IMG/VR virus record: IMGVR_UViG_3300044981_000021
Coordinates: 1 to 64,000 of that record
Reading direction: 5' to 3' (one strand)
Source of the DNA: a virus
Length of the DNA stretch: 64,000 nucleotides
Part shown: piece after piece, positions 1 to 64,000 of the stretch
Position numbering within the stretch: position 1 is the first letter of the stretch
Layout: each line of letters begins with the position of its first letter
The notes under the pieces: generated by a model
The model's database searches: none
What the model was told of the DNA's origin: nothing
The model's input: only the letters and a program-made list of their open reading frames with translations
Position numbers and translations under genes: made by a program

Positions 1-960
1 TTTGCCTTTTTGTGGTCCTAGTTTCTTAGCCCATGCAGCCATGCGGCTCAACCCATCTTCAAGCGTTACCTTGGGTTTATAGCCAAAAACCGACTCGCAT
101 TTACGATGATCGCTGATGGCGTGTGTGACTTCATTGCGCTTGTCTAGGTGGGTTACGGGAAGATTGGTTCCCATGGCTTGTTGGACCGCTTCTGCAAGCC
201 TATTAACCGAGTAGGGTATATCGGCACCTACATTAAATGTATTGTTGTATGCCGTTGTCACATTAACTGAATTGGCAATAAGCGGGGCTACGTCGGATAC
301 GTGTGTAAAAGCTCGTGTCTGTGTACCATCCCCAAAGATTGTAAGGGGTTCGTGTTTCATGCACTGATTCATAAATATTCCAACCACGTTACGGTATGGG
401 TCTGCCATGTTCTGGCGCTCTCCATAGACATTAAACGGACGGAAGACTATGTAATTCAAACCGAACATTTCGTTCGCGGCCTTAAGGTCTAGCTCTACTG
501 CAAGTTTGCTTATGCCATACGGATCACGTGGCTCAGGAAGCGTGGCTTCAGTATATGGAATTTGATTCGGGCCATAGACGGCGATGGACGATGTAAATAC
601 AAAACACTTTACCCCGCCATGATTCACGGCGGCGTTGATTAGATTGATTGAGCCGATCAAGTTATTTGTGTAGTTGTAGCGGCGAATGAAGTGAGACAAG
701 CCTTCAGCCGCGTAAGCCCCGAGATGAAAAACGTAGTCTATATGGTGCGATACGAATATCTCGGCAAGCACGCTTAGGTCGGTTATAGAGCCACGTAGAA
801 GCGTGGCACTGGGATTAACGTTGTCCGCGTATCCACCCGATAGATCGTCGAGAACTAGAACGTCGTGACCTAGTTCTATTAGCGTATCCACGACGTGACT
901 CCCTAGGAAACCGGCACCCCCGGTAACAAGTGAGCGGAAAAGTCCACGTTGTCTAATCAT
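1..960 (-). CDS. NAD-dependent epimerase/dehydratase (GalE-like), 3' end runs off the window
   Basis: Not in ORF track. Manual translation from ATG at 960 gives MIRQRGLFRSLVTGGAGFLGSHVVDTLIELGHDVLVLDDLSGG (TGGAGFLG Rossmann motif), later DPYGIAK (YxxxK). ATGA overlap with the upstream gene. Confidence 0.9.
   Translation of the reverse strand, partial: MIRQRGLFRSLVTGGAGFLGSHVVDTLIELGHDVLVLDDLSGGYADNVNPSATLLRGSITDLSVLAEIFVSHHIDYVFHLGAYAAEGLSHFIRRYNYTNNLIGSINLINAAVNHGGVKCFVFTSSIAVYGPNQIPYTEATLPEPRDPYGISKLAVELDLKAANEMFGLNYIVFRPFNVYGERQNMADPYRNVVGIFMNQCMKHEPLTIFGDGTQTRAFTHVSDVAPLIANSVNVTTAYNNTFNVGADIPYSVNRLAEAVQQAMGTNLPVTHLDKRNEVTHAISDHRKCESVFGYKPKVTLEDGLSRMAAWAKKLGPQKGK
229..241. repeat. 13-bp palindrome TACATTAAATGTA
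   Basis: Member of TACRTTNAAYGTA family. Confidence 0.85.
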
Positions 961-1442
961 TGTTGTTTTAGTCCATCCGACAAATCTAGCGCAGCGGCGT
1001 TAATTATCTTTGTACTTCTCTGTAAGTCTATATTGTCCAAATTAAGTCTGCGCGAATGAAACGACAACTCTTGCTTTCCGCTAGAACTAGAGAATAAATA
1101 TCTCCACCTTACCCTGTGCGGGCAAATCCAAGAACCAAGAGATAGCTTGGTGTCGTCTTTTATTTCTAACAATAAAGAAAACAGCCTTGGGTTAATTTGG
1201 GACTCTAGGTAACCATGCGAACAATCGCATCGTTTCGCGGCTTCATCATATTCTGGGGTATTTTCAAGTAATGATGTTGTCATTGTTTCTTCGCTTTCAA
1301 CATTTCCGTGCTCTACTCCGTGGCACCACGATATATACATCGCAATAATAATACTACGGTTGTTATCTTTCCACGATGGAGCGGCCATATCCAAAAAGTC
1401 CATAAATTCTATGTCTTTGCAAAAGTCCTCTGCTGCATTCAT
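957..1442 (-). CDS. hypothetical protein
   Basis: ORF with ATGA overlaps at both ends. Confidence 0.55.
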   Translation of the reverse strand: MNAAEDFCKDIEFMDFLDMAAPSWKDNNRSIIIAMYISWCHGVEHGNVESEETMTTSLLENTPEYDEAAKRCDCSHGYLESQINPRLFSLLLEIKDDTKLSLGSWICPHRVRWRYLFSSSSGKQELSFHSRRLNLDNIDLQRSTKIINAAALDLSDGLKQQ

Positions 1443-2794
1443 TTCTTCACGACCAAAACACCCATTCCCTGTTCCCCGGGCAATTCAAAGTTTACCACCT
1501 GCTTCTCTCCTGCAAACTTTCTATATTCTTGGCCAACTGTTAAGCTCGGGAAGTCTCCCCCACAAGATTCAAAACTTTGGCTAGGTTCTATGTCGTGACA
1601 TGCGATAAATCCTCCACTTCTAACCCAACGATAACAGTTATGAAGGTCTGCCAAAAAGCCTTCTTTGGTATGATCGCCGTCTATTAGTGCCATATCAAAT
1701 TCATTATCGGGAAACTTGGCTAGTTTGCTATCTCCACACTCAAAGGTCCAACGCGGGTGTTTCCATAATTCAGAACAATCGGCGGTGTCTATAGAATGCA
1801 GGTGACCACCATGTTCTTCTAGTCCAAGCAATATAGCCGCCGTACTTGCGCCATCCCTCACCCCAATCTCTAAGATTCTGCCATAAGCATTTTTTCTTAG
1901 CCACGGCAAATATTCTTTCATGTCGCCCTCCTTGCATCCGTTTTCGTAACGCTGAAGGATTGGATTAGGCGTAGATGTAAATTCTAATGCTCCGGCGACA
2001 GTAGAAACGTAGTCGCGCCTACTGAAAGCATCGAAGGCTTCGTATTCTAGTGATGTGCGATAGTTCTCTTTCTTGATTAAGTCTACGCAGGTTTCTACGA
2101 GTTGATCGTATCTAGCCATTTTCATATACGACAGCAAATCATCGTAGTCATGCATGTCGCTAGAAGTTTCCGACACGATACATTTCGAGTTGGCCATCCA
2201 GAACGATAGACGCTGAATGTTGGTAAGCGTTCTGCCGTCGTGGTTGATGTTGAGACAAACCTTAGAGCGCGATATCAAATTATCCCGCGATCCGCCGTAA
2301 ATGGAATCTACCGCCTCAACCTTCAACCCGGCATCGCGAAGTTCGTTGAGTATTTTCTTGCGGCGCGGAGTCAACCAGCCCGAGAAGAAAACGTCAATAT
2401 CTTGGATTGCTGCTTTGGATATTTTCGTCAGATTAGGCGTGTATCCGAACGGAACATGTTGGGCCTCGTATCCCAACCGCTTCCATTCTAGGTAGTTTTG
2501 CTTGTTATAATCCCAAACCTGTTTGCCCTTGGCTAGCCGTTTGATGTTGGGGAAACTAGGGTGTTCGGGCTGTTCGAGATTGTAAATAATCGTATTGTCG
2601 GGCAACTCTTGCTCTTTGGATAGCAGTTCAGCGCCAAAAAGGATATTCATTCCATCGGGGGAGAATGTATTTTCACGGATAACAACTTGGTGACCTAATT
2701 CCGCCAAGCTCCAACTGAGCGAATCAATCAGTTCGGCAAAACCAGAACTATGTAGGAATTGTGGAGGGCGGATAGAAGAAATATGAAACTTCAT
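1439..2794 (-). CDS. glycosyltransferase (GT-B/CgeB-like) fused to class I SAM methyltransferase (Methyltransf_24-like)
   Basis: N-terminal DVFFSGWLTPRR...SKVCLNIN...CIVSE; C-terminal ILEIGVRDGAST, IDGDHT, GGFIACHD. Confidence 0.8.
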   Translation of the reverse strand: MKFHISSIRPPQFLHSSGFAELIDSLSWSLAELGHQVVIRENTFSPDGMNILFGAELLSKEQELPDNTIIYNLEQPEHPSFPNIKRLAKGKQVWDYNKQNYLEWKRLGYEAQHVPFGYTPNLTKISKAAIQDIDVFFSGWLTPRRKKILNELRDAGLKVEAVDSIYGGSRDNLISRSKVCLNINHDGRTLTNIQRLSFWMANSKCIVSETSSDMHDYDDLLSYMKMARYDQLVETCVDLIKKENYRTSLEYEAFDAFSRRDYVSTVAGALEFTSTPNPILQRYENGCKEGDMKEYLPWLRKNAYGRILEIGVRDGASTAAILLGLEEHGGHLHSIDTADCSELWKHPRWTFECGDSKLAKFPDNEFDMALIDGDHTKEGFLADLHNCYRWVRSGGFIACHDIEPSQSFESCGGDFPSLTVGQEYRKFAGEKQVVNFELPGEQGMGVLVVKK

Positions 2795-2808
2795 GCGAAA
2801 GGATTATA

Positions 2809-3453
2809 TCAGTGGCGATAGGATTTTACATTCAAATGCCAGTGTTTGGCTCGCACGTCTGATAGGTGGACATCCCCGAACGTGTCCAGTAATTGCTGCC
2901 AAGAAATGGCGTTACATTTTAGCAGCCTAACCAACACGGTACGCCAGCCATATTGAATCTTGGTCGGCAAATCGGCGGTATCGGTGGAGATTATACTGAA
3001 CTCGGGAATGTGTCCCTTGCGGAAGCTAGCATTAGTCCATTCCTTAACTCCGTTGCGCACTAGATAGAATCCGGCACATCCCGACACGGCCTTACTATCC
3101 TCTACGATTAGATCGGGATTAAGTTTCTGAATGCGCCGCACTAGTTCAGATGAATGCATTAGCTTGCCCATCTGTTTCTCTGCATTCTTGAATGATTCCT
3201 GGTCCTCGTATCTTTGGCCATCAATCATCTTGTCGGTGTCCTCCCAGAGTTTAAGTAGTTCTTCTCTGTCTCCCGCAGGCAATAAATTCTCGCGGTGGAG
3301 CGGCTCAACGTAGGATGCCTTCATCCACGCATAGCAATCGACCGTATAGCGTTCTTTTTGCGAAGGAATTGGGGTATAGGTAGTTGCTTCGACAATCTTA
3401 CTCGCCAACGTTTGAACCGTCCAAAATCTTAGGTTTGAATCCATTGCGCCCAA
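2809..3453 (-). CDS. hypothetical protein (start uncertain)
   Basis: 214-aa ORF in operon context. Confidence 0.55.
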   Translation of the reverse strand: MGAMDSNLRFWTVQTLASKIVEATTYTPIPSQKERYTVDCYAWMKASYVEPLHRENLLPAGDREELLKLWEDTDKMIDGQRYEDQESFKNAEKQMGKLMHSSELVRRIQKLNPDLIVEDSKAVSGCAGFYLVRNGVKEWTNASFRKGHIPEFSIISTDTADLPTKIQYGWRTVLVRLLKCNAISWQQLLDTFGDVHLSDVRAKHWHLNVKSYRH

Positions 3454-4096
3454 GAACGATGCTGACTATCCCGGCTGGTCCAACCGGAATAGCGGCATAG
3501 CTTTGGTCAATCTTTTCTCCGAGATGCTGAAATACGGCCTGAATGAAAGAGCCGTGACTAACGATTACCCACGGCTTCCCGCCCATGGAGCGCATTAGAT
3601 ATTTATTGAACGCCTCTACGCATTCATCGTAGAACTCGCCATAGGATTCTCCGCCTATCGGAAGTTTGTCGGGATGATTCTTGAGGTCTAGAATATCGGC
3701 GTCTACTTCTTCTATGGGATGGTCTTCGATTTCACTGCCAAGGTGCCAAGAACGCAAATGGGGGTCCATCTCTAATTCTTCATCTTTTTCTATGGCAATC
3801 GGTAGGGCCGTTTCTTTGGTACGGTCAAGATCGTCCGTAACCACGCCGCCCACGTCAATATTCTTAAAAAAATCTGCCATCTTTTTGGCATCTTTTTTCC
3901 CTTTGTCGTTTAGGGATTGGTTTACAAGGCCACGCACTACGTGCTGCTTGTCGTTATCGACTTCACCATGGCGAACAATGTACATCACCGTAGTTCCAAG
4001 TTTCGACAGCACGGAGGTCGGTGAGTAGGAGTTTAGAATGCCGTCTACGGTCGGGGCCATGTCGGGCATTAACATGCTAGCGGGGTAGTAACTCAT
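3398..4096 (-). CDS. histidine phosphatase (phosphoglycerate mutase superfamily) with N-terminal extension
   Basis: IVRHGE motif, DLDRTKETA, GGES, VSHG. Confidence 0.9.
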   Translation of the reverse strand: MSYYPASMLMPDMAPTVDGILNSYSPTSVLSKLGTTVMYIVRHGEVDNDKQHVVRGLVNQSLNDKGKKDAKKMADFFKNIDVGGVVTDDLDRTKETALPIAIEKDEELEMDPHLRSWHLGSEIEDHPIEEVDADILDLKNHPDKLPIGGESYGEFYDECVEAFNKYLMRSMGGKPWVIVSHGSFIQAVFQHLGEKIDQSYAAIPVGPAGIVSIVLGRNGFKPKILDGSNVGE

Positions 4097-4107
4097 CTAG
4101 AAATACT

Positions 4108-4398
4108 TTAACGAAGATTAGTGAAGATTGTGCTGTGCTTGAAATAGCCCTCACGGTAGTTGGCGTGCCAATGGTCAAGCATGGCTTTTTGTTGTTCGTG
4201 ATATAGGTGGTCGGCGGTTAGATCAAGTTGGTATTCGGGGCTATGCCGAAGCCATGCGAACCATTCGTCGTTGATCCATTCATGTTTCGCGTTACTCCAC
4301 GCGGCGGTAGTAGACTTACCTCGCGGCCAATTCGCTATGGCGCTACGTGCTCCCATAACATTCTCCACATGGACCTGGGGTTGGTACAGGATAGCCAC
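4108..4398 (-). CDS. hypothetical protein
   Basis: ORF in operon context. Confidence 0.5.
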   Translation of the reverse strand: MAILYQPQVHVENVMGARSAIANWPRGKSTTAAWSNAKHEWINDEWFAWLRHSPEYQLDLTADHLYHEQQKAMLDHWHANYREGYFKHSTIFTNLR

Positions 4399-4516
4399 AA
4401 CCGCGTTCGCAAGTGTAGGGTAATCGGAAATCTTCTAAGTAGGCGATCAACTTGGGCGTCGATTACTGATTGCTCTATGGTCATTTCTTCCTTGGTCATA
4501 GAGCAATTTTACCAAA

Positions 4517-4765
4517 CTAGACGTTTGGCTTAGTTGGGTTGTAATCTTTAACGAGATAGCTTCCACTGTGTTTTGGTGGTGGTCCCCAACCTAAATCATC
4601 ATCGACTTCAATCCCCGTCTTGCGGTCGAAGGTCCAACCGCAATCAATTAAATCATCGGTGATAGATTGCACGTTTAACTGCATTGGGATTTCTCCCGCG
4701 AGCATCCTAGTTACTGTGTCGCCTGCCTTTATATCCTCAAATGTTACCGATGGCCACGTCTTCAT
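4517..4765 (-). CDS. hypothetical protein (MKTWPSVTF...)
   Basis: Start reassigned to ATG overlapping the upstream stop. Confidence 0.55.
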   Translation of the reverse strand: MKTWPSVTFEDIKAGDTVTRMLAGEIPMQLNVQSITDDLIDCGWTFDRKTGIEVDDDLGWGPPPKHSGSYLVKDYNPTKPNV

Positions 4766-4943
4766 ATCTTCCCTTTGGTTGTCTTGTAGGCGCGGACACG
4801 CCAATTCTCTACGGCTTCGATTAGCGCGTCTTCTAGGTCTTCGCAGGCATCGCAAGTTCCGTCCAGAGCGGCAACATCGTGTGCATCGCCGCAAAGATGC
4901 GCTAAGACTACGCGAATATTTTGTCGGAGCAGGGTTACGTTTT

Positions 4944-5222
4944 TCATACCACCAACCTCGTGGCTAATAGGCCAATAAACGTTCCGAGCACTTGTGCCCA
5001 CGAATCAATCCAAAACTCTGGCCATACTTGGGTGATAGTCCAGTTCTCGATCAGTTCCTTTAGGAAGGCACAGATGCATCCCAAGATGCACGGGATCAGC
5101 ATGTAGTGATGCTTGCCCATAACCCACAGCACGTAAGATAGCGTTCCCGTTGGTCCAGCGAAGCCCAGGGCGTGCAACGGAATGCGGCGAATGGCCTTCT
5201 TGATGTAGATTTCATCCTTCAT
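4944..5222 (-). CDS. small membrane protein
   Basis: Hydrophobic segments, ATGA overlaps. Confidence 0.55.
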   Translation of the reverse strand: MKDEIYIKKAIRRIPLHALGFAGPTGTLSYVLWVMGKHHYMLIPCILGCICAFLKELIENWTITQVWPEFWIDSWAQVLGTFIGLLATRLVV

Positions 5223-5626
5223 TTGTGCTTCGCAATAAAATCGTCAATCACTTGGGCTACTATTTCGGCACGTTCCTTTGGGTCGGTAGAGTTCTCGAAA
5301 TCTTCACTCAGATCGGCGTCGGGCCATGAATCAGTAAAGAATAGATCACAGGGGGCGTTTTCAAGGCCCAAAAGTTCCGTTGCCCTAACTTTAGGGGTCA
5401 AAGTGACAACGGTATTCATTCCGTCAGACAGCAAGATACACCATCCTGCAATACAGCCAACCGTGCCGCACTTCGGCGTCTCAACGCGGCCTTCGTAATC
5501 GTAAACCCCGGTCCCGGGCCTGTTGCGCACAACCCAATTACCCATAATTAGGCGATTCGGTTCTTCGAGGATGTGCTTCTTAACTTTTTCGAGCAGAGCT
5601 ACATTTAATGTACTTTTGGTTTTCAT
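5219..5626 (-). CDS. hypothetical protein, paralog of 48152..48643
   Basis: Shared EPxR-x-xM-xxW, CxTxxC(I/L)AG and LF-xxD-xW...ID-xFI motifs. Confidence 0.7.
   Translation of the reverse strand: MKTKSTLNVALLEKVKKHILEEPNRLIMGNWVVRNRPGTGVYDYEGRVETPKCGTVGCIAGWCILLSDGMNTVVTLTPKVRATELLGLENAPCDLFFTDSWPDADLSEDFENSTDPKERAEIVAQVIDDFIAKHK
5600..5612. repeat. 13-bp palindrome TACATTTAATGTA
   Basis: Family member. Confidence 0.85.
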
Positions 5627-6212
5627 GATTCCTCCCGTTATTTCGTCTCGATTGGCTTTTGCTGTCTCTTAACATAGTTGAACAATGCATTAAGCACTTC
5701 TGGCTCAAGAAAGATCGTGTTGCTTGGGCCGTAGCCGTTTTCGGTAGTCAGTACCCCTACCGATAATCGCAATCGGGAAAAGTGAGTTCAATTGCTTAAC
5801 AAACATTGCTTCGTCGAAGTCCCCGGCTACGAGATCCGAATAGAGACTCTCGACACTATAAGCAAGCGTCTTGGTTTCAATATCTGTGCGTGGTGTGTCA
5901 AGTAGGAATGGAACGAACTGTTCCCGGAAGCTCTTGAGCGTGATTTTGCCGCCCGTGTACTGAAGAATAATGTCCTGAATTTGGGTATATAAATACATGT
6001 CAAAGCCCACAAAACACGTTAGTTTAGCGCAAAAAGAGATTATTAACAAGTATTACGATGGTAACTGGGATGACCGTCGTAAATCGTTGAAAGAGGACGT
6101 TTACAGGCAAAAAGTAAACAATCCTTCTGGCCCCAAGAGCACAGTCAAAAAACGGTACATCTCGTATTCCGACGATGCTGACGAAATAGTTCTCATGCTC
6201 CGTGAGTTATAG

Positions 6213-6252
6213 CAAAGAAAACAGGCACCGACTACAACTATTTTCGGTGCCT
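6213..6252 (-). terminator. intrinsic terminator after major capsid gene
   Basis: AGGCACCGA/TCGGTGCCT stem followed by GTTTTCTTT on the minus strand, 16 nt after the capsid stop. Confidence 0.7.
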
Positions 6253-6268
6253 ATAAGTTCTTTGTTTA

Positions 6269-7887
6269 CTATGAGATGGACGCTTCCGCTTTAATTAGTC
6301 TAAAGCGGGGGTGTAACGCCGCACTCTGTGGAACACGCCATTTATTGTTGCTCGCTTTCGCGGAGTCAGTCATTTCTGCTGACTTCTTACGGTTTGCTGT
6401 TCCCGTAAGATCGGACTATCGCATCGCCTTTCGGCGTCTTCTCGCTTAGTCTCTCACGGTGCTTTCGCTTCCGCCTTGTTCCCGTCGCAGGGTTCAAGTC
6501 AATCAGAGAAGATTTTACTGCCACACTTAACTTGTAAAAATGGCAGCGTACTTGAAATTATCTTAAGTTATTTGTTATCAATGCTTTACGTGCATTGAGC
6601 TAGATCATTTCTGTCTAGCTCTGCATGTCGCCATGCAGAACGGACTATCTCTTCACCCTCGCGGGTGCTGCCTACATAGTCTCTACACGTTCCGATTTTG
6701 CATCGGCTTCGCTCGGGATTGTCCCTGTGGGAGTTTCCCCGAATTCAAGCAGTTATCGCAGCCCAATTTCTTGAGTGCGGCCCTATTTTCAGTAAGGCAC
6801 AACTTGCGCCTACAACGCGGGCTGGGTCGGCCACTGATGGCTCCCAGTTCCGCACGATCAACTGATAATTCCGCTGTTCCGGGATTTCAGTTGCGCCAAG
6901 CGACACAGAGAAAACGGCATCCTGTCCAACAACATAGGTGCCATAGCCGGTCTTGGTACCGCTTGGGAAGTTGGCGAAAGTGCTAGCCGTAGTCGTTTCA
7001 ATGAAACGTGCTCCGGCGACATCAATGACACGGTATCCTTGGACTCCGCGCATCAATTCTTCGCTTCCTTCTTTGTGGTACTTCAGGATATCAATCACGC
7101 CACCCGCAGTATTATCGTTCAAACAATCTGTTACCCCGCATTTCTGCGTGGCTACGGCGTTTCCGCGTAGCTCTGCATGTCGCCATGCAGTTCGGACTGG
7201 CTCTTGGCTTTTGGCCTCTCCTGTACAGTCTCTACACATTCCAACTTGCGTTGGCTTAGCTCGGTTTTTACTCGATGAGTGGTTAACCGAATTAGGGAGA
7301 TTACGACCCCGTGAAAGGTCGAACGCTGCGAAGGGGTGAATAATCCCGGCAAACAAGCCATCCGTCTGTGGTCTAACGTCTGCGCCACGAAGGCTCATTA
7401 CGGCCTGGCGGGTCAACGAAGCAGAAAGAAATTCGTTGTCCGTGCAGGAAATAACGATGGTGGTATCGGCGGTAGCCTCAGCTTCAAACTCGGTACGGGC
7501 CAATGTGTTTGCTGTAAGAGCAGCACGGTAGCCCATCTCGGCAGCAGTATTTTCTACGATGGGATCAATTGCTGTTTCGACCAAGATATCCGAGAAGGAG
7601 GCGAAGTCGAAATACTGGTTAGCGGCGACGTTCCTTACGGAAGTCGTAGGGTTAATCCCGGTTCCAACGGTACCTTCTGTGCCCGGCGTGGTGTTTGCAG
7701 CGAAAAGATCGTAACCATAGAGTTGAATTACTCGGCCATTACGGTCTGGAAGTTTACGGCGGCTGGTGACGGCCACAAAGGGCAAATTAGCTTTCAAGTT
7801 TTCTACGGCCACCCGGTCGTAGTAAATACTTGCAAGATGGGTAAGCCCTGCTGTGGTAGTTAAAACACTGGCTGGTTGATAGCTCAA
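6269..7887 (-). CDS. major capsid protein (N4-gp56 type), spliced: exons 7887-7316, 7123-6795, 6561-6540, 6338-6269 (330 aa)
   Basis: Capsid-like motifs (LPDRNGR, FSDILVETAIDP, IIHP, RFIETT, GQDA, DP). Removing three group I introns joins an open frame ending GASCAYNFKYAAMRVPQSAALHPRFRLIKAEASIS*. TTG start after AGGTG; lies downstream of the scaffold gene. Confidence 0.88.
6339..6539 (-). mobile_element. group I intron 3 of capsid gene (201 nt, no ORF)
   Basis: P1 CTGCCAT/GTGGCAG with U.G at the 5' splice site; P7 GAGAGACTA...ATAGTCC; terminal G. Confidence 0.85.
6562..6794 (-). mobile_element. group I intron 2 of capsid gene (233 nt, no ORF)
   Basis: P1 GCCTTA/TAGGGC with U.G; P7 GTAGAGACTA...AAGAGATAGTCC; P9 CTGCATGGCGACATGCAG; terminal G; removal restores the frame. 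Confidence 0.88.
7124..7315 (-). mobile_element. group I intron 1 of capsid gene (192 nt, in frame, stop-free)
   Basis: P1 CGACCT/GGGTCG with U.G; P7 GTAGAGACTG...CCAGTCC; P9 identical to intron 2. Splice could alternatively be 7120-7314. Confidence 0.82.
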
Positions 7888-8087
7888 TGTTTTCACCTAT
7901 TGCTGATGAGATGACAAGCCCCGGGCCGCGCTATCTGGTCTTGCGGGATCGCCGCGCACAGTAAGATTGGCTAACGTGCTTGCACTAACACTCCCAACGG
8001 GTTGCCAACTTTACGTTCACAATTATGGTCGCTATTGGTCGTAGCGTTCACTTTTATGAACCTTATCGGCCTATCCGTGTTCTAGAG

Positions 8088-9260
8088 TTACCTTCCGGCA
8101 GCGGGACCGCGCTTCAACGAGGCAGCAATGCGCTGTCGCATTTCGTGAAGCGGTAGGTTCTGCCATCCGGCGACATCGATCCCTCCCTCGGGTTCAGGCG
8201 TCGGAGGCCGCTGACCAGAGCGGTCTGAGAGCATGACGGGTGGAGGCGATACGGGCGGCACCACGGGTTGTGGTGCAACAACTTGGGGTACGGGCGTAGG
8301 CGCAACTACAACTGGGGTAGGCGCAACTATTGGCACCGTAGGCGCAACAACGGGAGCAGATTCGGGGATTGGCGCGGGTTTGTCCATAAACGCCATTCCC
8401 TGTTCGGTTAAAGTTTCAAAAGCGTATTCGAGGTTGTTTTTTGTGGTTTGTAGTGGCAGATCGTGAATCTTGCCGCAACGCTTGCAATTGAAGCCACCAT
8501 CGGTTACTGCTCGCGTACAACCAGCCAAGAAGGCGTAAATAGCGTTTCCGCTCTTGGGGGTACAGTCAAAATCGTCTATATGGTCGGCAATGAATTCGGC
8601 TTCGGCTCGTTGTGCCGCTTCTTTTTCTTGGAATTGTTGGCTAGTGTAAACGGTGCGACCCAAGGAATCAGGTTTTGTCCCCGTTTCGGCTTCGTATAAA
8701 CGTCTCCAAGCGGCAACAATATCAGTTTTTGCGAGTTCGTTAATTTCTTTGATTTCGGCTTCATTTAATGTATGTGGCTGATAAACCAACTGTTCTTGTG
8801 GTCGCGTGGTATCTGGTTTTGCCTTGGCTTTTTCCTTGAGTTGGCGAATTCGCAAAGTGGCGTTCTTTTGGGCGTCTACTAACTTGTCAATCAGCCCTTG
8901 TTGGCTGTCGGACTTGAATACTTGTGGGCCAGAGCCATCACCAAGGTCAACCTTAGCCGTAAATTCTTTGGGTGGCTCGGGAGTCGCGTTAGGAGCCACT
9001 ACGGGAGCAGGTTGCGGGGCTGGGATAGGGTCGGGCTGCGGGACAACCTGAACGGGCGCTGTTGGGGCTGTAATAGGCTCAGGCGTTAGTTCTAGCGGGA
9101 CTGGTGGGATAGGAACAGCAAAATCGTCGGTCAATTGATATGATCGAGAAATTGGCGGTTTTCCTTGCCCAGCCTCAACCGGCGGAAATCCGTAAAGTTT
9201 ATCTAGTGTCGGATCAGAAATTTGCAATTCTGTTGGTACAGGAGGAGCAGATGTGGACAT
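8088..9260 (-). CDS. putative capsid scaffolding protein (Pro-rich)
   Basis: Immediately upstream of capsid; Pro-rich arms with a coiled-coil core. Confidence 0.65.
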   Translation of the reverse strand: MSTSAPPVPTELQISDPTLDKLYGFPPVEAGQGKPPISRSYQLTDDFAVPIPPVPLELTPEPITAPTAPVQVVPQPDPIPAPQPAPVVAPNATPEPPKEFTAKVDLGDGSGPQVFKSDSQQGLIDKLVDAQKNATLRIRQLKEKAKAKPDTTRPQEQLVYQPHTLNEAEIKEINELAKTDIVAAWRRLYEAETGTKPDSLGRTVYTSQQFQEKEAAQRAEAEFIADHIDDFDCTPKSGNAIYAFLAGCTRAVTDGGFNCKRCGKIHDLPLQTTKNNLEYAFETLTEQGMAFMDKPAPIPESAPVVAPTVPIVAPTPVVVAPTPVPQVVAPQPVVPPVSPPPVMLSDRSGQRPPTPEPEGGIDVAGWQNLPLHEMRQRIAASLKRGPAAGR

Positions 9261-9338
9261 TAATGTGCCGTAATTAAAGAATCAAGAAGTTATACGAACT
9301 TATGCAACCCCGCGTCGTTTTGTGGCATCATATCAAAC

Positions 9339-9362
9339 TGTGATGTTCCCGCAGGAGCCAGA
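9339..9362 (+). repeat. 24-bp direct repeat copy 1 (TGTGATGTTCCCGCAGGAGCCAGA)
   Basis: Exact copy at 10296-10319. Confidence 0.9.
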
Positions 9363-9521
9363 GCAATGAATTTACGCGAGTTATGCGTTCGTAGCCAAGA
9401 CTTCGGCCTGTCTATCGTCTGGATTCATCTGCGAGCCTTCGCGGGGCACAAAAAGGGACGCGCACAAGGGCAAGGAAGTGCCGAGTTGCCCCGCCTGTAA
9501 AGAGATCAAGGAGAAGCTGAA

Positions 9522-9848
9522 ATGAGGAGCAAGCTTAGACCAGAATGCGTAGATTCACAAAACAACGCCCTTCCCGATGACACGGCGTTATTTCTCATTC
9601 GGGATTCGGTATCGCGGCGACGAGCATTAATTCATGGCCGCCTACACTTCAGGGGGGAACATTGTGCCCTTGGGTGCTTCTGGGCAGACAACCCCAAGGC
9701 TCTCTTGAACAATAGCCTCGTTGACGAAGTTGCTGCGGTCAACGACGCAGTTCCACCTTCTGCAACTCCGCACGAGCGATGGAAGAAAGTTAACAGCTGG
9801 CTGCGATTCAAGATCAAGGCCTTGGCTGGCGGTAAGGCGGTGAGGTAA
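9522..9848 (+). CDS. hypothetical protein
   Basis: AGGAG RBS, 108 aa. Confidence 0.6.
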   Translation: MRSKLRPECVDSQNNALPDDTALFLIRDSVSRRRALIHGRLHFRGEHCALGCFWADNPKALLNNSLVDEVAAVNDAVPPSATPHERWKKVNSWLRFKIKALAGGKAVR

Positions 9849-9896
9849 TGGCAACCCAGATTGAGTTACCCAGCGCACGGGAGATGGAGGATCAAA

Positions 9897-10300
9897 ATGA
9901 AAGTATTAAGTCTGACGCAACCGTGGGCAACGCCGGTCTGCTTGGGCGCAAAGGAGATCGAGACGCGATCATGGGAAACACTGTATCGTGGCCCGCTCCT
10001 CATTCATGCGAGCAAATCATTTCCGAAGTGGGCGAAAGAATGCTGCGAAGAGGAACCGTTTTATTCGGCCCTGCGACCGCATTTTACGCATACCCGGAAC
10101 TTGCCTGCGGGCACGTCATCGGACAGGTTGAGTTGCATAAGTGTATTCGCACGGCGGACGTGACGGACATAAGCCAAGCAGAAAGAGAATTCGGAGACTA
10201 TGGACCGGGGCGCTTCGCATGGTTGCTGTACAATCCGCGATTTCTGCCAAAACCAATTCCCGCGCGTGGAAGTCTTGGTCTATGGAACTTTGAATTGTGA
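9897..10300 (+). pseudogene. ASCH domain protein with one frameshift near 10075-10090
   Basis: MKVLSLTQPWA...KEIETRSW..YRGPLLIHAS in one frame; GHVIGQVEL...FGDYGPGRFAWLL...PIPARGSLGLW in the -1 frame. Confidence 0.8.
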
Positions 10301-10319
10301 TGTTCCCGCAGGAGCCAGA
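10296..10319 (+). repeat. 24-bp direct repeat copy 2
   Basis: Exact copy of 9339-9362. Confidence 0.9.
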
Positions 10320-10554
10320 AGGGAGTTAGAGAATATGAACCTGGGTGATCTGAAACGGTTGGCGCAGTATTTTATACCGGAACAGGGCAATCCGCAGAAG
10401 AAACAGCCTGATTGCTGGCGATGCGGCAGGCCGTGTACGTCGGGCAGCCAAGGTTCATGGATGTGCGATTGCACTTCAACGCCATTCGACCAGCAAGTTG
10501 AGGAGCCAGAACTTTGAAGTTGCAAATTGGAGAAGGCTGAGAATCTAGGAGATT

Positions 10555-11196
10555 ATGACACGCGCGACCAATCAGAAGTTATTCGCAGGATGGACGCATC
10601 AGCAATTATGTGACCGCGCATTGCGATGGCTGTCTGGCACGCGGCGGTGTGAGCCAGTTTTTGCCGGCATTGCATCCTGTTCAGAGGTTCCAGATGCGAT
10701 TGGTTGGTCAAGTTGCTATAGCCATAAAGGTAGCACCGTGATCGAGTGTAAAACATCGCGGACTGACTTTTACGCGGAGAATAGAAAGCGGTTTGTTTGG
10801 AAGCATCCCGAATGGAACTACTTTGTGTCAGCGCGGCGGTACTCGGAGAAATCGGCCATCGCTCAAGGATTCAAGAAAGAGGTACGTGCCCAGATGGGCC
10901 ATTATCGTTTTTTCATGTGCGAACCTGAAATTATAACTCCTGAGATGGTGCAAGAAAACGCGCCGGACCATGGTCTCCTCTGGGTCAAAGGCAGAAGTGT
11001 AAGCGTCATAGTGAACGCTCCACGCCGCACAAATATTGCATTTGAGACAGAAATTCGTTACCTCCGCTTCGCCATCATAAACAGCAAAACACCGCACGTT
11101 TTATGGCCGGAAGAAGCGACCGCTCAGCTTGCGGGCTTGGGACGACCCACAGGGGTCACGCAGGAGAAAGAATTCCGGGGGTTAAAAAAGGGTTGA
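10555..11196 (+). CDS. PD-(D/E)XK nuclease-fold protein, MmcB-like
   Basis: EVPDAIGW...VIECKTSRTDF...GHYRFF...GLL. Confidence 0.7.
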   Translation: MTRATNQKLFAGWTHQQLCDRALRWLSGTRRCEPVFAGIASCSEVPDAIGWSSCYSHKGSTVIECKTSRTDFYAENRKRFVWKHPEWNYFVSARRYSEKSAIAQGFKKEVRAQMGHYRFFMCEPEIITPEMVQENAPDHGLLWVKGRSVSVIVNAPRRTNIAFETEIRYLRFAIINSKTPHVLWPEEATAQLAGLGRPTGVTQEKEFRGLKKG

Positions 11197-11226
11197 GAAT
11201 CTAGGATTGGGAGAATTGAGGAAACG

Positions 11227-11451
11227 ATGAGCGACCAACCATACAAGCAGTATCGCAGAACGCAAATCGCGGAAATGGCCGATTGGGAGCTGGGCTTCGA
11301 TATGAAAAACGTCTCCATCAGTGGAGCGGACGCAGCGAATGGTTCACCAAAACTGGGCGACAAAATCGCCCGAAATCCAGCAAACCACGAAGACCGTTGG
11401 CTAGTCGCCAAAGCGTATTTCGACGCAAACTTTGAGGAAATTGAACGATGA
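11227..11451 (+). CDS. hypothetical protein (MSDQP N-terminus)
   Basis: GAGG RBS; ATGA overlap with the next gene. Confidence 0.65.
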   Translation: MSDQPYKQYRRTQIAEMADWELGFDMKNVSISGADAANGSPKLGDKIARNPANHEDRWLVAKAYFDANFEEIER

Positions 11452-11786
11452 GCAACCAACCATTTCCGCCCGCTAGAACGACATCTCTACCAGACGATAA
11501 ATCGGGCAACGTCGGAGGCCCCAGCCAAGGCGGGCAGAGCCGAAGTCTGAGGGCGAATCAAGCACTCGCGGCGATTACTAATCCGCAAGTGATCTACGTG
11601 GTGATGGTTAAGCGGCCCAACAGTGAAACTTTCGTTCCATGCTGGGGAGAATGGTCGCTATCCGCTCACGGAGTCCATGCCAAGGGATTTGCCAACAAGA
11701 TAGACGCTGGCAAGCAATGTCAAGAATTCCGCATTCGTTATGGCAAGAAGAATGCCTACGTCCAGCAATACGGGCCGTATGCTTGA
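11448..11786 (+). CDS. hypothetical protein (MSNQP N-terminus)
   Basis: ATGA overlap. Confidence 0.55.
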   Translation: MSNQPFPPARTTSLPDDKSGNVGGPSQGGQSRSLRANQALAAITNPQVIYVVMVKRPNSETFVPCWGEWSLSAHGVHAKGFANKIDAGKQCQEFRIRYGKKNAYVQQYGPYA

Positions 11787-11800
11787 TTGAAGGAGTTACG

Positions 11801-12340
11801 ATGAGCGACCAACCAGTAGAGCCGTTAGTTGTCGAGTCGTTAGTTGTCGACCTTGCACGAGAACTCTACGACGCCTTTGCAATGGGGGGACTGGAGCCGC
11901 GGCAAGTTTACGGAGACATTCGAGCCATTCTTGCTCGGTACGCTTGCCCTAAACTGGAGAACGCAAAGAGCGAGTTTGAGCGGTTATTTGTTCACAAGGG
12001 TGAAGCCGTTGCCTACCCCGCCTGCCGAGAAAGGAAGGACGCCACGACGACTGACGGACTGCGGTCTTCCATTTTGCAGATGATGGCGAAGCGAAAGTGG
12101 TCAACTCATTGGATTCACCGCAGCGCCTATCTGCATCTGGAATCAGCGGAGCTGGCTGAAGCGGTTCGCGGGAAGCGCGGCGACACCTTGGATGAATCCG
12201 CCGATGTTCTAATTACGCTGTTGGCCCTTAGTCCGCATGAACTGGATCAGATCATTGAAGCTGCCAAACGGAAGGTTGCTCTTTTAATGATTAAGCCGCC
12301 TTACGCCGGAGAACAGGGGACGACAACGGATGGCGACTGA
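11801..12340 (+). CDS. MazG-like NTP pyrophosphatase domain protein (MSDQP N-terminus)
   Basis: AAGGAG RBS; LESAELAEAV...DESADVL acidic MazG-type motif. Confidence 0.6.
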   Translation: MSDQPVEPLVVESLVVDLARELYDAFAMGGLEPRQVYGDIRAILARYACPKLENAKSEFERLFVHKGEAVAYPACRERKDATTTDGLRSSILQMMAKRKWSTHWIHRSAYLHLESAELAEAVRGKRGDTLDESADVLITLLALSPHELDQIIEAAKRKVALLMIKPPYAGEQGTTTDGD

Positions 12341-12521
12341 TTCACTGCGGGAGATCGCGGAGCAGTTAGAAAGAGAAGTCCGAAATTCCAGCGATCCGTC
12401 AGCTTATCGACAGCAGCTTGAACGGGCGATGCGTCTGCGCGACCAGGCGTGGCACATGATAATCACCAGCGGTGTAACCGAAGAAGAACTGAACGAAGTT
12501 ACGGCGGAGTTGCTGAAATGA
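12330..12521 (+). CDS. hypothetical protein (LREIAE...LERAMRL family)
   Basis: Tandem paralog of 12518..12721. Confidence 0.55.
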   Translation: MATDSLREIAEQLEREVRNSSDPSAYRQQLERAMRLRDQAWHMIITSGVTEEELNEVTAELLK

Positions 12522-12721
12522 CTACATTGCGGGAGATCGCGGAGCGACTGGCGATGAGTTGGTGGGACATCCACCAAGCGGATCATGCTGAATCTGTATC
12601 TATGCTACTTGAGCGGGCAATGCGTCTGGCGATTGAGGCGTCCAAGCAAAGTTATTTTGGCACCGAATCGGAAATCTGCGCTCGCATGGCGGAATTACTG
12701 AAGGCGGATGCACACAAATGA
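12518..12721 (+). CDS. hypothetical protein (LREIAE...LERAMRL family)
   Basis: ATGA overlap; paralog of the previous gene. Confidence 0.55.
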   Translation: MTTLREIAERLAMSWWDIHQADHAESVSMLLERAMRLAIEASKQSYFGTESEICARMAELLKADAHK

Positions 12722-13103
12722 GGATTCCGGTAACCAAGGCGCAGATCGCATGGGCTAAAGACGCTGCCAAGCGCGGCAAGGTTTTGAAAATTGATTTGCG
12801 GACATTCAGAATTAGGGAAGTGAAGGCGGAGGCCAGGAAATGACCCTTGACGCTGAAGACCGGAAATGGATTCTCTTGCTCTGTGGCAAGTTGCTTCAAA
12901 TGGAAGCAAGCATTTCCTTGTCTACAGGGACGCAACGGCTGGCAGATGCTTTCTCTCTGGAGTTAATACATCCCGACACAGACAAAGCTATGTGTGAGAA
13001 GATTAAAGAGTTGGCAAACTGACAAATGAAAACTCTCTTGGTCGCGCTCGCGCTGCCGCCTGCGGCGTTGGCTGTGGCCATTGGAGGGGGAAACGATGAA
13101 CGA

Positions 13104-13445
13104 CTAGCGCACCAAGTCTCCATCTAGGTCGGCAGGATTAGGGTTTAAACCATCGATAATTCTCTGCACCGATTCAGGTTCTAATGTTTCTACGGAATTC
13201 ATTACAGTTTCATGCCACGCCTCGCTAAAAGAAATTATCCCATCTAGCCGTATCTGCATAGCCCACAGTGCGTCTTTGTCTACCCGAGCACGCATAAATT
13301 GCTCCTTAATTTGAGAAATGCGAAGATCGCGCAAGTCTAGATATACGCGCCAGCCTGGATGTTTTATTAAATCAGCCAAATGCCGTGCACGTTCAAAATC
13401 GCGCAGGATGGCTAACTCTTGTTCGCTTAATTGCTCATTGTCCAT
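13104..13445 (-). CDS. hypothetical protein of portal operon
   Basis: Start MDNEQL after AGGA; helical 113 aa. Confidence 0.6.
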   Translation of the reverse strand: MDNEQLSEQELAILRDFERARHLADLIKHPGWRVYLDLRDLRISQIKEQFMRARVDKDALWAMQIRLDGIISFSEAWHETVMNSVETLEPESVQRIIDGLNPNPADLDGDLVR

Positions 13446-13986
13446 TGTAATTTCCTGGCGATGGCGGTTGATTCTTGATGTCCTGTTCGACGGGATAAAC
13501 ATAAACCGCAGGCCCACTAGAACGCAATGGGCGTTGATGAACTTGTTCCGCATAGGCATCGGCGTGTTCGGGAGTGTCAAATATTCCCATATGCTCGCCG
13601 GTATTGAGGTAATGTTGCCATGCTTCATCTTGCGATAAAACTCTACCATTTACAACCTGCGGCACCAACACTTCGCCTTGGTCTGTTCCGCGACTAAAAG
13701 ATATTTCGGAAGAATGATATCCTGGCTGCCCGGGGGTTGGAATGATGGGGCGGCCAGTAAGATTGATTGTTCCCGGATTGCGCATTCCTACGGGGCGTGG
13801 AGGAGCGGCAGAGCGTGGAGTATGACCAGATTGCAAGGCCATTCGCAACCCCTGATCGCCAATCGCCTTCGCATATCCAGGGTGGGCATGGACGAGTGCA
13901 GCTAGTAATTTTCCATCATCAATCCCGCGATATTCAGGATTATTGGTACGCAGATTCTCTAGAATTTTAAGATGTTCGTCGGCCAT
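13435..13986 (-). CDS. putative internal virion protein
   Basis: Portal operon; N-terminal PxY...DxxL module shared with the neighbouring gene. Confidence 0.55.
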   Translation of the reverse strand: MADEHLKILENLRTNNPEYRGIDDGKLLAALVHAHPGYAKAIGDQGLRMALQSGHTPRSAAPPRPVGMRNPGTINLTGRPIIPTPGQPGYHSSEISFSRGTDQGEVLVPQVVNGRVLSQDEAWQHYLNTGEHMGIFDTPEHADAYAEQVHQRPLRSSGPAVYVYPVEQDIKNQPPSPGNYNGQ

Positions 13987-14951
13987 TATTTTACCGGGAG
14001 CGCAAAATCCATTATATTTGGGTCGCCTGAAATGTATCCCGTGGCTTCGTATCCCGGGACGCTGGGAGGCGGCGGAGCACTAATCGGCTTGTATAAATCT
14101 TCGTCCGTTGGCACGCCTGCTAGTTGGCGAATGAATGGACCGTAGGCTTTTTTAATTTCCTCGAAATCGGCAGCAGTCGATTTGGTTAGTTTTCCTTGGC
14201 TAGCTAAATTTACCATGTCGCGGTGGGCGTCGTAATAATGCTTAACCATTTCCGCTTGTTGCTCGACAGTGAAGTTGGCGATGGTTTTATGGTCTGCTCG
14301 CGCTTTAACTAGCCCAGGCATTCCGCCGTAATCGTAAGTCTTGTCATCGTGCTCGTAGTCTGGGTCTGGTGAGGTAAATTCCCTAGTGCGTGTATTCTGG
14401 TAAATGTGCGACAACTCATGTGCCAAGGTGCCACGGTCAAACCATTGCGGATTATCAATGTCGATATCGGTCCCGCCGCCCATTACCCGTGCCACATACT
14501 TTCCTTGTGGATTTTTTGCTAATCCCATACCCGATGTTCTGGCCTGCTCTTGTAGGAATTTTGGCATCTCGGATATTTCCTTGCCAGTAAACGGACGATG
14601 TTGTAAGGCTATTGGAGATGTTGGGTCTTCTACCAACCTTTCCCCTAGGTAGGTATCTCCCTTGCCGTTAACCAAGCTAAGCAACTTATCGTCCGACCAA
14701 TTCTTGATGTCGGGATACTTTTGGCGCAATGCGTTGATAGATGTTTGAGGATCAAGTATGCCCAGGGGGTCGTGCTTGCCCGCCCATACATCCGCTATAG
14801 CTTTGCCGTATGGGGTGAGCGTGCGGACATACTGTGGATACTTCTTGATTAACGCTTTGGTTAGGTCCGCGTCCGAAACGTTCTTGTACTGGGGATACTT
14901 GATTCGGGCATTGGTCAAGATTACGTCAAGACCAACTTGCTGATCGGGCAT
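13986..14951 (-). CDS. putative virion protein with zincin HExxH motif (DUF4157-like)
   Basis: TLAHELSHIYQ...EQQAE; repeated KYP modules at the N-terminus. Confidence 0.6.
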   Translation of the reverse strand: MPDQQVGLDVILTNARIKYPQYKNVSDADLTKALIKKYPQYVRTLTPYGKAIADVWAGKHDPLGILDPQTSINALRQKYPDIKNWSDDKLLSLVNGKGDTYLGERLVEDPTSPIALQHRPFTGKEISEMPKFLQEQARTSGMGLAKNPQGKYVARVMGGGTDIDIDNPQWFDRGTLAHELSHIYQNTRTREFTSPDPDYEHDDKTYDYGGMPGLVKARADHKTIANFTVEQQAEMVKHYYDAHRDMVNLASQGKLTKSTAADFEEIKKAYGPFIRQLAGVPTDEDLYKPISAPPPPSVPGYEATGYISGDPNIMDFALPVK

Positions 14952-17093
14952 TTACTTCTGCGCTCCGAGAATACCGAGCGGATCGTCACTAGGCGCAGAG
15001 CCTTGCTGTGGCTGCTGCTGATTCTGTTGCTGGTTGTTCTGGATATCGCCTAGAGTTTGAAGTAGCGCGATCTTATGATCTGGAGTCATAGTTTCCTGAT
15101 CGACAAGCGACTTGATAATATGTGTTCCCGCTTGAGCTTGTCCTTTGGCCTCAATCTCCCCAAGTTTTGCCTGATGTTGTTGTGCAATTACGCTCATCTG
15201 CTGTGCCATTTCCGCCTTCTGTGCCAATGCTTGCTTTTCTTCGGGAGTCAACTTAACAACCAACTCCTGTTGCCCCGGCCATCCCGAAGCATCTAAAACT
15301 TGTTGAAAGAACTTACCAAACTCAAACTTCTCTCCCGCATCTTGCAAGGCCGTTAGTACAGGCTGCTGACTGACAAATTGCATAATCGGCATAGCCAACT
15401 GCATCATGCCTTGCTGTGCCCGCATCTTGGTCCCGGCCTGCATATTGAACTTCACGTTCGCATTCTTAATCTCAATCGCATCGCCTTTGTAGGCTTCTTC
15501 TAATTCTTCATCTAGAACCGCCCGCAAATCTTCAATGGGAAGCCAACGCGAGTTCATTTCATGTACTAATTCTAGGAATGGAACGATGAATAAACGAGAT
15601 ACGAAGTCTACAAAGTAAGCCGACCTAGCCCCCACGCCTGCGGCAAGAGTATTAATCCCCGATGCCGTTCTACCAATCGAAGATGGATGGGAAATAGCTC
15701 CTTGGGTAACGATTTCATTCGCTCCCGACCTACGCTGGGCACGAGAATCCGAAGCTTCTACTTCAGTAAACGCATCCACGATAGCAGGTGGATACTGAAT
15801 CATCTGCACACCTTTATCGTCGTCGGAATCAATGATTCCGCCGGGGCGAAGTCTCAACTGCTGAGTCGGCGTGTTAGCTCCGCGTTTACGCAGGAACGTA
15901 CCCGATAGGCGCAGGGAAAGATCGTCTAGGCGGGAGTTGATGATGCCTTGCTGGAGTCGCTGTTCGCCGGAGAGAAGCTTGACGATTCCCAACCCATACC
16001 AGCTATCGAGCACGTCGATTGGAGGAACAGAAAAGAAGTTGATGCAGCCGAATTCGTTGATGTCGTTCTTGATGCAGAGTTTGCGATTAAGAACGACAAT
16101 ATTTCTAGTCGGAGTCACGTACTCCAACATCTCAAGCGGCTGAAGATTTGGGTCTTCGGACGGCGACTGCCATCTTGGCATCGCTTTGAATTCCATGTTG
16201 ATATCTAAAGACGAAATACCCGTATTGAGAACTGAAGTAGTAGAGCGTCCTTCCATCACCGACCGTTCCGCGCTTTCCTTTGGCGGGTCGTAGAGCGAAC
16301 GCAAGAAAGCTTCATCGGGAAGATTGAACCCCGGTTGGTTCTTGAGTTGCAGCAGGGCGTTTAAATCTGGATAGGTGCGATGAATTAGGTATTTCGCTTG
16401 TCTGATATCGGGAACCCGTAGCGATGGATCAACCAAGATATGACGAATATGGATTTTTTCTATGCATGGCTGATTAATTTCGTACTCTTCTAGTTCTTCG
16501 ATTACACGACGGGAATCTTCAGTCGGCGTAATAATTGTCATGCCTGCCCCTACGGACCTAGCTTCAGGTTGGCCTGCATACTTATAAACCCTGCGATATC
16601 TTTTCTCGCGCTTCCACCCCACCTTCCATACACCCATGCCGTACATCAGGGCTTCTTTCAGCCCAAGCCTTAATTCTTCCTCAAAGTTCATGTCCTTGAG
16701 TTGCTTCGAGATAAGCATAGTTACCGCCTTGGCGGCTTCTATTTTCGTCTTCGCTCTAGGCGTGCAAGAGAATGGCGGATCGTCTGAGTAGAGCGCCTGC
16801 ATGTATTGCGGTAACAAACTTTCTATGTGTTCCAAGGTTAAGGGTATACCTAAACTGCTCCTTGGAACGGAAGACCCCTCCCAGAACGCAGTTGGCATTC
16901 TAAAAAGATATAGTCTGTCGTCGCGGTCAAACTCTATAGTTAATCCTTTAGAAAGTGTGTACCACTCTGATCTTTGCAGGTCTTTTAGAACTAGGTTTAA
17001 TGCGATTACATCTTTAGGCAATTGTGGCGCGGGAGGAAGTTGCTCGCTAAGTATTTCGTGAGCCATACTGATCGGACTATTGAGTAAAGCCAA
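14952..17093 (-). CDS. portal protein
   Basis: 713 aa; YGMGVWKVGW, LVDP, WYGLG, RPGGII, RTASG, Q-rich C-terminal barrel typical of P22/T7-like portals. Confidence 0.85.
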   Translation of the reverse strand: MALLNSPISMAHEILSEQLPPAPQLPKDVIALNLVLKDLQRSEWYTLSKGLTIEFDRDDRLYLFRMPTAFWEGSSVPRSSLGIPLTLEHIESLLPQYMQALYSDDPPFSCTPRAKTKIEAAKAVTMLISKQLKDMNFEEELRLGLKEALMYGMGVWKVGWKREKRYRRVYKYAGQPEARSVGAGMTIITPTEDSRRVIEELEEYEINQPCIEKIHIRHILVDPSLRVPDIRQAKYLIHRTYPDLNALLQLKNQPGFNLPDEAFLRSLYDPPKESAERSVMEGRSTTSVLNTGISSLDINMEFKAMPRWQSPSEDPNLQPLEMLEYVTPTRNIVVLNRKLCIKNDINEFGCINFFSVPPIDVLDSWYGLGIVKLLSGEQRLQQGIINSRLDDLSLRLSGTFLRKRGANTPTQQLRLRPGGIIDSDDDKGVQMIQYPPAIVDAFTEVEASDSRAQRRSGANEIVTQGAISHPSSIGRTASGINTLAAGVGARSAYFVDFVSRLFIVPFLELVHEMNSRWLPIEDLRAVLDEELEEAYKGDAIEIKNANVKFNMQAGTKMRAQQGMMQLAMPIMQFVSQQPVLTALQDAGEKFEFGKFFQQVLDASGWPGQQELVVKLTPEEKQALAQKAEMAQQMSVIAQQHQAKLGEIEAKGQAQAGTHIIKSLVDQETMTPDHKIALLQTLGDIQNNQQQNQQQPQQGSAPSDDPLGILGAQK

Positions 17094-17173
17094 ATCAGTT
17101 CACGCTCGCATTATTTTGGGTAGAAAAATGCCGCAGGTATTTCACGGCTAAATTGTAGGGGAGTTGCGACTAG

Positions 17174-17512
17174 CTATGCGACGGCGTTGCGCCGTTCGTT
17201 CTTGATTCTGTTAGCACAATCTTTGCATTCATTAGCATAGTGCCATCTTCCAAGTTCCGGAAATCTGACACTTTTAGACCACGATCTTTTCATCTGTTTG
17301 ATTGGTTTGACGGCGTGGCAATGCTTGCATTCTTTTTCTGTTGGTTGTGGCTTTGGAATATACGGTCCTAGTTTAGCTAATGCGGCCTCACTTCCAATCC
17401 TAGCTAGTTCTGATCGTTTCTCGGGGGATAGTTTTTCTTGTCGTTTTTGATTTGCTAATGCCGATAGGGCTGACTTATATTCTGGAGTTCTTGCCGCAGA
17501 CGCTTCACGCAT
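17174..17512 (-). CDS. hypothetical basic Zn-finger protein
   Basis: CxxC...CxxC; resembles endonuclease-associated DNA-binding modules. Confidence 0.45.
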   Translation of the reverse strand: MREASAARTPEYKSALSALANQKRQEKLSPEKRSELARIGSEAALAKLGPYIPKPQPTEKECKHCHAVKPIKQMKRSWSKSVRFPELGRWHYANECKDCANRIKNERRNAVA

Positions 17513-17916
17513 CCTTTGTTTGGTTTCTTCTGATTTTGGTTTTCCCTTAGCAGATAGGATTGCAATGCGTTGCGCTTTAGCTCTCGCGTACAGTGGGGGA
17601 ACGGTTTGTTGGGTATTCCGTATTTCTTGATTACTTCCTCAAATGGTTCCCCGTTACGCGCCGCAGTCTCGAAAGAAACAATCTTGTGTCCGCTAGATTT
17701 GCGCTGGTCATGATTTACGAGAGCTTCTACCCATACGAGATTTAAGCCCCACTCGCGGTCACACCGATCAACAAATACTAATGTTTCTTCGCGTTCTTTG
17801 CCCGTATTGGCAAATCCAAAGATTATTTGATACGCGCCGGAATACCGTCGTTTAATTTCCCAAGCCATTTTCCCCGATGTCCTTCCACCAGAGAAACTAA
17901 CGAATAAACGATTCAT
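17455..17916 (-). pseudogene. PAPS reductase-like (PP-loop) protein, C-terminally truncated
   Basis: VSFSGGRTS, FANTGKE, CTRELK; similarity ends at about residue 122. Confidence 0.7.
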
Positions 17917-17918
17917 GT

Positions 17919-18263
17919 TTATCCCTCGAAAGATTCATACATCTCGGTAACGGCGGGGAACACAATACTAACCTTGCCTTGCTTAAACAAGCCTAGCAGT
18001 TCTTTGGCGATGGTTCTTGCGCGTTCCTGAATTGTTTCAGGATCAGACGGAAAGCGTGGGTAGTTAATCAATCCAACCGAAAATCCGCGTTCATTTCCGT
18101 TGGCGTAGATGTATTCGGTTTCGGTAAGCGTTACACAGATAGGAAATTCATCACAATGCTTTTGTAGCCATTGCCGTGCAAGGTCAATCGGCAGAGATTC
18201 GCCGGTTTCGTGAACTTTGGTACCGACATAAATTGTGGCTGTGAACGTTGGGACGGATTTCAT
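17919..18263 (-). CDS. hypothetical protein
   Basis: 114-aa ORF between terminase and PAPS-like gene. Confidence 0.6.
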   Translation of the reverse strand: MKSVPTFTATIYVGTKVHETGESLPIDLARQWLQKHCDEFPICVTLTETEYIYANGNERGFSVGLINYPRFPSDPETIQERARTIAKELLGLFKQGKVSIVFPAVTEMYESFEG

Positions 18264-18275
18264 TTGGCGATTATA

Positions 18276-19997
18276 TCACGCAACTATGCCCGCACCGCAC
18301 ACGGGTTCCGGTCCATACGCCATCGCCCCGCCAATCTCAACCGGGCCTTGATAGCTCAAGGCCGTACTAGTCATCCCCTGCCCATGGTAGCGCAAGAGTA
18401 ACGAGCAAGCCCGGCAAATATCATCATGGCTATACCCACCCCCAAATCGGGCAAACTCGGTGTAAAGTTCGGCTAGGTAAGGCAAATCGCTACAAAAGAA
18501 CAATTTCCCAATCGGCGGCGTAGGTACATTTAATGTATCTTCTGGGCGAAGGTTTGACAATGCCTGCTGCTGTTGGGTCAGGTTGTTAGGCTGCACGGGA
18601 GCGGTTTTCCCGAGCAAGGTAGCCAAAGACAGGATTTCGTTAGCGGGACCGTTTTTCTTGTTCCCAACCTTCAGCCAATCTATCGGTATCATCAATCCTA
18701 GCTCCCTCATGCGCATATTTAGCCCTGGACCTAGCAAAGTAGTCCCCACGGCCTCTTCGATGCCCATACGCTGTATTGGCCACTTTTTCCATGCAGCGAT
18801 GAAGTTGTCTATGATCTGCGGGGGGTTCCAACGGCCACGGAACAGGTCGATGACATAGATATTCTTCATCTCATCAAACGCCCCAATAGCTCCTACTGTG
18901 TAGTCGTTCCTACTGCTAGCTTTGTAGGCTAAGTCCCAAACCCCGAAGATGACGCAATTCAGCGGCACTTTCTGTCGTGGAATGGTTTGTTTCTGAAGTA
19001 GCTCGATTGGGAAATAGTCGCGCTCCGTACCAATCGGGTGATTCATGTACTGGGCGTTAAAGTGGGTAGGATTCTCTTCCCATGCTTCTTGCAGGTTAAA
19101 CTTGTCTGAGTTGGCTATTTCTTCTTCTGGCGTAGTGGCGTTGATGCAGAACTTTTCGGGGAAAAGAATGTTTTCCTTGTTGAAGAGGTTGCCGTTCTCG
19201 TTCTTCGTTAGTGCGGGATATACCGCTATCTTCCATCCCTTGACTGTTTCTTCTAACGGAACCCCGAAGTTCATGTGGTCTGACAACTGGAGTCGGTCTA
19301 GTATTTTCCCGTAAAGGCACTGAAAGTTGTAGAACGTTCCAATAATTTGCGTGTATCCACCGGGATTCAGTAACGGTTTAGTCGCGGCCCAATCATCGGC
19401 AACTTTGTCATTCTGGTTAATCTTGGCGCTCATGTTAATCTTACTGTTGACTTCCGTCACCACGTCATCGGCTAGCCGGAGGTCCCAGTGCCCTGATGCT
19501 TTTACGGAGTCGAAGGTAGAGATACTAAGCGTTGGCTCTCTGCGAATACGAGTACGAACATTGCGCGGCAACCAGAACTCTCCCTTGCCGCCAAATTCTC
19601 TGACGTTATCTGTGGGAATGTAATCTGGATATAGCGCCCTGAAATCTTCGCAACTCAAGAATACTTGCTTCAATTCTTCGACCATCCTTGTAGCGACTTC
19701 TTGACTACCAGAAAGTAGAAGAATGGTTATATTTGGGAAACATAGCATCCATTGCAAAACATCGCAGAGATGAATTGAAGTTTTGAAGTGTCCCCTCGGC
19801 CCCATTAGTAAACGATTCTTAATCGTATCCTGCAAGAAGAATGATTTATTGGGATTCTTGTGAACGAAAAAATCGCAGATAGGGCCGTGGCAGTGCGGCT
19901 GGAGGTCGCTATAGACTGAGCCTAAAATTTGGGATGCGAGGAAGAAAAGATCGGTTTTGCCGCGTTGGGCTACGGGGGATATTGGCACACTACTCAC
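18276..19997 (-). CDS. terL: terminase large subunit
   Basis: PRGHFKTS Walker A, LADD Walker B, IIGT, AQYMNHP, nuclease WDLA...DYT...HDDICR. Confidence 0.92.
   Translation of the reverse strand: MSSVPISPVAQRGKTDLFFLASQILGSVYSDLQPHCHGPICDFFVHKNPNKSFFLQDTIKNRLLMGPRGHFKTSIHLCDVLQWMLCFPNITILLLSGSQEVATRMVEELKQVFLSCEDFRALYPDYIPTDNVREFGGKGEFWLPRNVRTRIRREPTLSISTFDSVKASGHWDLRLADDVVTEVNSKINMSAKINQNDKVADDWAATKPLLNPGGYTQIIGTFYNFQCLYGKILDRLQLSDHMNFGVPLEETVKGWKIAVYPALTKNENGNLFNKENILFPEKFCINATTPEEEIANSDKFNLQEAWEENPTHFNAQYMNHPIGTERDYFPIELLQKQTIPRQKVPLNCVIFGVWDLAYKASSRNDYTVGAIGAFDEMKNIYVIDLFRGRWNPPQIIDNFIAAWKKWPIQRMGIEEAVGTTLLGPGLNMRMRELGLMIPIDWLKVGNKKNGPANEILSLATLLGKTAPVQPNNLTQQQQALSNLRPEDTLNVPTPPIGKLFFCSDLPYLAELYTEFARFGGGYSHDDICRACSLLLRYHGQGMTSTALSYQGPVEIGGAMAYGPEPVCGAGIVA
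18525..18537. repeat. 13-bp palindrome TACATTTAATGTA
   Basis: Family member, inside terminase. Confidence 0.85.
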
Positions 19998-20163
19998 CGC
20001 CTACGGCGCGGCGGGCTTGGCTGAGGGCCACTGCCACAGCTTGTTTTCTGTTCTTGATGCGTGGCCCCGTTTTAGAACCTGAACGTAGTTTGCCATGCTT
20101 GAACTCGTGCATGGTTTTTTCGATCTTCGCCTTAGCCTTTGGCGAGGACAGAAGCTTGGCCAT
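19990..20163 (-). CDS. DUF6496-like small basic protein
   Basis: Not in ORF track. KIEKTMHEFKHGKLRSGSKTGPRIKNRKQAVAVALSQAR. Confidence 0.8.
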   Translation of the reverse strand: MAKLLSSPKAKAKIEKTMHEFKHGKLRSGSKTGPRIKNRKQAVAVALSQARRAVGGE

Positions 20164-20165
20164 GA

Positions 20166-20447
20166 TTACCGATCAGAAACCTTCTGGGTCATACGCTGCG
20201 AATCGCCAAAGCCTTCGCGGTACGATTCCTGGAGTTCCTTGCCGGAAAGCATTGCCATGTCGTTGAGCGACTGTTCCTTGGGACCGCCACCATGGGAGTC
20301 GAAGTTCTCCAATGAAATCACGGGACCAGAAGGAAATGCCATGTCCTTGGTTTTGCCGATTATTTCGTCTTGAACTCCACCGCCTGCGGGCGAACTTCCG
20401 CCGTCGCCAAGGGGAGTTTTATTGCCGGGATGATATAGCATAGCCAT
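20166..20447 (-). CDS. hypothetical low-complexity protein
   Basis: GGAG RBS, operon context. Confidence 0.55.
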   Translation of the reverse strand: MAMLYHPGNKTPLGDGGSSPAGGGVQDEIIGKTKDMAFPSGPVISLENFDSHGGGPKEQSLNDMAMLSGKELQESYREGFGDSQRMTQKVSDR

Positions 20448-20459
20448 GTTGTTTTTCTC

Positions 20460-20750
20460 CTAGACTATCGGCCCGAAGCCAGTTTTCTTGCCGGGGTTTT
20501 TGCCAACTGTTTTCTGTACTGGCATAAAAGATTTCGTGGGCGCATTCTCGCGGTGGGCGTTCTTGCCGAGAGGGTGCATGTAGCTCAAATTATCCGCGCC
20601 CATCGGTGAAGCAGCAGGCACCTTGTAGGACTCGTTTAAAGCATGGCCCCCAAGGAATGCGGCGTCTTGCGGGTGATTCTGGTGGTCCATGGGGTTTTCG
20701 ATATTACCCCATTTCGTCATCTTTCGAGCTTCGCCAAACTGCTTTTTCAC
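20460..20750 (-). CDS. hypothetical low-complexity protein
   Basis: Operon context. Confidence 0.5.
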   Translation of the reverse strand: MKKQFGEARKMTKWGNIENPMDHQNHPQDAAFLGGHALNESYKVPAASPMGADNLSYMHPLGKNAHRENAPTKSFMPVQKTVGKNPGKKTGFGPIV

Positions 20751-20791
20751 AATTTGAATTGTAGGGAAGGTTACCGAGCGATTGAAAGTAG

Positions 20792-21259
20792 TTAGAAATT
20801 AGTGCAAGCAAATTCGCCAAACAACTTAATAGCTGCTGCATCGTAAGCTCTAGCGGCTTCTTTTGGATCAGAAAATCTTCCTAGGTTATATTGTTTACCA
20901 TTCTTGTTGATATACGCCCTATACCTAAGACGTTCAGGGGACCAGCTAACGCCCTTATATCCGCTAGCATTATTGCGGGGCGTTTTTCTGTTCATCTTGT
21001 TCTGCGATGGCGTGGCTAGTCTAAGGTTGGATTTTTGGTTATTGAATTTATTTTGGTCTTTGTGGTCCCACTGAAATCCAACAGGAGGATTACCGCAAAT
21101 CGCGAAATGTATATATTCCTTCTTGGCGTTTCTTATGCCGCGAATCCACGGGTCTTTCTTGTTGGTAATAACATACCATTTTTGGTTCGCAAGTTTGTTG
21201 TAATCTTCGTCGTCAACTTGGGCTAGAATATCGGAATTGGTAAGCCGTATTTCCTTCAT
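20792..21259 (-). CDS. HNH-AP2 homing endonuclease
   Basis: VDDED, DHKDQNKFNNQKSNLR, SGYKGV, AARAYDAAA..LFGEFA. Confidence 0.9.
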   Translation of the reverse strand: MKEIRLTNSDILAQVDDEDYNKLANQKWYVITNKKDPWIRGIRNAKKEYIHFAICGNPPVGFQWDHKDQNKFNNQKSNLRLATPSQNKMNRKTPRNNASGYKGVSWSPERLRYRAYINKNGKQYNLGRFSDPKEAARAYDAAAIKLFGEFACTNF

Positions 21260-21947
21260 TTACAGCATTATATCATGGGTCACGCGAGGTAGGTCAAGCG
21301 GCTTTCTTGAATACGGTCTTGGTCTTGGTAATAACCAATCGAACTATGCGCTTGATCTTGGCCATAAACATAGAGAACTCGCTAGGGTTCCACATGTGGT
21401 GAATCTGGCCGATATTGTAGCCCTGAATCATTGAGCCTGCTTACGGTCCCACAAAGTACGTGCATGGAATTTTGCAGCTTTCATACTCATTGGCGGTTCC
21501 GCTTTAATGCAAAGCGCCACCGCTGTCTTTTTGATGAATGCTTGGCGACCCGTGCGTTCATGTTTTCTTTTGGGGAGATAACAGAATTTACACGTTGGAC
21601 TACCGGCAAACTTATGCCGCTTGTACTGCACGCCGTTCCTTAAACATGTACTCATTTAGTCTTCGCAACCCCGAATCATGGCCTAGTCTGCTATCTTGGC
21701 CATGGTAATTACGCCAAAAAATGTACCGATTAAAAAACCGATCAAAATACCAAGAATAAACACTGGATTAGTCTTTCTGTGCCAGCCAACTCTGTGCCGA
21801 ATTTCGGTTCTGATAAACGGCGAAGACCACACCATCGCCCTCATATGCGGCTACGGCTTCCTGTAGTGACCCGGCAGGGGCGTTGTGAGTCTCGATTTCC
21901 CCTTTGGGGTTGCGGCTAACGAAGGTGAAGACGAATTGCTTGGCCAT

Positions 21948-22376
21948 TTACTTTTTCTCCTGCGTCGATTTTACGGGTTCTGCTTTAGGTACAGCAACCC
22001 ATTCATAACCAGGACCAAGTTTCCACTTAGTTTGATCGACGGTTTTCATAACTTCGCTGATCGCCGTCGCATATTCATCGGCAGCCTTGATGTAGTTCTT
22101 GCCTTCTTCGGTACCCTTAATTTTGTTTGTGGCTGCATCGACGGCAGCGTTAGCTTTTCTTTGGTCTGCCAATGCGGCTTGATATTCAGCCCACACGGGA
22201 AGTGCTTGTACCTTGCTTAATGCAGGGTCAACCTTGTCGCGCTGCGTGTAGAGTTCTAGTTTCTTTTCCGCGCTTAATGGAGCGGGGGTTGAAGCAATGG
22301 CTTTATTGGTTGGTAACTCTAAGTTTTGAGCAAACAAAGAAATGGCGAACAGGAGAAACGGTATTAATTTTCGCAT
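21948..22376 (-). CDS. secreted coiled-coil protein
   Basis: Signal peptide MRKLIPFLLFAISLFA-Q. Confidence 0.65.
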   Translation of the reverse strand: MRKLIPFLLFAISLFAQNLELPTNKAIASTPAPLSAEKKLELYTQRDKVDPALSKVQALPVWAEYQAALADQRKANAAVDAATNKIKGTEEGKNYIKAADEYATAISEVMKTVDQTKWKLGPGYEWVAVPKAEPVKSTQEKK

Positions 22377-22411
22377 TCAGAAATCCTAATTGATGTTAAA
22401 TTTTATTGCAA

Positions 22412-22717
22412 CTAAGCGGGACATTCTCTCGTCGGTCCTAGGTGTTGTTCAAGTTTGTATCCGCACTGCTTACATGGCGGAGGATTTGTGGCCGATTGCT
22501 TTACCTGTTGGTCGAGTTGGCAAAGCTTACATTGCGGGTCTTTGGAGGTTCGATGATTGGTTCGATGCCAGCGAGTATAGTTCCACGTCTGTTCTTCGGT
22601 GGAAATCTCAAACTCGCTATTGACTGCATTGATAGCAGTCCCACGCAAACTCTGCGCGTTCCATGAAGAAACTTCATCTTGCGTAGCTGGTCGGACAAAT
22701 CCTTCTTGGTCAGACAT
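22412..22717 (-). CDS. hypothetical Zn-binding protein
   Basis: CxxC motifs. Confidence 0.5.
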   Translation of the reverse strand: MSDQEGFVRPATQDEVSSWNAQSLRGTAINAVNSEFEISTEEQTWNYTRWHRTNHRTSKDPQCKLCQLDQQVKQSATNPPPCKQCGYKLEQHLGPTRECPA

Positions 22718-22729
22718 ACATTAAATGTA
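22717..22729. repeat. 13-bp palindrome TACATTAAATGTA
   Basis: Family member, abuts a start codon. Confidence 0.85.
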
Positions 22730-22855
22730 GTCGGCTAGGCATGATTCATGGGGCTAGAAAACCAGAGGGAACATCTTGAGCCTGTCGCGGACTCTCTCCG
22801 CGCACCACTTACCTAACCGAGAAATAAGTATAGAACAGCGTGCAGAAACAAGCAA

Positions 22856-24151
22856 CTACCAAGAAACAATGAGTCCGTTTGAGGAACCGCCCGCTCCTAT
22901 CTGTGAATCTCCCGCTTCGTTGCCGCCCCCTCCGCCATCCCAGCCATATTCCGGTTCGCAATAAATAACCGCTTGCTTAGCTATGGCCTCCGTCATCGCG
23001 TTACCCATACTAACCGATAGACCTAGCAACCACGGGATGTTCGGCGTACCGCCTGTGTTGATTAATCCTTCGTTGCCCAACGTTTCTTCATCGTACCCAG
23101 TGAATCCCGTGTGCCACCAAATTACATCGGCGGTTGAGTTACCGAAGTCGGTAGTAATCGTCCCGGCTTGCAGCGGCGCAACTACTACTTGAATAATTGT
23201 TGGAGACGTGCTGCCCGCGTAAGTCGAATCTCCCGAATAAACCGCATAAACGGAATGACTACCAACCGCCAAGATGCTAGTTTGATAAGACGCCGTAGCC
23301 ATTCCCGCACCATTAGCAATCGCGGGTACCGTTGCTACATTTGATCCATCTACGTTGAATGTAACCGTCCCCGATGGTGATGGTGTTCCTGCGCCACTAA
23401 TTCCAACGCTAAAAACTACATTAATCCCGAATGCAGATGGATTTGGGTTGCTAGTTATCCCGGTCGTGGTTGGGATGAGAGTTGGTGTACTATCTTGAGC
23501 GAAGATGCCGCTAGCATCCATTGACGAAGAAGTGCTTCCCCTCGTAAATGTTGGCTGTTGCGTCCCAGAAGAAGATATGTACGCACTTCCGGATTGAAGA
23601 GTAAGCCCGCCGCCACCACCATAATTTGTCTGATCTAGCGTCCAACCATTCGTTATCGTAAACGCTGTGGTTGTAGCATCGGCGGCAGTACATCCTGAAA
23701 AATAAACGGTTGTTCCAGAAGATGGTCCAGCCATCGCCGCGAGGGTGGCGTTAGTAGCGGTCGTGGCAGTTTCAAACGCATGAGTGCTGTGTGAATTACC
23801 GCCGTTAATCCCGCCTTGGTTGACATATTGTAGATTGATACCGCTAGTTTCAAAGACGCCAACGTAATAGACTTTATTGGAGCCAATATGGGTGCTTGTG
23901 AAGGTAACACTAGAACAAGTCTGCGTAGTTTGGCATAACCAAAATCCACCATTGGAGTTCCCTGCCGTAGTTACGCCTATATTTGTAAACGATTCCCCTT
24001 GATCCGTAACCAATGTCCATTGGCGAGGAAAATCAGCAGTTATATAAAGTACAAGCCAATTACCCGAAGTAGAAGACGTGGATAACGACACTACCGGATT
24101 TACCGTACCCGCCGAACTGTGCAGGTATGTTGTATTAACTATTGTTGCCAT
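22856..24151 (-). CDS. virion/surface protein with Ig-like (Big_3-type) domain
   Basis: TTTGITSNPNPS...PSGTVTF...GSHSVYAVYSGDSTYAGSTS. Confidence 0.75.
   Translation of the reverse strand: MATIVNTTYLHSSAGTVNPVVSLSTSSTSGNWLVLYITADFPRQWTLVTDQGESFTNIGVTTAGNSNGGFWLCQTTQTCSSVTFTSTHIGSNKVYYVGVFETSGINLQYVNQGGINGGNSHSTHAFETATTATNATLAAMAGPSSGTTVYFSGCTAADATTTAFTITNGWTLDQTNYGGGGGLTLQSGSAYISSSGTQQPTFTRGSTSSSMDASGIFAQDSTPTLIPTTTGITSNPNPSAFGINVVFSVGISGAGTPSPSGTVTFNVDGSNVATVPAIANGAGMATASYQTSILAVGSHSVYAVYSGDSTYAGSTSPTIIQVVVAPLQAGTITTDFGNSTADVIWWHTGFTGYDEETLGNEGLINTGGTPNIPWLLGLSVSMGNAMTEAIAKQAVIYCEPEYGWDGGGGGNEAGDSQIGAGGSSNGLIVSW
23351..23363. repeat. 13-bp palindrome TACGTTGAATGTA
   Basis: Family member. 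Confidence 0.75.
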
Positions 24152-24278
24152 TTTTGATTATTTTTTAGGCTGCGTCATTTTATTGAGTAAGGTTTCTCGC
24201 AGGACTAATAGCCTTAAACGCTATTAGTGACCGCCTAGTTTGCTCCTATTTTGGCGGCAACCCTCGCAGCCTAAACCC

Positions 24279-24584
24279 TTATCCTGAATATCCGCTAGTA
24301 GCGCTTACTGGTCCTGCATCGGCGGTTGGATCGACGGAACCCGGGGCTGGATTGGAAACACTGCCGAATCCACGATTGGCTGAACGACCTACGGTATTGC
24401 CGCTACCCATAGCAGAAAATGTAGGAGCGTGGATTACAGACGAAGAATGAGACGGTCCGCGCATTGGTAGGCGTCCTGCAATCGGTCCTGGATTTGAGGA
24501 CCAGTTGTGGGGCGAATCCAGTGGTTCCAAACCTTTGGGATTGTCATTAGCTAAATCCGTCATTTGGCGATATGGTTCGCACAT
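24279..24584 (-). CDS. hypothetical low-complexity protein
   Basis: GGAGG RBS upstream of MCEPY. Confidence 0.55.
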   Translation of the reverse strand: MCEPYRQMTDLANDNPKGLEPLDSPHNWSSNPGPIAGRLPMRGPSHSSSVIHAPTFSAMGSGNTVGRSANRGFGSVSNPAPGSVDPTADAGPVSATSGYSG

Positions 24585-24585
24585 A

Positions 24586-24840
24586 TTATTTGCCTCCGAC
24601 AATCTTAACCGCGTGCTGTTCGGGGCCACGGTTACCATACTGAAATTCATTGGCATTGCTATCAGTATTCTGGTTAACAACTCCGAATTTCTGGTCTTCC
24701 TCTGCGGCTTCGTGAACAATGTCATTAAAACGTGCATCTGCTCCCATCGCCCAATTTCCTGCTCTAGCCACATAATCTGAATATTCTGCTGCGGCGTTGC
24801 CCTGTCCCCCCTTGGCTGCGCGTTGTTCTTTTATGTCCAT
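24586..24840 (-). CDS. hypothetical protein
   Basis: AGGAG RBS. Confidence 0.55.
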   Translation of the reverse strand: MDIKEQRAAKGGQGNAAAEYSDYVARAGNWAMGADARFNDIVHEAAEEDQKFGVVNQNTDSNANEFQYGNRGPEQHAVKIVGGK

Positions 24841-24842
24841 CG

Positions 24843-25151
24843 TTATTCTCCTAGTGAAGCTAATCTCTTCGCCAGTTCCGGCGTTATTTCCGATTCTTTC
24901 GGTGCGGCCTCTGCTTCCTTGGCCGCTTTCTGCTTGCTTCTGCGCTCCTTGACTGATGCGGCCCTTTGTTCCTTGCGGGCTTTATCTATGTCTAGGATGT
25001 ATTTTACGCTCATCTCTAGAATACGTGGGGTAGACTGAAGTTTTCCCGAAACTACATCTCTAGCATATTGCTCGGCAAATGTAACTGCTCCGCCACGTTG
25101 CTGATTGACTGCGCGGGCGTTATGTATTCCAACTACTTTAGTTTCACTCAT
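24843..25151 (-). CDS. hypothetical basic protein
   Basis: ATGA overlap. Confidence 0.55.
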   Translation of the reverse strand: MSETKVVGIHNARAVNQQRGGAVTFAEQYARDVVSGKLQSTPRILEMSVKYILDIDKARKEQRAASVKERRSKQKAAKEAEAAPKESEITPELAKRLASLGE

Positions 25152-25413
25152 TTCCGTTCAACGATACCATCCTTGCAGAAATAATTGTTTGGGCCAGAAA
25201 AGAAACGGCTCGGGTGATCGTAGGAAAACAACTTGCGAGTGGCTGGGATGTTGGGATTGTGTCGAATACTTCCCGACTCGAATTCTTTCTGTCCTTGCTC
25301 GCACCCCGTATCGCCACACGATGCTACCGAATCCCCGAAACGATTGTCTGAGCAATTCATTGGCTTGCCGCATTGTCCGCAGTGGAGTTGACCGTTTATA
25401 TAGGTTGGATTCT

Positions 25414-25779
25414 TCACTTAATAACACAACCAGTAGATTGACAATTAACAGTAGTAGGCGGAGAGCTAAGCTGAGCGTAGCTATAATCTCCCGATGTGGC
25501 AACTACCGCTCCCGTTCTTCCGAATACCGACGTAACCGCCCCTGCTGCTACTAGTGGGGCATATGCGCCGCCATTATAGGAAACGTACATTTGATAAGTA
25601 GTCCCCGATCCGACTGGACAAAGCATGGCTAGTCCGGTTTGTCCTGCGGGACAATTTGCCACGGTGGGAGCAATGGGACCGGAGCCAAGCGCCCCATAGG
25701 ACTGTGCATGTAATAAACTCACAATTCCAGCCGCAAGAAGAATGCAAATACCAACAAAATACATTCCATGGTTTTTCAT
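25414..25779 (-). CDS. secreted fibre-associated protein
   Basis: Signal peptide; VTSVFGRTGAVV fibre motif. Confidence 0.65.
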   Translation of the reverse strand: MKNHGMYFVGICILLAAGIVSLLHAQSYGALGSGPIAPTVANCPAGQTGLAMLCPVGSGTTYQMYVSYNGGAYAPLVAAGAVTSVFGRTGAVVATSGDYSYAQLSSPPTTVNCQSTGCVIK

Positions 25780-25792
25780 TTTTATCTCCTTT

Positions 25793-27937
25793 TTAATGAA
25801 TTGCAATATTTACCCCGACCCCTATGTTAGCTCCAAATCCTGCCCCTAGCGGCGTAAAACTATACACATACGATACTTCAGAACTATCGGTGAGTCCGCT
25901 AGCTCCCGCCACAATATTTAGGGTTTCCCCCGGATAGGCGACGGAAATTGTAGTTGTGTATTGGGTTCCCGTGGTACATCCCGTACCAAGCCCATTTGTG
26001 ACGGGAACTGTTGATCCCGTGGCATAACACATGACCGTAGTGCCTGAGTTCGGATTGGTACACGTCACCGTTTGCGTCTGTGAATACAGCCCGGTTCCCG
26101 GGGAACAAGACGGAGCCGTAGCTGGAATACCACCCGTGTCTAGCGGGTGCGGATAAGTGTAGGGTGTGTACCAGGAAGTCCATGTGTTCGTCGCCGTGCA
26201 GACGTAGAGCGTACTGTTTGCCGTGTCCCACCATCCGACGCCGGGAGCACCGCTGTTGTAGAGCGTCGGCGTCGCGCTGTTTGGGGTACAAGAATCAAAT
26301 CCGCTGGTGGGAGAACTCACGGGAGCGCGGCTCGTCTGATTGATTCCGACCGTGATATTGCAGCCCGAAGAGGCGGTGCAGTTCGATCCGGTTTCGCAGC
26401 CTGTGCCGTATTGCTGATAGAAATCCCGGTTGTCTACTTCCGTATTGGTGCTATCAACACCTACACAGGCACCGCCGCTGTAGCTATTTGTATTATTCCA
26501 AATGTAACTAGGGTCTATCGCCTCACGCGGCCATGTCACCGTTCCGGTCGCGCTATCTTTCCGGTTGCCTCCGCCAAATGTTCCAGTAATTAGATCGCCT
26601 TGACCTTTCCCTGGTTGGTCGTAGCAGGCCCAGCCGGTCGAGTTCGTGTTCTGATCCCATAGGCTTGGTGTATACCATGCCACGCCGGAATTCGAGCCAG
26701 TGAGTCCAGTAAGCGTACAACTTGTGGCGCTGGAGCAAGAGGCGATTGGATAAGAGGTTCCGTTGAATACCATATTCGGAGAGGATACGCTCGGCCAACC
26801 TGTATAGAATTGCACTCCGCCTTCTCCAGAAACCCACGTCACCGCCGTACCGCTGTTGTTCGCGGTGCCACTCGCACCTTGACCGCACAGCCCGAGAGGT
26901 TCACTGACTGCGAGGTTCTGGATGTTTGTCCGATCAATCTGCGGGGTAAAGATCGTCTTCCAAGAACCTACATTTCCCCAAACTAGGCCGCTGCCTGACC
27001 GGACGCCTTGCAGCACTCCGGGGCTATTTGAACCTGTTGGCGTGCTCGTATTGTTATAAGTCTCAGTTGTTCGGCATCCTCGATTGTCTGAAGCCCCCTC
27101 ATGTGCCTGAATACCGTTGCTGGGACTTTGGAAGGTGTTATAGCGGAAGACTTCGCGTGCTCCGTCGTTGCAATCGTTGACGTATACGCCAAAAGAGATT
27201 TGATCGGGAGGAAAACTGTTGTTCTCCACGAAAAACGCCTGACTCGATCCCCAGTTAGATGCAGCGGCCCACGACCCGTTGCCTTGTCCGTTGGTGGCAT
27301 TGCTCCAGGTTCCACCGTTCGACATATTCAACCAGTTTGCATCAGCCAGAAACAAGTCAACGAGGTTATGATCCGCGACTCCAAACGGCCCCCAGCCGTA
27401 GACCTGTATCCAGTGTCCTGCATATCCATAGAAGTGATTGTGGTCGATGCGGAGCAGGCACGTTCCATCGTTACACTCAAAGAGAAACTGCCCGTCTGTG
27501 CCCTTGTTGGTGTTGCTGTTCGGGAAGATATACTCGATACCGGTCCAGCGGAAAGTTTTGTTAGACGCGATTGTTGCTATGAACATTCTGTTGCCACCGG
27601 ACGTTCCATCCGTAATGATCGTCAGGTCTGTACCTTGCGTCGTGGTGCAGGCCGAACCCGGCGCGAAGGTGCAACTGCTTGATGGGATCACGGCTCCCGC
27701 GCCCTGAAAGGTCAACGTTTTATTGGGCGAAAAAGTCCACTGACTTGACCATGTAGCTGATCCAGCCGGGATTGAAATAATATCCCCATCAAGCGGACTC
27801 ACCTGTTCCAAGGTGTAACACGCCTGCACGTCAGTTTCGGCCACAGATGCAGCCGTGTACGTTTGGCCCGCTTGAGTACAGGCGGCCCATGCCGAAACTG
27901 GGAGGGCAAACAGTAACAGAACGAGAAAATGTTTCAT
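25793..27937 (-). CDS. secreted beta-helix (pectin-lyase-like) adhesin/depolymerase with C-terminal Fn3/chitobiase-like domain
   Basis: Signal peptide MKHFLVLLLFALPVSAWA; RIDHNHF, FVENNSF, FRYNTF repeats; YTPYTYPHPL; APSCSPGTGLY...YTTTISV. Confidence 0.7.
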   Translation of the reverse strand: MKHFLVLLLFALPVSAWAACTQAGQTYTAASVAETDVQACYTLEQVSPLDGDIISIPAGSATWSSQWTFSPNKTLTFQGAGAVIPSSSCTFAPGSACTTTQGTDLTIITDGTSGGNRMFIATIASNKTFRWTGIEYIFPNSNTNKGTDGQFLFECNDGTCLLRIDHNHFYGYAGHWIQVYGWGPFGVADHNLVDLFLADANWLNMSNGGTWSNATNGQGNGSWAAASNWGSSQAFFVENNSFPPDQISFGVYVNDCNDGAREVFRYNTFQSPSNGIQAHEGASDNRGCRTTETYNNTSTPTGSNSPGVLQGVRSGSGLVWGNVGSWKTIFTPQIDRTNIQNLAVSEPLGLCGQGASGTANNSGTAVTWVSGEGGVQFYTGWPSVSSPNMVFNGTSYPIASCSSATSCTLTGLTGSNSGVAWYTPSLWDQNTNSTGWACYDQPGKGQGDLITGTFGGGNRKDSATGTVTWPREAIDPSYIWNNTNSYSGGACVGVDSTNTEVDNRDFYQQYGTGCETGSNCTASSGCNITVGINQTSRAPVSSPTSGFDSCTPNSATPTLYNSGAPGVGWWDTANSTLYVCTATNTWTSWYTPYTYPHPLDTGGIPATAPSCSPGTGLYSQTQTVTCTNPNSGTTVMCYATGSTVPVTNGLGTGCTTGTQYTTTISVAYPGETLNIVAGASGLTDSSEVSYVYSFTPLGAGFGANIGVGVNIAIH

Positions 27938-28728
27938 TTCAGTACCATCGCCATAGAGTTCCATGTACCTGTACCATTGCTGATCGTCATATTCATAGCT
28001 GTAGAACTTCCTGAAGCACTAAGAATCATCTCGGTGCCTTGGGCGCATGGACAGCTACCAGCGGAATTGCTGGAGATTGGTCCCATCGTGGTATTCGACC
28101 AAGGAGAGTTGGCTGACCCCCCACTGTTTAACCCCGCCGAGGCGTAAACTGCGGCAAACTCCAATTCTCCCGCTACCGATGCCGTAATGCTCGGAGTGTT
28201 GACCGTAGTCCCGCTAGAGCCATTGCCAGCCACGTCCGTATCGAACGTCCACGTGCCGCTGGAACGGTGAAATTCTTCGCAGCCAATTGCACTGGCGAAG
28301 GTAATTGTTCCGCTCGCTGTCATTGTGATTGTTTTAGTCGCGTTGGATGGGGCATTCAAAAGGTAGAACAAGAAAACAGGGACCGAGCTTGACTGCACGT
28401 TAGAAGGGGAATGCGCCGACTGCGTATAGGCATTGCTATTGCTATCTAAAACACTTGTGACCGTCAGCGAAGATGGATAGAGGTAGACTAGACAAATGAC
28501 TGCATTCCCGGTTGCTGGATTTGAAGTTAGAGTGACGGTAGCCGTGGTGCCGCTGCTTACGATGGTTCCCAACGCACCCTGAATATCGGTGAAGGTTGGT
28601 TCGCTCGAACTAGTACTTCCTATTGCCGCCTTGCCACCAATTACTGCCTTCCCGCCAATTACCGCTTGTCCTTCGAGCGCAAGCACGGCGGCGAGGATCA
28701 GTCCGAGATGTAGCCAGATGAGTTTCAT
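27934..28728 (-). CDS. secreted Ser/Thr-rich beta-sandwich protein
   Basis: Signal peptide; AVIGGK repeats; resembles the N-terminal domain of 22856..24151. Confidence 0.65.
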   Translation of the reverse strand: MKLIWLHLGLILAAVLALEGQAVIGGKAVIGGKAAIGSTSSSEPTFTDIQGALGTIVSSGTTATVTLTSNPATGNAVICLVYLYPSSLTVTSVLDSNSNAYTQSAHSPSNVQSSSVPVFLFYLLNAPSNATKTITMTASGTITFASAIGCEEFHRSSGTWTFDTDVAGNGSSGTTVNTPSITASVAGELEFAAVYASAGLNSGGSANSPWSNTTMGPISSNSAGSCPCAQGTEMILSASGSSTAMNMTISNGTGTWNSMAMVLK

Positions 28729-29277
28729 TTAATAATTTCTTCTCGTTGGACCGTTGCTGCGTTCAATAACCACCATGCTATCGTAACAATGGAATGATCG
28801 GGTAGTGTCCCATTTAAGCAATGGCATCAGTCGATCCATAAATTTACAGTGATCCTTATAATCGTGTAAATCTTCAATCATGTAGACGCCATTCTTTGGC
28901 AATTTTGGATAAAGAAAATTAAAGGTGCGCAAAATCGCATCTTGGTTATGTCCACCGTCATCCAAAACACAATCTGGCGGACCACATTCGTTGACTACTG
29001 TGCCTAGAAATATTTCATCTTCTTGGCGACCAATGCGAATTCTAATCTGGTGGCAATGTTCCGCTCGGTCTTGATTGCTATCTATACCGACAAGTTGAGA
29101 ATCAGGACCAAAATAATTTCTCCATCCACGAAGATCGTTTAGGCTGACCCCAATCTCATAGAAGGTTACTGGCTGATACACAAATTTTGAGAAGTGGCGT
29201 TCGTATACCGGGACATAGACACTATGCCCGTTATGCTTTTGGTCCGAATTGCCTTGCCAATCTTGCCATAGACTCAA
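28729..29277 (-). CDS. class I SAM methyltransferase (sugar O-methyltransferase-like)
   Basis: YEIGV, VGID, LDDGGH, GVYMIEDL. Confidence 0.8.
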   Translation of the reverse strand: MSLWQDWQGNSDQKHNGHSVYVPVYERHFSKFVYQPVTFYEIGVSLNDLRGWRNYFGPDSQLVGIDSNQDRAEHCHQIRIRIGRQEDEIFLGTVVNECGPPDCVLDDGGHNQDAILRTFNFLYPKLPKNGVYMIEDLHDYKDHCKFMDRLMPLLKWDTTRSFHCYDSMVVIERSNGPTRRNY

Positions 29278-29278
29278 G

Positions 29279-29749
29279 TTAGTTAGCCTTTTTTGTTAGC
29301 GTTAATTGCGCTGCGATAATGGCGTTTGTGTAATGCTTAGCCGCGAACATTCTTGTTTCTTCTGCTCGCTGTGCTATCCCGCCTTCGATTTCATATCCTC
29401 CCGTGTAATCGAAATTACACTTTATATTACGATCCATCTTTAACCGTTCACGAACTTCTTTGTTGAAGAACGAAAAACTGTCATCTGTCCACGGTGGCCA
29501 TTCATATAAATAGTCGGCTATACCTCCGGCACTAGACCAATACGGAATTCTAACTAAGGCCGTTCCGCCAACAGTTAAGATTCGATAGAGTTCTTCAAAA
29601 AATTTGGGGCGACTCTTCCCTGGGATAAACTCTAAGAGTTTGGTAATTACTACCGACTCCACGCTTTCGTCTGTCCATTTCCACGGATAGCGGCGAGTGT
29701 TGTCTACAGTTAATTCTAGTTTCTCGATTAGCTTTTTCTGTTTCTTCAA
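29279..29749 (-). CDS. methyltransferase-fold protein (partial type 11-like)
   Basis: PWKWTDESVE...FFEELYRILTVGG...PYW; canonical SAM motif I not evident. Confidence 0.6.
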   Translation of the reverse strand: MKKQKKLIEKLELTVDNTRRYPWKWTDESVESVVITKLLEFIPGKSRPKFFEELYRILTVGGTALVRIPYWSSAGGIADYLYEWPPWTDDSFSFFNKEVRERLKMDRNIKCNFDYTGGYEIEGGIAQRAEETRMFAAKHYTNAIIAAQLTLTKKAN

Positions 29750-30484
29750 CTACCACACCATCCCAGTATTAACGTCTAAATGCCCACATTTTGCCCGCGT
29801 ATCACAGGCACACTTAAAGCCAAATTTTGCGGCGTTGGAAAAAAAGTATAGGTCTTGGGTTGCTGCCCCAGTTCTCTCTTGTAAGGTTTTAAAGTATGGC
29901 TTGTCCATGTCTTTCAATTTCTTTTTAAATGAAGAAATTTTCCAAAGATTACAACCCATACCCAGCCCATTGCATGGTTGAACTTGATTCATTAGCGGGG
30001 CTTGTGGAATGAAATTCATCGGCTTTTCGTTAACGTTTCCGTATATCATGGGCTGACTAAAGCAATCACTTGTAGAGTTGGATTTCGTCCAATAAAGTGC
30101 CCCAACACAATCAAAATCTTTTATGCTTTCGTATAACTTTAATAGTGTATCTGATTCTGGGACATTATCTTCCTCGCAAGTAAAAATATAGCCCCACTTG
30201 CTCAATTCGGGGTGATCTAGCACCATTTCAAAAGCTTTTTGGTAGGCAACCCCAACTTCTTCGTTTTCGATAAACATGGGACCAAAGAATTTTTGGTTCA
30301 TTGGCTTTTGAAGAGACAACCAAGAACTTACAACTCTTGGTTTTATGCTGCCGCGAGTAGGTGTTATCCAAACCGTAGATAGATCGCGATAGCTCTGTCC
30401 TCTGTGTAGGCGAGAGATGGAACTCTCTAGGTTTTGGTTATTCCACCCATAATCTATTTGTAGAGATTTCTTAAACTTTCTCAA
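29750..30484 (-). CDS. GT-A (GT2-like) glycosyltransferase
   Basis: PTRG, EEDN (DxD-like), GLGMGC, TQDLYF, CGHLD. Confidence 0.75.
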   Translation of the reverse strand: MRKFKKSLQIDYGWNNQNLESSISRLHRGQSYRDLSTVWITPTRGSIKPRVVSSWLSLQKPMNQKFFGPMFIENEEVGVAYQKAFEMVLDHPELSKWGYIFTCEEDNVPESDTLLKLYESIKDFDCVGALYWTKSNSTSDCFSQPMIYGNVNEKPMNFIPQAPLMNQVQPCNGLGMGCNLWKISSFKKKLKDMDKPYFKTLQERTGAATQDLYFFSNAAKFGFKCACDTRAKCGHLDVNTGMVW

Positions 30485-30486
30485 GC

Positions 30487-31572
30487 CTAAGCACCAACCA
30501 ACGCGAAATACGGCTGTGCCGCAGCTACAGAGCCGACCGTAGTCAAAGACGCCGTAGCGGTCAAAGTAATCGCCGCAGGTACAGCCCCGGTTGAATAAAT
30601 TCCGTTCATAAAAATTCCTGGGACGGATAATGTGCTTACCTGAGAGCCGAGATAGTTGAATGCTGGGACGGAATTTGTATTGGCGCTAATCGTACTATTG
30701 GCTGCCGCCCCGGTACCCATGGTTACCGCTACAGTGCTTGTATTCAGCGTTACGGCTGAAGATTTCATACTTACGCTAGACACAATATTAGAATTGGCGC
30801 TAGCTCCTATTAAACTGAAACTCTCAGATACGCTTGCTCCTGTAACGGATACGGATAGAGCAGAGTTGAAAGAAGATGCCAACGAAGACGATGCGCTGAT
30901 TGTAAACGCCGTAAAATCCCCGGCAGTAGAAAGAGCCAAAAATGCCGCCCCGTAAGAACTTACAGAAATGGTTCCCGTACCGACCGTCATCGCCGCACTC
31001 CCAGTTGCAAGACTAACGGCAGACGTAGCTTGTGTAGTTACAGTCTGCGCTGCTGCGGGAACGTTATTGTTCGCTCCGAATATAGAAATGCTTGCATTGG
31101 CCGAGCCAGAGAACGACATCAGGTTACCGAAAACGTAATCCCCGGGAGCTAGTTCACTAGAAGCAAACGTCATTGGGAAGATAACCCCACCTGCCTGAGT
31201 CCAGCCCGGAACAATGTTACTGAAGTTAGTAAGCGCCCCACTAGTTACGCTAGTTCCGACAAACGTTACGCCCTGCGATGTGCTGTAAAGGGAAGCTAGT
31301 TTGGTTGAGTTGGAGAATGTATAAACAACTAGCGTTCTAGCAAACGAACCATAGCTCCCCGTCGAGGATGCAGCCGTAGCCATGGCCATTGATAACGCCA
31401 TGTCGCATTCTGACAAGTTCATCGGCCCGGGAATATACATACGATTCAGAAACAAACTGCTTCCGAACGCCATCGCTACGCCTGACGTAGTAGAAGCCGA
31501 GACTAGGGGTATCCCAACCTGCTGTAGTGGGCTGTTCTGCGTAAACGATAATTGTGTTGGGGCGTATGCCAT
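30487..31572 (-). CDS. Ser/Thr/Ala-rich putative virion protein
   Basis: Extremely S/T/A-rich, few charged residues. Confidence 0.65.
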   Translation of the reverse strand: MAYAPTQLSFTQNSPLQQVGIPLVSASTTSGVAMAFGSSLFLNRMYIPGPMNLSECDMALSMAMATAASSTGSYGSFARTLVVYTFSNSTKLASLYSTSQGVTFVGTSVTSGALTNFSNIVPGWTQAGGVIFPMTFASSELAPGDYVFGNLMSFSGSANASISIFGANNNVPAAAQTVTTQATSAVSLATGSAAMTVGTGTISVSSYGAAFLALSTAGDFTAFTISASSSLASSFNSALSVSVTGASVSESFSLIGASANSNIVSSVSMKSSAVTLNTSTVAVTMGTGAAANSTISANTNSVPAFNYLGSQVSTLSVPGIFMNGIYSTGAVPAAITLTATASLTTVGSVAAAQPYFALVGA

Positions 31573-31583
31573 TAATTATTCCT

Positions 31584-34500
31584 TTAGAACAGCCAATACT
31601 GGGTTCCGTCAAATTTTAACGTAATTGCCTGATTTTGACCTAGTGCGGTTGTTGTTCCCGAGTCAATCTTGACGGTACCCCCAGCAGACACAGTGCAAGT
31701 CGCTGCGTTTATATTCTTTACGTGGAATGTCTTCCCCGTGGGAATGCTAGACGATGGCAGGGTTACGGTAAACGCTGTAGATGCCGCGTTGCACAGAATT
31801 GTAGAATCGCTTATGCTTGCGCTGTAGGTCGTTGTCTGCGTATTCAGCGAATCTAGTTCAACAGGGAAGAACGATCCATTGTTGTCGGAACATAGGATTT
31901 GATGATAGGTAGAATCTGCATAGCAAATATCATAAGCAGACTTTGCCGATGCCGCCGTTCCTTCACCTAAGCAAGCCGAACCACCCGTTCCCGAAGTACA
32001 AGAACCTCCGTCAATAGCTAGCGAGGTTGCTAGGGTGGCGTTGCCTTGATAATCAACCGCGAACTCAGAAGTCGTGCTAGATTGTAGGTCGATTAACTTA
32101 CTCGCTGCTCCTTCTGCGGTTGTCGTGATATTTTCAAAAATACCAGCATCTACTACGCCCGTGGTATTCCATGTCCCGGTGATGTTTAAGAATGGCGTCG
32201 TATTGGCGGCCCCAACGGTCCCCGCAGCAATTTCAAACTGTCCCGGAGCGCCTGCCGTGCCAGTTCCACCCGCGCTTCCGAGGGTAAATACTGCATTCCC
32301 GCCTCGACCAGTAGTGCTTCCTGCTGTTGCCGATCCACCCGTACCCGTTGTAACTAGGAAATCAGTTCCCACTCCGCCCGTCCCTGAAGTAGCTCCACCC
32401 GCTCCGCCCGCGCCTCCTGTGATCGTGAACGTCCCTGCGGCTCCGCCGTTTCCTGTAGCTCCGCCCGCTGCACCCGCTCCTATAGTTGTTGTGAAGGCTC
32501 CACCTGCTCCGCCGGTATTCGCAGAACCATTTGCTACCGACCCTGCTCCCGTAAGCAGCGTAATTGGCGCTCCGACATATCCCGCGTGAGACGATGCGGC
32601 TCCTCCTGCTGCTGCCGCCGTTATGTTGATAAGTGGCGGAGCATTGGCTGCCGCTGGCCCTGCCGCACCTTGCGTAAGTTGTAATACGGCAGCAGTAGTG
32701 GTTGTAAGCGTGGTTAACTGTAAATCAACATCACTTGTACCAGTAGCCGCCGTGGTTTCCCCAAAAGTTACACAAGCCTGAGTATTTGAAGTTTGAGCAC
32801 AGTTAAGCGTTAATGGGTTATTGCCGTCTGCGAGTGTGGCGATTGATCCCGTAGCGCTTATTACGCTGCTAATCGGTATGGTTCCTGTATTAATTACTCC
32901 GCCCGCCCCGACAGCAAATTCCTTGGTTCCACCACTAAGTGTTCCGTTGGTTATGATTGAAGCTACATACAGCCTAAATAAGTCTCCCGTTCCTGAAACG
33001 CTATTCCCAACCAGCCCAATGCACCCCGTAGACGTACCCGCACAATTAGCAATCAAGCCAATACTAGTATTGTTGTTTGTCGAGTTGGTGTCTTGGATGG
33101 TGATGTACGAGGTAAGAGAAGAAGTCTCGACTCCGTTAAATGTATAGTTATCGCCTGCCGCAGATTCGGACCTAGAAACCTGATTAGCTGAACCCGTAAC
33201 CGCATCAAGAGAGGGGCTGCTGCCCGCAGCAGTCAAGGTGCTAGCCGTATTCATATCAATCAATGGCAACGTGGTACTTAAGGCTTGCGATGTTCCGTCA
33301 CCCAAGATAAAGGTGCCCGACACTGCGACAACGGTTCCAACCGTTGCTCCTTGACTATTAGTACAAGAAGAAGTACCCGTGCTATCTGTAACTTGACCCG
33401 CCGTAGAACCCGCGCACACGGTATCTCCAACCGTAACAGCCCCAGAGGCATTAATTGGGGTTTGGCTAGGAGGGGAAAGGACAATATCTGTATTGCTGTT
33501 AACTGTCTCGATAACCCCTAACCAATTCTGTGGGCTAGCACCGCAGTTCTTTACGGTCATTGCCGTGGTAGATGAGATACAAGCCAAATCCCACTGAGTA
33601 GAGGTAGCGGCCTTGATATACTGCTTTGCGAAGCCAAGAATACCCTGCAATCCCTGCGTAGCTCCCGTGCTAGCACCAGCTTCGATCATTACACTACCGG
33701 CAGACGAACTAGCATTGGTTGCAGCATTCGACCCACCAATGATGAATACTGGGCCACCTGCGGATGATGCTCCACCTGCTCCAGTTTCGTTGGCTCCGCG
33801 AAGCGTTAATCCACCAAGGGCAGAGTTGGCCGAAGCGTCTTTGCCGCCCATAATTGTAAGCAGTTGTGTAGTGGTAGCATCGCTCAGTAAGTTGCTTGAT
33901 TCAAGAAGATCAGAAACAACGCTATTTCCGTTTGAATCAAACTTCATAAGAGCGTTAGTTGTCGGACTACCCGTAGACAACTGAAGCAAGGCACCATTTC
34001 CCTGTTCTCCCGTTACCCCGGAAATAGACAATGTATTCGTAGACAAGCTTAATGGAGCGCTGATTGTAGCCGTCAAATCGCTGAATGCGGGTTGGGCACA
34101 AGTAAACACTCCTGCCGTGGATAAAACGTCCATCCATTGATGAGATGCGCATGTTTTAGCTACGGAAGTTGTTCCTACGGTGGCAGCATTGCCGATTTCG
34201 TGTACTCTTAGGTCGGTAGAGTCGAACCAAATCAAGGTACCCGAAGCTGGGGCGCTAGGAGCAGCACTAGATGGTAGAGAGATTTCCCCAGTCCCGGGTA
34301 CCGATGCCGAACCGGATGCAAACCCATTAGCAAACAGATTTCCCGTGGCGGCACATGATCCTCCACTAGAAACATCAACTTGCCCTGCTGCACCACGGCA
34401 TAGTCCCGTATCGGCCACGTTGCCCGAAGTGGTCCAAATTATGCTTCCGCCAAGATATTCATTTCTCCAGCGAAGAGACGCCGAACCAAGATCAATAGCA

Positions 34501-37500
34501 TTATCTGATCCCGGTATTAGCGACGAGTTTACGGCCACGGCAGACAAATTGCTTAAGGCTTGATTGGCTCCCGATGCACCTGAGTTCAATTGTTGTACCC
34601 AAGTGTTCCCCGAGTAGCATTCGTTAATGCTTTGTCCGTGGGTTTGGTCGGTAGCGAAATATAAATCTCCCGGAGTACAGGTTGCAGGAATGGCCGCTAT
34701 CAGGCCCGTCTGTATCGACCCTGTATGTGCTGCGCCACGGAAGTTTATGGTTCCCGTGGCGGTAATATTGGCAACATCTAGCGTTCCGCTTTTGTCACCT
34801 TGGGTTCCGTTGCCAACGTCGATCACGCCTGCCGAGTCGCGAGATATCCCGGTATCGCTTGCTCCAACTTGAAACAAGCTTGCCAAGACACCGTTGCCAA
34901 ATCTAGAAACAAAGTTTGTTGCAGTAGAAATTTCGGCAATTGTTCCGTTGTTGTCGTCGAAGTGATACATCGCCACTTGATTGTCGGTCCCCGTATTGTC
35001 GGTGGTGATGTTGTTTCTTATCACCGTATTTCCATTGCCTTGTGCCTGCAAAGAGAATCCAATCACATTGATATCGGCGGTGGTGAAATTCGCGCTAATT
35101 TCTATTCCATTTTGAGCACACTGCGGAGAATCGTTGCTTGCCCCGCAATAACCGTTAATTATGTTGATGTCATGTGCCGCCGCCTGAGAACCAATCAGGA
35201 TTCCATCAATGGCACCGGCTAGGTAATTTGTGTCGATGTTAATACCTTGCGAATCAATTACCATGGCCGCGTTTGCATATTCGATAGCCGTGGCCGTGCC
35301 CGACCCACCTGAAGTGGCCCCGTGAGTTACGGTACCCTCAAACTGATTGCCATTCAGTCCCGTAAGGATGATTACAACTTCAAGTCCATTTAGGAAAGTA
35401 TCTGCCCCCGTGAATCCCGACAGCGTTACGGGCTGACCGACAGTATAGTTATTCGTGGCGGTAAACGTTGCCGTATTGCTGCCGTTGATGGAATAGGCCG
35501 TGATCGCGGCTTGATCGTTGGTGTTGGTACACCCTCCTGCTGCTTCGTTGAAGGTTGCTCCACGGAATCCGCGCAACGCTCCAGCCTTTTGAATCCATGC
35601 GTAGCCGTGACCGCCACAACCCGTAATGAACGCCCCGGAAGTATCTTCTTGACTATCGACCGGACCCCAATTCTGCGCATGGTTGGTGCGAATTGTGTAT
35701 CCCCACGCAACGTTTTGAAAGCCTATGTGATCTGTTCCACCGCGTTCTTCGCCAAACTTGTTTTCCCATCCAATAATGCCTTCATAAGTTGATCCATCGA
35801 GTGCTACGTTTTGAAGGTAGCAACCATAACAAACTGATGAGGCAGAATTCGATTTAACATACGGCACACTAGAGCCATTAAACAAATCTCCATTGGCGAA
35901 TCCAAGAATTGGGGTTGGGAGATAAAACGTTCCACATCCAGAAGCGCAATTTAGGCTAGCATTTGTTACCGCATCGGGGACTGCTGCTGTACAGGTAAAC
36001 GAAGTCGCACCAACCGCCGTGATTCCGCAGGCAAAGTCATTAATGGTAGCCGATGCCCCGGATATCCAACCCATTACACCATTGTTTACGTCTTGAGTTG
36101 AGATGGCTGATCCTGAATTTGGAGCGCAACTAGCAGCGTTCCCGCACGATGTTGCAGTCGAAGGGGTTACATTGATGGTACAGACGTGCTTAATGGTTCC
36201 TGATGTTGTACACCCCGATACCGTTATGCTTGGGTATGAACGTTGCGGTACACCTTCTGTGCAAGAAGCAAACGGGGTTCCCGCCCCTGTACACATGCTG
36301 AAAGTAGTACCGTAAGCACCATCGGAACGCTTGGTAGTACCGCGTACCAAGACACGTTCAGGAATAAGAATTGCAGGCGTCCCGGGCAGTTGACCGCTAG
36401 GATTAACCCCCGTCGTAGAACCATCCCCGAAAGAATAGTTGGTTGTTTGGCTTGTGGAACACGGGGTAGCCGCACATGGACCGTCAATGTAAAACTGAGC
36501 ACTCCCTAGCCAAAGTTCTCCACCTGAACCATTTAGTGCAGATAAAGCTTGAGTAATGTTTGCGGGCTTTACTAATTGCTTGCCATAGAAACCGCGAGCA
36601 TCAATGATTGTAGACGTACCCGAAGCAGCAGAAGCGGCAGCGGTGATTGCTGAAAATGCATCACCTGTCGTACAGTGCCCGACCCCGCCTGAAGTGCTAT
36701 AAGAGTTGCTCGTACAAAAAGCGGTTGCATCGTAGAACTTCGGGCTGACCGCAGCGTAGGTATTGCTCCCGCTAGTGTTGTTTAAATCTAGACCTTGAGT
36801 TCCTGAAGGTAGGCTCCCGCCTGAACCGCAATCTGCTGCTGTAATATGCAGGTTTCCACTTGCATCAGTATCTACGCAACGAGAAGCTGTGGTTGCCCCT
36901 GTCCACGTAGCAAACTGAGTCGTATTTCCTGTTACGGTTCCTGTTGATGGATTGGCCCCTGCCCCACCGCCAATTAGAGGCAGATTTAACGTAAACGTTG
37001 GAACGGTAGGAACCCCCGCTCCAGTGGTATTCGATATAAGCCCTGTAGCCAGACCTGATAGCGATGTTCCGTTAAGACCCGTGTTGGTCATCACCCCGGC
37101 GTTGGTTATCGAAGAATCACCACTAAGTGCGACACATTTAGCGAGGTTAGAACCGTTACCTACAACCAAAAACGCAGAAGTACAAGCAGCGGCAATGGCT
37201 TGTGAACTACCGTTGGTAGCAAGAAAAGTTGCAGAAGCAGGAACGGCGGCACCATTGATTCCAGTATTGGTCCATACCCCTCCCGCCGTAACTGAAGCAT
37301 CTTGTGAAATCGCCTGCGCTACGGGAAGATTACCAGCGCTTCCAATGTAAATATCTGTATTTGGCAACGCTGCGGCTACAGGTTGGTTGCTACTATTGGT
37401 CCCCACGATTAGGGCAGAAGCAGGGAACGTTCCGCCATTGGCTTCGTTGGCGTTAACTACTCCTGTACCAGAAAATGTAAGCGTTCCCCCTGTTGGGACC

Positions 37501-37820
37501 GTGCTAGTTCCACCGAGAGAAAGAATGCTGGTGCTGCTTCCAGTCAGGGTCGTTGTTCCGTTGGTTGTCCACTGCGTAATACCACCAAACACCGTAGCGT
37601 TATTCCACTGTATTTGTCCGTTTGAACCACCCGGGTTTGACCCTGCCCCACCGCAAGCTCCGCCTGAGTCTTGAATCGTATTAGAATTTAAAAACGATAC
37701 GCAGTGCCCCGCAGTAACCGCCCCATTAACCGATACGGTACCTCCACCAGAAATTTGGGCTAGAGCAGCGCACTGAAGCAGCAGCAGAACACAAACTACA
37801 TTTAATGTACGTTTTACCAT
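31584..37820 (-). CDS. very long fibre/adhesin-like protein (2078 aa) with signal peptide
   Basis: MVKRTLNVVCVLLLLQCAALA-Q; PGGSNGQIQWNN, DTGISRDSAG, DLGSASLRW and Gly-rich fibre motifs; C-terminal TVTLP...FDGTQYW. Confidence 0.8.
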   Translation of the reverse strand: MVKRTLNVVCVLLLLQCAALAQISGGGTVSVNGAVTAGHCVSFLNSNTIQDSGGACGGAGSNPGGSNGQIQWNNATVFGGITQWTTNGTTTLTGSSTSILSLGGTSTVPTGGTLTFSGTGVVNANEANGGTFPASALIVGTNSSNQPVAAALPNTDIYIGSAGNLPVAQAISQDASVTAGGVWTNTGINGAAVPASATFLATNGSSQAIAAACTSAFLVVGNGSNLAKCVALSGDSSITNAGVMTNTGLNGTSLSGLATGLISNTTGAGVPTVPTFTLNLPLIGGGAGANPSTGTVTGNTTQFATWTGATTASRCVDTDASGNLHITAADCGSGGSLPSGTQGLDLNNTSGSNTYAAVSPKFYDATAFCTSNSYSTSGGVGHCTTGDAFSAITAAASAASGTSTIIDARGFYGKQLVKPANITQALSALNGSGGELWLGSAQFYIDGPCAATPCSTSQTTNYSFGDGSTTGVNPSGQLPGTPAILIPERVLVRGTTKRSDGAYGTTFSMCTGAGTPFASCTEGVPQRSYPSITVSGCTTSGTIKHVCTINVTPSTATSCGNAASCAPNSGSAISTQDVNNGVMGWISGASATINDFACGITAVGATSFTCTAAVPDAVTNASLNCASGCGTFYLPTPILGFANGDLFNGSSVPYVKSNSASSVCYGCYLQNVALDGSTYEGIIGWENKFGEERGGTDHIGFQNVAWGYTIRTNHAQNWGPVDSQEDTSGAFITGCGGHGYAWIQKAGALRGFRGATFNEAAGGCTNTNDQAAITAYSINGSNTATFTATNNYTVGQPVTLSGFTGADTFLNGLEVVIILTGLNGNQFEGTVTHGATSGGSGTATAIEYANAAMVIDSQGINIDTNYLAGAIDGILIGSQAAAHDINIINGYCGASNDSPQCAQNGIEISANFTTADINVIGFSLQAQGNGNTVIRNNITTDNTGTDNQVAMYHFDDNNGTIAEISTATNFVSRFGNGVLASLFQVGASDTGISRDSAGVIDVGNGTQGDKSGTLDVANITATGTINFRGAAHTGSIQTGLIAAIPATCTPGDLYFATDQTHGQSINECYSGNTWVQQLNSGASGANQALSNLSAVAVNSSLIPGSDNAIDLGSASLRWRNEYLGGSIIWTTSGNVADTGLCRGAAGQVDVSSGGSCAATGNLFANGFASGSASVPGTGEISLPSSAAPSAPASGTLIWFDSTDLRVHEIGNAATVGTTSVAKTCASHQWMDVLSTAGVFTCAQPAFSDLTATISAPLSLSTNTLSISGVTGEQGNGALLQLSTGSPTTNALMKFDSNGNSVVSDLLESSNLLSDATTTQLLTIMGGKDASANSALGGLTLRGANETGAGGASSAGGPVFIIGGSNAATNASSSAGSVMIEAGASTGATQGLQGILGFAKQYIKAATSTQWDLACISSTTAMTVKNCGASPQNWLGVIETVNSNTDIVLSPPSQTPINASGAVTVGDTVCAGSTAGQVTDSTGTSSCTNSQGATVGTVVAVSGTFILGDGTSQALSTTLPLIDMNTASTLTAAGSSPSLDAVTGSANQVSRSESAAGDNYTFNGVETSSLTSYITIQDTNSTNNNTSIGLIANCAGTSTGCIGLVGNSVSGTGDLFRLYVASIITNGTLSGGTKEFAVGAGGVINTGTIPISSVISATGSIATLADGNNPLTLNCAQTSNTQACVTFGETTAATGTSDVDLQLTTLTTTTAAVLQLTQGAAGPAAANAPPLINITAAAAGGAASSHAGYVGAPITLLTGAGSVANGSANTGGAGGAFTTTIGAGAAGGATGNGGAAGTFTITGGAGGAGGATSGTGGVGTDFLVTTGTGGSATAGSTTGRGGNAVFTLGSAGGTGTAGAPGQFEIAAGTVGAANTTPFLNITGTWNTTGVVDAGIFENITTTAEGAASKLIDLQSSTTSEFAVDYQGNATLATSLAIDGGSCTSGTGGSACLGEGTAASAKSAYDICYADSTYHQILCSDNNGSFFPVELDSLNTQTTTYSASISDSTILCNAASTAFTVTLPSSSIPTGKTFHVKNINAATCTVSAGGTVKIDSGTTTALGQNQAITLKFDGTQYWLF
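37797..37809. repeat. 13-bp palindrome TACATTTAATGTA
   Basis: Family member, in the 5' end of the fibre gene. Confidence 0.85.
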
Positions 37821-38224
37821 TATCCGGCAACCCTACCCGGTGCCCATGAAACCGAATACTCAACAAATACCTGACAAACTTGCTGAGCGTTGCAATTCAA
37901 GGTTAGATCGAATCCTGCCCCGCTAGACGTATTGCGGGTAGTCTCAAATAAGAATCCGGGCGGGCTAGCGCGTTCTGTCCAGTTTCCCGTACCGCCCGCC
38001 GATGGAATCAAGAACGGACCAGCAATATTAGAAAAGTTGGAGTCCTGCCACGTAACAAGCACCGGATTGCTAACATTTTGATTCTGAACGTTGTAACTGT
38101 GAATACGAACTACGGCTCCGCGCTGTTGGCCGTGGACAGGTCCAGTCTTGTAGGGGTTTGTAACTATCGTAGACGAGTTACTTGAGTTGATCGTAACGTT
38201 CGCCGTTTGGATGAAAGGAGCCAT
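37820..38224 (-). CDS. putative virion structural protein
   Basis: GAGG RBS; beta-rich; coupled to the fibre gene. Confidence 0.6.
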   Translation of the reverse strand: MAPFIQTANVTINSSNSSTIVTNPYKTGPVHGQQRGAVVRIHSYNVQNQNVSNPVLVTWQDSNFSNIAGPFLIPSAGGTGNWTERASPPGFLFETTRNTSSGAGFDLTLNCNAQQVCQVFVEYSVSWAPGRVAG

Positions 38225-38234
38225 AATTACCTCA

Positions 38235-38660
38235 CTACATCAATTGGTTTGACGATTGGAGCCATGGCTCATCGTTTGGTGCGTTGTCCTCTTTTTCATA
38301 ATCGCGCTGGATAGTTAAAGTTAGCAGGCTTACCGCAAGCATTAACTTCCCGAACTTTTCTTCCACGTTGCCGCGAAACTCATCGGTCCCCGCCTGTAGG
38401 GCCGGTAGCCTAAATCCTTCGTCGAACACGGTTAATCTTTTGAGGACTTCCCAGCAGTCATCAATTCGCATTCCCATCCATGCCGCGTTATAGGCTTGTT
38501 GGGCGATTTCTTTCTGTTCCTTGGTTAGCTCGCGATCCTTGGCCCACTTTTCAAAACTGCCGACGCGACTGATCTGCAACTTTGCCAGCCGCCTAAATCT
38601 TTCGAGGCGATCATCCGTGGGAAGTGCTTCAGCTATAACGGTTTCTAGTATTTTTGTCAT
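38235..38660 (-). CDS. hypothetical protein
   Basis: Operon context. Confidence 0.55.
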   Translation of the reverse strand: MTKILETVIAEALPTDDRLERFRRLAKLQISRVGSFEKWAKDRELTKEQKEIAQQAYNAAWMGMRIDDCWEVLKRLTVFDEGFRLPALQAGTDEFRGNVEEKFGKLMLAVSLLTLTIQRDYEKEDNAPNDEPWLQSSNQLM

Positions 38661-39049
38661 TAGTTAACGATCCATTCCGACATAAGGTTCGACACGGGAA
38701 GCAAAATACTCGACTGGGCTTCGGAATCATAGAAATGCGTGCGGCAGTGATTGTCTTTGAATGATGGGAACGGGCACCCCTTGGTGCTGCATCTCCCGTC
38801 AATCACGATTTCCACGCGCCGCTCTGGCTTGAACTGGCTGCGGAAGGAACATAAGCCGGAATGGCCGAATGGGCGTTTGCAGGGACACGGGGGCAACTTC
38901 ATCTTGCCGACTGATCGCCGGATAGATTCTGCGCAAAGGTTAAATTCAACGGAAGCGTCGGCAAAGGTGTTTCCAGGTATGGAAACAAAGGCTCTTATTG
39001 CCGAACGTTGAGCATCGGTGAGTGCGTGCGCGATATAACTACCTCGCAC
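38660..39049 (-). CDS. hypothetical HTH/Zn-finger protein
   Basis: N-terminal HTH-like segment, Cys/His clusters. Confidence 0.5.
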   Translation of the reverse strand: MRGSYIAHALTDAQRSAIRAFVSIPGNTFADASVEFNLCAESIRRSVGKMKLPPCPCKRPFGHSGLCSFRSQFKPERRVEIVIDGRCSTKGCPFPSFKDNHCRTHFYDSEAQSSILLPVSNLMSEWIVN

Positions 39050-39249
39050 GTAATATTAAAGGTTATAGGGGAAAACTTACTAGGCAGTACGGCCTTGATA
39101 GAATCCAGCGCGGGATTTTAAAACGTGGTCGTCGTGGAAGTGTTCTTGCAGTTCTTCTAGGGAGAGAAAAGGACGCCCGCCGTCAGGGCACAAATGGCAA
39201 AACGCTTTATAGGGCGGCGGGATTATAAATTCAGTTTTTGGTTCTTCGC

Positions 39250-39528
39250 TCACGCGGCTTCTTCGTCTTCTTTGGCCTTCTTGATTTTTACCTTGACCTT
39301 GATATCTTCGGGAACAAGGTCAATCGTTATTCCGTTGTGCTCGTAGTGCTCTCTCTTGTACTTGGTCATCAGGGCAAGTATTGCCGCCTTCTGCTCTACT
39401 TCCTCGACTAGTAGCGCTTGGCGTTGGTCGCGAGTTTCGGCATATTCTTCGGCTGCCGCCTCTAGTTCCTAAATAGCCGCATCTTCGGTACCAGGTAAAC
39501 GATCTTGCTTAGGCTTTGACTTCGACAT
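39250..39528 (-). pseudogene. hypothetical protein with in-frame TAG at codon 20 (39469-39471)
   Basis: MSKSKPKQDRLPGTEDAAI*ELEAAAEEYAETRDQRQ...EDEEAA; GGAGG RBS; frame continues 72 codons after the stop. Confidence 0.65.
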
Positions 39529-39932
39529 TTTGTGTAACCTCCTGCTCGCAAATTAGTTCTTCGTCTTGGTCTACTGTTGGGTCGATAGACCTGATCCAAT
39601 CCGCAAGTTTTTCCATGGTCCACGGCTCAGCATCGGGAAAACCGTGCAATTGTAATCCCATTGGACCAAGCCTATCTTTACAAACATGTTCATTGAATAG
39701 GTGGGTAATCACGGTTGCAACTTGCCATATGCACCGTCTGTCTAGATTACAACTGCACGGCGAAACCGCTTCCCGTAAAAGCCATGGATATAAATTCTCG
39801 GCAGCTTTTCGTTGTTACGCTCGGCCCTTCTATCATCCCCAGCGCACAGCCAACGCCAACCCCGTAGTGCCGCAAGAATGGTTCCGCTTGCATCAACTTG
39901 CTATTCAGCAACATCTTTTCGTGTGCTCGCAT
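39509..39932 (-). pseudogene. frameshifted paralog of 41507..41896 and 41883..42344
   Basis: MRAHEKMLLNS...GCALG in one frame; LYPWL...ITHLFNEHV...TMEKLADWIRSIDP in the +1 frame. Confidence 0.65.
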
Positions 39933-40075
39933 TACTTTCCTCTCGTCGCAAAATAAATTCCGATTATCCAAAGTACGACATACGCCAATATGTCTAGGTG
40001 TATGCCATAGTCGGATAGCCGCTTGTTCACTTCTTCTCCGTAGTTGCGCCATTGTTCTCTCTCCTTGGAAATTAG

Positions 40076-40104
40076 ATGCTAGGACACAGCTAAAGGATTG
40101 TCAA
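40076..40104 (-). promoter_or_regulatory. sigma70-type promoter TTGACA-17-TAGCAT
   Basis: Consensus match. Confidence 0.55.
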
Positions 40105-40286
40105 GATTTTTTTCTTTACGGAAGTCCTTAGCGTTCGGGCAACTACTCCAGTGAGCAATCAACGTACCTGAGTCGAGCGGAACGAATTTCCCCGTTGGCG
40201 TCCTCCAAAATTCGATCTCGGCTCCGCATCCCGTACGTTTAGTGGACTTCTTGGGCGGTTCGTAGCCCGCTCTTACTAATCCGTCT

Positions 40287-40721
40287 TCAGTGGTCGGAAA
40301 TGGCATATAAACTCCAATACGGCACGATTTTCATGTTCTTTAGGTGATGATCTGAATGGCATTTAGCGTCTAGGCACGCGACATTCTGTAAAACGTCAGA
40401 CCCACCAAGGCTGCGATGTTGTAAATGGTGTAGTTCAAACGTTAGGTAATGAAATGGTTTACCACAACGTTTGCCTTGTTTTACGCTCTCGCACCTGCCA
40501 CCGCTGCGTTGGTAGGCGGCCAGCCTTAAATCCTCCATCCCCCTAGCGTCCAACCTAATCTTGCCGCTTCGCCAAGAAGTCTTAGCCTTCTTTGGTTTTT
40601 TCTTGATCCAACTTCTTTTAAGCGGTTTTTTGGGCTTTTTCACGAAGTTTACTCGCTTGTTTCTCGGCTGTTTTCTTTCGCCTATCCGCAGCCTGTAATT
40701 CTTCCGCGTTGCCAGCTTCAA
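40287..40721 (-). CDS. HNH endonuclease (true start probably downstream)
   Basis: GRCE...ELHHLQHRSLGGSDVLQNVACLDAKCH. Confidence 0.75.
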   Translation of the reverse strand: MKLATRKNYRLRIGERKQPRNKRVNFVKKPKKPLKRSWIKKKPKKAKTSWRSGKIRLDARGMEDLRLAAYQRSGGRCESVKQGKRCGKPFHYLTFELHHLQHRSLGGSDVLQNVACLDAKCHSDHHLKNMKIVPYWSLYAISDH

Positions 40722-41343
40722 AGAAAATCACCAAGGCATAGAGAAACTTAGCTTCCGCCGATATTGATTTATCCGCATCGTGGAACTGCTCCATGTAAAG
40801 CGCCCGAGATTCCAAATCCTTGAACCTTACAACTAGGCTTACGGGGTAGTTCCTCGCAAACAGTACCGTCGCTTCTTTTTGTTCTTCGGGTGGAAGATGT
40901 TTGTTTTTGGCTTCTTGTAAGTCGGTTTTCCACTGTTCTGGACTTGAATCTAGTGCCGACTTTACTAAGTTGATTCGTTCCTTTGGTGGTACGCTAGCTA
41001 GCTCCGCTGCCCGCGTATGGCCGATAGCGTCAATCATGTTTTCAGGGATCGCATATTCGCCTTCGGCTAGACTGCCAATCAAGGCTAAATTGAACAATTT
41101 TGTGTGCGAAATGCTGCCCATGTTCGCCTTAGCGTAAGCTTCCCACGTCCGAAACTCTTTCCCCGTAACAGGATCAGTCAACACCCGCCATAGAGATTTA
41201 TCCTTCATCCGACAAACGCATTTACTAAGCGCAGAGATGTTCTTCTTGAAAGATGAGATTAAGTCTTTGATTTCTGCGTCTAGTATCTTCGCTTCGGCAA
41301 CTAGTAATACTTGCTCGGACGGTAGAACTAACTCAGCCTTCAA
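40618..41343 (-). CDS. hypothetical protein
   Basis: 241-aa ORF. Confidence 0.6.
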   Translation of the reverse strand: MKAELVLPSEQVLLVAEAKILDAEIKDLISSFKKNISALSKCVCRMKDKSLWRVLTDPVTGKEFRTWEAYAKANMGSISHTKLFNLALIGSLAEGEYAIPENMIDAIGHTRAAELASVPPKERINLVKSALDSSPEQWKTDLQEAKNKHLPPEEQKEATVLFARNYPVSLVVRFKDLESRALYMEQFHDADKSISAEAKFLYALVIFFEAGNAEELQAADRRKKTAEKQASKLREKAQKTA

Positions 41344-41506
41344 CCATTAACCCGCCTTGATGAAATGTTTACTACAGATTGTTTTTCAATACCGCTAGGT
41401 TCGCGTTGTACAAACGGCGTGGGGTCGTGATTATCCTTTGACCGATGGAGAAACGCTGCGCGGCCAGAATCCCCACTCCAGCCGCATTTACAGCGCCATA
41501 ACACCG

Positions 41507-41896
41507 TCACTGCTTCACCAAGTTTTCGCAGAAAATCTCTACCGCTTCGCGCGTCTCCTTAGAGGTTTCCTTTGGTTCAATTGTGGACACGAAATCAGCC
41601 AACTCTTCGATTGTCATTTCGCCCTTGCAAACATGCCGATCAAATGGATGCCAAACAATTTCTTGGAAACGTACCGAATGTAAACACTTTGGACATGTGG
41701 CACTAGCAATATTTACATCGTCCATCCATGGGAATTGTCTTTGAAATGCAAACCAAGCATTCGTGTCCCTTTCATCTTCGGCCAAATAGCCATTGGTGGC
41801 GAGGTTTGCCATCGCCATACCGCACGTCCGCAGATCGCCACTTTTGGGCTTGCCAACCAAAAAACTCCCAAGACGGATAGCTTCACTGAGTAACAT
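41507..41896 (-). CDS. hypothetical protein, MxLSEAIxLG family
   Basis: Tandem paralog. Confidence 0.7.
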   Translation of the reverse strand: MLLSEAIRLGSFLVGKPKSGDLRTCGMAMANLATNGYLAEDERDTNAWFAFQRQFPWMDDVNIASATCPKCLHSVRFQEIVWHPFDRHVCKGEMTIEELADFVSTIEPKETSKETREAVEIFCENLVKQ

Positions 41897-42344
41897 GGAT
41901 ATCGACCTCCGTTTCCGTTTTAACTTCGGGTTGAATTTCTGCTTCTTGTGGCTCGTTCTCGCGAATCCAGTCCACGGCTTGTTCGAGAGTCATATTTCCA
42001 AGTTTTATTTGCACGGCCATGATGGAAATAATCCCCTTAGCAAAGTAAGGTGATTGGCAATTTTGCGTTACATATCCAAATGGATGAGTGTCGTCGTAAG
42101 GCGGAAGGTCTTTCAGGAATTTCGGTATCTCAAACTTATCGTTTATCCATGGCCAGATAGCGGTTATTTGACCTATTTCGTCTACGTGCTCATCTAGAAT
42201 GCGCTTGTTGTAGTCAGCTTCATATCTTACGCCAAGAGCGTAACCACCAAGCCCCAGCAAACAGCCGCCATCTTCGCACATCCAATACTTTGGCTCAAAT
42301 CGCAATTGGGTTGAACCCAACATAATCGCTTCTGAAAGTTTCAT
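41883..42344 (-). CDS. hypothetical protein, MxLSEAIxLG family
   Basis: Tandem paralog; GGAG RBS. Confidence 0.7.
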   Translation of the reverse strand: MKLSEAIMLGSTQLRFEPKYWMCEDGGCLLGLGGYALGVRYEADYNKRILDEHVDEIGQITAIWPWINDKFEIPKFLKDLPPYDDTHPFGYVTQNCQSPYFAKGIISIMAVQIKLGNMTLEQAVDWIRENEPQEAEIQPEVKTETEVDIHVTQ

Positions 42345-42355
42345 TTTTCTCTCTC

Positions 42356-44002
42356 CTAAAATGGTGTCTGGTCGTTAACCGCATTTCGTTTCCGCCCATT
42401 ACTAGGCGGGGTGTACTCGATACGCTCTAGTTTAATCGCTCCATCGGCTGTGTCAAGAACTTTAAAAAAGAATTTCTCCGGAGCCATCGCGGCCTTGATT
42501 TCGCAAAGGAACTCTCGTGTCCACGTGTCCTCATCCTCAACCCTGATTCCCAATACGAATTCTGCATATCCAGCGATTGATCCCGCCCCGCGTATGCTTT
42601 CTGTCAGTGTGGCGTCGGCAGTTTTGTTGCTGTGGTGAATCACGCATATAGATGCCCCGGTTTCGTTTTGGATGTGATTTAACACATCAATTACGCCTTT
42701 TTGCATGTCGGTCGGGGAATTCTCGTCTTGTCCATGCAAGACCCGCATAACGTCTAAGATGAGAAATTCGGCTTGATGATGCTTTAAATCTGCAATCAAT
42801 TTGGTTACGTCTTCGGGATAATCGAGCATTATTTTAGGACGTAACCCCTTAGCGTTTACAAATAACCAACCATCTAGATCGGCGGCAGTCAATTGGCGAT
42901 GAGCGCGGAGTTTCTTGAGTCTCCACTGAGTTAATGCGGCATTATCCTCGCGGCTCACTAGCGCGACCTTGGCTCGCTTAGGAACGAAGAAATCTAGCCA
43001 TTTCTGCCCACTCGCGATAGCCAACGCCATGTCTAGTGAAACGATAGACTTTCCAGCCTTAGGACGAGCCACAAAAATTCCATTGGAGCCGCGTTGAATA
43101 ACGCCTTCGATAAGCCAATCAATATATTCCGCCGACCGTTCCTCGAATTGAGTAATAGTCATAAACAGCGTGGCCGTTGGTTCTTCTGGTTTCCATGTCG
43201 GCGTATTCTTGACCAATTGAATCAGTTCTTGAACGGTATGCGCGGCGAGATAGTCCGACACGTCTTTTACGTCAGGACAGGAAACAATCTTCACACCATT
43301 GGCATACCGATAGACGGAGTTAGCTACTTGGAGGGCGTGGGCACGACCGGGATCGTCGTTGTCCTGAAAGATGATGACTTTTTTGCCCGTAAAAAATGGA
43401 GAAAAGCGGTCCTGCCATTTTCCTGCCCCTCGCGGCGAAGTCGTCGCCGTAAACTTCCCGCTTTGATTGCGGAGTATAGTTCGCAAATTATCGGCATCGC
43501 GTTCCCCTTCCGCGCAAGCTACCTCGCTCGCGCATATAATTTCATCCAAGTGATAGGGCACCATCGGAATGTCTTGCGTTTTATATTCCCACGTCCCATC
43601 GTCTTTTTTGTGGCGCTGCGTAAATCGCTTGCCTGGGTATCGAACGACTTGGAAGATTTCTTTGCCATTGGCGTCTACATAGGAATAGATTGCTTCGGGT
43701 TCTTTCCCGGTCGATAGGAACAACTGCGGTTGGCCGACAATCTCGGCTATCTGCTTCAATGCCGCCTGTTTGTCGCATGAGGAAAATTTTTGCTCGAAAT
43801 CTAAAATTCCACCCTTACCACACCCCGCATGACAAAACCATACCCCGGATTGCATGTTGACAGAAAATGCTGGAGTGTTAGTGTTGTCGTGGAATGGACA
43901 TAGCGCCATCCATCCGCGTCCAGACCTGCGCAGCCTTCGATCTTGAAGTCTTGCTTCAAAAAAGCGAGTGAATTCCTGTTCTGATAGCTCGCTTATTCGC
44001 AA
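42356..44002 (-). CDS. primase-helicase (CHC2 zinc finger + TOPRIM + AAA_25/RepA-like helicase)
   Basis: CPFH...WFCHAGC, EGERDA, DNDDPG, ARPKAGKS Walker A, LILD, IHHSNK, RGAG. Confidence 0.9.
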   Translation of the reverse strand: MRISELSEQEFTRFFEARLQDRRLRRSGRGWMALCPFHDNTNTPAFSVNMQSGVWFCHAGCGKGGILDFEQKFSSCDKQAALKQIAEIVGQPQLFLSTGKEPEAIYSYVDANGKEIFQVVRYPGKRFTQRHKKDDGTWEYKTQDIPMVPYHLDEIICASEVACAEGERDADNLRTILRNQSGKFTATTSPRGAGKWQDRFSPFFTGKKVIIFQDNDDPGRAHALQVANSVYRYANGVKIVSCPDVKDVSDYLAAHTVQELIQLVKNTPTWKPEEPTATLFMTITQFEERSAEYIDWLIEGVIQRGSNGIFVARPKAGKSIVSLDMALAIASGQKWLDFFVPKRAKVALVSREDNAALTQWRLKKLRAHRQLTAADLDGWLFVNAKGLRPKIMLDYPEDVTKLIADLKHHQAEFLILDVMRVLHGQDENSPTDMQKGVIDVLNHIQNETGASICVIHHSNKTADATLTESIRGAGSIAGYAEFVLGIRVEDEDTWTREFLCEIKAAMAPEKFFFKVLDTADGAIKLERIEYTPPSNGRKRNAVNDQTPF

Positions 44003-44460
44003 AAAAATTCTCCGTGGTATGCGAGCGCATATTTCCTGTAAGCGTCGGCGGCTTCGCGTTCGTCGCTAAACGATCCGAGGTAGTGACTTTTCCCATCAAC
44101 CCTGATGTTAGCAATCCATTTTTGGGCCTTTTTGTTCCACGCAACACCCTTAAATTTTGAACTGCTAGGATGTTCTCGGTGCAAGTTGAATTGATTTTGC
44201 TGGCGGGTGGCGATTCGTAGATTCTCTCTTCTGCAATTTAACCCATTGTGGTCCTTGTGGTCTACGACTAACTTTTTATCAGCAACCCCCATAATCACGC
44301 GATGCAACATGTGTAATTTTAAACTAGGCCAATCGGGGCGATAGGCGTATTTATGCTTGTTCCTCACAACAAGCAGGGACCATTTCCATTGAGATAAATA
44401 TTGGTAATCTTCGTCGTCTACTATGGCAACCAAACCACGACTGAGGGGAAGTTCTTTCAT
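43993..44460 (-). CDS. HNH-AP2 homing endonuclease
   Basis: VDDED, VDHKDHNGLNCRRENLR, SKFKGV, YHGEF. Confidence 0.9.
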   Translation of the reverse strand: MKELPLSRGLVAIVDDEDYQYLSQWKWSLLVVRNKHKYAYRPDWPSLKLHMLHRVIMGVADKKLVVDHKDHNGLNCRRENLRIATRQQNQFNLHREHPSSSKFKGVAWNKKAQKWIANIRVDGKSHYLGSFSDEREAADAYRKYALAYHGEFFCE

Positions 44461-44486
44461 GGGGAATGAGACAATCTACCACGAGT

Positions 44487-44702
44487 TCACAAAGAAGCAA
44501 CAGAATTATTTTTCACGAACCACATGGCCAACTCCACGCGATTTGAGTGGCCCGTTTTGTCTAGGATGCGGCGAACGTAGTTCTTGATGACATGTCTGGT
44601 TGTACCCAAGATGTTGGCGATGTCTTTGTTGTTCTCGCCTGCCGCTATCAGCCGAAGAACTGCCAATTCTTTGGGCTGAAAATGAATGTCGCCTAGTCGC
44701 AT
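44487..44702 (-). CDS. LuxR-type HTH transcriptional regulator
   Basis: ELAVLRLIAAGENNKDIANILG...IKNYVRRILDKTG..NRVELA. Confidence 0.85.
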   Translation of the reverse strand: MRLGDIHFQPKELAVLRLIAAGENNKDIANILGTTRHVIKNYVRRILDKTGHSNRVELAMWFVKNNSVASL

Positions 44703-45031
44703 GTGTCCTGGATAGCCCGCATGGCCATGGCCGCAATCTTAATCAACTCGCGCTTCATCCGTTCTTTATCGCGGACACCCGGTTTTTGCATAACTTCCTT
44801 CCAATATTCGTCCATTTTTTCAAGGATGACCGCGTAGGCTTCATGTGGACTAGTCATTGGACCGTAACGCTTGACGGCGGTTTCTAGTTCGTTGGCTACG
44901 GCAGACAGGATGTACTCGGTGGATAGCGTAGTGCGGGATTTAATCATTTCATCTCCAGATACATTTAATGTATTTTCGACTTTTTCTGTTTGGCTTCCTT
45001 GGCGGTTGGGATTTGCTTCTTCAACCGCCAC
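44693..45031 (-). CDS. MazG/NTP-PPase-like protein (start uncertain)
   Basis: SPHEAYAVILEKMDE...ELIKIAAMAMRAI. Confidence 0.55.
   Translation of the reverse strand: MAVEEANPNRQGSQTEKVENTLNVSGDEMIKSRTTLSTEYILSAVANELETAVKRYGPMTSPHEAYAVILEKMDEYWKEVMQKPGVRDKERMKRELIKIAAMAMRAIQDTCD
44960..44972. repeat. 13-bp palindrome TACATTTAATGTA
   Basis: Family member. Confidence 0.85.
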
Positions 45032-45165
45032 GTCGCAACTTGAGATTCCACGAGTTCCGTCAAAAACCTATCGGGTTCAATGTCGAGACTCTGGGCTACC
45101 AATTTCGCATCTCTTAATAAGACCGGGTTTATATGCAGGGTTACGGTCGCAATCTTTTCGGACAT
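44965..45165 (-). CDS. putative ribbon-helix-helix DNA-binding protein
   Basis: TVTLHINP-helix-helix pattern. Confidence 0.45.
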   Translation of the reverse strand: MSEKIATVTLHINPVLLRDAKLVAQSLDIEPDRFLTELVESQVATWRLKKQIPTAKEAKQKKSKIH

Positions 45166-45368
45166 GCGGCGATTCTATCAGTGCATCGTGCAAGTTAATA
45201 GCGGAAAATTAATTCCATGCTTTTCTGATAGGTGATTGAAGATCATCCACTCCCGCTTGAAGTTTTCTTCGGGAACCATTAGCACGATTTCCCAACCACA
45301 TTCACACGATATGGTTTCTATTCCCGCAACTCCTGTCGGCGGATTTTTCTCTAAATCGCCAAGAAGTG

Positions 45369-45842
45369 TCACAGTATCCTCCGCTTCTGCACGACTAGCG
45401 GCTTGCCGTACTTGTCTAATGGACCATTAGCATAGCTCGTTATATTTGGCAAGAACTTTCTTGGTCGATCAGGAAAATTCACATTTTGTGAATCCATGTA
45501 GTTCAGCAGCCATTCCCGAAATTCTTCCTTTGTCAATTCGGGTCGTGCCTTGAGCAGATTGTTCAACTGCTTCGCATCTCCCGCATCCCAAACTGGGGCT
45601 TTACCGAAGTTGATGTGTTTGTAAAACTTTACTAGCATTTCTTTGAATTGCTCAAATCGCGACCTAACATCAGTCGGCGGCGGTAGTAGTTCTAGATTCA
45701 CTAGCTTTGGGGTTAGGGCTTCAATCTTCTTGTTGGCTTCTTTTAGGGCTTGTTTGGTTGCTAGTAGCCTTTGCCTTAGTTCGTGAATCTCTTTATCTTT
45801 ACCAACCGTTTCCGAAATCATAAAGTCTTCAAATGTACTCAT
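45369..45842 (-). CDS. hypothetical protein, possibly replication-associated
   Basis: AGGAGG RBS; coiled coil plus helical domain. Confidence 0.55.
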   Translation of the reverse strand: MSTFEDFMISETVGKDKEIHELRQRLLATKQALKEANKKIEALTPKLVNLELLPPPTDVRSRFEQFKEMLVKFYKHINFGKAPVWDAGDAKQLNNLLKARPELTKEEFREWLLNYMDSQNVNFPDRPRKFLPNITSYANGPLDKYGKPLVVQKRRIL

Positions 45843-46642
45843 TGCACCCTCCTAGACTAAATAGATGCTCAGTAATGCCCGATTGGCTCAGATTTGAGGC
45901 ACACGAGAACCATAGCCATGATTCCCGTGATTATGCCGTCTTGGACGAGTCCTCGGCTTTCAACGTGTACAGTTCTGGTGTAATTTCCGTTCTCAGAGAG
46001 AACTAGGCTTAACGACACACACCAACGCTTCTGCAATCTTATTATCGCCTCGGTCATGTTCCCAAGGAAGGTTCGGAAAGCTCTTGTTTTGGCTTCGTAC
46101 AGCATAAGATTGGCCCTTGCGGACTACAGCGCCATAGCTGCCGCCACCCCTCGCGAGATGGCTTAATAGCATCAAATTTTGGTCTTTCTCTTGTATGAAG
46201 ATACCGAAATCTGAATTTTGGGTTAGCAAAATACGGTGGTCGTGGCGGGTGCGGATTTCGGTACGCGAAGCCCGCCAGCGACCAAGGATTTTACTGAATC
46301 CCTAAAAGAACTATAAAACGACAGACCAAGAAATGCAAGCACTAGTCTGGCGGAAATATGGGTTTAATGAACCCTATTACGTGCTTGGCCAATTCACCGC
46401 CAAGCCAAAGCGCAATTCCTAGCGAGAAAACGATAACGACAAAGCGGACTGTCGGGCTATTTTTTAGCACGTTCATTCACAAACTCCAACTACTTGTTTC
46501 GTAACCGCATTGATTTCTTCGTGGAACTTCTTAGGATCGCATTCGCACACCATTCGCCCAAAGTTGTGGGTGCAGGTTTTAAACACCAGCACCCCATAGG
46601 GCACCGTCTTGGGTTTTTGGTGGGCACAGCCAACCATAACTA

Positions 46643-47254
46643 TCAGCGAGAAGATGAGTAAACGCCGCACTTGATAAATTCTTCGTATTCTTTGGCTAGA
46701 CGAGCACAATCTTCGGCTAATCCGGGGTACCGCTTCTGAATCAGTGTATGGTGTTGCGTTACCTCAAAGCAATGTTCGCCCCGTTCTGCGATCACAAACA
46801 CTTCGTACTTGAAAGTATCGCATTCCAGGATGTCGAGATACAGCCGCCACTGATAGCTCGCCATAAACCGATCCGCGTCGAATTGCGAGGTTGTTTTGTA
46901 GTCGGTTACTTCTTTTCCGTTCAGCCCATCCACCCTACCGCGAACCAAGATATTCCCGTATTGTTTTTCAATTGGCAACTCGTGAATCTCCAACTTTTCG
47001 ATATTGGCATCGCAATTGAAGTCAAAACGGTAATCTCCCAATGCCAACGTCCCTAATTCTCCCTCGCTAGCGCGTTCTAGGGCCTCGTGGAACGCATTTC
47101 CCGCCTTCATGGCGTCTGTCTGCTCATCGGTACCCAAAAGTCGCGCCAGGAACACGGAAAGTGGCATATCCTCGTCGGTTTGCCACGTCCTAAAGAAGTC
47201 GAGATTAGAAACACTGATCCGTTCACCCAAAGATGGCTTCTGTAGTTGGGACAT
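46643..47254 (-). CDS. PD-(D/E)XK (Cas4-like) exonuclease
   Basis: GNAFH, GRVDG, DYKTT, QWRLY. Confidence 0.8.
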   Translation of the reverse strand: MSQLQKPSLGERISVSNLDFFRTWQTDEDMPLSVFLARLLGTDEQTDAMKAGNAFHEALERASEGELGTLALGDYRFDFNCDANIEKLEIHELPIEKQYGNILVRGRVDGLNGKEVTDYKTTSQFDADRFMASYQWRLYLDILECDTFKYEVFVIAERGEHCFEVTQHHTLIQKRYPGLAEDCARLAKEYEEFIKCGVYSSSR

Positions 47255-48149
47255 GGGCGGCTATTTTCCCTTCTTTTATCTCGTACAGGTTGCTTGTTTT
47301 GTTGTAGATGAAATCCAAATCCTTGGCTCGCTTGGCAGCTATGGCCTGAATGCTCTTTGGAGCCTTGCGAAGTTCGGCCAATAGACTATTGAAATCGGCT
47401 ACGGTTTTCAGCCCAGCAATTGTTTCTGCCCACTCAGTAAGCAGGCTTTGTGCTTCTTTCTGTTCCGCCGATTGATGGTTTATCCTTTCCTTCATTAAAC
47501 GTATCGTAACCCCTAGTAAATCATGGTCATTTAAGGTGAAAGAAATTGGATCAAAACCACAGGGATTCTTACCAAAGGCGTTCTCGCGGGGAGAGAAATC
47601 AATGATGCGATCTTTGCCCCTGATAAAGATGCGGCCCATAGCATCTACCGACTTGTAAATCTCAGCTTTTGACCCACCTTGAACATCGAGCCGCTCGACA
47701 ATATCATCTCCCGAACGCTGTTCGTCCATGTGGGCAATTAAAACAACGTCTTTACCGAACGTATTCAACATCTTAAGCCATGCGGCGAAGCGAGATTTAA
47801 GTGCCCCGAAACCTTGTAAAGTCAACGCCCCGCCACGACCCAGCTTGGGATTGTCCGCGATAATATCGGCAGTCAGGTAATCCAAGGTTCGTCCTGCGGT
47901 ATCAACGATAATGGTCTTGTAGGGGGCTAGGTCGGCAGCCACGGGATCGGCAATGTCTGACCACGAAGAAACTTTAACCGTATCCTTGCGGTTAGATGCA
48001 CGATGGGAACCGTGATCGGTATCAAGCAACAGCGGGTCATCGGCAGTATAGGCTAGGGTAGTTTTACCTAGTCCCGGCCCCGAATATATGCAGACGTTGA
48101 CATGTTCAATTAACAGCGGTTCGGAAGATTTGGTGATTTTTAGCGTCAT
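47223..48149 (-). CDS. AAA_24 / Sak4-like ATPase (recombinase)
   Basis: YSGPGLGKTT, LLDTDHG, TIIVDT, LIAH; adjacent to the exonuclease. Confidence 0.8.
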   Translation of the reverse strand: MTLKITKSSEPLLIEHVNVCIYSGPGLGKTTLAYTADDPLLLDTDHGSHRASNRKDTVKVSSWSDIADPVAADLAPYKTIIVDTAGRTLDYLTADIIADNPKLGRGGALTLQGFGALKSRFAAWLKMLNTFGKDVVLIAHMDEQRSGDDIVERLDVQGGSKAEIYKSVDAMGRIFIRGKDRIIDFSPRENAFGKNPCGFDPISFTLNDHDLLGVTIRLMKERINHQSAEQKEAQSLLTEWAETIAGLKTVADFNSLLAELRKAPKSIQAIAAKRAKDLDFIYNKTSNLYEIKEGKIAAHVPTTEAIFG

Positions 48150-48151
48150 TT

Positions 48152-48643
48152 TTATTCTCCAGTCTCGATAAAATGGTCGATGCGTTCACATGCGCGTTCA
48201 ACTTGTTTTTGTGGCGATAGACGCTCAAACCCCGAAGCGAACTTACCCCAACCATCAATATAGAAAAGCAGGTTCGTGTCTTCGTAGTCTAGGCCAAGAT
48301 ATTCGGCTGCTATTTCTGGGGTGTCGTCACTAAAATTAAACACGGCTACTTCTCCGTCTTCAACGTCGTCCGAGAATATTGGTTCTATGAGTTTGCCCAT
48401 TATTAGCGCCGACCCGGCCAAACATGCCATGGTATTACATGGCGGCTTTAATTTAAGAAATCGTTTTACGTTAAGATCGTAGTTTAGCGAATCGTCTTGG
48501 TCGATTAAGTCACAATGCGCAGTTAGCGCTTCCAGGTTTTTTACTACCGTTCCCCACCGTGACATATCAAACCTACGCGGCTCTTTGTGGATAAAAGTTT
48601 GTAGTTTGCGAAGTTTCTTGATTGTTTCTTTTGATGGTTTCAT
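48152..48643 (-). CDS. hypothetical protein, paralog of 5219..5626
   Basis: Shared motifs. Confidence 0.7.
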   Translation of the reverse strand: MKPSKETIKKLRKLQTFIHKEPRRFDMSRWGTVVKNLEALTAHCDLIDQDDSLNYDLNVKRFLKLKPPCNTMACLAGSALIMGKLIEPIFSDDVEDGEVAVFNFSDDTPEIAAEYLGLDYEDTNLLFYIDGWGKFASGFERLSPQKQVERACERIDHFIETGE

Positions 48644-49203
48644 GCGACTCTCCTTTGTTTTCTTTCAAGTTGTTCCCACGCATTCAGGTAATTGATATAG
48701 TCGTGGCGCTTGGAATATGCCCCAGGTTTACGCCTATCCCGTAACGCGATGCACGTAGAGTCTTTCGGTTGCTTGTTCTTGGGGATGATTAAGAATCCTA
48801 CAGGGGTAGACCAAATATAGAAATCTACCGCACTAGCCGGGGATCGCCTGATTGTCCAATAGGTATTCTTACCCAAAACCCGGCGAGAACTTGTAAACAA
48901 CCCGCAGCGAAATCCGTTAATCAAAATTCGGCACTTCGATGGACGGAGATTGCCAAGGGCTACAGCTTCTACCTTGTATCCACGTTCTTGTGCCAAGGTA
49001 ACAAACGGATGCGATGGTGGAATTTTTGATTCCTCAACCCGCCGCATCTTGCACCGTTCGCGACCCGTAAGACCAAAATACTTGAAGTCGAGTTGCCTGA
49101 TTCTCTCCCGCGAGCAGCCCATTATCCTAGCTACTTCGGTTGGCTTCACGCCATCATCGAGTAAACTCTTGATTCGTTCGTGGTCAAATTGTTTGTTGCT
49201 CAC
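48640..49203 (-). CDS. HTH DNA-binding protein with possible nuclease-like C-terminus
   Basis: PTEVARIMGCSRERIRQL. Confidence 0.65.
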   Translation of the reverse strand: MSNKQFDHERIKSLLDDGVKPTEVARIMGCSRERIRQLDFKYFGLTGRERCKMRRVEESKIPPSHPFVTLAQERGYKVEAVALGNLRPSKCRILINGFRCGLFTSSRRVLGKNTYWTIRRSPASAVDFYIWSTPVGFLIIPKNKQPKDSTCIALRDRRKPGAYSKRHDYINYLNAWEQLERKQRRVA

Positions 49204-49377
49204 ATGTCCTCCAGTTTTAACATTCCGTAATTATGGCGAATTATTTCTTGCACTCACACCCACCAAACTTCATCACTAAGCGTTTCTAAACGGTTCTTGT
49301 CTAAACCATAGGTTTTCAATCTACGGTCGGCATGATCGCCAAGTATCCCCGTAGACCAAAGGAAAAACAGGCGCTCC

Positions 49378-49692
49378 CTATAGCGTTGTGAGACGTTTGA
49401 GGAATGCTTTGGCAGTACCATTTAGTATCTCTCCTGTACTGAAACGATACACATTGAATCCTAGAATTGTAGCTTCGCGGTACTTTTCTAGGTCTTTCTC
49501 GTAGCCAGCACCCCTAGTATGCCTTCCGCGAGCGTAGATTCCACCTTCAATCTCGACAGCAACCAACGGCAAGATCAAGTAATCAAATCGCCACTTACGG
49601 GTCGGATGAAACTTGAACTCGGGTACAAAGTTATCAAATCCTAGTTCGCGAAGATGAATTTCTAATAATGTGTGCGCGGGCTGTTTACTCAT
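49378..49692 (-). CDS. Vsr/DUF559-like endonuclease
   Basis: EFKFHPTRKWRFDY...AVEIEGG...GRHTRG...DLEKY. Confidence 0.8.
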   Translation of the reverse strand: MSKQPAHTLLEIHLRELGFDNFVPEFKFHPTRKWRFDYLILPLVAVEIEGGIYARGRHTRGAGYEKDLEKYREATILGFNVYRFSTGEILNGTAKAFLKRLTTL

Positions 49693-49908
49693 GCTTCGAG
49701 CATACTAGCATTTCTTTGCTAATAGCCCAACCTACGCCACCGGGGTCATCTTTAACCTTCCACGCCCCTTCTTCGTTTTGGTAATGGTGGGCATTGGGAA
49801 TGCGAGGATAGGCAATCTCCCGCCACTCCGTCACGATCCGTCTAGCCTTTTCCTTGGACCTGCTCGACTTCTTGCATATCCCGCAGATGAACATCGTAAA
49901 AATCCCCC

Positions 49909-50313
49909 TTATGTAGACATTTCTACGAGTTCTTGTTTCCACTCGGATTGTTGACGGATGCGATCACGGCGGCGGAATTCTGCACGAATCATGGGTATCA
50001 TAATGCGACGGCGAGTAGCGTCATCATCGGCAAGATACAGATAAGCATTTTCGGCCTCGTTGGCACCGATTAAATCTTTGGCGTGGTCGTAATGTGGAAC
50101 CTCTCCATGCTTTAAAATGTCCATGTTTAGAACATTCTTTACTTCGTTTTTCAGGCTACGAGATTTTAGCGCATGATCGGCGGTAGAAATGCCAATAAAA
50201 CAGCAGCAACTAAAATACGCCAATTTGCCGTCTTGGGCATGTACCAAGAGTTGAGCTAGGCGTTCATCAGTATAATGTCTTTGCATGAAATCTCTGATTG
50301 GTTGTTTGTTCAT
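49909..50313 (-). CDS. hypothetical protein
   Basis: Start MNKQP after AAGGA. Confidence 0.6.
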   Translation of the reverse strand: MNKQPIRDFMQRHYTDERLAQLLVHAQDGKLAYFSCCCFIGISTADHALKSRSLKNEVKNVLNMDILKHGEVPHYDHAKDLIGANEAENAYLYLADDDATRRRIMIPMIRAEFRRRDRIRQQSEWKQELVEMST

Positions 50314-50365
50314 TTTCCTTCTCCCTTCGGAAAAATTGGGGCGAGCATTGCACTCGCCCGCAGGC

Positions 50366-50824
50366 TTATGCAACTTCTTGAAATGAATGAGTGGGTATGT
50401 CGGTACTGGTTTCTGTAACGACATTGCGGAACCGCTCCAAAAAGGCGATGCTTTGGTTGAGTTCGCTGATTTGGGATTGAAGGTTCTCAACTTCCGTCTT
50501 TTTGCCGTAAATCATGGTATCGAGCTTGGTGGCAAATTGCGATGGGTTGTTGAGCAGTTCGATGAGCGGGTTGACCTTCGCTTTGTTGTACGGTCCACGA
50601 GAAGTACGTTTAACGTAGGTCCGCGACTTTGCGACGGTTTCTTTGTGGGATACCTTGCCGAGCCTGTATGCCTTAGACCCTGTGCTTGTTCCTGAGACGC
50701 CGTGTTGCAATCGGTGAGTGCCCAATTTGGGACGCTTGTCGAAAGTCGTGCGCTTCCCGTCTGCGGCACATTCAGGACATGGAAACGGCGGTCCCTGAAT
50801 TTCGTTGGTTGAAATGTGATTCAT
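50366..50824 (-). CDS. C2H2 Zn-finger/coiled-coil protein
   Basis: CPEC...HRLQH; AGGAG RBS. Confidence 0.6.
   Translation of the reverse strand: MNHISTNEIQGPPFPCPECAADGKRTTFDKRPKLGTHRLQHGVSGTSTGSKAYRLGKVSHKETVAKSRTYVKRTSRGPYNKAKVNPLIELLNNPSQFATKLDTMIYGKKTEVENLQSQISELNQSIAFLERFRNVVTETSTDIPTHSFQEVA
50605..50617. repeat. 13-bp palindrome TACGTTTAACGTA
   Basis: Family member. Confidence 0.8.
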
Positions 50825-50871
50825 TGATTTTCTCTCTCCTGTGCAAGTTGCACATTAACTCAGATGAAGAG

Positions 50872-50900
50872 AGATTAAACAGCGATTCATTATTTGTCAA
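50872..50900 (-). promoter_or_regulatory. sigma70-type promoter TTGACA-17-TAATCT
   Basis: Consensus match. Confidence 0.55.
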
Positions 50901-50906
50901 GAGATT

Positions 50907-50993
50907 TGGTCCTGGCAGCAGGAGTTCAACCCGCACGCCCATTACGAGCACTGCATCCTAAGTGCAGCGTGTCTAGCATTCCACCATGCCGGG
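50907..50993 (-). tRNA. tRNA-Leu(TAG)
   Basis: Cloverleaf, loop CTTAGGA, long variable arm, CCA. Confidence 0.85.
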
Positions 50994-50995
50994 AC

Positions 50996-51079
50996 TGGTG
51001 CCCATGGAGCGATTTGCACGCTCACGCCTTGCGGCAGCGGGTCTTAAATCCGCCGTGTATCCTATTCCACCACATGGGC
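50996..51079 (-). tRNA. tRNA-Leu(TAA)
   Basis: Loop TTTAAGA, long arm, CCA. Confidence 0.85.
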
Positions 51080-51085
51080 AAAATC

Positions 51086-51174
51086 TGGTGCATTGGGAGA
51101 GATTTCAACTCTCATTACCCGTAGGGTAGATCGTTTTACAGACGATTGCGACCAAGCGTATTCGCCTCCAATGC
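51086..51174 (-). tRNA. tRNA-Tyr(GTA)
   Basis: Loop CTGTAAA, long arm, CCA. Confidence 0.88.
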
Positions 51175-51175
51175 A

Positions 51176-51261
51176 TGGAGGAAGGTAGAGGAGTTTAACC
51201 CCCATCCCCGTAGGGAGCGACTGGGTTCAGGCCAGTTTGACACACGGTGTCCGTACCTTCC
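51176..51261 (-). tRNA. tRNA-Ser(TGA), C33
   Basis: Loop CCTGAAC, long arm, CCA. Confidence 0.8.
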
Positions 51262-51262
51262 A

Positions 51263-51350
51263 TGGCGGAGAATATGCGAGTCGAACGCATTCGCCCCTTG
51301 CGGGTGCTCTTGTTTAGCAGACAAGCCCCTTGCCGTCCGGGTCATTCTCC
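51263..51350 (-). tRNA. tRNA-Ser(GCT)
   Basis: Loop CTGCTAA, long arm, CCA. Confidence 0.88.
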
Positions 51351-51752
51351 GATAATAAATTCTTTATATTTATTGCCTACAACAATCATCCATTTGTTGC
51401 CCTTTAATTTACCGTAGGGAATTTCATAACAGTCGCCATCGTTGGTGACCACAAACAACACGTCCGCCGCGTTTACGTTAAACGTGGCATATCTAGCCTT
51501 ACCGTCGGCCCGCATTGATGTTGAGCACAAACGAACAACCCACTTAATTCCACGCTTGCCAATTTTCTTTTGGCAGGTAACTCGTACTTGTATTCGAGAA
51601 AATTTTCCATGCGCAAAAACCACAAGATCGAACGGCTGACTATCGGTCAACGGTATGCATACGGTATGGCCTAGCGATGTATAGTGGGCGATGGCCACAC
51701 CTATACCGTGGTCGCCTTTTTGTTTCGAGCCTCGATGTTCATTTGGCTTCAT
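51342..51752 (-). CDS. PD-(D/E)XK endonuclease (group I intron-associated type)
   Basis: KGDHGI...IPLTDSQPFDLVV...IQVR...YEIP. Confidence 0.8.
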   Translation of the reverse strand: MKPNEHRGSKQKGDHGIGVAIAHYTSLGHTVCIPLTDSQPFDLVVFAHGKFSRIQVRVTCQKKIGKRGIKWVVRLCSTSMRADGKARYATFNVNAADVLFVVTNDGDCYEIPYGKLKGNKWMIVVGNKYKEFIIGE

Positions 51753-51775
51753 ATCGTTAATCTAACATCTAATCT

Positions 51776-51863
51776 TGGTCCGGCCTCTCGGACTCGAACC
51801 GAGAATGCTTTTTAGGGCGGATGATCTTGAGCCATCTGCGGCTTCCAGTTTCGCCAAGGCCGG
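51776..51863 (-). tRNA. tRNA-Leu(CAA)
   Basis: Loop CTCAAGA, long arm, CCA. Confidence 0.88.
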
Positions 51864-51871
51864 ATAAATTG

Positions 51872-51943
51872 TTATAGGGATAAACTATACGACAGCCATG
51901 AACGGCTGAGGTTCGAGAGTCGCAATGAGCGTAGAAGAGTCAT
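51872..51943 (-). CDS. leader peptide 3 MTLLRSLRLSNLSRSWLSYSLSL (Leu/Ser/Tyr codon sensor); may be the tail of ORF 51872..52078
   Basis: All 6 Leu codons, 5 of 6 Ser codons and TAT; stop lies 8 nt upstream of the Leu/Ser/Tyr tRNA block. Confidence 0.7.
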   Translation of the reverse strand: MTLLRSLRLSNLSRSWLSYSLSL

Positions 51944-52207
51944 TGGGGTTACTATGACCGCGCCGATTGCTGTCATGTGAATCAGCGCAGACCGTGCATC
52001 ATTGGCGATTGACCTATCCTCGCGAAAGCCATCTGAGACTTGAATTCCCGTTTCGCTTAACTCAATGTGACAGCCCATTATAGAGTTAATGTCGGCACCC
52101 TTTACTCTCAGCCGCCTCGGGTGCGAAATGTCCGGTGAAGCAATCGTTCGGTCGTACAGGTCTTTCTATTGGGTGGAATGTCTATCGCGACGTTCCGCGT
52201 TTAAAAT

Positions 52208-52282
52208 TGGGAGCAGGTACCGGATTTGCACCGGGTCTAAGCGTTATGAGCGCTTCGTATTGTCCTGCGCTACTAACCTGCT
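52208..52282 (-). tRNA. tRNA-CAT (Met; initiator/elongator/Ile2 identity unresolved)
   Basis: Loop CTCATAA, CCA. Confidence 0.75.
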
Positions 52283-52288
52283 TCGATG

Positions 52289-52318
52289 ATTAAAGCATGA
52301 GCGCGGGACGCGAGTCAA
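52289..52318 (-). promoter_or_regulatory. promoter for tRNA block 3 (TTGACT-18-TTTAAT, extended -10)
   Basis: Consensus match directly upstream of tRNA-CAT. Confidence 0.55.
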
Positions 52319-52321
52319 GTT

Positions 52322-52885
52322 TTATTCCGTGTCGAACTCAACCATTTCTTCGCCCTTGAATTTTACTTGTTGAAGAATTTCTAGTGGAATCAATCCATTC
52401 CTATATGCGACGATTACGCGATATTCTTCGAGTTTCAACTGACCCTTGAGTTTGTTGCACTCTAGGCAACAAGGAACTTTGAGTTTTCCGCCAAGACTTC
52501 GGGGCGTAACGTGGTCCTTGGTCCTAATAGCGTCCTTGGTGCAGTCTGTCATGTCCCGTCCGCAGTAAAAGCAACTGCTGTAATACTGCCGTGGCGTGAT
52601 ATTCGGGAAAAGCTTAATTCCAGGAATTTTGGGGGCCGATAACTGTATCGACTTAGGTTTTTTATCAGGAGCTAGGCGAATAAGGTGTTTTTCGCCAACG
52701 GTATGCGGAAGTACACAGGTTCCGTTCGGAGCAACACATTCTACTGGTTCTACCGAAATACCGCCACGGGGAACATTTCCAAAATGATATTGGAAGCGTT
52801 GATCGGCTTCTGTGATATCTTCGGCATCACAGGCAAGAATAATCTTGCCCCCGCTATAGCGGTCGCGATAGATGTAGTGCTTCAT
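52322..52885 (-). CDS. HNH endonuclease
   Basis: CFYCG...TKDHVTPRSLGG...CCLECNKLKG. Confidence 0.85.
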   Translation of the reverse strand: MKHYIYRDRYSGGKIILACDAEDITEADQRFQYHFGNVPRGGISVEPVECVAPNGTCVLPHTVGEKHLIRLAPDKKPKSIQLSAPKIPGIKLFPNITPRQYYSSCFYCGRDMTDCTKDAIRTKDHVTPRSLGGKLKVPCCLECNKLKGQLKLEEYRVIVAYRNGLIPLEILQQVKFKGEEMVEFDTE

Positions 52886-53057
52886 GGTTGGGCTAGGTTA
52901 ATTTATGGTCAGCGGCAAGTCAAGTTTCTCGCTTTAACATTTTAGTTATAACGCCATCGTTATTTTTACAACCTGAGCTATTTTGCTCAGTATTGGCTCC
53001 CCAAACTTTATAGCCTTGTCACAGATCGTGACATTCCAACCAAGAGAGGAAAACACA

Positions 53058-53327
53058 ATGAACGTGCAAACACTGGCTGAAATCATCGAAAACCTGAGAG
53101 CGCAAGGCAAAGCATTCAACGAAGCCGCCGATACGCTTCAGGACAACAGGGGAAACCAGCAGAACGGAAATGGCCGCGCTAACGGCTTTTTAAGGCTGCC
53201 TCCACACGGAAACGCTGGGCGGCACATGAGCGCGGAGACTCGCAAGAAAATGTCGGCATCGCAGAAGGCGCGACATGCTTCCAAGCATATCCCTGCGATA
53301 GTGTCGGTTGATGATATGGTTGCCTAG
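53058..53327 (+). CDS. small protein with NUMOD3-like DNA-binding motif
   Basis: GRHMSAETRKKMSASQKAR; GAGG RBS. Confidence 0.6.
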   Translation: MNVQTLAEIIENLRAQGKAFNEAADTLQDNRGNQQNGNGRANGFLRLPPHGNAGRHMSAETRKKMSASQKARHASKHIPAIVSVDDMVA

Positions 53328-53477
53328 GCAACTAATTCATCTTCGGGTTCTGGCGTAGGTATGTATTCATCGTATCCGCCCCAGAACCCGTCGTCCTTTG
53401 CGACAGGGGGTGCGTAGGACCACAGGATGATCCACGCTAGGATTAGGGCAACGGTGATTAGGTAGGCAAGCATAAAA

Positions 53478-53552
53478 TGGTCGGGGTAGCTGATTCTGCC
53501 ACAGCAACCCCTCGGTCCCAGGCCGAGTGCTCTGCTTTTGAGCTATACCCCG
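53478..53552 (-). tRNA. tRNA-Pro(TGG), C33, atypical T arm
   Basis: Loop CCTGGGA, CCA. Confidence 0.8.
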
Positions 53553-53557
53553 AAATT

Positions 53558-53633
53558 TGGTGGGACGGGCCAGAATCGGACTGGCTACCACATGGGCTTC
53601 AGCCATGCACTCTACCGGCGAGTTCCACGTCCC
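53558..53633 (-). tRNA. tRNA-Phe(GAA)
   Basis: Loop CTGAAGC, CCA. Confidence 0.8.
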
Positions 53634-53687
53634 AAAATATTTTAGTGCGCTTGATAAAGTTTACGCAACCACGTCATAATAACACTT

Positions 53688-54227
53688 ATGAAGATAGCCA
53701 TCCATCATGGTAAACGCCGCAAACTTTATGAAACAAATTGCCAACACTGCAAGATATCGTTTTATACGCCAAAACATAAACTAGACAAACAGTTGTCAAA
53801 GTATTGCTCCTTGCCGTGTTTCCACGCGGCCTCACGAACGGCAACAATAAAACCGTGCGCCATATGCGAAAAACAAATCACGAGAACTCTAACGGCCTTG
53901 TCGCGATGCAAAAGTGGCCTATTTTTCTGCTCACGTAAATGTAAATCCATAGGCCAAAGATTTGAAAATACAACCATGGCCGCCTGCCATCCTGCGCATT
54001 ACAAGGATGGTTCTTCGGCCTACGGTAGAATTGCGATTCGCCACCACGGTAATCACTGCAATCGTTGTGGCTACAAAGAACATATTGAAATACTCCGCAC
54101 TCACCATAAAGACAGAAATAGCGAAAACAACTTGCCGGATAACCTTGAGCGCTTATGCCCAAATTGTCACGAAACTGAACATTTTTTAGCGGGCGATGGT
54201 GTTTATACTGGACACAAACGCCACTAG
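53688..54227 (+). CDS. HNH endonuclease with Zn-finger repeats, inverted within tRNA array
   Basis: CxxC/YCS/FCS repeats; HHKDRN..NN...NLERLCPNCH. Confidence 0.85.
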   Translation: MKIAIHHGKRRKLYETNCQHCKISFYTPKHKLDKQLSKYCSLPCFHAASRTATIKPCAICEKQITRTLTALSRCKSGLFFCSRKCKSIGQRFENTTMAACHPAHYKDGSSAYGRIAIRHHGNHCNRCGYKEHIEILRTHHKDRNSENNLPDNLERLCPNCHETEHFLAGDGVYTGHKRH

Positions 54228-54243
54228 CTCACTGCTCAAAATT

Positions 54244-54318
54244 TGGTGGAGGCGCGGAGAGTCGAACTCCGGATACTTGGTTGCAGGCCAAGTGTGTTCC
54301 CGCTAGCACTACGCCCCC
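54244..54318 (-). tRNA. tRNA-Ala(TGC), C33
   Basis: Loop CCTGCAA, G3.U70 pair, CCA. Confidence 0.88.
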
Positions 54319-54320
54319 AT

Positions 54321-54396
54321 TGGGGTATACGAGGAGGGTCGAACTCCCTAAAGACTGTTCCACAGACAGTCGCCGCACCGTTTGGCTTCGCATACC
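54321..54396 (-). tRNA. tRNA-His(GTG)
   Basis: Loop CTGTGGA, G-1:C73, CCA. Confidence 0.88.
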
Positions 54397-54402
54397 ATAA
54401 CT

Positions 54403-54477
54403 TGGAGCTGAACGTCAGGCTTCAACTGACATCTCCGAATTCACAAGATTCGTGTTCTGGTTTTGAACTAGTTCAGC
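54403..54477 (-). tRNA. tRNA-Thr(TGT), G37
   Basis: Loop CTTGTGA, CCA. Confidence 0.8.
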
Positions 54478-55173
54478 AATTTCTCTAAATTCTCTTGTCC
54501 GTCTTTTCTTTCGCCTAGAAGCACTTGCTTGTTTATTTCGTGATCGAAACGTGGGCGTCAAGGCGTGGCAATTAGGGCATAGCAATTTCAGGTTTTCGTC
54601 CTTATTGTTGTCGGCGTCTCCGTTGATATGTTCTATTTCTAGGGGTATTGGTTTTTGCAGCCACTCGGTCAAGCCGCAACTTTCGCACCGATACCCACGA
54701 GTTCTAAATAAATATCCACGTAATGCATGACTAGTCCTAGCCGTTTCGGGAGAAGTGGTTAGACAATAAATCCGCATTCCGTAACACGAATTACAGAATT
54801 TCCTATGCGTCGAGCACGGCGTTCCACAATGTTCACACTGTCCGGACGTGAGTGCTCGCTTGCGGCGATGTTTTAAGTAACACGCCCGACTACACGACCG
54901 CTGCTTTCGCTTCTCGTATGACATCTTTTCGCCACAATAAATACAACGCTTATTAGCAGCTTTTTCTCTAGCCGCCAAGGAAATCCCAACTCTAAATGCA
55001 GTCAATTTGTCTTTGGCTGCCAACCATCCGATGCGCCCAACATCTTCCCTCGACATTATCGGCTGTTCCCGTGGATCGTTTGTGTATATTCTTCGTGTTG
55101 TTTTTAAGGTGCGATCCCGATTCTTGTAATACCACCTGCGACGAGCCGCACGCCTTTTATCTTGGTTGCGCAT
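54415..55173 (-). CDS. HNH endonuclease (3' end overlaps tRNA-Thr)
   Basis: CESCG..EW...PLEIEHINGDADNN..ENLKLLCPNCHALT. Confidence 0.85.
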   Translation of the reverse strand: MRNQDKRRAARRRWYYKNRDRTLKTTRRIYTNDPREQPIMSREDVGRIGWLAAKDKLTAFRVGISLAAREKAANKRCIYCGEKMSYEKRKQRSCSRACYLKHRRKRALTSGQCEHCGTPCSTHRKFCNSCYGMRIYCLTTSPETARTSHALRGYLFRTRGYRCESCGLTEWLQKPIPLEIEHINGDADNNKDENLKLLCPNCHALTPTFRSRNKQASASRRKKRRTREFREIAELVQNQNTNLVNSEMSVEA

Positions 55174-55181
55174 ATAAATGT

Positions 55182-55255
55182 TGGAGCCAAGAATACGAAT
55201 CGGACGTATGCTTCGGTCGTACCAGGACCGCGTACTGCCACTATACGATCAAGGC
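55182..55255 (-). tRNA. tRNA-Thr(GGT)
   Basis: Loop CTGGTAC, CCA; two acceptor-stem mismatches. Confidence 0.78.
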
Positions 55256-55257
55256 TC

Positions 55258-55332
55258 TGGAGCCGAGACGGCGAATCGAGCGCCGATAACGAGTTTACGA
55301 ATCTCGCATTCTTCCACTTGAATTATCCCGGC
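55258..55332 (-). tRNA. tRNA-Thr(CGT)
   Basis: Loop TTCGTAA, CCA. Confidence 0.82.
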
Positions 55333-55338
55333 CAAACT

Positions 55339-55413
55339 TGGACTGCCGTGAGCGAATCGGACGCTCGTATAAGGTTTTGCAGACCTCAGCCTAAACCACT
55401 CGGCCAACGGCAG
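55339..55413 (-). tRNA. tRNA-Cys(GCA)
   Basis: Loop CTGCAAA, U73, CCA. Confidence 0.88.
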
Positions 55414-55419
55414 TAAAAT

Positions 55420-55520
55420 CTAGGTGTACGGTCCAAGAATCGCCGCGTTCCCGAATCGAACGGACCAACGCCACTGCTGCCTTGCAAGCGACCAGCGCCT
55501 TGTTGCGCACATACACCTAG
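55420..55520 (-). ncRNA. candidate tRNA-like ncRNA (Y RNA/YrlA-like?)
   Basis: 9-bp terminal stem CTAGGTGTA/TACACCTAG, internal T-loop CCG-TTCGATT-CGG, no CCA or anticodon arm. Confidence 0.45.
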
Positions 55521-55524
55521 AACT

Positions 55525-55598
55525 TGGAGCGGGATGCCGTAATCGAAACGGCGTCTGGAGTTTGGAAGACTCCGGCCTTGCCACTAGACGAATCCCGC
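55525..55598 (-). tRNA. tRNA-Gly(TCC)
   Basis: Loop CTTCCAA, U73, CCA. Confidence 0.9.
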
Positions 55599-55844
55599 TT
55601 ACTCAACGCATACACCGTTCATGTTTGTGGCGGTGCATTCTAAACAAAATTCTACCGCATGTTTAACGCATGGATACTGCTTCCAGCCATGCCTAGCCAT
55701 GTAATGATCCCAATGGCTAGCGACCCAATAGCGGGGTCGCGAACTGGCACCAGCGCCGTGAGTCGGACACGGTACATCTGTTTTGGAGACAGATCGAGCA
55801 CCCTTTTCGTCTTCGCTGGCAAAAATCTTCTTGAACAACTTCAT
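55599..55844 (-). CDS. small hypothetical protein in tRNA array
   Basis: AAGGA RBS; fills the gap between tRNAs. Confidence 0.45.
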   Translation of the reverse strand: MKLFKKIFASEDEKGARSVSKTDVPCPTHGAGASSRPRYWVASHWDHYMARHGWKQYPCVKHAVEFCLECTATNMNGVCVE

Positions 55845-55867
55845 TAAACGAACTTCCTTTCGTAATC

Positions 55868-55946
55868 TGGCGGTCGCAGCGGAATTTGAATCCGCGATCT
55901 GTTCCGTGACAGGGAACTGGGGACGGCCTGACTCCCCTATGCGACC
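55868..55946 (-). tRNA. tRNA-Asp(GTC)
   Basis: Loop CTGTCAC, G73, CCA. Confidence 0.88.
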
Positions 55947-56133
55947 GAATCTTTACAATGCGTACAGATGCATCCCCTGCCATGCAATTTAGAGATGCAC
56001 TTACTGCACCAAAGTTGCGCCCAACCACCACAAAGTTTCTCGCCAATCACGTGCTCCTTTGCGTCCATGACGGTCATAACTGCCCCGCTGCACCTGTGGC
56101 AAAACCCGATATGTTTCACGTGCGACATAAAAA

Positions 56134-56207
56134 TGGCCCCGAGTAGTTGAATCGAACAACTGTTGGCTGATCCAGAGTCAGCAGTCTTGCCACTAAACGA
56201 ACTCGGA
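56134..56207 (-). tRNA. tRNA-Gln(CTG)
   Basis: Loop CTCTGGA, CCA. Confidence 0.88.
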
Positions 56208-56212
56208 AATCT

Positions 56213-56246
56213 TGGAGCCGGGAGTATTTTAATGAGCTATCCCGGC
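56213..56246 (-). pseudogene. 34-nt tRNA remnant/minihelix GCCGGGA-TAGCTCATTAAAATAC-TCCCGGC-T-CCA
   Basis: Perfect 7-bp acceptor stem, TAGCTCA D-arm start and CCA; anticodon and T arms absent. Confidence 0.7.
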
Positions 56247-56308
56247 GCGCTCACTCGCGGAGCGTTGTCTGAAAAGGCGATCAACCCTCCAGTCGCAACG
56301 ACGCAAAA

Positions 56309-56382
56309 TGGAAGGGAGTCTGAGAATCGGACTCAGGTCTGATGATCCAAAGTCATCGGCATTGCCATTATGCGAACTCCCT
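56309..56382 (-). tRNA. tRNA-Gln(TTG)
   Basis: Loop CTTTGGA, CCA. Confidence 0.88.
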
Positions 56383-56718
56383 AACTCTTCAACGGAATTG
56401 CGCGTACGCATCTCGCGCAAATCACAAAACTTGAATCTACATCTTTTTCTAGTTTGCGCCGCGCCTCGCGACATTCTTCCACTAGGGCACGATGGTCTGA
56501 TAGCCCCATGCGGCAGTAATCTATCGTCCCGGGCATTACAATCGCGCCTAGAAGTTCATGCTTCATAAATCCTTAACTCAAATGGCCCAAAGCGGTAACT
56601 TGTGTACGGGCTATATCCCCACATAAGCGTCCCGTTCATGCGTAACGTCTTGCCAAAACTCCATGCATCCCAATATGCGTGCCACGTTACGAGTTTGGAG
56701 CCGATAGTCATAAATCCT

Positions 56719-56793
56719 TGGTAGGGCCAACGGAAGTCGAATCCGTATTCACGCCTTGAAAGAGCGTTTACCTAGCCGTTAGTAGATGGCCCC
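56719..56793 (-). tRNA. tRNA-Glu(TTC)
   Basis: Loop CTTTCAA, CCA. Confidence 0.85.
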
Positions 56794-56799
56794 AAAACT

Positions 56800-57144
56800 T
56801 TATACGGTCGCAGAATTGGCTATCACGGCCTCCGCGTATTCCACTAAGGGGCCATAACGCCTGCTATATCTCTTGTTTTTGCTTTGCTCCTTTGGCGTTG
56901 CCCAACGAACATTGCCACGTTCGTAATGACCGTTATTGTTTATCCTTTCTAGTGTTGAACCCTCCGGCCTCGGGCCTAATTCTTACATGAATTCGCCAAA
57001 CGAAACAAATCTAAATTCTATCCCCCTGCCGCCGTAGTACCTGAAATCTTCGCAATTACTATTCATGCAACGGTATCGCGCATGGTCGAAAGATTTATAT
57101 TCCCGCTTAAATTGTTTCGTTAAGCCACTTCCCGAAAATCTCAC
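56800..57144 (-). pseudogene. HNH endonuclease with in-frame TAA (56983-56985)
   Basis: RC...YYGGRGI...FGEFM*ELGPRPEG.TLERINNNGHYERGNVRWAT; AGGAG RBS. Confidence 0.8.
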
Positions 57145-57156
57145 CGTTAATCTCCT

Positions 57157-57193
57157 AAAAAACGTTTAGCCCCGCATTGTTTTTCGGGGCTAA
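57157..57193 (-). terminator. attenuator terminator hairpin after leader 2
   Basis: TTAGCCCCG/CGGGGCTAA stem then ACGTTTTTT. Confidence 0.7.
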
Positions 57194-57199
57194 TTGAAC

Positions 57200-57212
57200 T
57201 ACGTTAAATGTA
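57200..57212. repeat. 13-bp palindrome TACGTTAAATGTA
   Basis: Family member, inside attenuator 2. Confidence 0.85.
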
Positions 57213-57226
57213 CTTTCCCCGATTGT

Positions 57227-57298
57227 TTATGGCGTACCTTCCCCCGCCTGCCATTGGGCTGGTGTCGGGAAGCAATCGGCATGAAATTGAACATTCAT
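57227..57298 (-). CDS. leader peptide 2 MNVQFHADCFPTPAQWQAGEGTP (codon sensor for tRNA block 2)
   Basis: 19 of codons 4-23 specify amino acids of the downstream tRNAs; promoter upstream, terminator downstream. Confidence 0.78.
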   Translation of the reverse strand: MNVQFHADCFPTPAQWQAGEGTP

Positions 57299-57312
57299 TG
57301 GTTAATGAAACA

Positions 57313-57342
57313 AGCCTAAAGCATGTCTGCTTGTTCTGTCAA
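57313..57342 (-). promoter_or_regulatory. promoter for block 2 (TTGACA-18-TAGGCT)
   Basis: Consensus match 14 nt before the leader ATG. Confidence 0.6.
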
Positions 57343-57350
57343 GAAAAAAG

Positions 57351-57427
57351 TGGAAGGCCGGATCGGACTTGAACCGACAACCTCAAGATTCGGAATCTTG
57401 CGCGAGTTCCCTTTTCGCTTCCGGCCC
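57351..57427 (-). tRNA. tRNA-Arg(CCG)
   Basis: Loop TTCCGAA, CCA. Confidence 0.85.
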
Positions 57428-57430
57428 AAA

Positions 57431-57507
57431 TGGTCCTAGCGACAGGATTCAAACCTGCATTCAACTGTTTAGGAAACAGTGCCGTTGTTCAGTTACGGAA
57501 CGCTAGG
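57431..57507 (-). tRNA. tRNA-Arg(CCT)
   Basis: Loop TTCCTAA, CCA. Confidence 0.85.
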
Positions 57508-57512
57508 AAAAT

Positions 57513-57811
57513 CGGCCACAAGTCAAACTGCAAACTTTCGCTAGCTACTTCGTCCTTCTGCGCTGGGCCACTCACGACGGTTAAGCTCTATCTATCCCAG
57601 CCTTCGGTCGGCTCTTTCCTCCGATTAGGGGCGTCATCTTCCAGACTTTTTGCCAACTTCGTTGGTTCCACTAGAACCATTACTGGATTGCATCTAACTT
57701 CGCCAACGCGACACTAGATCGACTTTCGGGAGCGGGTTAGATACCCGTTGCTTGGCCAAGCATCCCCTCGGCTAGTCGTCCAACCGGCAAGCGGCAGTTT
57801 TTTCGTGGCCG
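57513..57811 (-). ncRNA. candidate ~300-nt structured ncRNA in tRNA array
   Basis: Closing stems CGGCCAC/GTGGCCG and AAACTGC/GCAGTTT; many internal hairpins; no sense-strand ORF in the track. Confidence 0.6.
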
Positions 57812-57833
57812 AAATAAATATAACACGGGAAAA

Positions 57834-57911
57834 TGGTGCAGGATAGTGGACTCGAACCACTCGCCTCGGCTTTCGTAGAACCGCGCTCTAGTCCTGATGA
57901 GCTAATCCTGC
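57834..57911 (-). tRNA. tRNA-Arg(ACG)
   Basis: Loop CTACGAA, CCA. Confidence 0.9.
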
Positions 57912-57916
57912 AAACT

Positions 57917-57991
57917 TGGGAGCGCATAACCGGGTCGAACGGTTGTCTCTTAGGTAGAAGCCAAGGCTCTGTCCTGTTGAGCTAATGCGCC
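57917..57991 (-). tRNA. tRNA-Arg(TCT)
   Basis: Loop CTTCTAC, CCA. Confidence 0.82.
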
Positions 57992-57998
57992 ACAATTC

Positions 57999-58074
57999 TG
58001 GTGGAAGTGAGACGATTCAAACGTCCATCGGCCTACTTAAAAGGTAGGGGTCTTAATCGTTAGACGACACTTCC
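57999..58074 (-). tRNA. tRNA-Lys(TTT)
   Basis: Loop CTTTTAA, CCA. Confidence 0.88.
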
Positions 58075-58079
58075 AAAAC

Positions 58080-58154
58080 TGGTGGAGCGCAATGGACTCG
58101 AACCATTGTTTCCCGAGTAAGGGTCGGGTTGCCTAGCCACTGACGGAGCGCTCC
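58080..58154 (-). tRNA. tRNA-Lys(CTT), C33
   Basis: Loop CCCTTAC, CCA. Confidence 0.8.
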
Positions 58155-58160
58155 TAAAAA

Positions 58161-58238
58161 TGGTGCGGAATATTGGAATTGAACCAATGGCCTCGTCCTT
58201 ATCAGAGACGCGCTCTAAGCCAACTGAGCTAATTCCGC
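58161..58238 (-). tRNA. tRNA-Ile(GAT)
   Basis: Loop CTGATAA, CCA. Confidence 0.9.
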
Positions 58239-58239
58239 A

Positions 58240-58315
58240 TGGTGCCGGAGCCAAGACTCGAACTTGGGACTTCCTGCTTGTAGGGCAGGCACTCTGGCCG
58301 CTGAGTTAATCCGGC
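58240..58315 (-). tRNA. tRNA-Val(TAC), C33
   Basis: Loop CCTACAA, CCA. Confidence 0.85.
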
Positions 58316-58317
58316 AC

Positions 58318-58392
58318 TGGTTGAGGGCGATGGAATCGAACCATCCCGAAACAGTGTTTATAAGACGCCGCAGCGCTCCAGTGCTGCCCTCA
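58318..58392 (-). tRNA. tRNA-Ile(TAT)
   Basis: Loop CTTATAA, CCA; irregular D and anticodon stems. Confidence 0.7.
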
Positions 58393-58397
58393 AAATC

Positions 58398-58473
58398 TGG
58401 TACGAGTGGGAGGAATCGAACCTTCCGACACCGTGGTTATGGGCCACGTAATCTACCACTGATCTACACTCGC
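58398..58473 (-). tRNA. tRNA-CAT (Met or Ile2), C33
   Basis: Loop CCCATAA, CCA. Confidence 0.8.
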
Positions 58474-58698
58474 TCAACTTAAACCGCCTACGCGCCATTT
58501 ATCGTTGATTTGCGCGTATTCCTGCTCAATCTTTCCAACCCGAACCACGGTCCAACGGCGTTCATTCATAAGCGATTCTTCGTGGTCGAAGGTTACGACG
58601 TTACCGCGCTTTAATCTCCACGATGCATCTACCCATGCAGTCGTATGGCGAACACCGCCATTTACTTTACGCTCGAATTGGACTTGAACCATCCTCAT
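58474..58698 (-). CDS. small hypothetical protein in tRNA array
   Basis: Fills the gap between tRNA-Asn and tRNA-CAT. Confidence 0.5.
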   Translation of the reverse strand: MRMVQVQFERKVNGGVRHTTAWVDASWRLKRGNVVTFDHEESLMNERRWTVVRVGKIEQEYAQINDKWRVGGLS

Positions 58699-58705
58699 AA
58701 AAATA

Positions 58706-58793
58706 TGGCTGGCACGAGAGGACTCGAACCTCCAGAGGGTTGCCCCACTTCATTAACAGTGAAGCCCGCTACCAAATTACGGTTTACATGCCA
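58706..58793 (-). tRNA. tRNA-Asn(GTT) with long variable arm
   Basis: Loop CTGTTAA, G73, variable arm TGGGGCAACCCTCT, CCA. Confidence 0.82.
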
Positions 58794-58804
58794 ACGTTGT
58801 CTCC

Positions 58805-58844
58805 AAAACCAAATGGGCCTTCAGGTTAAGTTTTGAAGGCCCAT
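58805..58844 (-). terminator. terminator hairpin between leader 1 and tRNA block 1
   Basis: 11-bp stem ATGGGCCTTCA/TGAAGGCCCAT followed by TTGGTTTT. Confidence 0.75.
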
Positions 58845-58875
58845 CAGGAAAGGAGGATGCAATGAAAATGAACTC

Positions 58876-58947
58876 TTATCCCGAACGCGCCCGCACGACT
58901 CGCATTCTAATGCGATTTCGCTTTTCGCGTTTAGGTATCAAGCTCAT
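58876..58947 (-). CDS. leader peptide 1 MSLIPKREKRNRIRMRVVRARSG (codon sensor for tRNA block 1)
   Basis: 14 of codons 6-21 are K/R/N/I/M/V; ATG 6 nt after the -10 box (leaderless); terminator follows. Confidence 0.78.
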   Translation of the reverse strand: MSLIPKREKRNRIRMRVVRARSG

Positions 58948-58953
58948 TGGTCT

Positions 58954-58982
58954 AATCTACATCAGCGATTTGGGAAAAGCAA
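58954..58982 (-). promoter_or_regulatory. promoter for block 1 (TTGCTT-17-TAGATT)
   Basis: Consensus match; predicted TSS at or next to the leader ATG. Confidence 0.6.
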
Positions 58983-59254
58983 GAAGATTATTGAACACCA
59001 TTCCAAGACTGCAATCCTCGCAATCCAGATTGGATATTACTAAATCCTCCGGTAATGGTTGGCGGCCAATATGGCGAAGTATTTGGATAGCCGAACGGAT
59101 ATGGCTGAATCGTTGGCTGGGTTCTGTAGCGGCCACAAGTAGGACAATAACCACAATTAGGACAGACGCTCCCAAAATGTTGTGCATAATCTGGGTTGAT
59201 TCCTTGGGGTTGATAATTTGCTGATTGAAAATCGTTGTACATGCCGTAATTATA

Positions 59255-60043
59255 CTATTTCCAGGGTGACCCAGAGTGGATAATCTTCAAATCGGTTTGC
59301 GGATCATCGAGAACTTGCAATGGCATCCAAAAGAACCCCGATAAGCCCCATCCCGAACCCCACGAATTTTGAATCAATACGGCGGGAGGGCAACCAACGG
59401 GTCGAAGCGTGGGCGTTTCTCCAACGTCGCATCCAACCATTAAAACTTCGTGCCCTCCCATGACTTCTTCCCCTTGGGCGGGAATGGGCATAATCCCCGT
59501 TTGCGCTAGTTCGTCACTCTCGAAAGATGCATAAACCGTGAATCCAACCTCGATTGGCCATGGAGTTGGGTCGCCAATAACACTTAACGCTGTTTGCGAT
59601 CCCGTTAGGCCATGATAAGCGCCAAGTCTAAATTGTGCGGCATTGGCATCCTGCGAAGTTGTTGGCTTTTCGATATCCCCAGCGATATATGGGTAGACGG
59701 ATAATTCGCAGCACCCACTGACGATCATAGTATTACAGAGCGTTGTACCATCTGCTCCAACGTCGTTTGGAAAGTTGCCTTGGGCGATTAATTCCTTGGC
59801 GTAGGTATATTGCGGAGAGAAAATTGGGGATGCGTTGAGATATTTGCGATGAATTAATTCATTGGCCGATGTCCCGGCATGGCCCGTACACGAACCCTCT
59901 TGGCCTTGGTCTTTTATGGGGCCACACCAAATTCTTAGATCGACCACGGGAGAAGCAATCGTGGCACGAGAAAGCATTCTATGGGCGGGAAGCGGCGCGG
60001 GGATATTGCGTCCGTAGCGCCGCCCAATTGTGCTGATAGCCAT
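59255..60043 (-). CDS. papain-like (C1 family) cysteine peptidase
   Basis: VDLR, DQGQEGSCTGH, GGHEV, IQNSWG..WG..GFF. Confidence 0.9.
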   Translation of the reverse strand: MAISTIGRRYGRNIPAPLPAHRMLSRATIASPVVDLRIWCGPIKDQGQEGSCTGHAGTSANELIHRKYLNASPIFSPQYTYAKELIAQGNFPNDVGADGTTLCNTMIVSGCCELSVYPYIAGDIEKPTTSQDANAAQFRLGAYHGLTGSQTALSVIGDPTPWPIEVGFTVYASFESDELAQTGIMPIPAQGEEVMGGHEVLMVGCDVGETPTLRPVGCPPAVLIQNSWGSGWGLSGFFWMPLQVLDDPQTDLKIIHSGSPWK

Positions 60044-60646
60044 TTACTTCGCTATCCCAAGGGTAACGATGCGGGTGAACTTGCTGTGCTGATGATAAAC
60101 CACCAATTTGGAGCACTTTGCCTCGCCGCCACAAACTTCACTCGTCCAACGAGCCTGAATTCCTTCAGGGGTTAATGGCACGGGAGAGCTAGCCGCAATC
60201 TTAGCCTTTTCCTTTAGGCTTGAAGCGCTAGTTAGTTGTGGCAGGAGGGCCAAAACCGCGCTAAGCGTAGAAGTGATGACGGCATCCCAAGCAGTTACGG
60301 TTTTGACCGCTGCGGGGCTTTGGACGTGTACCGCTGCTAGTTCTGCGGGAAGGTTGGCGTTGAATGTAGTGATGGCCGCCTGCAACTTCTGTAGGTCGGT
60401 AGTAGAGTTGCTAGCTTTCCAGGTGTCGTAATCCTGCTTGATTACGTTCAGCCCTGCGGTAGCAGTTGCCACAAACGCACCTAAAAGAACGGCGTCGGGT
60501 GGACTGACAAGCGCCACGGCGGGGGCTAGAGCGTTGGCCATTTGTAGGACGACGTTAATATCTGCCAGCGCCTGATCTACCGTACACGCGACCATGGCAA
60601 AGCAAAGACTGACTGCGAGGATTGACGAAAGAATTTTGTTCTTCAT
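60044..60646 (-). CDS. putative lipoprotein
   Basis: Signal peptide ending MVA-C. Confidence 0.6.
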   Translation of the reverse strand: MKNKILSSILAVSLCFAMVACTVDQALADINVVLQMANALAPAVALVSPPDAVLLGAFVATATAGLNVIKQDYDTWKASNSTTDLQKLQAAITTFNANLPAELAAVHVQSPAAVKTVTAWDAVITSTLSAVLALLPQLTSASSLKEKAKIAASSPVPLTPEGIQARWTSEVCGGEAKCSKLVVYHQHSKFTRIVTLGIAK

Positions 60647-60650
60647 AGAT

Positions 60651-60923
60651 TTATATTTTACCTACATTGATTGGGGTTGTGTTGGACTTTTCGCTAACTG
60701 CTGCAATAGCAGAACTTGGCGGCTTCATATAAAGCGCCTTCAGGGTCACTAACGCCGTAACGATGGCAGTCCTGGCATAGTGCCTGAGACAAATAGCCGT
60801 AAAACACCCGCCTTCGTCAACCGCGTGGGCGAAGGTTGCTAGAAACGTGGCCCCAAACGTGGTGATGGCAGCCTGCCATGGGGCGGGAAGTGAAGCCCAA
60901 AACTTTTTAATCTTAGCGATCAT
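60651..60923 (-). CDS. putative holin
   Basis: Two hydrophobic segments, next to the endolysin. Confidence 0.5.
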   Translation of the reverse strand: MIAKIKKFWASLPAPWQAAITTFGATFLATFAHAVDEGGCFTAICLRHYARTAIVTALVTLKALYMKPPSSAIAAVSEKSNTTPINVGKI

Positions 60924-61278
60924 TTCCCAAGACTAGCGGAGTTATTAGAGCCAATTCGAGTAGCGCCTGTTGCACGCATCCTGCCAATAATCCCAACCGA
61001 AGTAAAGGCTAATTTTGTCGTTGATGCAATTACTGTTAACCCACAATTCTTCCACGTATGGATCAAGTTCGGGGCCAAAAAGAATCTTAGTGTCTTGAAA
61101 TGTGGTGATTTCTATTTGCGAAGGCGATTCTTTAAGGATGATTACCGCTAGCAGCGCGAGGATGATAAAACTGCAAAACCAGCGCATATAGAGAGGCGGG
61201 CTAGGTGGAGGGTTTTTGGTTCGAGAGAGAGCCTAGCCCGCTTGCCTTGTCGGCGTTGTGATAATAACAGAATGGCAA

Positions 61279-61704
61279 TCATGGATGAGTTGATGCAAGT
61301 CGATAAAAGTGCAGACGCCCCAAATCGCAGGTTTTAACCTGACTGCCATCTTCGGCCCATTTCGGGGGATTTAAATCCAGACTCATATCGAAATAAGAAG
61401 TCGCACCATTTGTTGGATCAGATACGCTAGGCATATCACCGCCAACGTCTCCTGCCACGGCTACACATTCTAGCCACGATGGGTCGTTTTCCATGGGCCA
61501 CTTGGTTGCGTTTGGGTCATTGTGATTGAAGGAAGAAAACTGGTATGGCATCAGGATGACCGTCCAGTACGACCTACCCCACCACCCGGGATTGTTCACA
61601 CGATTGCGGATCGTCCACGCTACGGCTTGCTTGGTTAGCAATAATTCTCCCCTAGCTTCTCGCCAGAGACATAGCGCAAGTAAACATTGATCTTGTGGGG
61701 TCAT
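61279..61704 (-). CDS. cell wall hydrolase (SleB/Hydrolase_2-like), putative endolysin
   Basis: WREARGE, AVAWTIRNRV, YQFSSFN, DPTNGATSY, LHFY. Confidence 0.9.
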   Translation of the reverse strand: MTPQDQCLLALCLWREARGELLLTKQAVAWTIRNRVNNPGWWGRSYWTVILMPYQFSSFNHNDPNATKWPMENDPSWLECVAVAGDVGGDMPSVSDPTNGATSYFDMSLDLNPPKWAEDGSQVKTCDLGRLHFYRLASTHP

Positions 61705-62070
61705 GCACCCTTTCGTCTTACCCTATCCCAGAATACTTGGCTGAATCCACAGGTACATTCTTCCCTAGGTGATGGACATGATCTATCGTGCCCCGAGCAG
61801 GGGATTTCACAAACTGGACGGGAAAAATCATCTAGTTGGTATGACTGCCTTTTTTGAATTGGTTCGCCACAATTGGCGCATTTTAGGGTGTTTACTGCCT
61901 TTAAACTTGGACCTGAATTGAACATTATGAAACCACCATGAACAGCTACGATCTTCGTCTGTGTCGATCCAAGGAAGAGAAACCGCCATATCGGACCTCC
62001 GCGAGCGAGATAAGGATTTTCTCGCTAATCGAAGGACTTTTCAAGCATTATTTTATAAGTCGTTGAGCGA

Positions 62071-63264
62071 CTAGCCAATTTTGCTAAGGATGGAATATAC
62101 GCTAGTGCCAATAAGCCCTTCAGTCTTATTCCACACGTAAGCCTCCGCAGACCGAATCGAGCCGACATAGTTATATTCGGAACTCCATGCATCGGGCGGG
62201 CGAAGAGACGGTAGTATTCTTATGGTTACCCCAGGGAACTCGATTGTTCTCTTGTGGTGTTTATCTCCCGTGTGTGCCTCCCGCCATTTCGTTCTTCCCC
62301 ACATCGCGGGTTGCTCCGCAGCCATGGTTTTTCCGTAGTCTTCGATCTTCCCTGCATGGCCATGGGTAAAGAGAAGCATATTAGTACCGAATTCATAATA
62401 TTTTCTGAACGACGGTTCATTGTTCACATTAACAGCGTTGCAGTTTCTATACCACGACTTCAGGCTGTCGCCCAAATGCCACGCAGATAATGGGTCGTGG
62501 TTTCCGGCCACCAAGACAACATCTACGCTTTTATATTGACCAAGCAGTGCATCAATAGCCCAAATAGAACAATCGCGAGATACGCTGAAAACCTTTTGAT
62601 ACCGACCATCCATGTTCTGCGGTGTTCCTCGTTCCGTGGTTCCAATGCGATTGTCTGCATTTTGCTGATCGTTGCCCAATACAAGTAGCGCTTTATCCGG
62701 CCTGTATCCTTCCGTCCGCGACACTAGCGCAGAAAGCGCGTTTTCCCAACACGTCTTAGCAATTTTCAGATCGTAGTCTTCGCCTCCGGTTTCTTTGCCC
62801 CAAATCAAGGCTCCGAAGTGGTGGTCGTTGATGGAGAACTCGGCTAGCGTTTCTGTTCCCTTGCCTTGTTTAGCTAGCGTCGGATATTTGGGGGAGAACT
62901 TCTCGGCCTTTTTGCGGAGTTCATTTAATTCGCCAAGTGCGGCAACGATTACGGTTTTTCTCCGCAAAAACGCCTTCACTTGGTATAACTCAACGATAAC
63001 GGGATTGGTTTTTGTGCGAACCCATATAGGCTTTCCGTTGACGTATTCTGCGACCTTTGGTTGAGACATTCCCACATCCCATTTATTGCAAATGAAGCGC
63101 TCGACTTCCCAAACGGCTAAATCAATTTTGCAATGCTCGATAAGTTGTTCGAGTGTGTGTATGCGAGTTTTGGGGAGAGAAATCGTCCACAAGTCTCCGG
63201 CTATTTCGCTCGTTTCTTTCGGTGTTTTTGTTTGTGGCACAGGACCAACTTCGGTAATCTTCAT
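62071..63264 (-). CDS. calcineurin-like metallophosphoesterase
   Basis: DHHFG, GND, GNHD, HGH, HTGDKH motifs. Confidence 0.85.
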   Translation of the reverse strand: MKITEVGPVPQTKTPKETSEIAGDLWTISLPKTRIHTLEQLIEHCKIDLAVWEVERFICNKWDVGMSQPKVAEYVNGKPIWVRTKTNPVIVELYQVKAFLRRKTVIVAALGELNELRKKAEKFSPKYPTLAKQGKGTETLAEFSINDHHFGALIWGKETGGEDYDLKIAKTCWENALSALVSRTEGYRPDKALLVLGNDQQNADNRIGTTERGTPQNMDGRYQKVFSVSRDCSIWAIDALLGQYKSVDVVLVAGNHDPLSAWHLGDSLKSWYRNCNAVNVNNEPSFRKYYEFGTNMLLFTHGHAGKIEDYGKTMAAEQPAMWGRTKWREAHTGDKHHKRTIEFPGVTIRILPSLRPPDAWSSEYNYVGSIRSAEAYVWNKTEGLIGTSVYSILSKIG

Positions 63265-63557
63265 TGATTCTCCAGTTGTTTTGAGTATTTACGGGCAGCA
63301 ATAATACCGCGAGGATTACCGAAAACATAAAAACATTTACTGCCGCGATGGTCTAGAAAAGAATAAAAGGAAAGTCTGACATTATGCCGCGCCCAATCGT
63401 AGACCGTTTCCCTGCGACCTATTTGAAGAAGTTCCATAACATCCCAAATAGTCAATACTTCATCGTCGGGAAGGGAATCGAGAATTTCTATTAAGCGATC
63501 TATCTTCGTGGGCAACCTTTTAGTTGCACGCATACGGCGGAGTATAAAGCATGGCAC
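63261..63557 (-). CDS. putative HTH DNA-binding protein
   Basis: VLTIWDVMELLQIGRRETVYDW resembles HTH_17. Confidence 0.5.
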   Translation of the reverse strand: MPCFILRRMRATKRLPTKIDRLIEILDSLPDDEVLTIWDVMELLQIGRRETVYDWARHNVRLSFYSFLDHRGSKCFYVFGNPRGIIAARKYSKQLENQ

Positions 63558-63598
63558 ACTATTTTGTGCAAGTTTATTTTTTCGATGGATCAGAAAAG

Positions 63599-63611
63599 TA
63601 CATTTAACGTA
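63599..63611. repeat. 13-bp palindrome TACATTTAACGTA
   Basis: Family member. Confidence 0.85.
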
Positions 63612-63876
63612 GGTGCTGGCGCACTTCCTCTAGCGTGACCAGCTTCTTAACTTCATCTCTAATTTCTCTCAGCGTTTCGCCCATTCCTTGATTTGCTAGT
63701 TCCTCTCTTACGGCGATCCGGAATTCCGTTTTCCAATAATCCACCGACTTCTCCCCTGAATTACCGTTGCCATTCCTGCCGTTTCTAATCTTGGCTACAA
63801 ACGTGAAGGTTTTGTCGAGGACGAGGACGCAGAAGGCGCAAGCCCCCGCTAGTTCTGGCATTGAGATATCGGGCAT
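63604..63876 (-). CDS. small membrane protein
   Basis: One TM segment plus charged tail. Confidence 0.5.
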   Translation of the reverse strand: MPDISMPELAGACAFCVLVLDKTFTFVAKIRNGRNGNGNSGEKSVDYWKTEFRIAVREELANQGMGETLREIRDEVKKLVTLEEVRQHLR

Positions 63877-64000
63877 GGCGAACTCCAATTTGGCGAAGTT
63901 TCTAAAACGCCAAGTAGATGCCATTCTAGGGGAGTTGCTACTTGCGCCATTTGACGGTAACTTCTGGGCGTGGATATAGCACTAGGAGACGTTCACACAT

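Follow-up and report, generated by a model that had tools for sequence, protein, structure and literature searches.

A phage genome of 100.9 kb, complete and with terminal repeats, very probably has three compact, selfish group I introns in its sole capsid gene; they lack endonuclease genes and would be spliced from the transcript. Introns 1 and 2 are paralogues from one family, and intron 3 belongs to a second one that is very widespread in phages. The phage is represented by a metagenome assembly, virus record IMGVR_UViG_3300044981_000021, which is 100,880 bp long, has direct terminal repeats and is rated 100% complete; the window analyzed here is the first 64 kb (64,000 nucleotides) of that record, and positions refer to it unless stated otherwise. 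Following late transcription, each ribozyme would fold into a P3-P9.2 core with a P3/P7 pseudoknot and would bind its 5' exon by means of a guide specific to that site, forming a P1 helix with a U.G pair. Guanosine-initiated, two-step transesterification would then remove the introns, and the ligated 993-nt mRNA would be translated into a 330-aa capsid protein. That splicing takes place, that it is self-sufficient and where the endonuclease comes from are conclusions that we infer from sequence.

Layout and product of the capsid gene

The split gene, which encodes a major capsid protein of the N4-gp56 family, occupies positions 6269..7887 on the minus strand and consists of four exons and three introns. 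Its start codon is the TTG at 7887: homologues begin at the same residue, with MAYQPAS or MSYQPAS, and direct reading of the sequence reveals a Shine-Dalgarno-like AGGTGA 5 nt 5' of the TTG (7893..7898, minus strand). Exon 1 (7887-7316, 572 nt) encodes residues 1-190 and two bases of codon 191, and is followed by intron 1 (7315-7124, 192 nt). Exon 2 (7123-6795, 329 nt, residues 191-300) is separated by intron 2 (6794-6562, 233 nt) from exon 3, a micro-exon of 22 nt (6561-6540) that codes for (Y)NFKYAA(M); intron 3 (6539-6339, 201 nt) precedes exon 4 (6338-6269, 70 nt), which holds the last 22 residues and the TAG stop codon. All of these elements lie on the minus strand, and each of the three introns is without an endonuclease ORF. 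The preliminary description of this locus, made from the letters and a list of open reading frames, had proposed three inserts of 192-233 nt with the junctions GACCT/TTTG, GCCT/ATAAT and GCCAT/GCGT (the slash marking the junction); its coordinates proved exact, and all three junctions are read in the sequence as it gave them.

The joined exons form a 993-nt CDS that encodes 330 aa. Removal of the inserts, which had been said to yield a clean capsid protein of that length, does so: aligned with 15 homologues, most of which are uninterrupted and 330 aa long themselves (e.g., P0003), the spliced protein matches from end to end and is gapless at every junction. The predicted junction peptide of exons 1 and 2 in the spliced product is AAFDLLNDNTAGG (FDL/LNDN), those predicted for exons 2, 3 and 4 are SCA/YNFKYAA/MRVPQ, and exon 3 is required to restore the conserved AYNFKYAAMRVPQ of the homologues. 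According to the homologue alignment, the insertion sites fall in the most conserved segments of the protein, namely AFDL/LNDNTAGG, EIPEQRN and GASCAYNFKYAAMRVPQ.

Because intron 1 keeps the reading frame and contains no stop codon, ORF finders report a 383-aa read-through ORF at 6745-7896. The earlier statement that the ORF track misses the capsid goes too far, since the part running through intron 1 is called. In this phage and in several relatives, the capsid gene is miscalled as a 'hypothetical protein' of 346-383 aa or as fragments.

Two protein families bear out the assignment of the gene to a major capsid protein that had been made from the letters. TIGR04387, 'N4-gp56 family major capsid protein', is matched by exon 1 alone with 60.4 bits, the curated cut-off being 60, and by the ~96% identical intronless homologue P0003 with 74.6 bits; phrog_1357, 'major head protein', matches the capsid gene with an E-value of 7.7e-17. 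The gene is part of a head module on the minus strand, in which the terminase large subunit (18276-19997) and the portal (14952-17093) are followed by the capsid (7887-6269). Between portal and capsid, at the position expected of a scaffold, lies the gene for a 390-aa proline-rich protein (window 8088-9260, minus strand) that has no PHROG match. At least 18 tRNA genes, detected with Rfam at the gathering score, are densely packed at 53562-58791 of the window, also on the minus strand.

No second capsid gene was found in the 100,880-bp genome. Given that this is the sole capsid gene of the phage, capsid production would have to depend on removal of the inserts, and the dependence that had been postulated for it stands as a deduction. 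Within a 202-aa open frame outside the window, a 45-residue stretch (G000:C1:94818-94952, minus strand) aligns with residues 81-125 of the capsid protein at 42% identity and a score of 26 bits; the match may be a capsid-derived fragment or may be due to chance, and is not a second capsid gene.

Group I architecture of the inserts

The Rfam group I model RF00028 (Intron_gpI), which has a gathering score of 50 bits, detects intron 2 with 68.3 bits and an E-value of 1e-16 over positions 6621-6783. Introns 1 and 3, searched alone with E-values up to 10, produced no RF00028 match, only snoRNA and lncRNA noise at E >=0.6. A comparison with group I covariance models, put forward in the preliminary description as a means of verification, thus succeeds at Rfam for intron 2 and finds no match there for the other two, even though the P3-P9 architecture of RF00028 is common to all three introns. 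Introns 1 and 3 were assigned on the basis of alignments and of two covariance models, R1 and R2, that we made ourselves from sequences chosen for their similarity. The intron 1/2 family, with intron 3 left out, served to build R2, and the intron 3 family served to build R1. R2 recovers intron 3 over its full length with 56.5 bits and an E-value of about 1e-15, and R1 recovers intron 2 with an E-value of 3e-4; the 198.5 bits that R2 gives intron 1 arise by construction. Across all three introns, our own covariance models give E-values from 1e-15 to 1e-61, well outside what chance would produce.

Introns 1 and 2 are 74% identical over 109 nt and have in common an identical 23-nt segment, CTGCATGGCGACATGCAGAGCTA, which confirms the shared P9 segment that had been noticed earlier; intron 2 has a P2 helix and intron 1 has none. 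Their core presumably resembles an Azoarcus-type IC3 intron, a similarity that we take as a lead only.

The helices are supported by covariation in both families. Seven members of the intron 1/2 family, from four sites, were aligned on a structure comprising P3, P4, P5, P6, P7 (the pseudoknot), P8, P9, P9.1 and P9.2. In this alignment 96.2% of cells are paired, P7 is 100% paired, and 33 of the 45 pairs have changed on both sides in a compensatory manner; a control with slid partners yields pairing in only 32-39% of cells and compensation in 2-7 pairs. The intron 3 family, represented by 80 cores, has 93.6% of cells paired and compensatory changes in 19 of 30 pairs, including a G-C/A-U exchange in a pair of P7.

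The architecture claimed for the inserts, with a P1 U.G pair, AGAGACT...AGTCC and a terminal G, was found in all three of them. The terminal G (omega-G) is present in three of three introns at a base that is fixed independently by protein homology. The guide of intron 1, GGGUCG (7309-7304), pairs with the last 6 nt of exon 1, CGACCU, via U.G; that of intron 2, GGGC (6783-6780), pairs with the exon sequence GCCU via U.G and amounts to only 4 bp; that of intron 3, GUGGCAG (6524-6518), pairs with the last 7 nt of exon 3, CUGCCAU, in 7 bp that include the U.G. P10 pairings, judged by eye, are weak. Introns at other sites in relatives have guides retargeted to match their own exons, and a comparison of L002 with L017, two of the related loci, reveals a compensatory exon/guide change (UGAUCGU/GCGAUCA versus UAAUCGU/GCGAUUA). 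No endonuclease ORF was found inside the three introns, whose longest internal sense ORF is 45 aa; the earlier description of them as free of endonucleases was correct, as no ORF in any of the three is large enough.

Alternative readings of the locus

One alternative is a decaying pseudogene in a defective or misassembled genome, its inserts being junk or assembly chimeras that are never removed. The genome is indeed a metagenome assembly, but this reading is very improbable. Against it stand a complete genome with terminal repeats and no other capsid gene, insert boundaries at which homology resumes to the base, compensatory changes that keep the helices, and independent assemblies with the same intron 1 (in the relative L001) or members of its family. 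Moreover, the spliced coding sequences of the window and L001 differ by 134 synonymous and 5 non-synonymous codons, spread over all exons including those 3' of every intron, a ratio that indicates strong purifying selection on the exons. Between these two genomes, intron 1 differs at six positions, four of which form two compensatory pairs, one in P7 and one in P9.1. Together, the codon ratio and the compensatory changes in intron 1 indicate that protein and ribozyme are both under selection. The same changes at the RNA level bear on the notion that intron 1 is translated, as a 64-residue insertion domain or a mini-intein, and that only inserts 2 and 3 are introns. Its 192 nt are open in the window as well as in L001, and a corresponding protein (P0002) appears in gene calls; by our own estimate, about one in 20 random 64-codon stretches is open, so that the openness may be due to chance. 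Intron 1 has the full ribozyme architecture, is homologous to intron 2 and has a guide that matches its own exon, and reading on with intron 2 retained meets a stop codon shortly after exon 2. To our knowledge, 64 residues is also below the size of known inteins, and a translated intron 1 seems scarcely credible. Frameshifting or translational bypass was ruled out because ribozyme cores and guides are present in all three inserts.

The best-supported reading, that of three spliced group I introns, would be compatible with their having been co-opted as a checkpoint, in which the level of GTP or Mg, or the kinetics of folding, gates capsid synthesis and the micro-exon sets the order of splicing or permits skipping. 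The micro-exon does provide the P1 strand of intron 3, and skipping around an exon of 23 nt takes place in orf142 of phage Twort (PMC10136302). Here, however, skipping of the 22-nt exon would cause a frameshift with loss of the conserved C-terminus, and introns 2 and 3 differ in both family and guide. Relatives with 96-98% identical capsid proteins lack introns at these sites or have them elsewhere, so any checkpoint would be dispensable. This patchiness among near-identical capsids is the pattern of selfish elements and not of a regulator, which speaks against the 'timing checkpoint' that the preliminary description had suggested, and we regard co-option as unlikely.

Distribution among relatives and intron mobility

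Among ~68 related capsid loci, ~57 contain an uninterrupted 990-nt gene. In the interrupted loci, introns are scattered over several positions of the CDS: near nt 99 in L017/L200 and L199; at 572 in L001, L027 and L035/L203, in addition to the window; at 611 in L035/L203; at 829 in L001; at 842 in L002/L201 and L017/L200; and at about 970 in L017/L200. Three capsid introns each are present in L017/L200 and in L040. Sites 901 and 923 are empty in all other genomes among the ~68 related loci. Site 572, which is empty in most relatives, holds three forms of intron, of 192 and 207 nt without an ORF and of 679 nt with one. In the ~103-kb relative L035 (positions 213-1150), and likewise in L203, the 679-nt intron with its endonuclease-like ORF at 572 is followed by a 40-nt micro-exon and by a 220-nt paralogue of intron 1 at 611.

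The introns would be selfish mobile elements and not regulators; they lie where the gene is best conserved, and their occurrence among close relatives is patchy. Exon identity between the window and L001 reaches 97-98% at the site of intron 1 and falls to ~67-83% a few hundred nt away, decaying on both sides. This peak is the pattern that homing with co-conversion would leave, despite the lack of an ORF in intron 1, which at least would thus seem to have undergone a recent gene conversion of the homing type. The combination of presence/absence polymorphism with a flank that resembles a co-conversion tract was found for intron 1 only.

Endonuclease-like ORFs of 156-200 aa do occur in introns of the relatives L001, L017 and L035, at sites ~99, 572 and 829. 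One of these ORFs passes the Pfam model LAGLIDADG_3, and two are mutually homologous and match phrog_5046. The intron ORF of L001 carries the PHROG label 'HNH endonuclease', whereas a LAGLIDADG-like motif is recognized in it by eye; a sequence search of PDB with this ORF returned no match. The genome studied here encodes five free-standing HNH-type ORFs (20792-21259, 40287-40721, 43993-44460 and 54415-55173 on the minus strand and 53688-54227 on the plus strand), none of which adjoins the capsid gene. Those at 20792-21259 and 43993-44460 have an HNH_3 + AP2 architecture; one of the five is found immediately upstream of the terminase, and two are within the tRNA region. The genome contains no GIY-YIG endonuclease, and a search, run without a positive control, found in it no homologue of the intron-borne endonucleases of the relatives; nor could any endonuclease be linked to one of the three capsid sites. 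Mobilization in trans, which the preliminary description had proposed, is plausible in view of the free-standing HNH ORFs, of the endonuclease-bearing introns that relatives have at the same or neighbouring sites and of the identity peak around intron 1. The endonuclease acting on intron 1 would probably have been supplied in this way, by a co-infecting relative or by a free-standing gene.

Sequence and motif scans and the models R1 and R2 detected no further introns of either family outside the capsid gene in the 100.9-kb genome. A broader proposal, which we consider rather doubtful, is that the capsid gene acts as a sink for ORF-less ribozymes: the intron 1/2 family would have colonized at least five sites (572, 611, 829, 842 and 901) with retargeted guides, through transposition by reverse splicing or through capture in trans, its ORF-less copies may persist by protecting the capsid gene from the endonucleases of co-infecting relatives, and capsid genes, if the intron 3 family is considered as well, would constitute a major and largely unannotated niche of group I introns in environmental phages. 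With the same gene present with and without introns, one family at five sites and a co-conversion tract, the relatives form a natural series for the spread of group I introns that lack an endonuclease. The locus leaves existing knowledge of the group I intron mechanism unchanged, and its value lies in annotation and in intron mobility; the capsid introns described here are a further example of known selfish elements.

Comparison with known systems

Three minimal introns in a capsid gene had been called unusual, which is an overstatement in view of precedents in Twort orf142, LittleE, Tuc2009 and the Jug phages. In Staphylococcus phage Twort, orf142, later recognized as a tail tube gene, contains three group I introns and undergoes exon skipping; introns 2 and 3 flank an exon of 23 nt (Landthaler & Shub 1999, as described in PMC10136302 and PMC11878797). 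Common to the two loci are three group I introns in one late virion gene, a micro-exon that separates the second intron from the third (23 nt in Twort, 22 nt in our phage) and two introns that are close paralogues. They differ in that the gene encodes a tail tube protein in Twort and a capsid protein here; Twort introns 2 and 3 (IA2) form the paralogous pair, as opposed to introns 1 and 2 in our phage, where the micro-exon separates introns of different families; and exon skipping was observed in Twort, whereas splicing of the present locus is predicted from its letters.

Capsid-gene group I introns have been described in mycobacteriophage LittleE and lactococcal phage Tuc2009, with splicing confirmed for LittleE (PMC3706429). 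These phages resemble ours in having the major capsid gene split by group I introns; unlike the present case, each has a single intron, and the 819-bp insert of LittleE includes an HNH endonuclease, compared with three ORF-less introns of 192-233 nt in an unrelated capsid of the N4-gp56 type (PMC3706429). The Jug jumbo phages of the gut, with genomes of 360-402 kb, average 18.5 introns of ~206 nt per genome, located in terL, nrdD and the DNA polymerase gene, and in three of the genomes, for which 76 introns were predicted, metatranscriptomes confirm precise splicing of 37 (PMC12880540). They resemble our phage in that small introns interrupt essential genes, and Jug phages have stand-alone endonuclease genes nearby (PMC12880540). 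In contrast, the phage described here has a 101-kb genome whose only three introns, by scans for both intron families, are all in the capsid gene.

A closer sequence relative of intron 2 is the intervening sequence of K1E-type terminase genes, with a core that is ~85% identical over 70 nt and that R2 matches over its full length with 81.6 bits. In coliphage K1E (NC_007637.1), a 45-kb Autographiviridae phage, the terminase large-subunit gene is arranged as 40A, the homing endonuclease 40.5 and 40B. An endonuclease gene thus follows the intervening sequence in the K1E terminase gene, whereas the introns of our capsid gene are endonuclease-free.

The intron 3 family beyond this phage

The core pattern of the intron 3 family was found in at least 119 viral contigs, with no close relative of intron 3 among the related capsid loci. 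In 18 viral loci with at least 22 intron-3-type cores in all, RF00028 at its gathering score did not detect a single one. Two of the three capsid introns described here and every intron 3 family member tested escape this model, so that introns in viromes are undercounted.

Intron 3 is 72-74% identical to the gaps between split CDS in the RNR genes of CRP-118 and in the coat genes of ctn9Y15. In Roseobacter phage CRP-118, a gap of ~400 nt between the RNR CDS gp44 and gp45 (OR420741.1, 35056-35455; L041, 2496-2895) holds an unannotated intron-3-type core, and Rfam did not detect this RNR intron. Podoviridae sp. ctn9Y15 (MW202674.1, 16872-17088; L042, 1496-1712) has a P22 coat gene that is given as two CDS and a 39-aa 'hypothetical protein', and the gap likewise holds an intron-3-type core that is unannotated.

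Several members of the family sit in capsid genes of unrelated folds. In one unrelated viral contig (L056, 446-2476), a capsid gene of phrog_283 contains three intron-3-type cores, and three pieces of the gene match consecutive parts of the capsid profile. Two or three intron-3-type copies lie close together in L044, L060, L064, L067, L086, L110, L116, L117 and L121.

Follow-up and report, generated by a model that had tools for sequence, protein, structure and literature searches.

The amino-acid operons of enterobacteria are regulated by leader-peptide attenuators, including thrL (Thr and Ile), ilvL (Ile, Leu, and Val), hisL, trpL, pheL, and leuL, while T-box riboswitches, which control synthetase, transport, and biosynthesis genes, bind uncharged tRNA through direct RNA-RNA contacts and do not require translation. 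For the tRNA arrays of phages, both purpose and expression are debated; the roles under discussion are to match codon usage, to replace host tRNAs that have been degraded, and to evade anticodon nucleases. Here, we describe such an array in a 64,000-nt stretch of DNA (the window) from an uncultured phage with a 101-kb genome and an SU10-like portal (a lineage with genomes of ~100 kb). As in attenuators of the thrL/ilvL type, two of its three tRNA blocks are preceded by a promoter-proximal micro-ORF rich in regulatory codons, then an intrinsic terminator, and by a predicted, mutually exclusive antiterminator with its 5′ strand at the ORF end, an arrangement in which a ribosome stall would lead to read-through. 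The locus also resembles T-boxes in that tRNA status would be sensed and terminator read-through controlled. A T-box riboswitch is, however, not supported: a search of positions 50500-59300 against Rfam, at E-values up to 10, returned only tRNA-type families and no T-box or other cis-regulatory family. A literature search found no published case of leader attenuation controlling tRNA genes, in agreement with the statement of an earlier reading made without database searches (the sequence-only reading) that it knew of no description of this architecture.

For comparative purposes, the window phage (W) was examined together with three related complete phages (G1, G2, and G3). ARAGORN with default settings detected 25 tRNAs in the array. 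Rfam together with ARAGORN under relaxed settings detected a further Leu-taa, Ser-tga, Tyr-gta, Phe-gaa, and Pro-tgg, as well as a second tRNA(CAT) at 52282-52208 and a tRNA-Trp(cca) at 55820-55745, the latter displaying compensatory changes in its stems relative to the G1 homologue. The array thus totals 32 tRNA genes for 20 amino acids, and the genome has no tRNAs outside it. The sequence-only reading had counted 31 tRNAs for 19 amino acids, having overlooked tRNA-Trp, but its description of tRNAs sorted by amino acid into three blocks was correct. The tRNA genes and the regulatory features given below all lie on the minus strand. Block 1 (57351-58793) holds 11 tRNA genes (Asn, CAT, Ile-tat, Val, Ile-gat, Lys x2, and Arg x4) and contains a conserved 310-nt non-coding insert (57508-57833). 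Block 2 (53478-56793) holds 14 (Glu, Gln x2, Asp, Trp, Gly, Cys, Thr x3, His, Ala, Phe, and Pro), interspersed with HNH endonuclease and small ORFs, and block 3 (50907-51863) consists of six class-II tRNA genes (Leu-caa, Ser-gct, Ser-tga, Tyr-gta, Leu-taa, and Leu-tag), the first of which is followed by a PD-(D/E)XK endonuclease ORF. The second tRNA(CAT), scoring 25 bits in Rfam, is the first gene of the block 3 transcript and lies upstream of leader 3; the 3′ end of its homologues in G1 and G3 is 8 nt ahead of the leader 3 ATG. The order of the tRNAs is identical in all four phages, and a diverged micro-ORF is found at all three places.

In the window, these micro-ORFs, each of 23 codons, are leader 1 (58876-58947), leader 2 (57227-57298), and leader 3 (51872-51943), the last starting at an ATG inside a longer open frame (51872-52078). 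All three 72-nt micro-ORFs of the sequence-only reading are present with the translations and the common seven-base start context that it gave, although a length of exactly 72 nt holds only for this phage; leaders in the relatives have 21-30 codons, with 22-26 for the homologues of leader 1. In leader 1, 15 of 22 codons encode Asn, Met, Ile, Val, Lys, or Arg, while 20 of the 22 in leader 2 specify amino acids served by block 2 (11, including Trp). Leu, Ser, and Tyr account for 16 of 22 codons in leader 3, where each of the six Leu codons occurs and only one of the six Ser codons is missing. Cognate codons are found in the corresponding leader for 10 of 11 tRNAs of block 1, 13 of 14 of block 2, and 6 of 6 of block 3, the window tRNAs without one including Arg-cct and Thr-ggt.

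To gauge these matches, we compared the leaders with the 310 ORFs in the window that begin with ATG and have 18-30 codons, and each leader proved to be the sole ORF reaching its score for its own block, bearing out the correspondence between leader codons and block identity that had been proposed. When the chance model was random 22-codon strings drawn from the phage codon usage, the probabilities for leaders 1, 2, and 3 were 7e-5, 2e-4, and <5e-7, respectively. The correspondence is kept in the three relatives, where the correct leader-to-block assignment scores 49-52 vs 25-35 for the next best. Over all leaders, 202 of 278 codons belong to the leader's own block and ~27% to other blocks; the own-block share is 61-91% in 11 of the 12 leaders and 48% in leader 3 of G2, where a 2-nt insertion carries the frame past the lost stop and into the tRNA.

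Codons also follow tRNAs individually. GAG occurs in leaders only where a tRNA-Glu(ctc) exists, CGG is missing only where no tRNA-Arg(ccg) was found, and ACG only where no tRNA-Thr(cgt) was found; by a hand tally, codon presence and tRNA presence agree in 21 of 24 informative cases. A Trp codon is present in every copy of leader 2, matched by the tRNA-Trp in block 2. It might be argued that the leaders are translated attenuators gauging general translation capacity, such as ribosome availability or elongation rate, with the composition match a by-product. Each leader does sample many different codons only once or twice, with over a quarter from other blocks, and any slowdown of elongation would yield read-through. 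However, such a gauge needs no block-specific composition, while three compositions, each fitting its own block, are kept in four phages and single codons follow the presence of single tRNAs, and we consider this explanation improbable.

The reading frame of the leaders appears to be under selection, since differences in length between phages amount to whole codons, synonymous changes occur throughout, and aligned positions switch between the Ser TCN and AGY boxes and the Arg CGN and AGR boxes. No Shine-Dalgarno sequence is present in any leader, though neighboring phage genes have one, and translation of the leaders, which we infer from their sequences, would therefore rest on an assumed leaderless or A-rich mode of initiation. 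The missing Shine-Dalgarno would also be compatible with the ORFs being untranslated, as structured RNA leaders or plain terminators, with the codon match resulting from chance or base composition. Leaders 1 and 2 do fold strongly (z = -6.2 and -3.3), and helices could give rise to CGN-rich, GC-rich sequence. Nevertheless, the joint probability of the matches under chance is negligible, the frame survives both indels, which are of whole codons, and Ser/Arg switches between two codon boxes, which require several base changes, and the strongest codon match is that of leader 3, which is weakly structured (-0.15 to -0.17 kcal/mol per nt across the four phages vs ~-0.33 for leader 1). We consider this explanation very improbable.

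The sequence-only reading had also assigned each block its own promoter. Leaders 1 and 2 are indeed directly preceded by sigma-70-like promoters, whereas the one upstream of block 3 precedes tRNA(CAT) rather than leader 3 directly. P1 (58954-58982) has its -35 element at 58982-58977, a 17-nt spacer, and its -10 element at 58959-58954, only 6 nt from the ATG; this -35/-10 layout and an A-rich upstream stretch are shared by G1, G2, and G3. P2 (57313-57342; -35 at 57342-57337, 18-nt spacer, -10 at 57318-57313) begins 9 nt past the last tRNA of block 1 and is conserved in the same three phages. P3 (52289-52318; -35 at 52318-52313, 18-nt spacer, -10 at 52294-52289) has tRNA(CAT) 6 nt downstream and is found before this tRNA in all four phages. 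Transcription presumably starts at these promoter-like sequences.

For leaders 1 and 2, the order of promoter, ORF, terminator, and genes is kept in all four phages, and 8 of the 8 copies have a GC-rich hairpin with a U-rich tail 22-34 nt past the stop codon. The terminator of leader 1, T1 (58802-58845; -18.8 kcal/mol), comprises a stem-loop at 58845-58812 and a U-rich tail to 58802, with tRNA-Asn 19 nt further on; that of leader 2, T2 (57156-57193; -14.4 kcal/mol), comprises a stem-loop at 57193-57166 and a T-run to 57156. Neither was picked up by a simple consensus terminator scan; the loops are 10-12 nt long, and T1 has interrupted U-tracts. Across the phages, the leader 1 terminators end 14-19 nt short of the first tRNA, leaving no space for a further promoter, and attenuation is the one role that makes sense of a terminator behind the promoter. 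Alternatively, the micro-ORFs might serve to produce functional micro-peptides, leader 1 giving, for instance, an arginine-rich peptide that binds RNA; the terminators would then be ordinary transcript ends. The product of leader 1 is strongly basic and every leader family has short conserved motifs, but these motifs coincide with RNA helices. Furthermore, a terminator only ~110 nt behind the promoter would be left unexplained, as would peptide compositions equal to the amino-acid set of the following block and the maximized variety of synonymous codons, most evident for Leu in leader 3. A peptide function therefore seems highly doubtful.

For each terminator, a competing antiterminator strand is predicted. 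For leader 1, it consists of the last codons of the ORF (58880-58896), its duplex with the T1 5′ arm has an energy of -14.3 kcal/mol, and it forms in the fold with a ribosome placed at codons 1-13. For leader 2, it starts 3 nt past the stop codon (57211-57223) and pairs with the T2 5′ arm, while in the ribosome-free fold it pairs instead with codons 7-9 of the leader. The terminator sequences vary among phages, and the best partner of the 5′ arm is always within ~18 nt of the stop codon (8 of 8 copies). The antiterminator duplexes have energies of -11 to -19 kcal/mol and individual shuffle p values of 0.002-0.11; the terminators themselves have -14 to -19 kcal/mol. When the RNA was cut before the 3′ arm of the terminator and the ribosome footprint was masked, the predicted folds contained the antiterminator for stalls at about codons 1-14, and were ambiguous for stalls in the last third. 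In ribosome-free RNA, the antiterminator did not form for leaders 1 and 2 of W or for leader 1 of G1 and G3, and partial antiterminator pairing was already present in four of the eight copies. The full-length RNA at equilibrium always retained the terminator, indicating that any switch must be kinetic.

Based on the data presented above, leaders 1 and 2 are probably ribosome-mediated transcription attenuators of the phage's own tRNAs. The attenuation of the trp/his type suggested by the sequence-only reading is thus supported for these two leaders, for which a promoter, a matched ORF, a terminator, and a co-varying candidate antiterminator strand are present in four phages, but not for leader 3, which has no terminator. 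With a sigma-70-like promoter just 6-14 nt upstream of the ATG, transcription would yield a leader mRNA with little or no 5′ untranslated region, and a ribosome would then read ~22 codons that sample nearly all codon families of the tRNAs in the downstream block. If decoding were fast throughout, the ribosome would get to the end of the ORF and either cover the antiterminator strand or leave, allowing an upstream segment of the ORF to bind it; with this strand occupied, the terminator would form and the block would stay untranscribed. Slow decoding of any sampled codon would instead stall the ribosome upstream, the antiterminator would pair with the terminator 5′ arm, and RNA polymerase would enter the block. 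The outcome would be negative feedback, or on-demand supply, separately for each tRNA set. Read-through at leaders 1 and 2 is thus expected to respond to tRNA supply. The sequence-only reading suggested counter-defense against host anticodon nucleases as a possible purpose, but slow decoding of any origin would trip the switch, amino-acid starvation and a poor fit of phage codons to the host tRNAs being two examples. With two of the three leaders wired to a switchable stop, the tRNA set is probably made only when decoding is slow.

Leader 3 lacks a terminator in all four phages, which makes the same switch impossible there. It is a codon inventory of the same kind, for Leu, Ser, and Tyr, with what would be a different output step. 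Its stop codon lies 8 nt before tRNA-Leu(CAA) in the window, a conserved spacing of 5-8 nt across the phages. One possibility, which we put forward tentatively, is that it works through Rho or through coupling to tRNA processing. In the first case, the leader, being C-rich, G-poor, and unstructured, would offer a Rho loading site that a stalled ribosome masks, as in tnaC, where a stalled ribosome blocks a factor-dependent stop adjoining the stop codon; in the second, a ribosome finishing this close to the tRNA would disturb RNase P cleavage. The conserved spacing, the absent terminator, and the weak structure are consistent with such mechanisms, as is the composition of the leader in the four phages (C/G ratio of 1.6-2.2, 11-17 YC dimers), which fits a Rho site. 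This C-richness, however, follows automatically from Leu, Ser, and Tyr codons, and tRNA transcripts, being structured, are usually poor Rho substrates. Unlike in tnaC, neither an arrest peptide nor a rut or boxA element was identified in leader 3, the likeness being one of base composition alone.

A more far-reaching interpretation, which we regard as speculative, is that the blocks are independent sensor-effector modules restoring exactly those tRNAs whose decoding has slowed, and so answering host tRNA-cleaving defenses or tRNA shut-down codon family by codon family. The three leaders together would then inventory the whole genetic code, with leader 3 representing a further, undescribed coupling of a micro-ORF to tRNAs that acts via Rho or tRNA 5′ processing in place of an intrinsic terminator. 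If attenuation operates as proposed, the phage handles its tRNAs as an on-demand, self-limiting supply gated by the decoding speed of their own codons, and leader-peptide attenuation extends from amino-acid metabolism to the translation apparatus. The purpose of tRNA arrays would become directly testable, because each leader naturally reports the tRNA shortage that the phage expects, and the leaders would lend themselves to use as tools, being small sensors of tRNA availability with codon specificity.

Among phage tRNA clusters, those of T4 and T5 are similar in that their tRNAs are interspersed with homing endonucleases, small ORFs, and, in the T5 annotation, stable RNAs of unknown function. 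When the ATG ORFs within 330 nt upstream of 13 T5 tRNA groups were briefly inspected, no codon-matched leader was seen. Compared with the thrL/ilvL type, the phage leaders lack a Shine-Dalgarno sequence and have almost no 5′ untranslated region, and they sample up to 16 tRNA species once or twice each, whereas the enterobacterial leaders carry runs of codons for one to three amino acids. Moreover, three parallel modules split the whole code in the phage. The genes regulated would be tRNAs rather than biosynthetic enzymes, so that, unlike in the amino-acid operons, the loop would close on the sensed molecule itself.

All three micro-ORFs lie on the (-) strand exactly where the sequence-only reading had placed them, leader 1 at 58947-58876, leader 2 at 57298-57227, and leader 3 at 51943-51872, and its observation that each leader matches the tRNA block behind it was confirmed. 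Of the 22 codons that follow the ATG, 15 in leader 1, 20 in leader 2, and 16 in leader 3 are own-block codons, meaning codons for amino acids served by the tRNA block behind the leader, and a cognate codon is present in the corresponding leader for 10/11 tRNAs of block 1, 13/14 of block 2, and 6/6 of block 3. Among the 310 ATG-initiated ORFs of 18-30 codons on both strands of the window, each leader alone attains its own score, and comparison with two million random 22-codon strings generated from the codon usage of the phage gave chance probabilities of 7e-5 for leader 1, 2e-4 for leader 2, and <5e-7 for leader 3. The seven-base start context shared by the leaders is not specific to them, with 14 copies in the window compared to 9.3 expected.

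The array itself contains 32 tRNA genes covering all 20 amino acids, as determined with ARAGORN and Rfam, correcting the earlier count of 31 tRNAs and 19 amino acids by the addition of tRNA-Trp; no other tRNAs were detected in the whole genome. ARAGORN at default settings reported 25 tRNAs, and relaxed-threshold Rfam together with ARAGORN at 85% thresholds added Leu-taa, Ser-tga, Tyr-gta, Phe-gaa, and Pro-tgg, as well as a second CAT tRNA at 52282-52208 and tRNA-Trp(cca) at 55745-55820 (-). The resulting order is Asn, CAT, Ile, Val, Ile, two Lys, and four Arg in block 1; Glu, two Gln, Asp, Trp, Gly, Cys, three Thr, His, Ala, Phe, and Pro in block 2; and CAT, then leader 3, then Leu, two Ser, Tyr, and two Leu in block 3. 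The tRNA-Trp(cca), missed at default thresholds, has an unusual D arm. Its acceptor, anticodon, and T stems differ from those of its homologue in the related phage G1 by compensatory changes, and a canonical tRNA-Trp occupies the same place in a second relative, G2. It sits within an open frame of 81 codons (55599-55844, (-)), and this frame is uninterrupted in G1 as well (56% identity).

The source record is a complete phage genome with direct terminal repeats and a length of 100,880 bp. Its first 64 kb form the window, and the encoded proteins include a primase-helicase and a portal protein of the SU10 type. By portal protein, Tunturiibacter phage Tunturi_3 is the nearest cultured phage, at an identity of only 26%; the host may be a soil acidobacterium. 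Tunturi_3 was rejected as a comparison array, as it carries just three, scattered tRNAs, and a megablast search of GenBank phages with the tRNA array returned no match. Two complete relatives, G1 and G2, sharing 82% and 69% portal identity, respectively, were reached via the portal protein, and a third, G3, via a conserved gene directly downstream of the array; the metagenome scan yielded three loci, of which G3 (L056) was the new relative and the others duplicated G1 and G2. A scan for exact matches to the conserved start of leader 3 brought no relative beyond the two already known. On its upstream side the array adjoins a papain-family (C1) peptidase gene (59255-60043, (-)). The first relative obtained, a 6.6-kb viral contig reached via a 68%-identical homologue of this peptidase, was rejected because the downstream 5.7 kb is devoid of tRNAs.

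A micro-ORF is present at all three places in each of the four phages, with diverged sequence, the same composition, and a length of 21-30 codons. Over all leaders of the four phages, 202 of 278 codons are own-block codons, and pairing each leader with its true block gives 49-52 such codons per phage, compared to 25-35 for the best wrong assignment. Length differences between phages are whole codons, and aligned leader positions display switches between the TCN and AGY boxes of Ser and the CGN and AGR boxes of Arg, along with numerous synonymous changes; together these patterns point to selection acting on the reading frame. Codon choice in the leaders also follows the tRNA content of the arrays. 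GAG occurs in the leaders only in G2, the sole phage with tRNA-Glu(ctc), while CGG is absent only in G3 and ACG only in G1, where tRNA-Arg(ccg) and tRNA-Thr(cgt), respectively, were not detected, although these calls come from ARAGORN and Rfam alone and may reflect detection failure. By hand tally, leader codons and tRNA content were concordant in 21 of 24 cases over six variable anticodons; short-word BLAST gave no confirmation that individual tRNAs are missing from the relatives. The tRNA order is conserved among the four phages.

Sigma-70-like promoters conserved in all four phages precede leaders 1 and 2, and in the window the -10 hexamer lies only 6 nt (leader 1) and 14 nt (leader 2) from the ATG. 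Unlike neighbouring genes, the leaders have no Shine-Dalgarno sequence, from which we infer leaderless, or nearly leaderless, messages for leaders 1 and 2. In all eight copies of these two leaders, a GC-rich hairpin (-14 to -19 kcal/mol) followed by a U-rich tail lies 22-34 nt past the stop codon; the built-in terminator scan had missed both terminators in the window due to loops above its 8-nt limit. From the end of the leader 1 hairpin to tRNA-Asn there are 14-19 nt, leaving no room for a further promoter. The terminator sequence varies by phage, but the best partner of its 5' arm is always about 18 nt or less from the stop codon (duplexes of -11 to -19 kcal/mol; shuffle p 0.002-0.11 each), indicating that this antiterminator strand changes together with the terminator. 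In the window, the strand spans 58896-58880 for leader 1 and 57223-57211 for leader 2.

For folding, the RNA was cut before the 3' arm of the terminator and a ribosome footprint was masked codon by codon. In these folds, the antiterminator is predicted to form for stalls at about codons 1-14, while predictions for stalls close to the end of the ORF were ambiguous. The ribosome-free folds of leader 1 in the window, G1, and G3, and of leader 2 in the window, contained no antiterminator, because an upstream ORF segment holds its strand. Equilibrium folding of full leaders with ribosome masks was uninformative, as the terminator was always kept, implying that the choice between terminator and antiterminator would be kinetic, as it is in known attenuators. 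This predicted stall dependence follows the logic of the trp and his leaders, and the comparative and structural evidence makes the assignment of leaders 1 and 2 as attenuators well supported. The attenuation proposed by the earlier reading is supported, as a predicted mechanism, for these two leaders, with their terminators and co-varying antiterminator strands, but not for leader 3, which has no terminator. Counter-defence, the purpose suggested in that reading, would be one possible role of such a switch.

The leader 3 promoter lies 6-7 nt ahead of tRNA(CAT) and is conserved in all four phages. The gap between this tRNA and leader 3 measures 264 nt in the window and 97 nt in G2, but 8 nt in both G1 and G3. 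Only 5-8 nt separate the leader 3 stop codon from tRNA-Leu(CAA), and no conserved structure joining leader 3 to this tRNA was found. In G2 (L048:9981-10073), 2 nt inserted into a C run abolish the stop codon, and the frame runs on to end 10 nt inside tRNA-Leu; either a genuine variant or an assembly error in the homopolymer could account for this. Leader 3 is C-rich and G-poor, with weak structure, and contains a predicted 6-bp hairpin (51927-51946, (-)) in which the start-codon region pairs with codons 6-7. Neither half varies among the three phages examined (the window, G1, and G2), and the hairpin could limit initiation. It is possible that the output of leader 3 is Rho-dependent or coupled to processing.

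Several other elements lie within and beside the array. A non-coding element of ~310 nt (57508-57833, (-)) between tRNA-Arg(acg) and tRNA-Arg(cct) is present in the window, G1, and G3, with a mean column identity of 84%, and is missing from G2; RNAalifold predicted 82 pairs, 14 of them with compensatory double changes, and nothing in Rfam matched. The element is a candidate novel stable RNA, transcribed along with the tRNAs. Dispersed through the array, at positions that vary among relatives, are four genes (54415-55173 (-), 53688-54227 (+), 52322-52885 (-), and 51342-51752 (-)), three of the HNH type and one for a PD-(D/E)XK endonuclease, which look like typical homing endonucleases. A 61-codon ORF with no family match (56381-56566, (-)) between tRNA-Glu and tRNA-Gln is found in the same place in G1 (82%) and G2 (41%). 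Directly after the last tRNA, all four phages carry a 152-codon cysteine-motif ORF (50366-50824, (-)), and given the strong terminator behind it (50339-50359, (-)), this ORF may be co-transcribed with block 3.

The leaders matched no cis-regulatory family in Rfam, a quick look at the T5 tRNA groups found no codon-matched leader, and leader-peptide control of tRNA genes was not found in the full-text literature, the coverage of which was partial, so that this absence is no proof. Among known systems, the multivalent leader-peptide attenuators of the thr and ilv operons come closest. Compared to these, what is new in this phage is that the genes under the predicted control are tRNAs, that a single leader samples as many as 16 tRNA species, and that the code is divided among three modules.

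Follow-up and report, generated by a model that had tools for sequence, protein, structure and literature searches.

A leucine-, serine- and tyrosine-rich leader ORF without a terminator in the tRNA cluster of a soil phage: a candidate gauge of decoding capacity

In the tRNA cluster of a soil phage, short ORFs that match the tRNA genes behind them in amino acid content stand ahead of three tRNA blocks. Two of these leaders, leader 1 and leader 2, are followed by a canonical terminator. The third, leader 3, is not, and its stop codon almost touches the first tRNA of its block. This raises the question of whether leader 3 is a genuine ORF read by ribosomes and, if so, by what route it could influence the tRNA genes behind it.

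The phage record is 100,880 bp long with direct terminal repeats. The window, which is the whole stretch of DNA analysed here, is its first 64 kb. The phage is of soil origin (three soil DNA sequencing runs contain it, and no RNA run is listed among those that do) and its genes include those for the large terminase, the portal and the major head protein. All of its tRNA genes are in a minus strand cluster at 50907-58793, interrupted by four free-standing endonuclease genes recognized with Pfam and PHROG. The features around the three leaders are as follows.

51872..51943, minus strand: leader 3, a 23-codon ORF, MTLLRSLRLSNLSRSWLSYSLSL followed by TAA, read from the sequence, with homologs at the same place in the related phages G001 and G003
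51864..51871, minus strand: A/T-rich 8-nt spacer CAATTTAT between the stop codon and the tRNA, from the sequence
51776..51863, minus strand: tRNA-Leu(CAA), the first after leader 3 (ARAGORN; no Rfam tRNA match at E<=1)
51342..51752, minus strand: free-standing PD-(D/E)XK endonuclease gene (Pfam PF11645, E 6.7e-14)
50907..51350, minus strand: the rest of block 3, tRNA-Ser(GCT), Ser(TGA), Tyr(GTA), Leu(TAA) and Leu(TAG) (ARAGORN, Rfam)
52322-52885 (minus), 54415-55173 (minus) and 53688-54227 (plus): three free-standing HNH endonuclease genes, between tRNA genes
57227..57298, minus strand: leader 2, MNVQFHADCFPTPAQWQAGEGTP, with a canonical terminator at 57166-57193
58876..58947, minus strand: leader 1, MSLIPKREKRNRIRMRVVRARSG, with a canonical terminator at 58812-58845

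Codon content and placement of the leaders

The codons of leader 3 are ATG ACT CTT CTA CGC TCA TTG CGA CTC TCG AAC CTC AGC CGT TCA TGG CTG TCG TAT AGT TTA TCC CTA and the stop TAA. The original prediction held that all six Leu codons and five Ser codons are sampled, and both the sequence and its translation agree: there are 8 Leu with every codon type present, 7 Ser from five codon types (TCT is absent) and 1 Tyr. It was also correct that the stop (51874-51872) is 8 nt before tRNA-Leu(CAA) at 51863-51776 and that the block behind the leader groups the long-variable-arm tRNAs, namely Leu(CAA), Ser(GCT), Ser(TGA), Tyr(GTA), Leu(TAA) and Leu(TAG), all 84-89 nt. These six, three Leu, two Ser and one Tyr, are the complete block 3. 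The PD-(D/E)XK gene is inserted between tRNA-Leu(CAA) and tRNA-Ser(GCT), the latter of which it overlaps by 9 nt.

The leader 3 region has 22 C and 12 G in 78 nt, a C/G ratio of 1.83 that is at the 96th percentile of the strand, and C outnumbers G in the leader 3 copies of all three phages. A Shine-Dalgarno motif was sought for leader 3 and none was found, while GGAG-type sites precede the other genes of the phage. In the relatives there is an A-rich run before the leader 3 AUG.

All three leaders share a format of 23 codons, a length found in 3.4% of small ORFs, with a TAA stop and a CCAATGA start. No motif common to the upstream sequences of the three leaders was identified beyond the CCA. 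This CCA is ahead of the ATG in 7 of the 9 leaders of the three phages (51940-51946, 57295-57301 and 58944-58950, minus strand, in the window). The triplet is like the 3' end of a tRNA, and 8 nt before the leader 3 AUG of G001 there is a tRNA-like CCA. It had been suggested that leader 3 follows the same sensing logic as leaders 1 and 2 with a different output. The common format and the block-matched content support placing leader 3 in one set with leaders 1 and 2; for the output there are candidates only.

To assess chance, every ATG ORF of 12-45 codons was taken from the six frames of the whole 100.9-kb genome, giving 1273 ORFs, and each was scored for enrichment in the amino acid sets of the three tRNA blocks. 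Leader 3, in which 16 of 22 residues are Leu, Ser or Tyr, comes top of the 1273 (binomial p 4e-7). Scored against their own blocks, leader 2 has 19 of 22 (p 1e-4) and leader 1 has 15 of 22 (p 3.5e-4). For each block set, the best ORF genome-wide is the leader directly before that block and on the right strand. The spacers before the blocks contain only 3 (leader 3), 6 and 2 of the 1273 ORFs, making the joint chance of all three genome-wide best ORFs being in their proper spacers ~1.7e-8. There are 435 ways of cutting the tRNA order into three runs (hand count), and the chance corrected for these is still <1e-5. Once amino acid content is given, however, the diversity of Leu and Ser codons in leader 3 is marginal (p about 0.035-0.047), and having a cognate codon for each block 3 tRNA is unremarkable (p about 0.5). 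What goes beyond chance in leader 3 is the enrichment in Leu, Ser and Tyr together with its placement; codon diversity alone does not. Elsewhere in the genome, a single other stretch has 15 of 22 Leu plus Ser (window 3203-3270, plus strand), in a frame antisense to minus strand ORFs.

The soil sequencing runs give some further sightings of the leaders. No variant of leader 3 was present in the contigs from the three runs, in which cover is thin and patchy. A 2.6x contig of run X3 has eight differences from the window at 58868-58935, in and just after leader 1. Read by hand, they include changes of Pro5 to Ser and of Arg14 to His as well as a synonymous change in a Ser codon. Part of leader 2 (57233-57283) is matched, with several small insertions, by short contigs of runs X1 and X3 at 44-51x, three times the 15.7x depth of the phage; these are probably from another, more abundant genome.

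Conservation in two related phages

Relatives were found through the large terminase, by a protein search (contigs of about 60 to 103 kb) and then an alignment-based scan of IMG/VR. Two complete IMG/VR genomes were identified: G001 (103 kb, terminase 84% identical) and G003 (102 kb, 61%). IMG/VR searches with a 152-aa neighbour, the primase/helicase and the PD-(D/E)XK gene gave no relatives, and a metagenome scan with an alignment of the 152-aa neighbour gave no match. L002, found by a peptidase match, was rejected as a relative, since it has only the peptidase gene in common and is without tRNAs. DNA patterns of tRNA-Leu(CAA) had no match in viral or metagenome contigs because this tRNA is only 61-66% identical between the relatives. 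Against cultured phages, DNA similarity searches gave no match for 51300-52900 and only weak tRNA-level matches for block 3.

The tRNA order of the G001 and G003 clusters is that of the window, and the top-scoring small ORFs in their loci are again three leaders in the same three places. The PD-(D/E)XK gene is missing from the corresponding site in G001 (25-nt gap) and in G003 (14-nt gap). The common order also bears on tRNA-Trp(CCA), which ARAGORN calls at a relaxed threshold between tRNA-Asp and tRNA-Gly (55745-55820, minus strand) and for which there is no Rfam match at E<=1. In G003 a solid tRNA-Trp (52 bits) has the same place in the order (L025 6144-6217, plus strand), and each of the three leader 2 copies has one TGG. 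Trp may therefore not be missing from the array after all.

The leader 3 homolog of G001, MTLSLSLRLSSSLALHSYLSL, ends 5 nt before tRNA-Leu(CAA), with the spacer AATTT. That of G003, MTILRSLRLSNISRSRLSSYLSPCKNLVRR, runs 10 nt into tRNA-Leu(CAA) and ends at TAG (L025 9481-9573, plus strand). The G003 sequence has two extra C compared with G001 (CCCCC vs CCC), without which it would end ...YLSL* at 23 codons. The overlap is either real, in which case the ribosome and tRNA folding would be forced to compete, or an assembly error.

Across the three phages, leader 3 has a nucleotide identity of 0.70-0.82, the tRNAs of the block 0.57-0.74 and the spacer upstream 0.52-0.58, which makes leader 3 the element with the highest conservation in its region. 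Leu, Ser and Tyr make up 16 of 20 residues in G001; in G003 they are 14 of the 29 residues of the called ORF, or 13 when the count stops at sense codon 21. The totals in G001 are exactly those of the window, 8 Leu, 7 Ser and 1 Tyr, despite four Leu/Ser swaps; further differences are an Arg-to-Leu and an Asn-to-Ser change and a switch between Ser codon families, TCG to AGT. Eleven codon types are present in all three copies: CTA, CTC, CTG, TTA, TTG, AGC, AGT, TCA, TCC, TCG and TAT. Conservation in relatives was the point on which the codon diversity claim had been staked, and the Leu/Ser/Tyr content and the codon types are indeed kept in both G001 and G003, a comparison of three related genomes that counts lineages and not independent inventions. 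As the composition has been maintained through Leu/Ser swaps, selection appears to be on codon content and not on the peptide.

Leader 3 is, as had been noted, the in-frame tail of a longer ORF.

51872..52078, minus strand: 68-aa ORF with leader 3 as its tail, from the ORF list; read from 52078 to 51872

This ORF is not conserved. In G001 and G003 an unrelated frame without an ATG stands ahead of leader 3, so the conserved start is that at 51943. No Pfam or PHROG match was found for the 68-aa ORF. Its sole match among 1.84 billion representatives, P0009, was rejected; it is a 619-aa tandem-repeat ORF in which nine weak repeats inflate the score.

The transcript, the missing terminator and RNA structure

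Upstream of leader 3 there are two further elements.

52289..52318, minus strand: promoter-like TTGACT-N18-TTTAAT, from the sequence, heading the leader 3 unit
52208..52281, minus strand: tRNA with anticodon CAT (Rfam 25.3 bits, below the cut-off; ARAGORN at a relaxed threshold)

The promoter-like sequence has the form TTGAC(A/T)-N18-T(T/C)TAAT in the three phages and is 88-346 nt upstream of leader 3. Sequences resembling a tRNA with a CAT loop are between it and leader 3 in G001 and G003, with no Rfam call there. Since a conserved promoter and a tRNA-CAT or tRNA-CAT-like element precede it, leader 3 is, on its sequence context, an ORF inside a tRNA transcript and not the head of one. In G001 a tRNA-type structure stands on either side of it, at distances of only 8 and 5 nt. 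The predicted transcription start is approximately at the first base of tRNA-CAT, and this tRNA may therefore need no 5' processing. A perfect TATAAT at 52077-52082 (minus strand) overlaps the ATG of the 68-aa ORF and has no good -35 partner.

The tRNA on the other side of leader 3 is fast-evolving, with pairwise identities of 61-66% among the three phages. The window copy of tRNA-Leu(CAA) is atypical in that its 16-nt variable region is unpaired. The G003 copy (L025 9564-9637, plus strand) has a short variable loop and measures just 77 nt; the G001 copy (L024 1614-1695, minus strand) has a normal long arm. The contact between leader 3 and this tRNA is 8 nt in the window, 5 nt in G001 and a 10-nt overlap in G003.

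The absence of a canonical terminator from leader 3 is confirmed, as no hairpin with a T-run is present anywhere from the start of the ORF to the tRNA. Behind leaders 1 and 2, each of the three phages has a G+C-rich hairpin of 8 to 12 bp with a T-run; behind leader 3 none of them has. The lack of a terminator is conserved and not accidental. Two small hairpins are found instead.

51920..51947, minus strand: hairpin H1, in which CCAAUGA, which holds the AUG, pairs with UCAUUG.CG of codons 6-8 (single-sequence fold and RNAalifold consensus)
51893..51908, minus strand: hairpin H2 in codons 12-17, CAGCC/GGCUG with a 6-nt loop (fold, z -3.0)

In H1, 7 of the 8 pairs are identical in the three phages and the 11-nt loop varies. 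H2 is the hairpin reported earlier within the ORF; it exists as a 5-bp stem with a 6-nt loop, but not with the 7-nt arms then quoted (CAGCCGT/ATGGCTG), which leave a 2-nt loop. There is also a hairpin at the place of H2 in G001 (GCAGC/GCUGC) and in G003 (CAGUCG/CGACUG), with one compensatory pair. A U-rich, UAUUUAU-like stretch follows 5-7 nt after H2. This is too far from the stem for H2 to be an intrinsic terminator, although the folds suggest the geometry of a hairpin-stabilised pause. Leader 3 thus has two conserved hairpins, and no conserved alternative pairing could be established from the three sequences.

Two larger structures were considered and rejected. A structured RNA of about 300 nt in the spacer is ruled out, the fold of the 350-nt spacer being no better than shuffles (z -0.14). 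A helix between leader and tRNA that competes with tRNA folding is not supported, as the acceptor stem forms with a probability of about 1 and the duplexes are no better than shuffles. Rfam has no match for a curated RNA family in 51864-52213, and 49000-60000 gives only tRNA-clan matches at E<=1.

A possible role for leader 3 and its place among leader systems

The composition, placement and conservation of leader 3 argue for an ORF that is read by ribosomes and in which the Leu, Ser and Tyr codons matter. With moderate confidence, leader 3 may be seen as a real, selected mini-ORF, one of three whose codons are for the most part cognate to the tRNAs behind them, that acts as a ribosome-read gauge of Leu, Ser and Tyr decoding and tunes the output of block 3. 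Leader 3 would be translated, and the speed of the ribosome would report the decoding of these codons. The output of the block, a class II set of three Leu, two Ser and one Tyr tRNAs, would then be adjusted to this signal. Unlike leaders 1 and 2, leader 3 would not act through an intrinsic terminator and antiterminator. The missing Shine-Dalgarno motif and the conserved H1 are difficulties for this, the latter because its enclosure of the AUG should hinder initiation. The more specific proposal, in which the switch is independent of a terminator and a ribosome on the codon inventory governs the adjacent tRNA by blocking its folding or RNase P cleavage or by gating Rho, is possible but falls short of being probable.

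Two outputs can be put forward within this reading. While the ribosome is at the end of the leader, or close to it, it might hinder the folding or the RNase P cleavage of the adjacent tRNA; stalling further upstream would relieve this hindrance. A ribosome terminating on leader 3 would extend as far as the first base of the acceptor stem, and the distance from stop to tRNA has been held at 5-9 nt, or at overlap, while tRNA-Leu(CAA) itself diverged to 61-66% identity. Against this, there is no predicted competition between leader and tRNA, and just the first of the six tRNAs would be affected. Steric control at the tRNA 5' end is a tentative and rather doubtful candidate. The second output is more doubtful still. 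Ribosomes covering C-rich, G-poor RNA might keep Rho off the transcript, following the logic of tnaC. What speaks for Rho is composition: across the three phages, no leader but leader 3 is C-rich and G-poor, and every other leader has a terminator. However, its C-richness follows automatically from the Leu and Ser codons, and structured tRNAs are poor Rho substrates. The remaining weight within the overall reading belongs to an output other than these two.

It is unlikely that leader 3 is instead a conserved RNA element, such as a processing, pausing or RNase E signal, and not a translated ORF. In that case H1, H2 and the A/U-rich tail would act in the spacer between two tRNAs, and the open frame and the Leu/Ser content would be by-products of pyrimidine-rich RNA. 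The unusual conservation of synonymous positions, with TCATTGCGACT and TTTATCCC identical in the three phages, is consistent with such an element, as are the hiding of the AUG in H1, the compensatory pair in H2 and the missing Shine-Dalgarno motif. However, the frame is open from the same ATG in all three phages, and G001 has multi-base Leu/Ser swaps at four positions yet comes to the same totals of 8 Leu, 7 Ser and 1 Tyr. The codon matching is also seen in leaders 1 and 2, whose base composition is quite different, and pyrimidine richness leaves the in-frame Tyr, AGY Ser and UUR Leu codons unexplained.

That leader 3 is a decayed attenuator, having lost its terminator by rearrangement in an endonuclease-rich cluster and being without regulatory output, is quite improbable. 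Its format is that of leaders 1 and 2, and one of the four free-standing endonuclease genes of the cluster is right behind tRNA-Leu(CAA). But this PD-(D/E)XK insertion is unique to the window and is behind the tRNA, and the terminator-less contact with tRNA-Leu(CAA) is common to phages with 61-84% identical large terminases. A functionless relic should also have drifted, whereas leader 3 is more conserved than the tRNAs. A functional small protein unrelated to tRNA supply, be it the 68-aa ORF or the 23-aa peptide, is very improbable. Codon usage in the first 45 codons of the 68-aa ORF is gene-like, at a score that 10% of open non-coding windows reach. However, this stretch is not conserved, and G001 and G003 lack an ATG there. 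The ORF belongs to no Pfam or PHROG family, its sole database match is the score-inflated tandem-repeat ORF, and the Leu/Ser swaps would wreck an amphipathic peptide. A chance ORF in the spacer is effectively refuted: the non-coding frame at +3203 is equally Leu/Ser-rich and the codon diversity alone is unremarkable, but the placement, the format common to two sister leaders and the conservation in two relatives all stand against it.

Taking leader 3 as a ribosome-read gauge, it can be compared with known leader systems. In multivalent attenuators, a short ORF is packed with codons of the amino acids served and the speed of the ribosome reports the supply of aminoacyl-tRNA. Enterobacterial examples are leuL, thrL, ilvL/ivbL, hisL and pheL, as well as pheM of the pheST synthetase operon. 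Leader 3 resembles these in being rich in codons that match the controlled genes (16 of 22), and leaders 1 and 2 resemble them in having the terminator as well. Leader 3 differs in that the controlled genes are tRNA genes, in having no intrinsic terminator or demonstrable antiterminator, and in that its stop touches the first tRNA. Its matching codons are also spread over 16 of 22 positions with many synonymous codons, unlike the run of one codon in multivalent attenuators.

Rho-dependent leader ORF switches include tnaC of the tna operon and the mgtL/mgtA and corL/corA leaders of Salmonella. As in these, leader 3 is without an intrinsic terminator, and a ribosome by C-rich, G-poor RNA could decide the access of Rho. 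A structured tRNA comes next, however, and not a long unstructured spacer. T-box riboswitches, which contain no ORF, recognise uncharged tRNA by direct binding and are marked by a specifier loop and a T-box motif. Leader 3 would share with them the sensing of tRNA status for genes of the translation apparatus, and differs in having an ORF; Rfam identified no T-box in the tRNA cluster.

Among cultured phages, the Caulobacter phage phiCbK has an analogue of the codon-matched leaders. Its gp083 is 45 aa long, with 32 of 44 residues being Ser, Leu, Ala, Pro or Lys (L004 3541-3678; phiCbK 49540-49677), and together with an annotated rho-independent terminator it precedes a Pro-Pro-Lys-Lys-Leu-Leu-Leu-Ala-Ser-Ser tRNA block. 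Unlike leader 3, gp083 has a terminator. Annotated terminators are also ahead of two other tRNA blocks in phiCbK. No clear codon-matched leaders were seen in T5, the cyanophage C48C1 and the Streptomyces phage NootNoot, where the tRNAs are interspersed with ordinary small genes. Full-text literature searches gave no account of leader peptides controlling tRNA genes.

The sequence comparisons therefore support the idea that leader 3 may be leader-peptide control applied to tRNA genes, in a form that is terminator-less and contacts the first tRNA, with its output a candidate only. Leader 3 is the best conserved part of its region and yet does not have the terminator of its sisters. Either there is a second output route, or the attenuator reading of the class is incomplete. 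If leader 3 does act in this way, it would be a case of translation-coupled control of tRNA biogenesis, a mechanism that was not found described in the literature searched. The usual view of phage tRNA genes is that of a fixed supplement to the host pool. If the reading is true, this phage would measure decoding capacity and adjust its tRNA supply to it, which bears on the ways in which phages withstand the loss of host tRNAs and anticodon nucleases.

Follow-up and report, generated by a model that had tools for sequence, protein, structure and literature searches.

The spacer ahead of the second block of tRNA genes in this soil phage appears to hold a multivalent ribosome-mediated (leader-peptide) transcription attenuator that heads the second tRNA operon. 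We put the probability of this reading at about 0.72. It draws on sequence features, statistics, fold predictions, and conservation, from which we infer promoter use, translation of the leader open reading frame (ORF), and conditional read-through. The phage would probably make the tRNAs of this block only when ribosomes read the corresponding codons slowly.

Organization of the tRNA array

The analyzed window (64 kb) is the first part of a complete 100,880-bp (100.9-kb) soil phage record with direct terminal repeats. An array of ∼30 tRNA genes occupies the minus strand between ∼58.8 and 50.9 kb and falls into three blocks, each headed by a short leader ORF (Table 1). ARAGORN at default settings called 25 tRNA genes, to which Rfam and relaxed ARAGORN added Leu-TAA, Tyr, Ser-TGA, Phe, and Pro. 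Interspersed in the array are five endonuclease genes, four of the HNH type and one of the PD-(D/E)XK type, and two HNH genes interrupt block 2. The unit of leader 2 fills the 206-nt spacer downstream of the last tRNA of block 1. Its sequence was identical in the DNA runs X2 and X3, with no variation at leader 2. Elsewhere in the window, Rfam reported a group I intron at 6621-6783 (minus strand, 68 bits).

Table 1. Positions of the tRNA blocks, leaders, and attenuator elements in the window
Feature	Position	Strand	Description
Leader 1	58947-58876	minus	23 codons, CCAATGA start; followed by a 12-bp terminator; predicted ribosome-dependent switch
Block 1 tRNAs	58793 to 57351	minus	Asn, Met, Ile, Val, Ile, Lys (2), Arg (4)
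-35-like box, TTGACA	57337-57342	minus	directly past the T-run following tRNA-Arg(CCG); same relative place in G1 and G2
Putative -10-like box, TAGGCT	57313-57318	minus	weak (3/6); 18 nt past the -35 box, 14 nt before the ATG
Leader 2 ORF	57227-57298	minus	23 codons plus TAA; ATG at 57298, stop TAA at 57229-57227; start context CCAATGA
Segment 1, CCGATTG	57273-57279	minus	inside codons 7 to 9; CGATTG invariant in three phages
Segment 2, CAATCGGGG	57217-57225	minus	begins 1 nt past the stop; pairs with segment 1 or, via TCGGGG, with segment 3
13-bp palindrome copy	57200-57212	minus	in the loop of helix 2:3
Segment 3	57184-57193	minus	terminator 5' arm (57193-57185) plus first loop base; pairs in 2:3
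Segment 4, terminator 3' arm	57166-57174	minus	9-bp G+C-rich stem, 10-nt loop
Terminator T-run	57157-57162	minus	six T; follows ACG, 3 nt beyond the stem
HNH-type homing endonuclease gene, broken	56801-57144	minus	in-frame TAA at 56985-56983; between the terminator and tRNA-Glu(TTC)
Block 2 tRNAs (presumed regulated genes)	53481-56793	minus	Glu, Gln (2), Asp, Gly, Cys, Thr (3), His, Ala, Phe, Pro
Leader 3	51943-51872	minus	23 codons, CCAATGA start; ends 8 nt before tRNA-Leu; without terminator
Block 3 tRNAs	51863 to 50907	minus	Leu, Ser (2), Tyr, Leu (2); all class II tRNAs

A search with the portal protein led to two complete relatives, G1 (103,362 bp, 82% identity) and G2 (102,319 bp, 69% identity), whose tRNA arrays follow the same order as that of this phage. 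Other routes added nothing to this pair. A DNA search of a phage collection returned tRNA-sized matches only and no close relative, the window index held no look-alike stretch, and exact-pattern scans of IMG/VR with the terminator, a piece of leader 1, and the palindrome plus flank gave nothing new. The start-context pattern produced 13 hits in IMG/VR that had no tRNAs behind them and were discarded as chance matches. Synteny via the neighboring peptidase gene yielded 16 relatives, and all of them lack a tRNA array at this position.

Leaders 1 and 3 are conserved in both G1 and G2. At leader 1, both relatives keep the ORF and the terminator though the three terminator sequences are unrelated. 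Leader 3 lacks a terminator here and in G1, and its stop codon lies 6 to 9 nt from tRNA-Leu. One soil DNA run contained, on a low-depth contig, a ∼90%-alike variant of leader 1 (58868-58935) that differs codon by codon: codon 14 is changed at all three bases (Arg to His) and codon 5 at bases 1 and 3 (Pro to Ser), with one further, synonymous change at a third codon position.

Several weaker elements were seen in the array. Relaxed ARAGORN alone, without Rfam support, gave two weak tRNA-like calls on the minus strand, Trp-CCA at 55745-55820 and a second Cys-GCA at 55441-55517; G1 and G2 carry good tRNA-Trp and tRNA-Gly(GCC) genes in these slots, and the two elements may be decayed or divergent tRNAs. 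Leader 2 includes a Trp codon and a GGT codon. Upstream of leader 3, another weak tRNA-like element with the anticodon CAT (52208-52278, minus strand; Rfam E = 0.036) has similar calls at the equivalent relative place in G1 and G2.

Within block 1, the ∼290-nt spacer between tRNA-Arg(ACG) and tRNA-Arg(CCT) (57515-57802, minus strand) was matched over its full length and with zero differences by RNA contigs of two separate soil metatranscriptome studies. One of these contigs has a depth of 38 and enters sequencing adapter at 57802, and a third RNA contig resembles a relative with its middle part replaced. This spacer matched no Rfam family, and it is probably a stable noncoding RNA released from the tRNA precursor. 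The public RNA contigs otherwise cover parts of block 1, and none extends over leader 2, which, for assembled contigs, counts neither for nor against its expression.

Behind the leader 2 terminator lies a broken HNH gene, both halves of which match PHROG 3377 (profile positions 12 to 43 and 58 to 99). Its start, AGGAG-8 nt-GTG, begins immediately past the T-run, and 364 nt of the broken gene separate the terminator from the first block 2 tRNA. No HNH gene follows the terminator in G1 or G2. In that position, G1 gave no more than a weak tRNA-Glu(CTC) call, and G2 has an ORF of ∼82 codons and then tRNA-Glu(CTC). Since the HNH gene is absent from the relatives and broken by a stop codon here, we regard it as a later insertion, which may have removed a tRNA-Glu(CTC).

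Codon content of the leader reading frames

The composition of the leader 2 ORF mirrors the tRNA genes that follow it. Nineteen of its 22 residues (20 of 22 when Trp is counted) belong to the amino acid set of block 2, and all 10 amino acids of that set are present. Among 2,802 stop-free 22-codon ORF tails drawn from all six frames of the whole genome, leader 2 ranked second for the block 2 set, and the ORFs heading blocks 1 and 3 ranked joint first and first for their own sets. At the level of codons, 12 of the 13 block 2 tRNAs find a cognate codon in leader 2, Thr-GGT alone being missed; one other tail among the 2,802 equalled this match. As in a leader-peptide attenuator, these putative regulatory codons would report on the product of the downstream genes.

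The same result emerged when the blocks were not specified beforehand. All 121 minus-strand ORF tails of the array were scored by how well they matched the k tRNAs downstream, with k running over every value, and the top three tails were the three ORFs heading the three blocks. For leader 2, the best k was exactly 13, that is, the tRNAs up to the next leader. The P value for leader 2 was ∼0.002 when every genomic tail was set at equivalent positions and 0.0003 with random sequence. Dinucleotide shuffles of the leader 2 ORF itself also gave P = 0.0003; because the match survived this shuffling, base composition is not its explanation.

The three leaders share further properties. All are 23 codons long and start in the heptamer CCAATGA, and of the 16 genomic copies of this heptamer only these three open 23-codon ORFs. 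Each leader in all three phages was enriched for its own block only (P = 0.0003 to 0.005), and the leaders were depleted for the amino acids of the other blocks in nine of nine cases across the three phages. In G2, leader 2 has a cognate codon for 14 of the 15 called block 2 tRNAs (P = 0.0004). Under a stricter score, maximized over k downstream tRNAs, the leader 2 P values were 0.06 in G1 and 0.03 in G2, in part because tRNA-Phe was not found in either array. The same method detected no significant leader in the control arrays of two unrelated cultured phages, RSP15 and YB07, and the design is therefore not universal among phage arrays.

Predicted switch and its conservation

A sigma-70-like promoter, TTGACA-18-TAGGCT, probably lies just upstream of the leader 2 ORF. 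The consensus promoter scan did not list the TAGGCT box, which aligns with TAGTAT in G1; the arrangement in G2 is TTGACA-17-CATACT-6-ATG. These spacings suggest that the leader mRNA is leaderless in G2 and has a 5' untranslated region (UTR) of ∼7 nt in this phage. A leaderless start was also considered here, but the candidate -10 box TTTCAT, which would lie 6 nt ahead of the ATG, lacks a usable -35 box, and TTGACA-18-TAGGCT was preferred. The leader 2 ORF has no Shine-Dalgarno sequence.

The preliminary description had proposed a four-segment attenuator with a T-run hairpin and an internal 13-bp palindrome, and all of these elements were found where it had placed them, read on the minus strand. 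The TCGGGG of segment 2 (57222-57217) is the exact complement of CCCCGA (57189-57184). An intrinsic terminator, its T-run offset by 3 nt, stands between the leader ORF and the genes presumed to be controlled; a simple scan had missed it because of its 10-nt loop and because the T-run starts 3 nt after the stem. The predicted antiterminator, helix 2:3, would exclude the terminator, and the anti-antiterminator, helix 1:2, has its segment 1 inside the ORF and the stop codon beside segment 2. A fold of this phage that extends the base of the terminator, pairing ACGT of the palindrome with the ACGT before the T-run, is not kept in G1 and was dropped. Rfam searches over 56300-57900 returned only tRNAs, plus two chance long noncoding RNA hits at E ≥ 2, and no T-box or other curated family.

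Predicted energies were -24.1 kcal/mol for the extended 1:2 hairpin, -9.3 kcal/mol for 2:3, and -14.4 kcal/mol for 3:4, relative values similar to those known for the trp attenuator. The 211-nt stretch folded at -58.9 kcal/mol, compared with -47.7 ± 4.0 kcal/mol for shuffled versions (z = -2.8; 0 of 200 shuffles as stable), and its minimum free energy (MFE) structure holds 1:2 and 3:4. By itself, the nascent region shows ordinary stability (-30.5 versus -28.4 ± 3.4 kcal/mol). Complements of 7 and 6 bp are each unremarkable in ∼190 nt, and helix 2:3 has only 6 bp and closes a 24-nt loop. When the terminator was kept fixed and the 105 nt upstream were dinucleotide shuffled, 6 to 36 of 1,500 sequences (0.4 to 2.4%) reproduced switch-like behavior, defined as a terminator arm that stays unpaired in the absence of a ribosome but pairs with a stop-proximal partner once codons 7 to 15 are masked. 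A perfect complement of at least 6 nt to the terminator arm fell within 9 nt of the stop codon in ∼3% of shuffles. Segment 2 is the sole complement of at least 6 nt to the terminator arm in the leader of each of the three phages, and in each the longest such complement sits at the stop codon, a placement with a chance of 3 to 5% per genome. Taken alone, the modeled RNA structure is suggestive but not compelling. Since it is only moderately unusual, the codon content of the ORF and the conservation in relatives bear most of the weight.

Folding with a masked ribosome gave the pattern that the attenuator model predicts. In this phage, helix 2:3 formed with A-site codons 2 to 15, and the terminator arm was released with the ribosome on the stop codon. 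With a 28-nt footprint at A-site codons 6 to 14, the nascent RNA folded into 2:3 in all three phages, and a ribosome on the stop codon likewise released the arm in all three. The footprint-constrained folding check named in the preliminary description thus came out as its model predicts, and its central claim, that a stalled ribosome would free 2:3 whereas absent or complete translation would lead to termination, was supported by every in silico test we ran, namely, masked folds and the conservation of helices, ORF, and stop position. With the ribosome at A-site codons 16 to 21, 1:2 re-formed in the masked folds; the late codons (Gly, Glu, Thr, and Pro) may therefore escape classical sensing. 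Ribosome-free nascent RNA at equilibrium already favors 2:3 (79% here and more in G1), so termination without translation would depend on folding order, with 1:2 forming first. The ribosome-free and stalled states are not told apart by base-pair probabilities in the nascent RNA (0.59 versus 0.69), only by the MFE structures and the folding-order argument.

Both relatives keep the TTGACA box, the short ORF in the 5' leader, the stop codon beside segment 2, and the terminator, ahead of tRNA-Glu. The ORFs are at the same place and of the same kind of composition, with 24 codons in G1 and 28 in G2, and the anchor codons His, Asp-Cys, and Trp-Gln remain in frame. The leader 2 peptides have largely diverged yet still lie within the amino acid set of the block, as expected from selection on codon content rather than on the peptide. 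In G1, protein genes spanning ∼2.7 kb lie between block 1 and the unit, which stays with block 2, directly ahead of its first Glu tRNA. G1 shares the start context, the segment 1 core, TCGGGG right after the stop codon, and the palindrome; its terminator stem differs in sequence. The G2 unit, like the one here, comes after tRNA-Arg(CCG); its G-rich segment 2 overlaps the last two codons, and its terminator has 10 bp. Across the phages, the stop codon falls between 6 nt before and 5 nt after the G-run of segment 2.

Helices 1:2, 2:3, and 3:4 are all kept in both relatives, 1:2 in a shifted register in G2, and the full-length MFE structure consists of 1:2 and 3:4 in all three phages. The terminator hairpins have predicted energies of -15.4 kcal/mol in G1 and -18.4 kcal/mol in G2, where the T-run is weak. 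Helix 2:3 comprises 6 bp here, 8 bp in G1, and 7 bp in G2. Compensatory changes occur in 2:3 and 3:4; they come from three related sequences only and are few and not independent. The outer pair of 2:3 is U-A here and in G1 and G-C in G2. In 3:4, one pair runs from G-C to U-A to G-C, and another changes from A-U (G1) to C-G (G2). A base of segment 3 that is changed in G2 is accompanied by matching changes in both of its partners, segments 2 and 4. We counted pairs by anchoring on the G- and C-runs because the MAFFT alignment A1 is off by one column at segment 2 of G2 and misplaces segment 4 of G1.

In mechanistic terms, a transcript started at the putative promoter would be translated by a ribosome through 23 codons that sample Glu, Gln, Asp, Gly, Cys, Thr, His, Ala, Phe, Pro, and perhaps Trp. 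Under fast decoding, the ribosome would reach the stop codon and cover segment 2, the 9-bp terminator would form, and transcription would end at the T-run. If no ribosome were loaded, segment 1 would hold segment 2, and the terminator would again form. A ribosome lingering at about codons 2 to 15 would hide segment 1, leaving segment 2 to pair with the 5' arm of the terminator and block the hairpin. RNA polymerase would then read into block 2, crossing the decayed HNH insert, and the outcome would be a supply-on-demand loop for tRNAs.

The palindrome is best considered separately from this switch. The sequence TACRTTNAAYGTA has 19 exact copies in the genome, including the attenuator copy; those in the window lie at 229, 5600, 18525, 22717, 23351, 37797, 44960, 50605, 57200, and 63599. 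A search allowing up to 2 mismatches gave 22 hits against 1.6 expected. Eight or nine copies lie within 50 nt of a gene start, ∼3 times the expected number, and several are just inside coding regions, at codons 5 to 9. G1 has 12 copies, one of them at the same attenuator place, and G2 has none anywhere, in the attenuator or the rest of its genome; the palindrome is therefore not part of the core switch. Variation in one half-site is independent of the other, as would fit a dimeric DNA-binding protein better than an RNA hairpin. The set looks like operators of a lineage-specific DNA-binding regulator, and the palindrome would be a lineage-specific add-on layered atop the attenuator. The further suggestion that a protein bound there acts as a roadblock is unsupported.

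Alternative readings and relation to known systems

Other explanations of the locus were weighed against these data. The ORF might be a translated sensor of decoding speed whose output is not the choice between 2:3 and 3:4 but Rho access, RNase processing of the tRNA precursor, or transcript stability, the hairpin then being a fixed partial terminator or processing signal. Leader 3, which shares the codon logic and lacks a terminator here (G0) and in G1, fits such a scheme, as do the equilibrium ensembles of leader 2, which give no clean switch. We nevertheless consider it unlikely, given that complementarity between segment 2 and the terminator arm is found in all three phages, where one pair changes in compensatory fashion from U-A to G-C, that the stop codon always abuts segment 2, and that leader 1 likewise combines an ORF with a terminator and a predicted switch. 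A hairpin that simply terminates transcription constitutively, or insulates one tRNA transcription unit from the next, with the ORF and the alternative pairings as chance features, would account for complements that are individually unremarkable, for a nascent region of ordinary stability, and for an ORF without a Shine-Dalgarno sequence. Such a terminator would not explain a codon match with P values of ∼0.0003 to 0.002 under three null models, its recurrence for three leaders in three phages while the control phages give nothing, or the conservation of ORF, stop position, and helices at 69% portal identity; this explanation is already disfavored, and we hold it to be very improbable.

Conservation of the ORF could also reflect the function of an encoded micropeptide rather than codon sensing, and a motif, Phe/His-x-Asp-Cys ... 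Pro ... Trp-Gln ... Glu, does recur in all three homologues. Most positions have changed while staying within the amino acid set of the block, however, the invariant Asp-Cys codons coincide with segment 1, and three unrelated leaders each mirror their own block, which leaves a peptide function with only a slight chance of being the explanation. Finally, the terminator, perhaps together with the palindrome, might serve to restrain the homing endonuclease gene, whose ribosome-binding site (AGGAG-8 nt-GTG) follows right past the T-run. A terminator upstream of the homing endonuclease gene mobE has reportedly been found in phage Aeh1, and the ORF here is a homing endonuclease relative. Yet G1 and G2 have the same leader and terminator without an HNH gene, and the gene here is a broken newcomer; on this comparison of genomes, restraint of the endonuclease appears already largely refuted, and we give it next to no credence. 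The leader-peptide attenuator thus remains our preferred reading.

Attenuators with more than one regulatory amino acid are known from the thr (Thr and Ile) and ilvGMEDA (Ile, Leu, and Val) leaders, alongside the trp, his, leu, and phe attenuators, and the thr and ilvGMEDA leaders are the closest relatives of the leader 2 element. The element resembles the enterobacterial amino acid attenuators in its predicted translated leader with regulatory codons, its alternative 1:2, 2:3, and 3:4 helices, its intrinsic terminator, and a stop codon placed so that the ribosome can cover segment 2. The term "classical," applied to it in the preliminary description, calls for two reservations: leader 2 would control phage tRNA genes instead of biosynthetic enzymes, and it samples ∼11 amino acids one to three times each, whereas the enterobacterial leaders repeat one to three. 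It also differs from them in having no Shine-Dalgarno sequence, in an mRNA whose 5' UTR may be very short or absent, and in the palindromic DNA motif in its 2:3 loop. What follows leader 2 is not a set of amino acid biosynthesis or synthetase genes but the broken HNH gene and 13 tRNA genes, and we therefore do not file the element under a classical operon family.

Two other systems likewise use conditional termination to make translation-apparatus genes respond to the state of the tRNA pool, as is predicted here. The pheM leader of pheST senses one amino acid and controls a synthetase, and T-boxes bind uncharged tRNA without an ORF. Unlike a T-box, the leader 2 unit has an ORF and no Rfam match; unlike pheM, it would control tRNA genes. 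To our knowledge, leader-peptide attenuation has been described for amino acid operons and a few synthetase genes and not for tRNA genes, and full-text literature searches returned no description of leader-peptide attenuation of tRNA genes. The nearest published case to a leader-gated tRNA operon is the silent trn operon of Anabaena 7120, a long tRNA array induced under translational stress (PMC8421152). Like the array here, it consists of auxiliary tRNA genes interspersed with homing endonucleases, and it is activated under impaired translation. The words "attenuat," "leader," and "terminator" are absent from the main text of that paper, and control of the array is attributed to the transcriptional repressor TrcR (PMC10272220).

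Beyond the single locus, we are inclined to think, with somewhat less confidence than for leader 2 itself, that large phages sort their tRNA genes by isotype into operons, each gated by a many-codon leader attenuator that senses how fast host ribosomes decode precisely the codons served by the tRNAs that follow. Sets of tRNAs would then be supplied on demand, with the palindrome as a second, protein-mediated input in one sublineage. Such a demand might arise when host tRNAs decay after host shut-off or when anticodon nucleases cut them. If the leader 2 unit works as proposed, it would offer a natural "many-codon" sensor, suitable for reuse in reporting decoding speed. Phage tRNA arrays would then not be passive codon usage patches but regulated operons that carry their own sensors of the tRNA pool, which would bear on why phages carry tRNAs and on how they meet host defenses that cleave tRNA.
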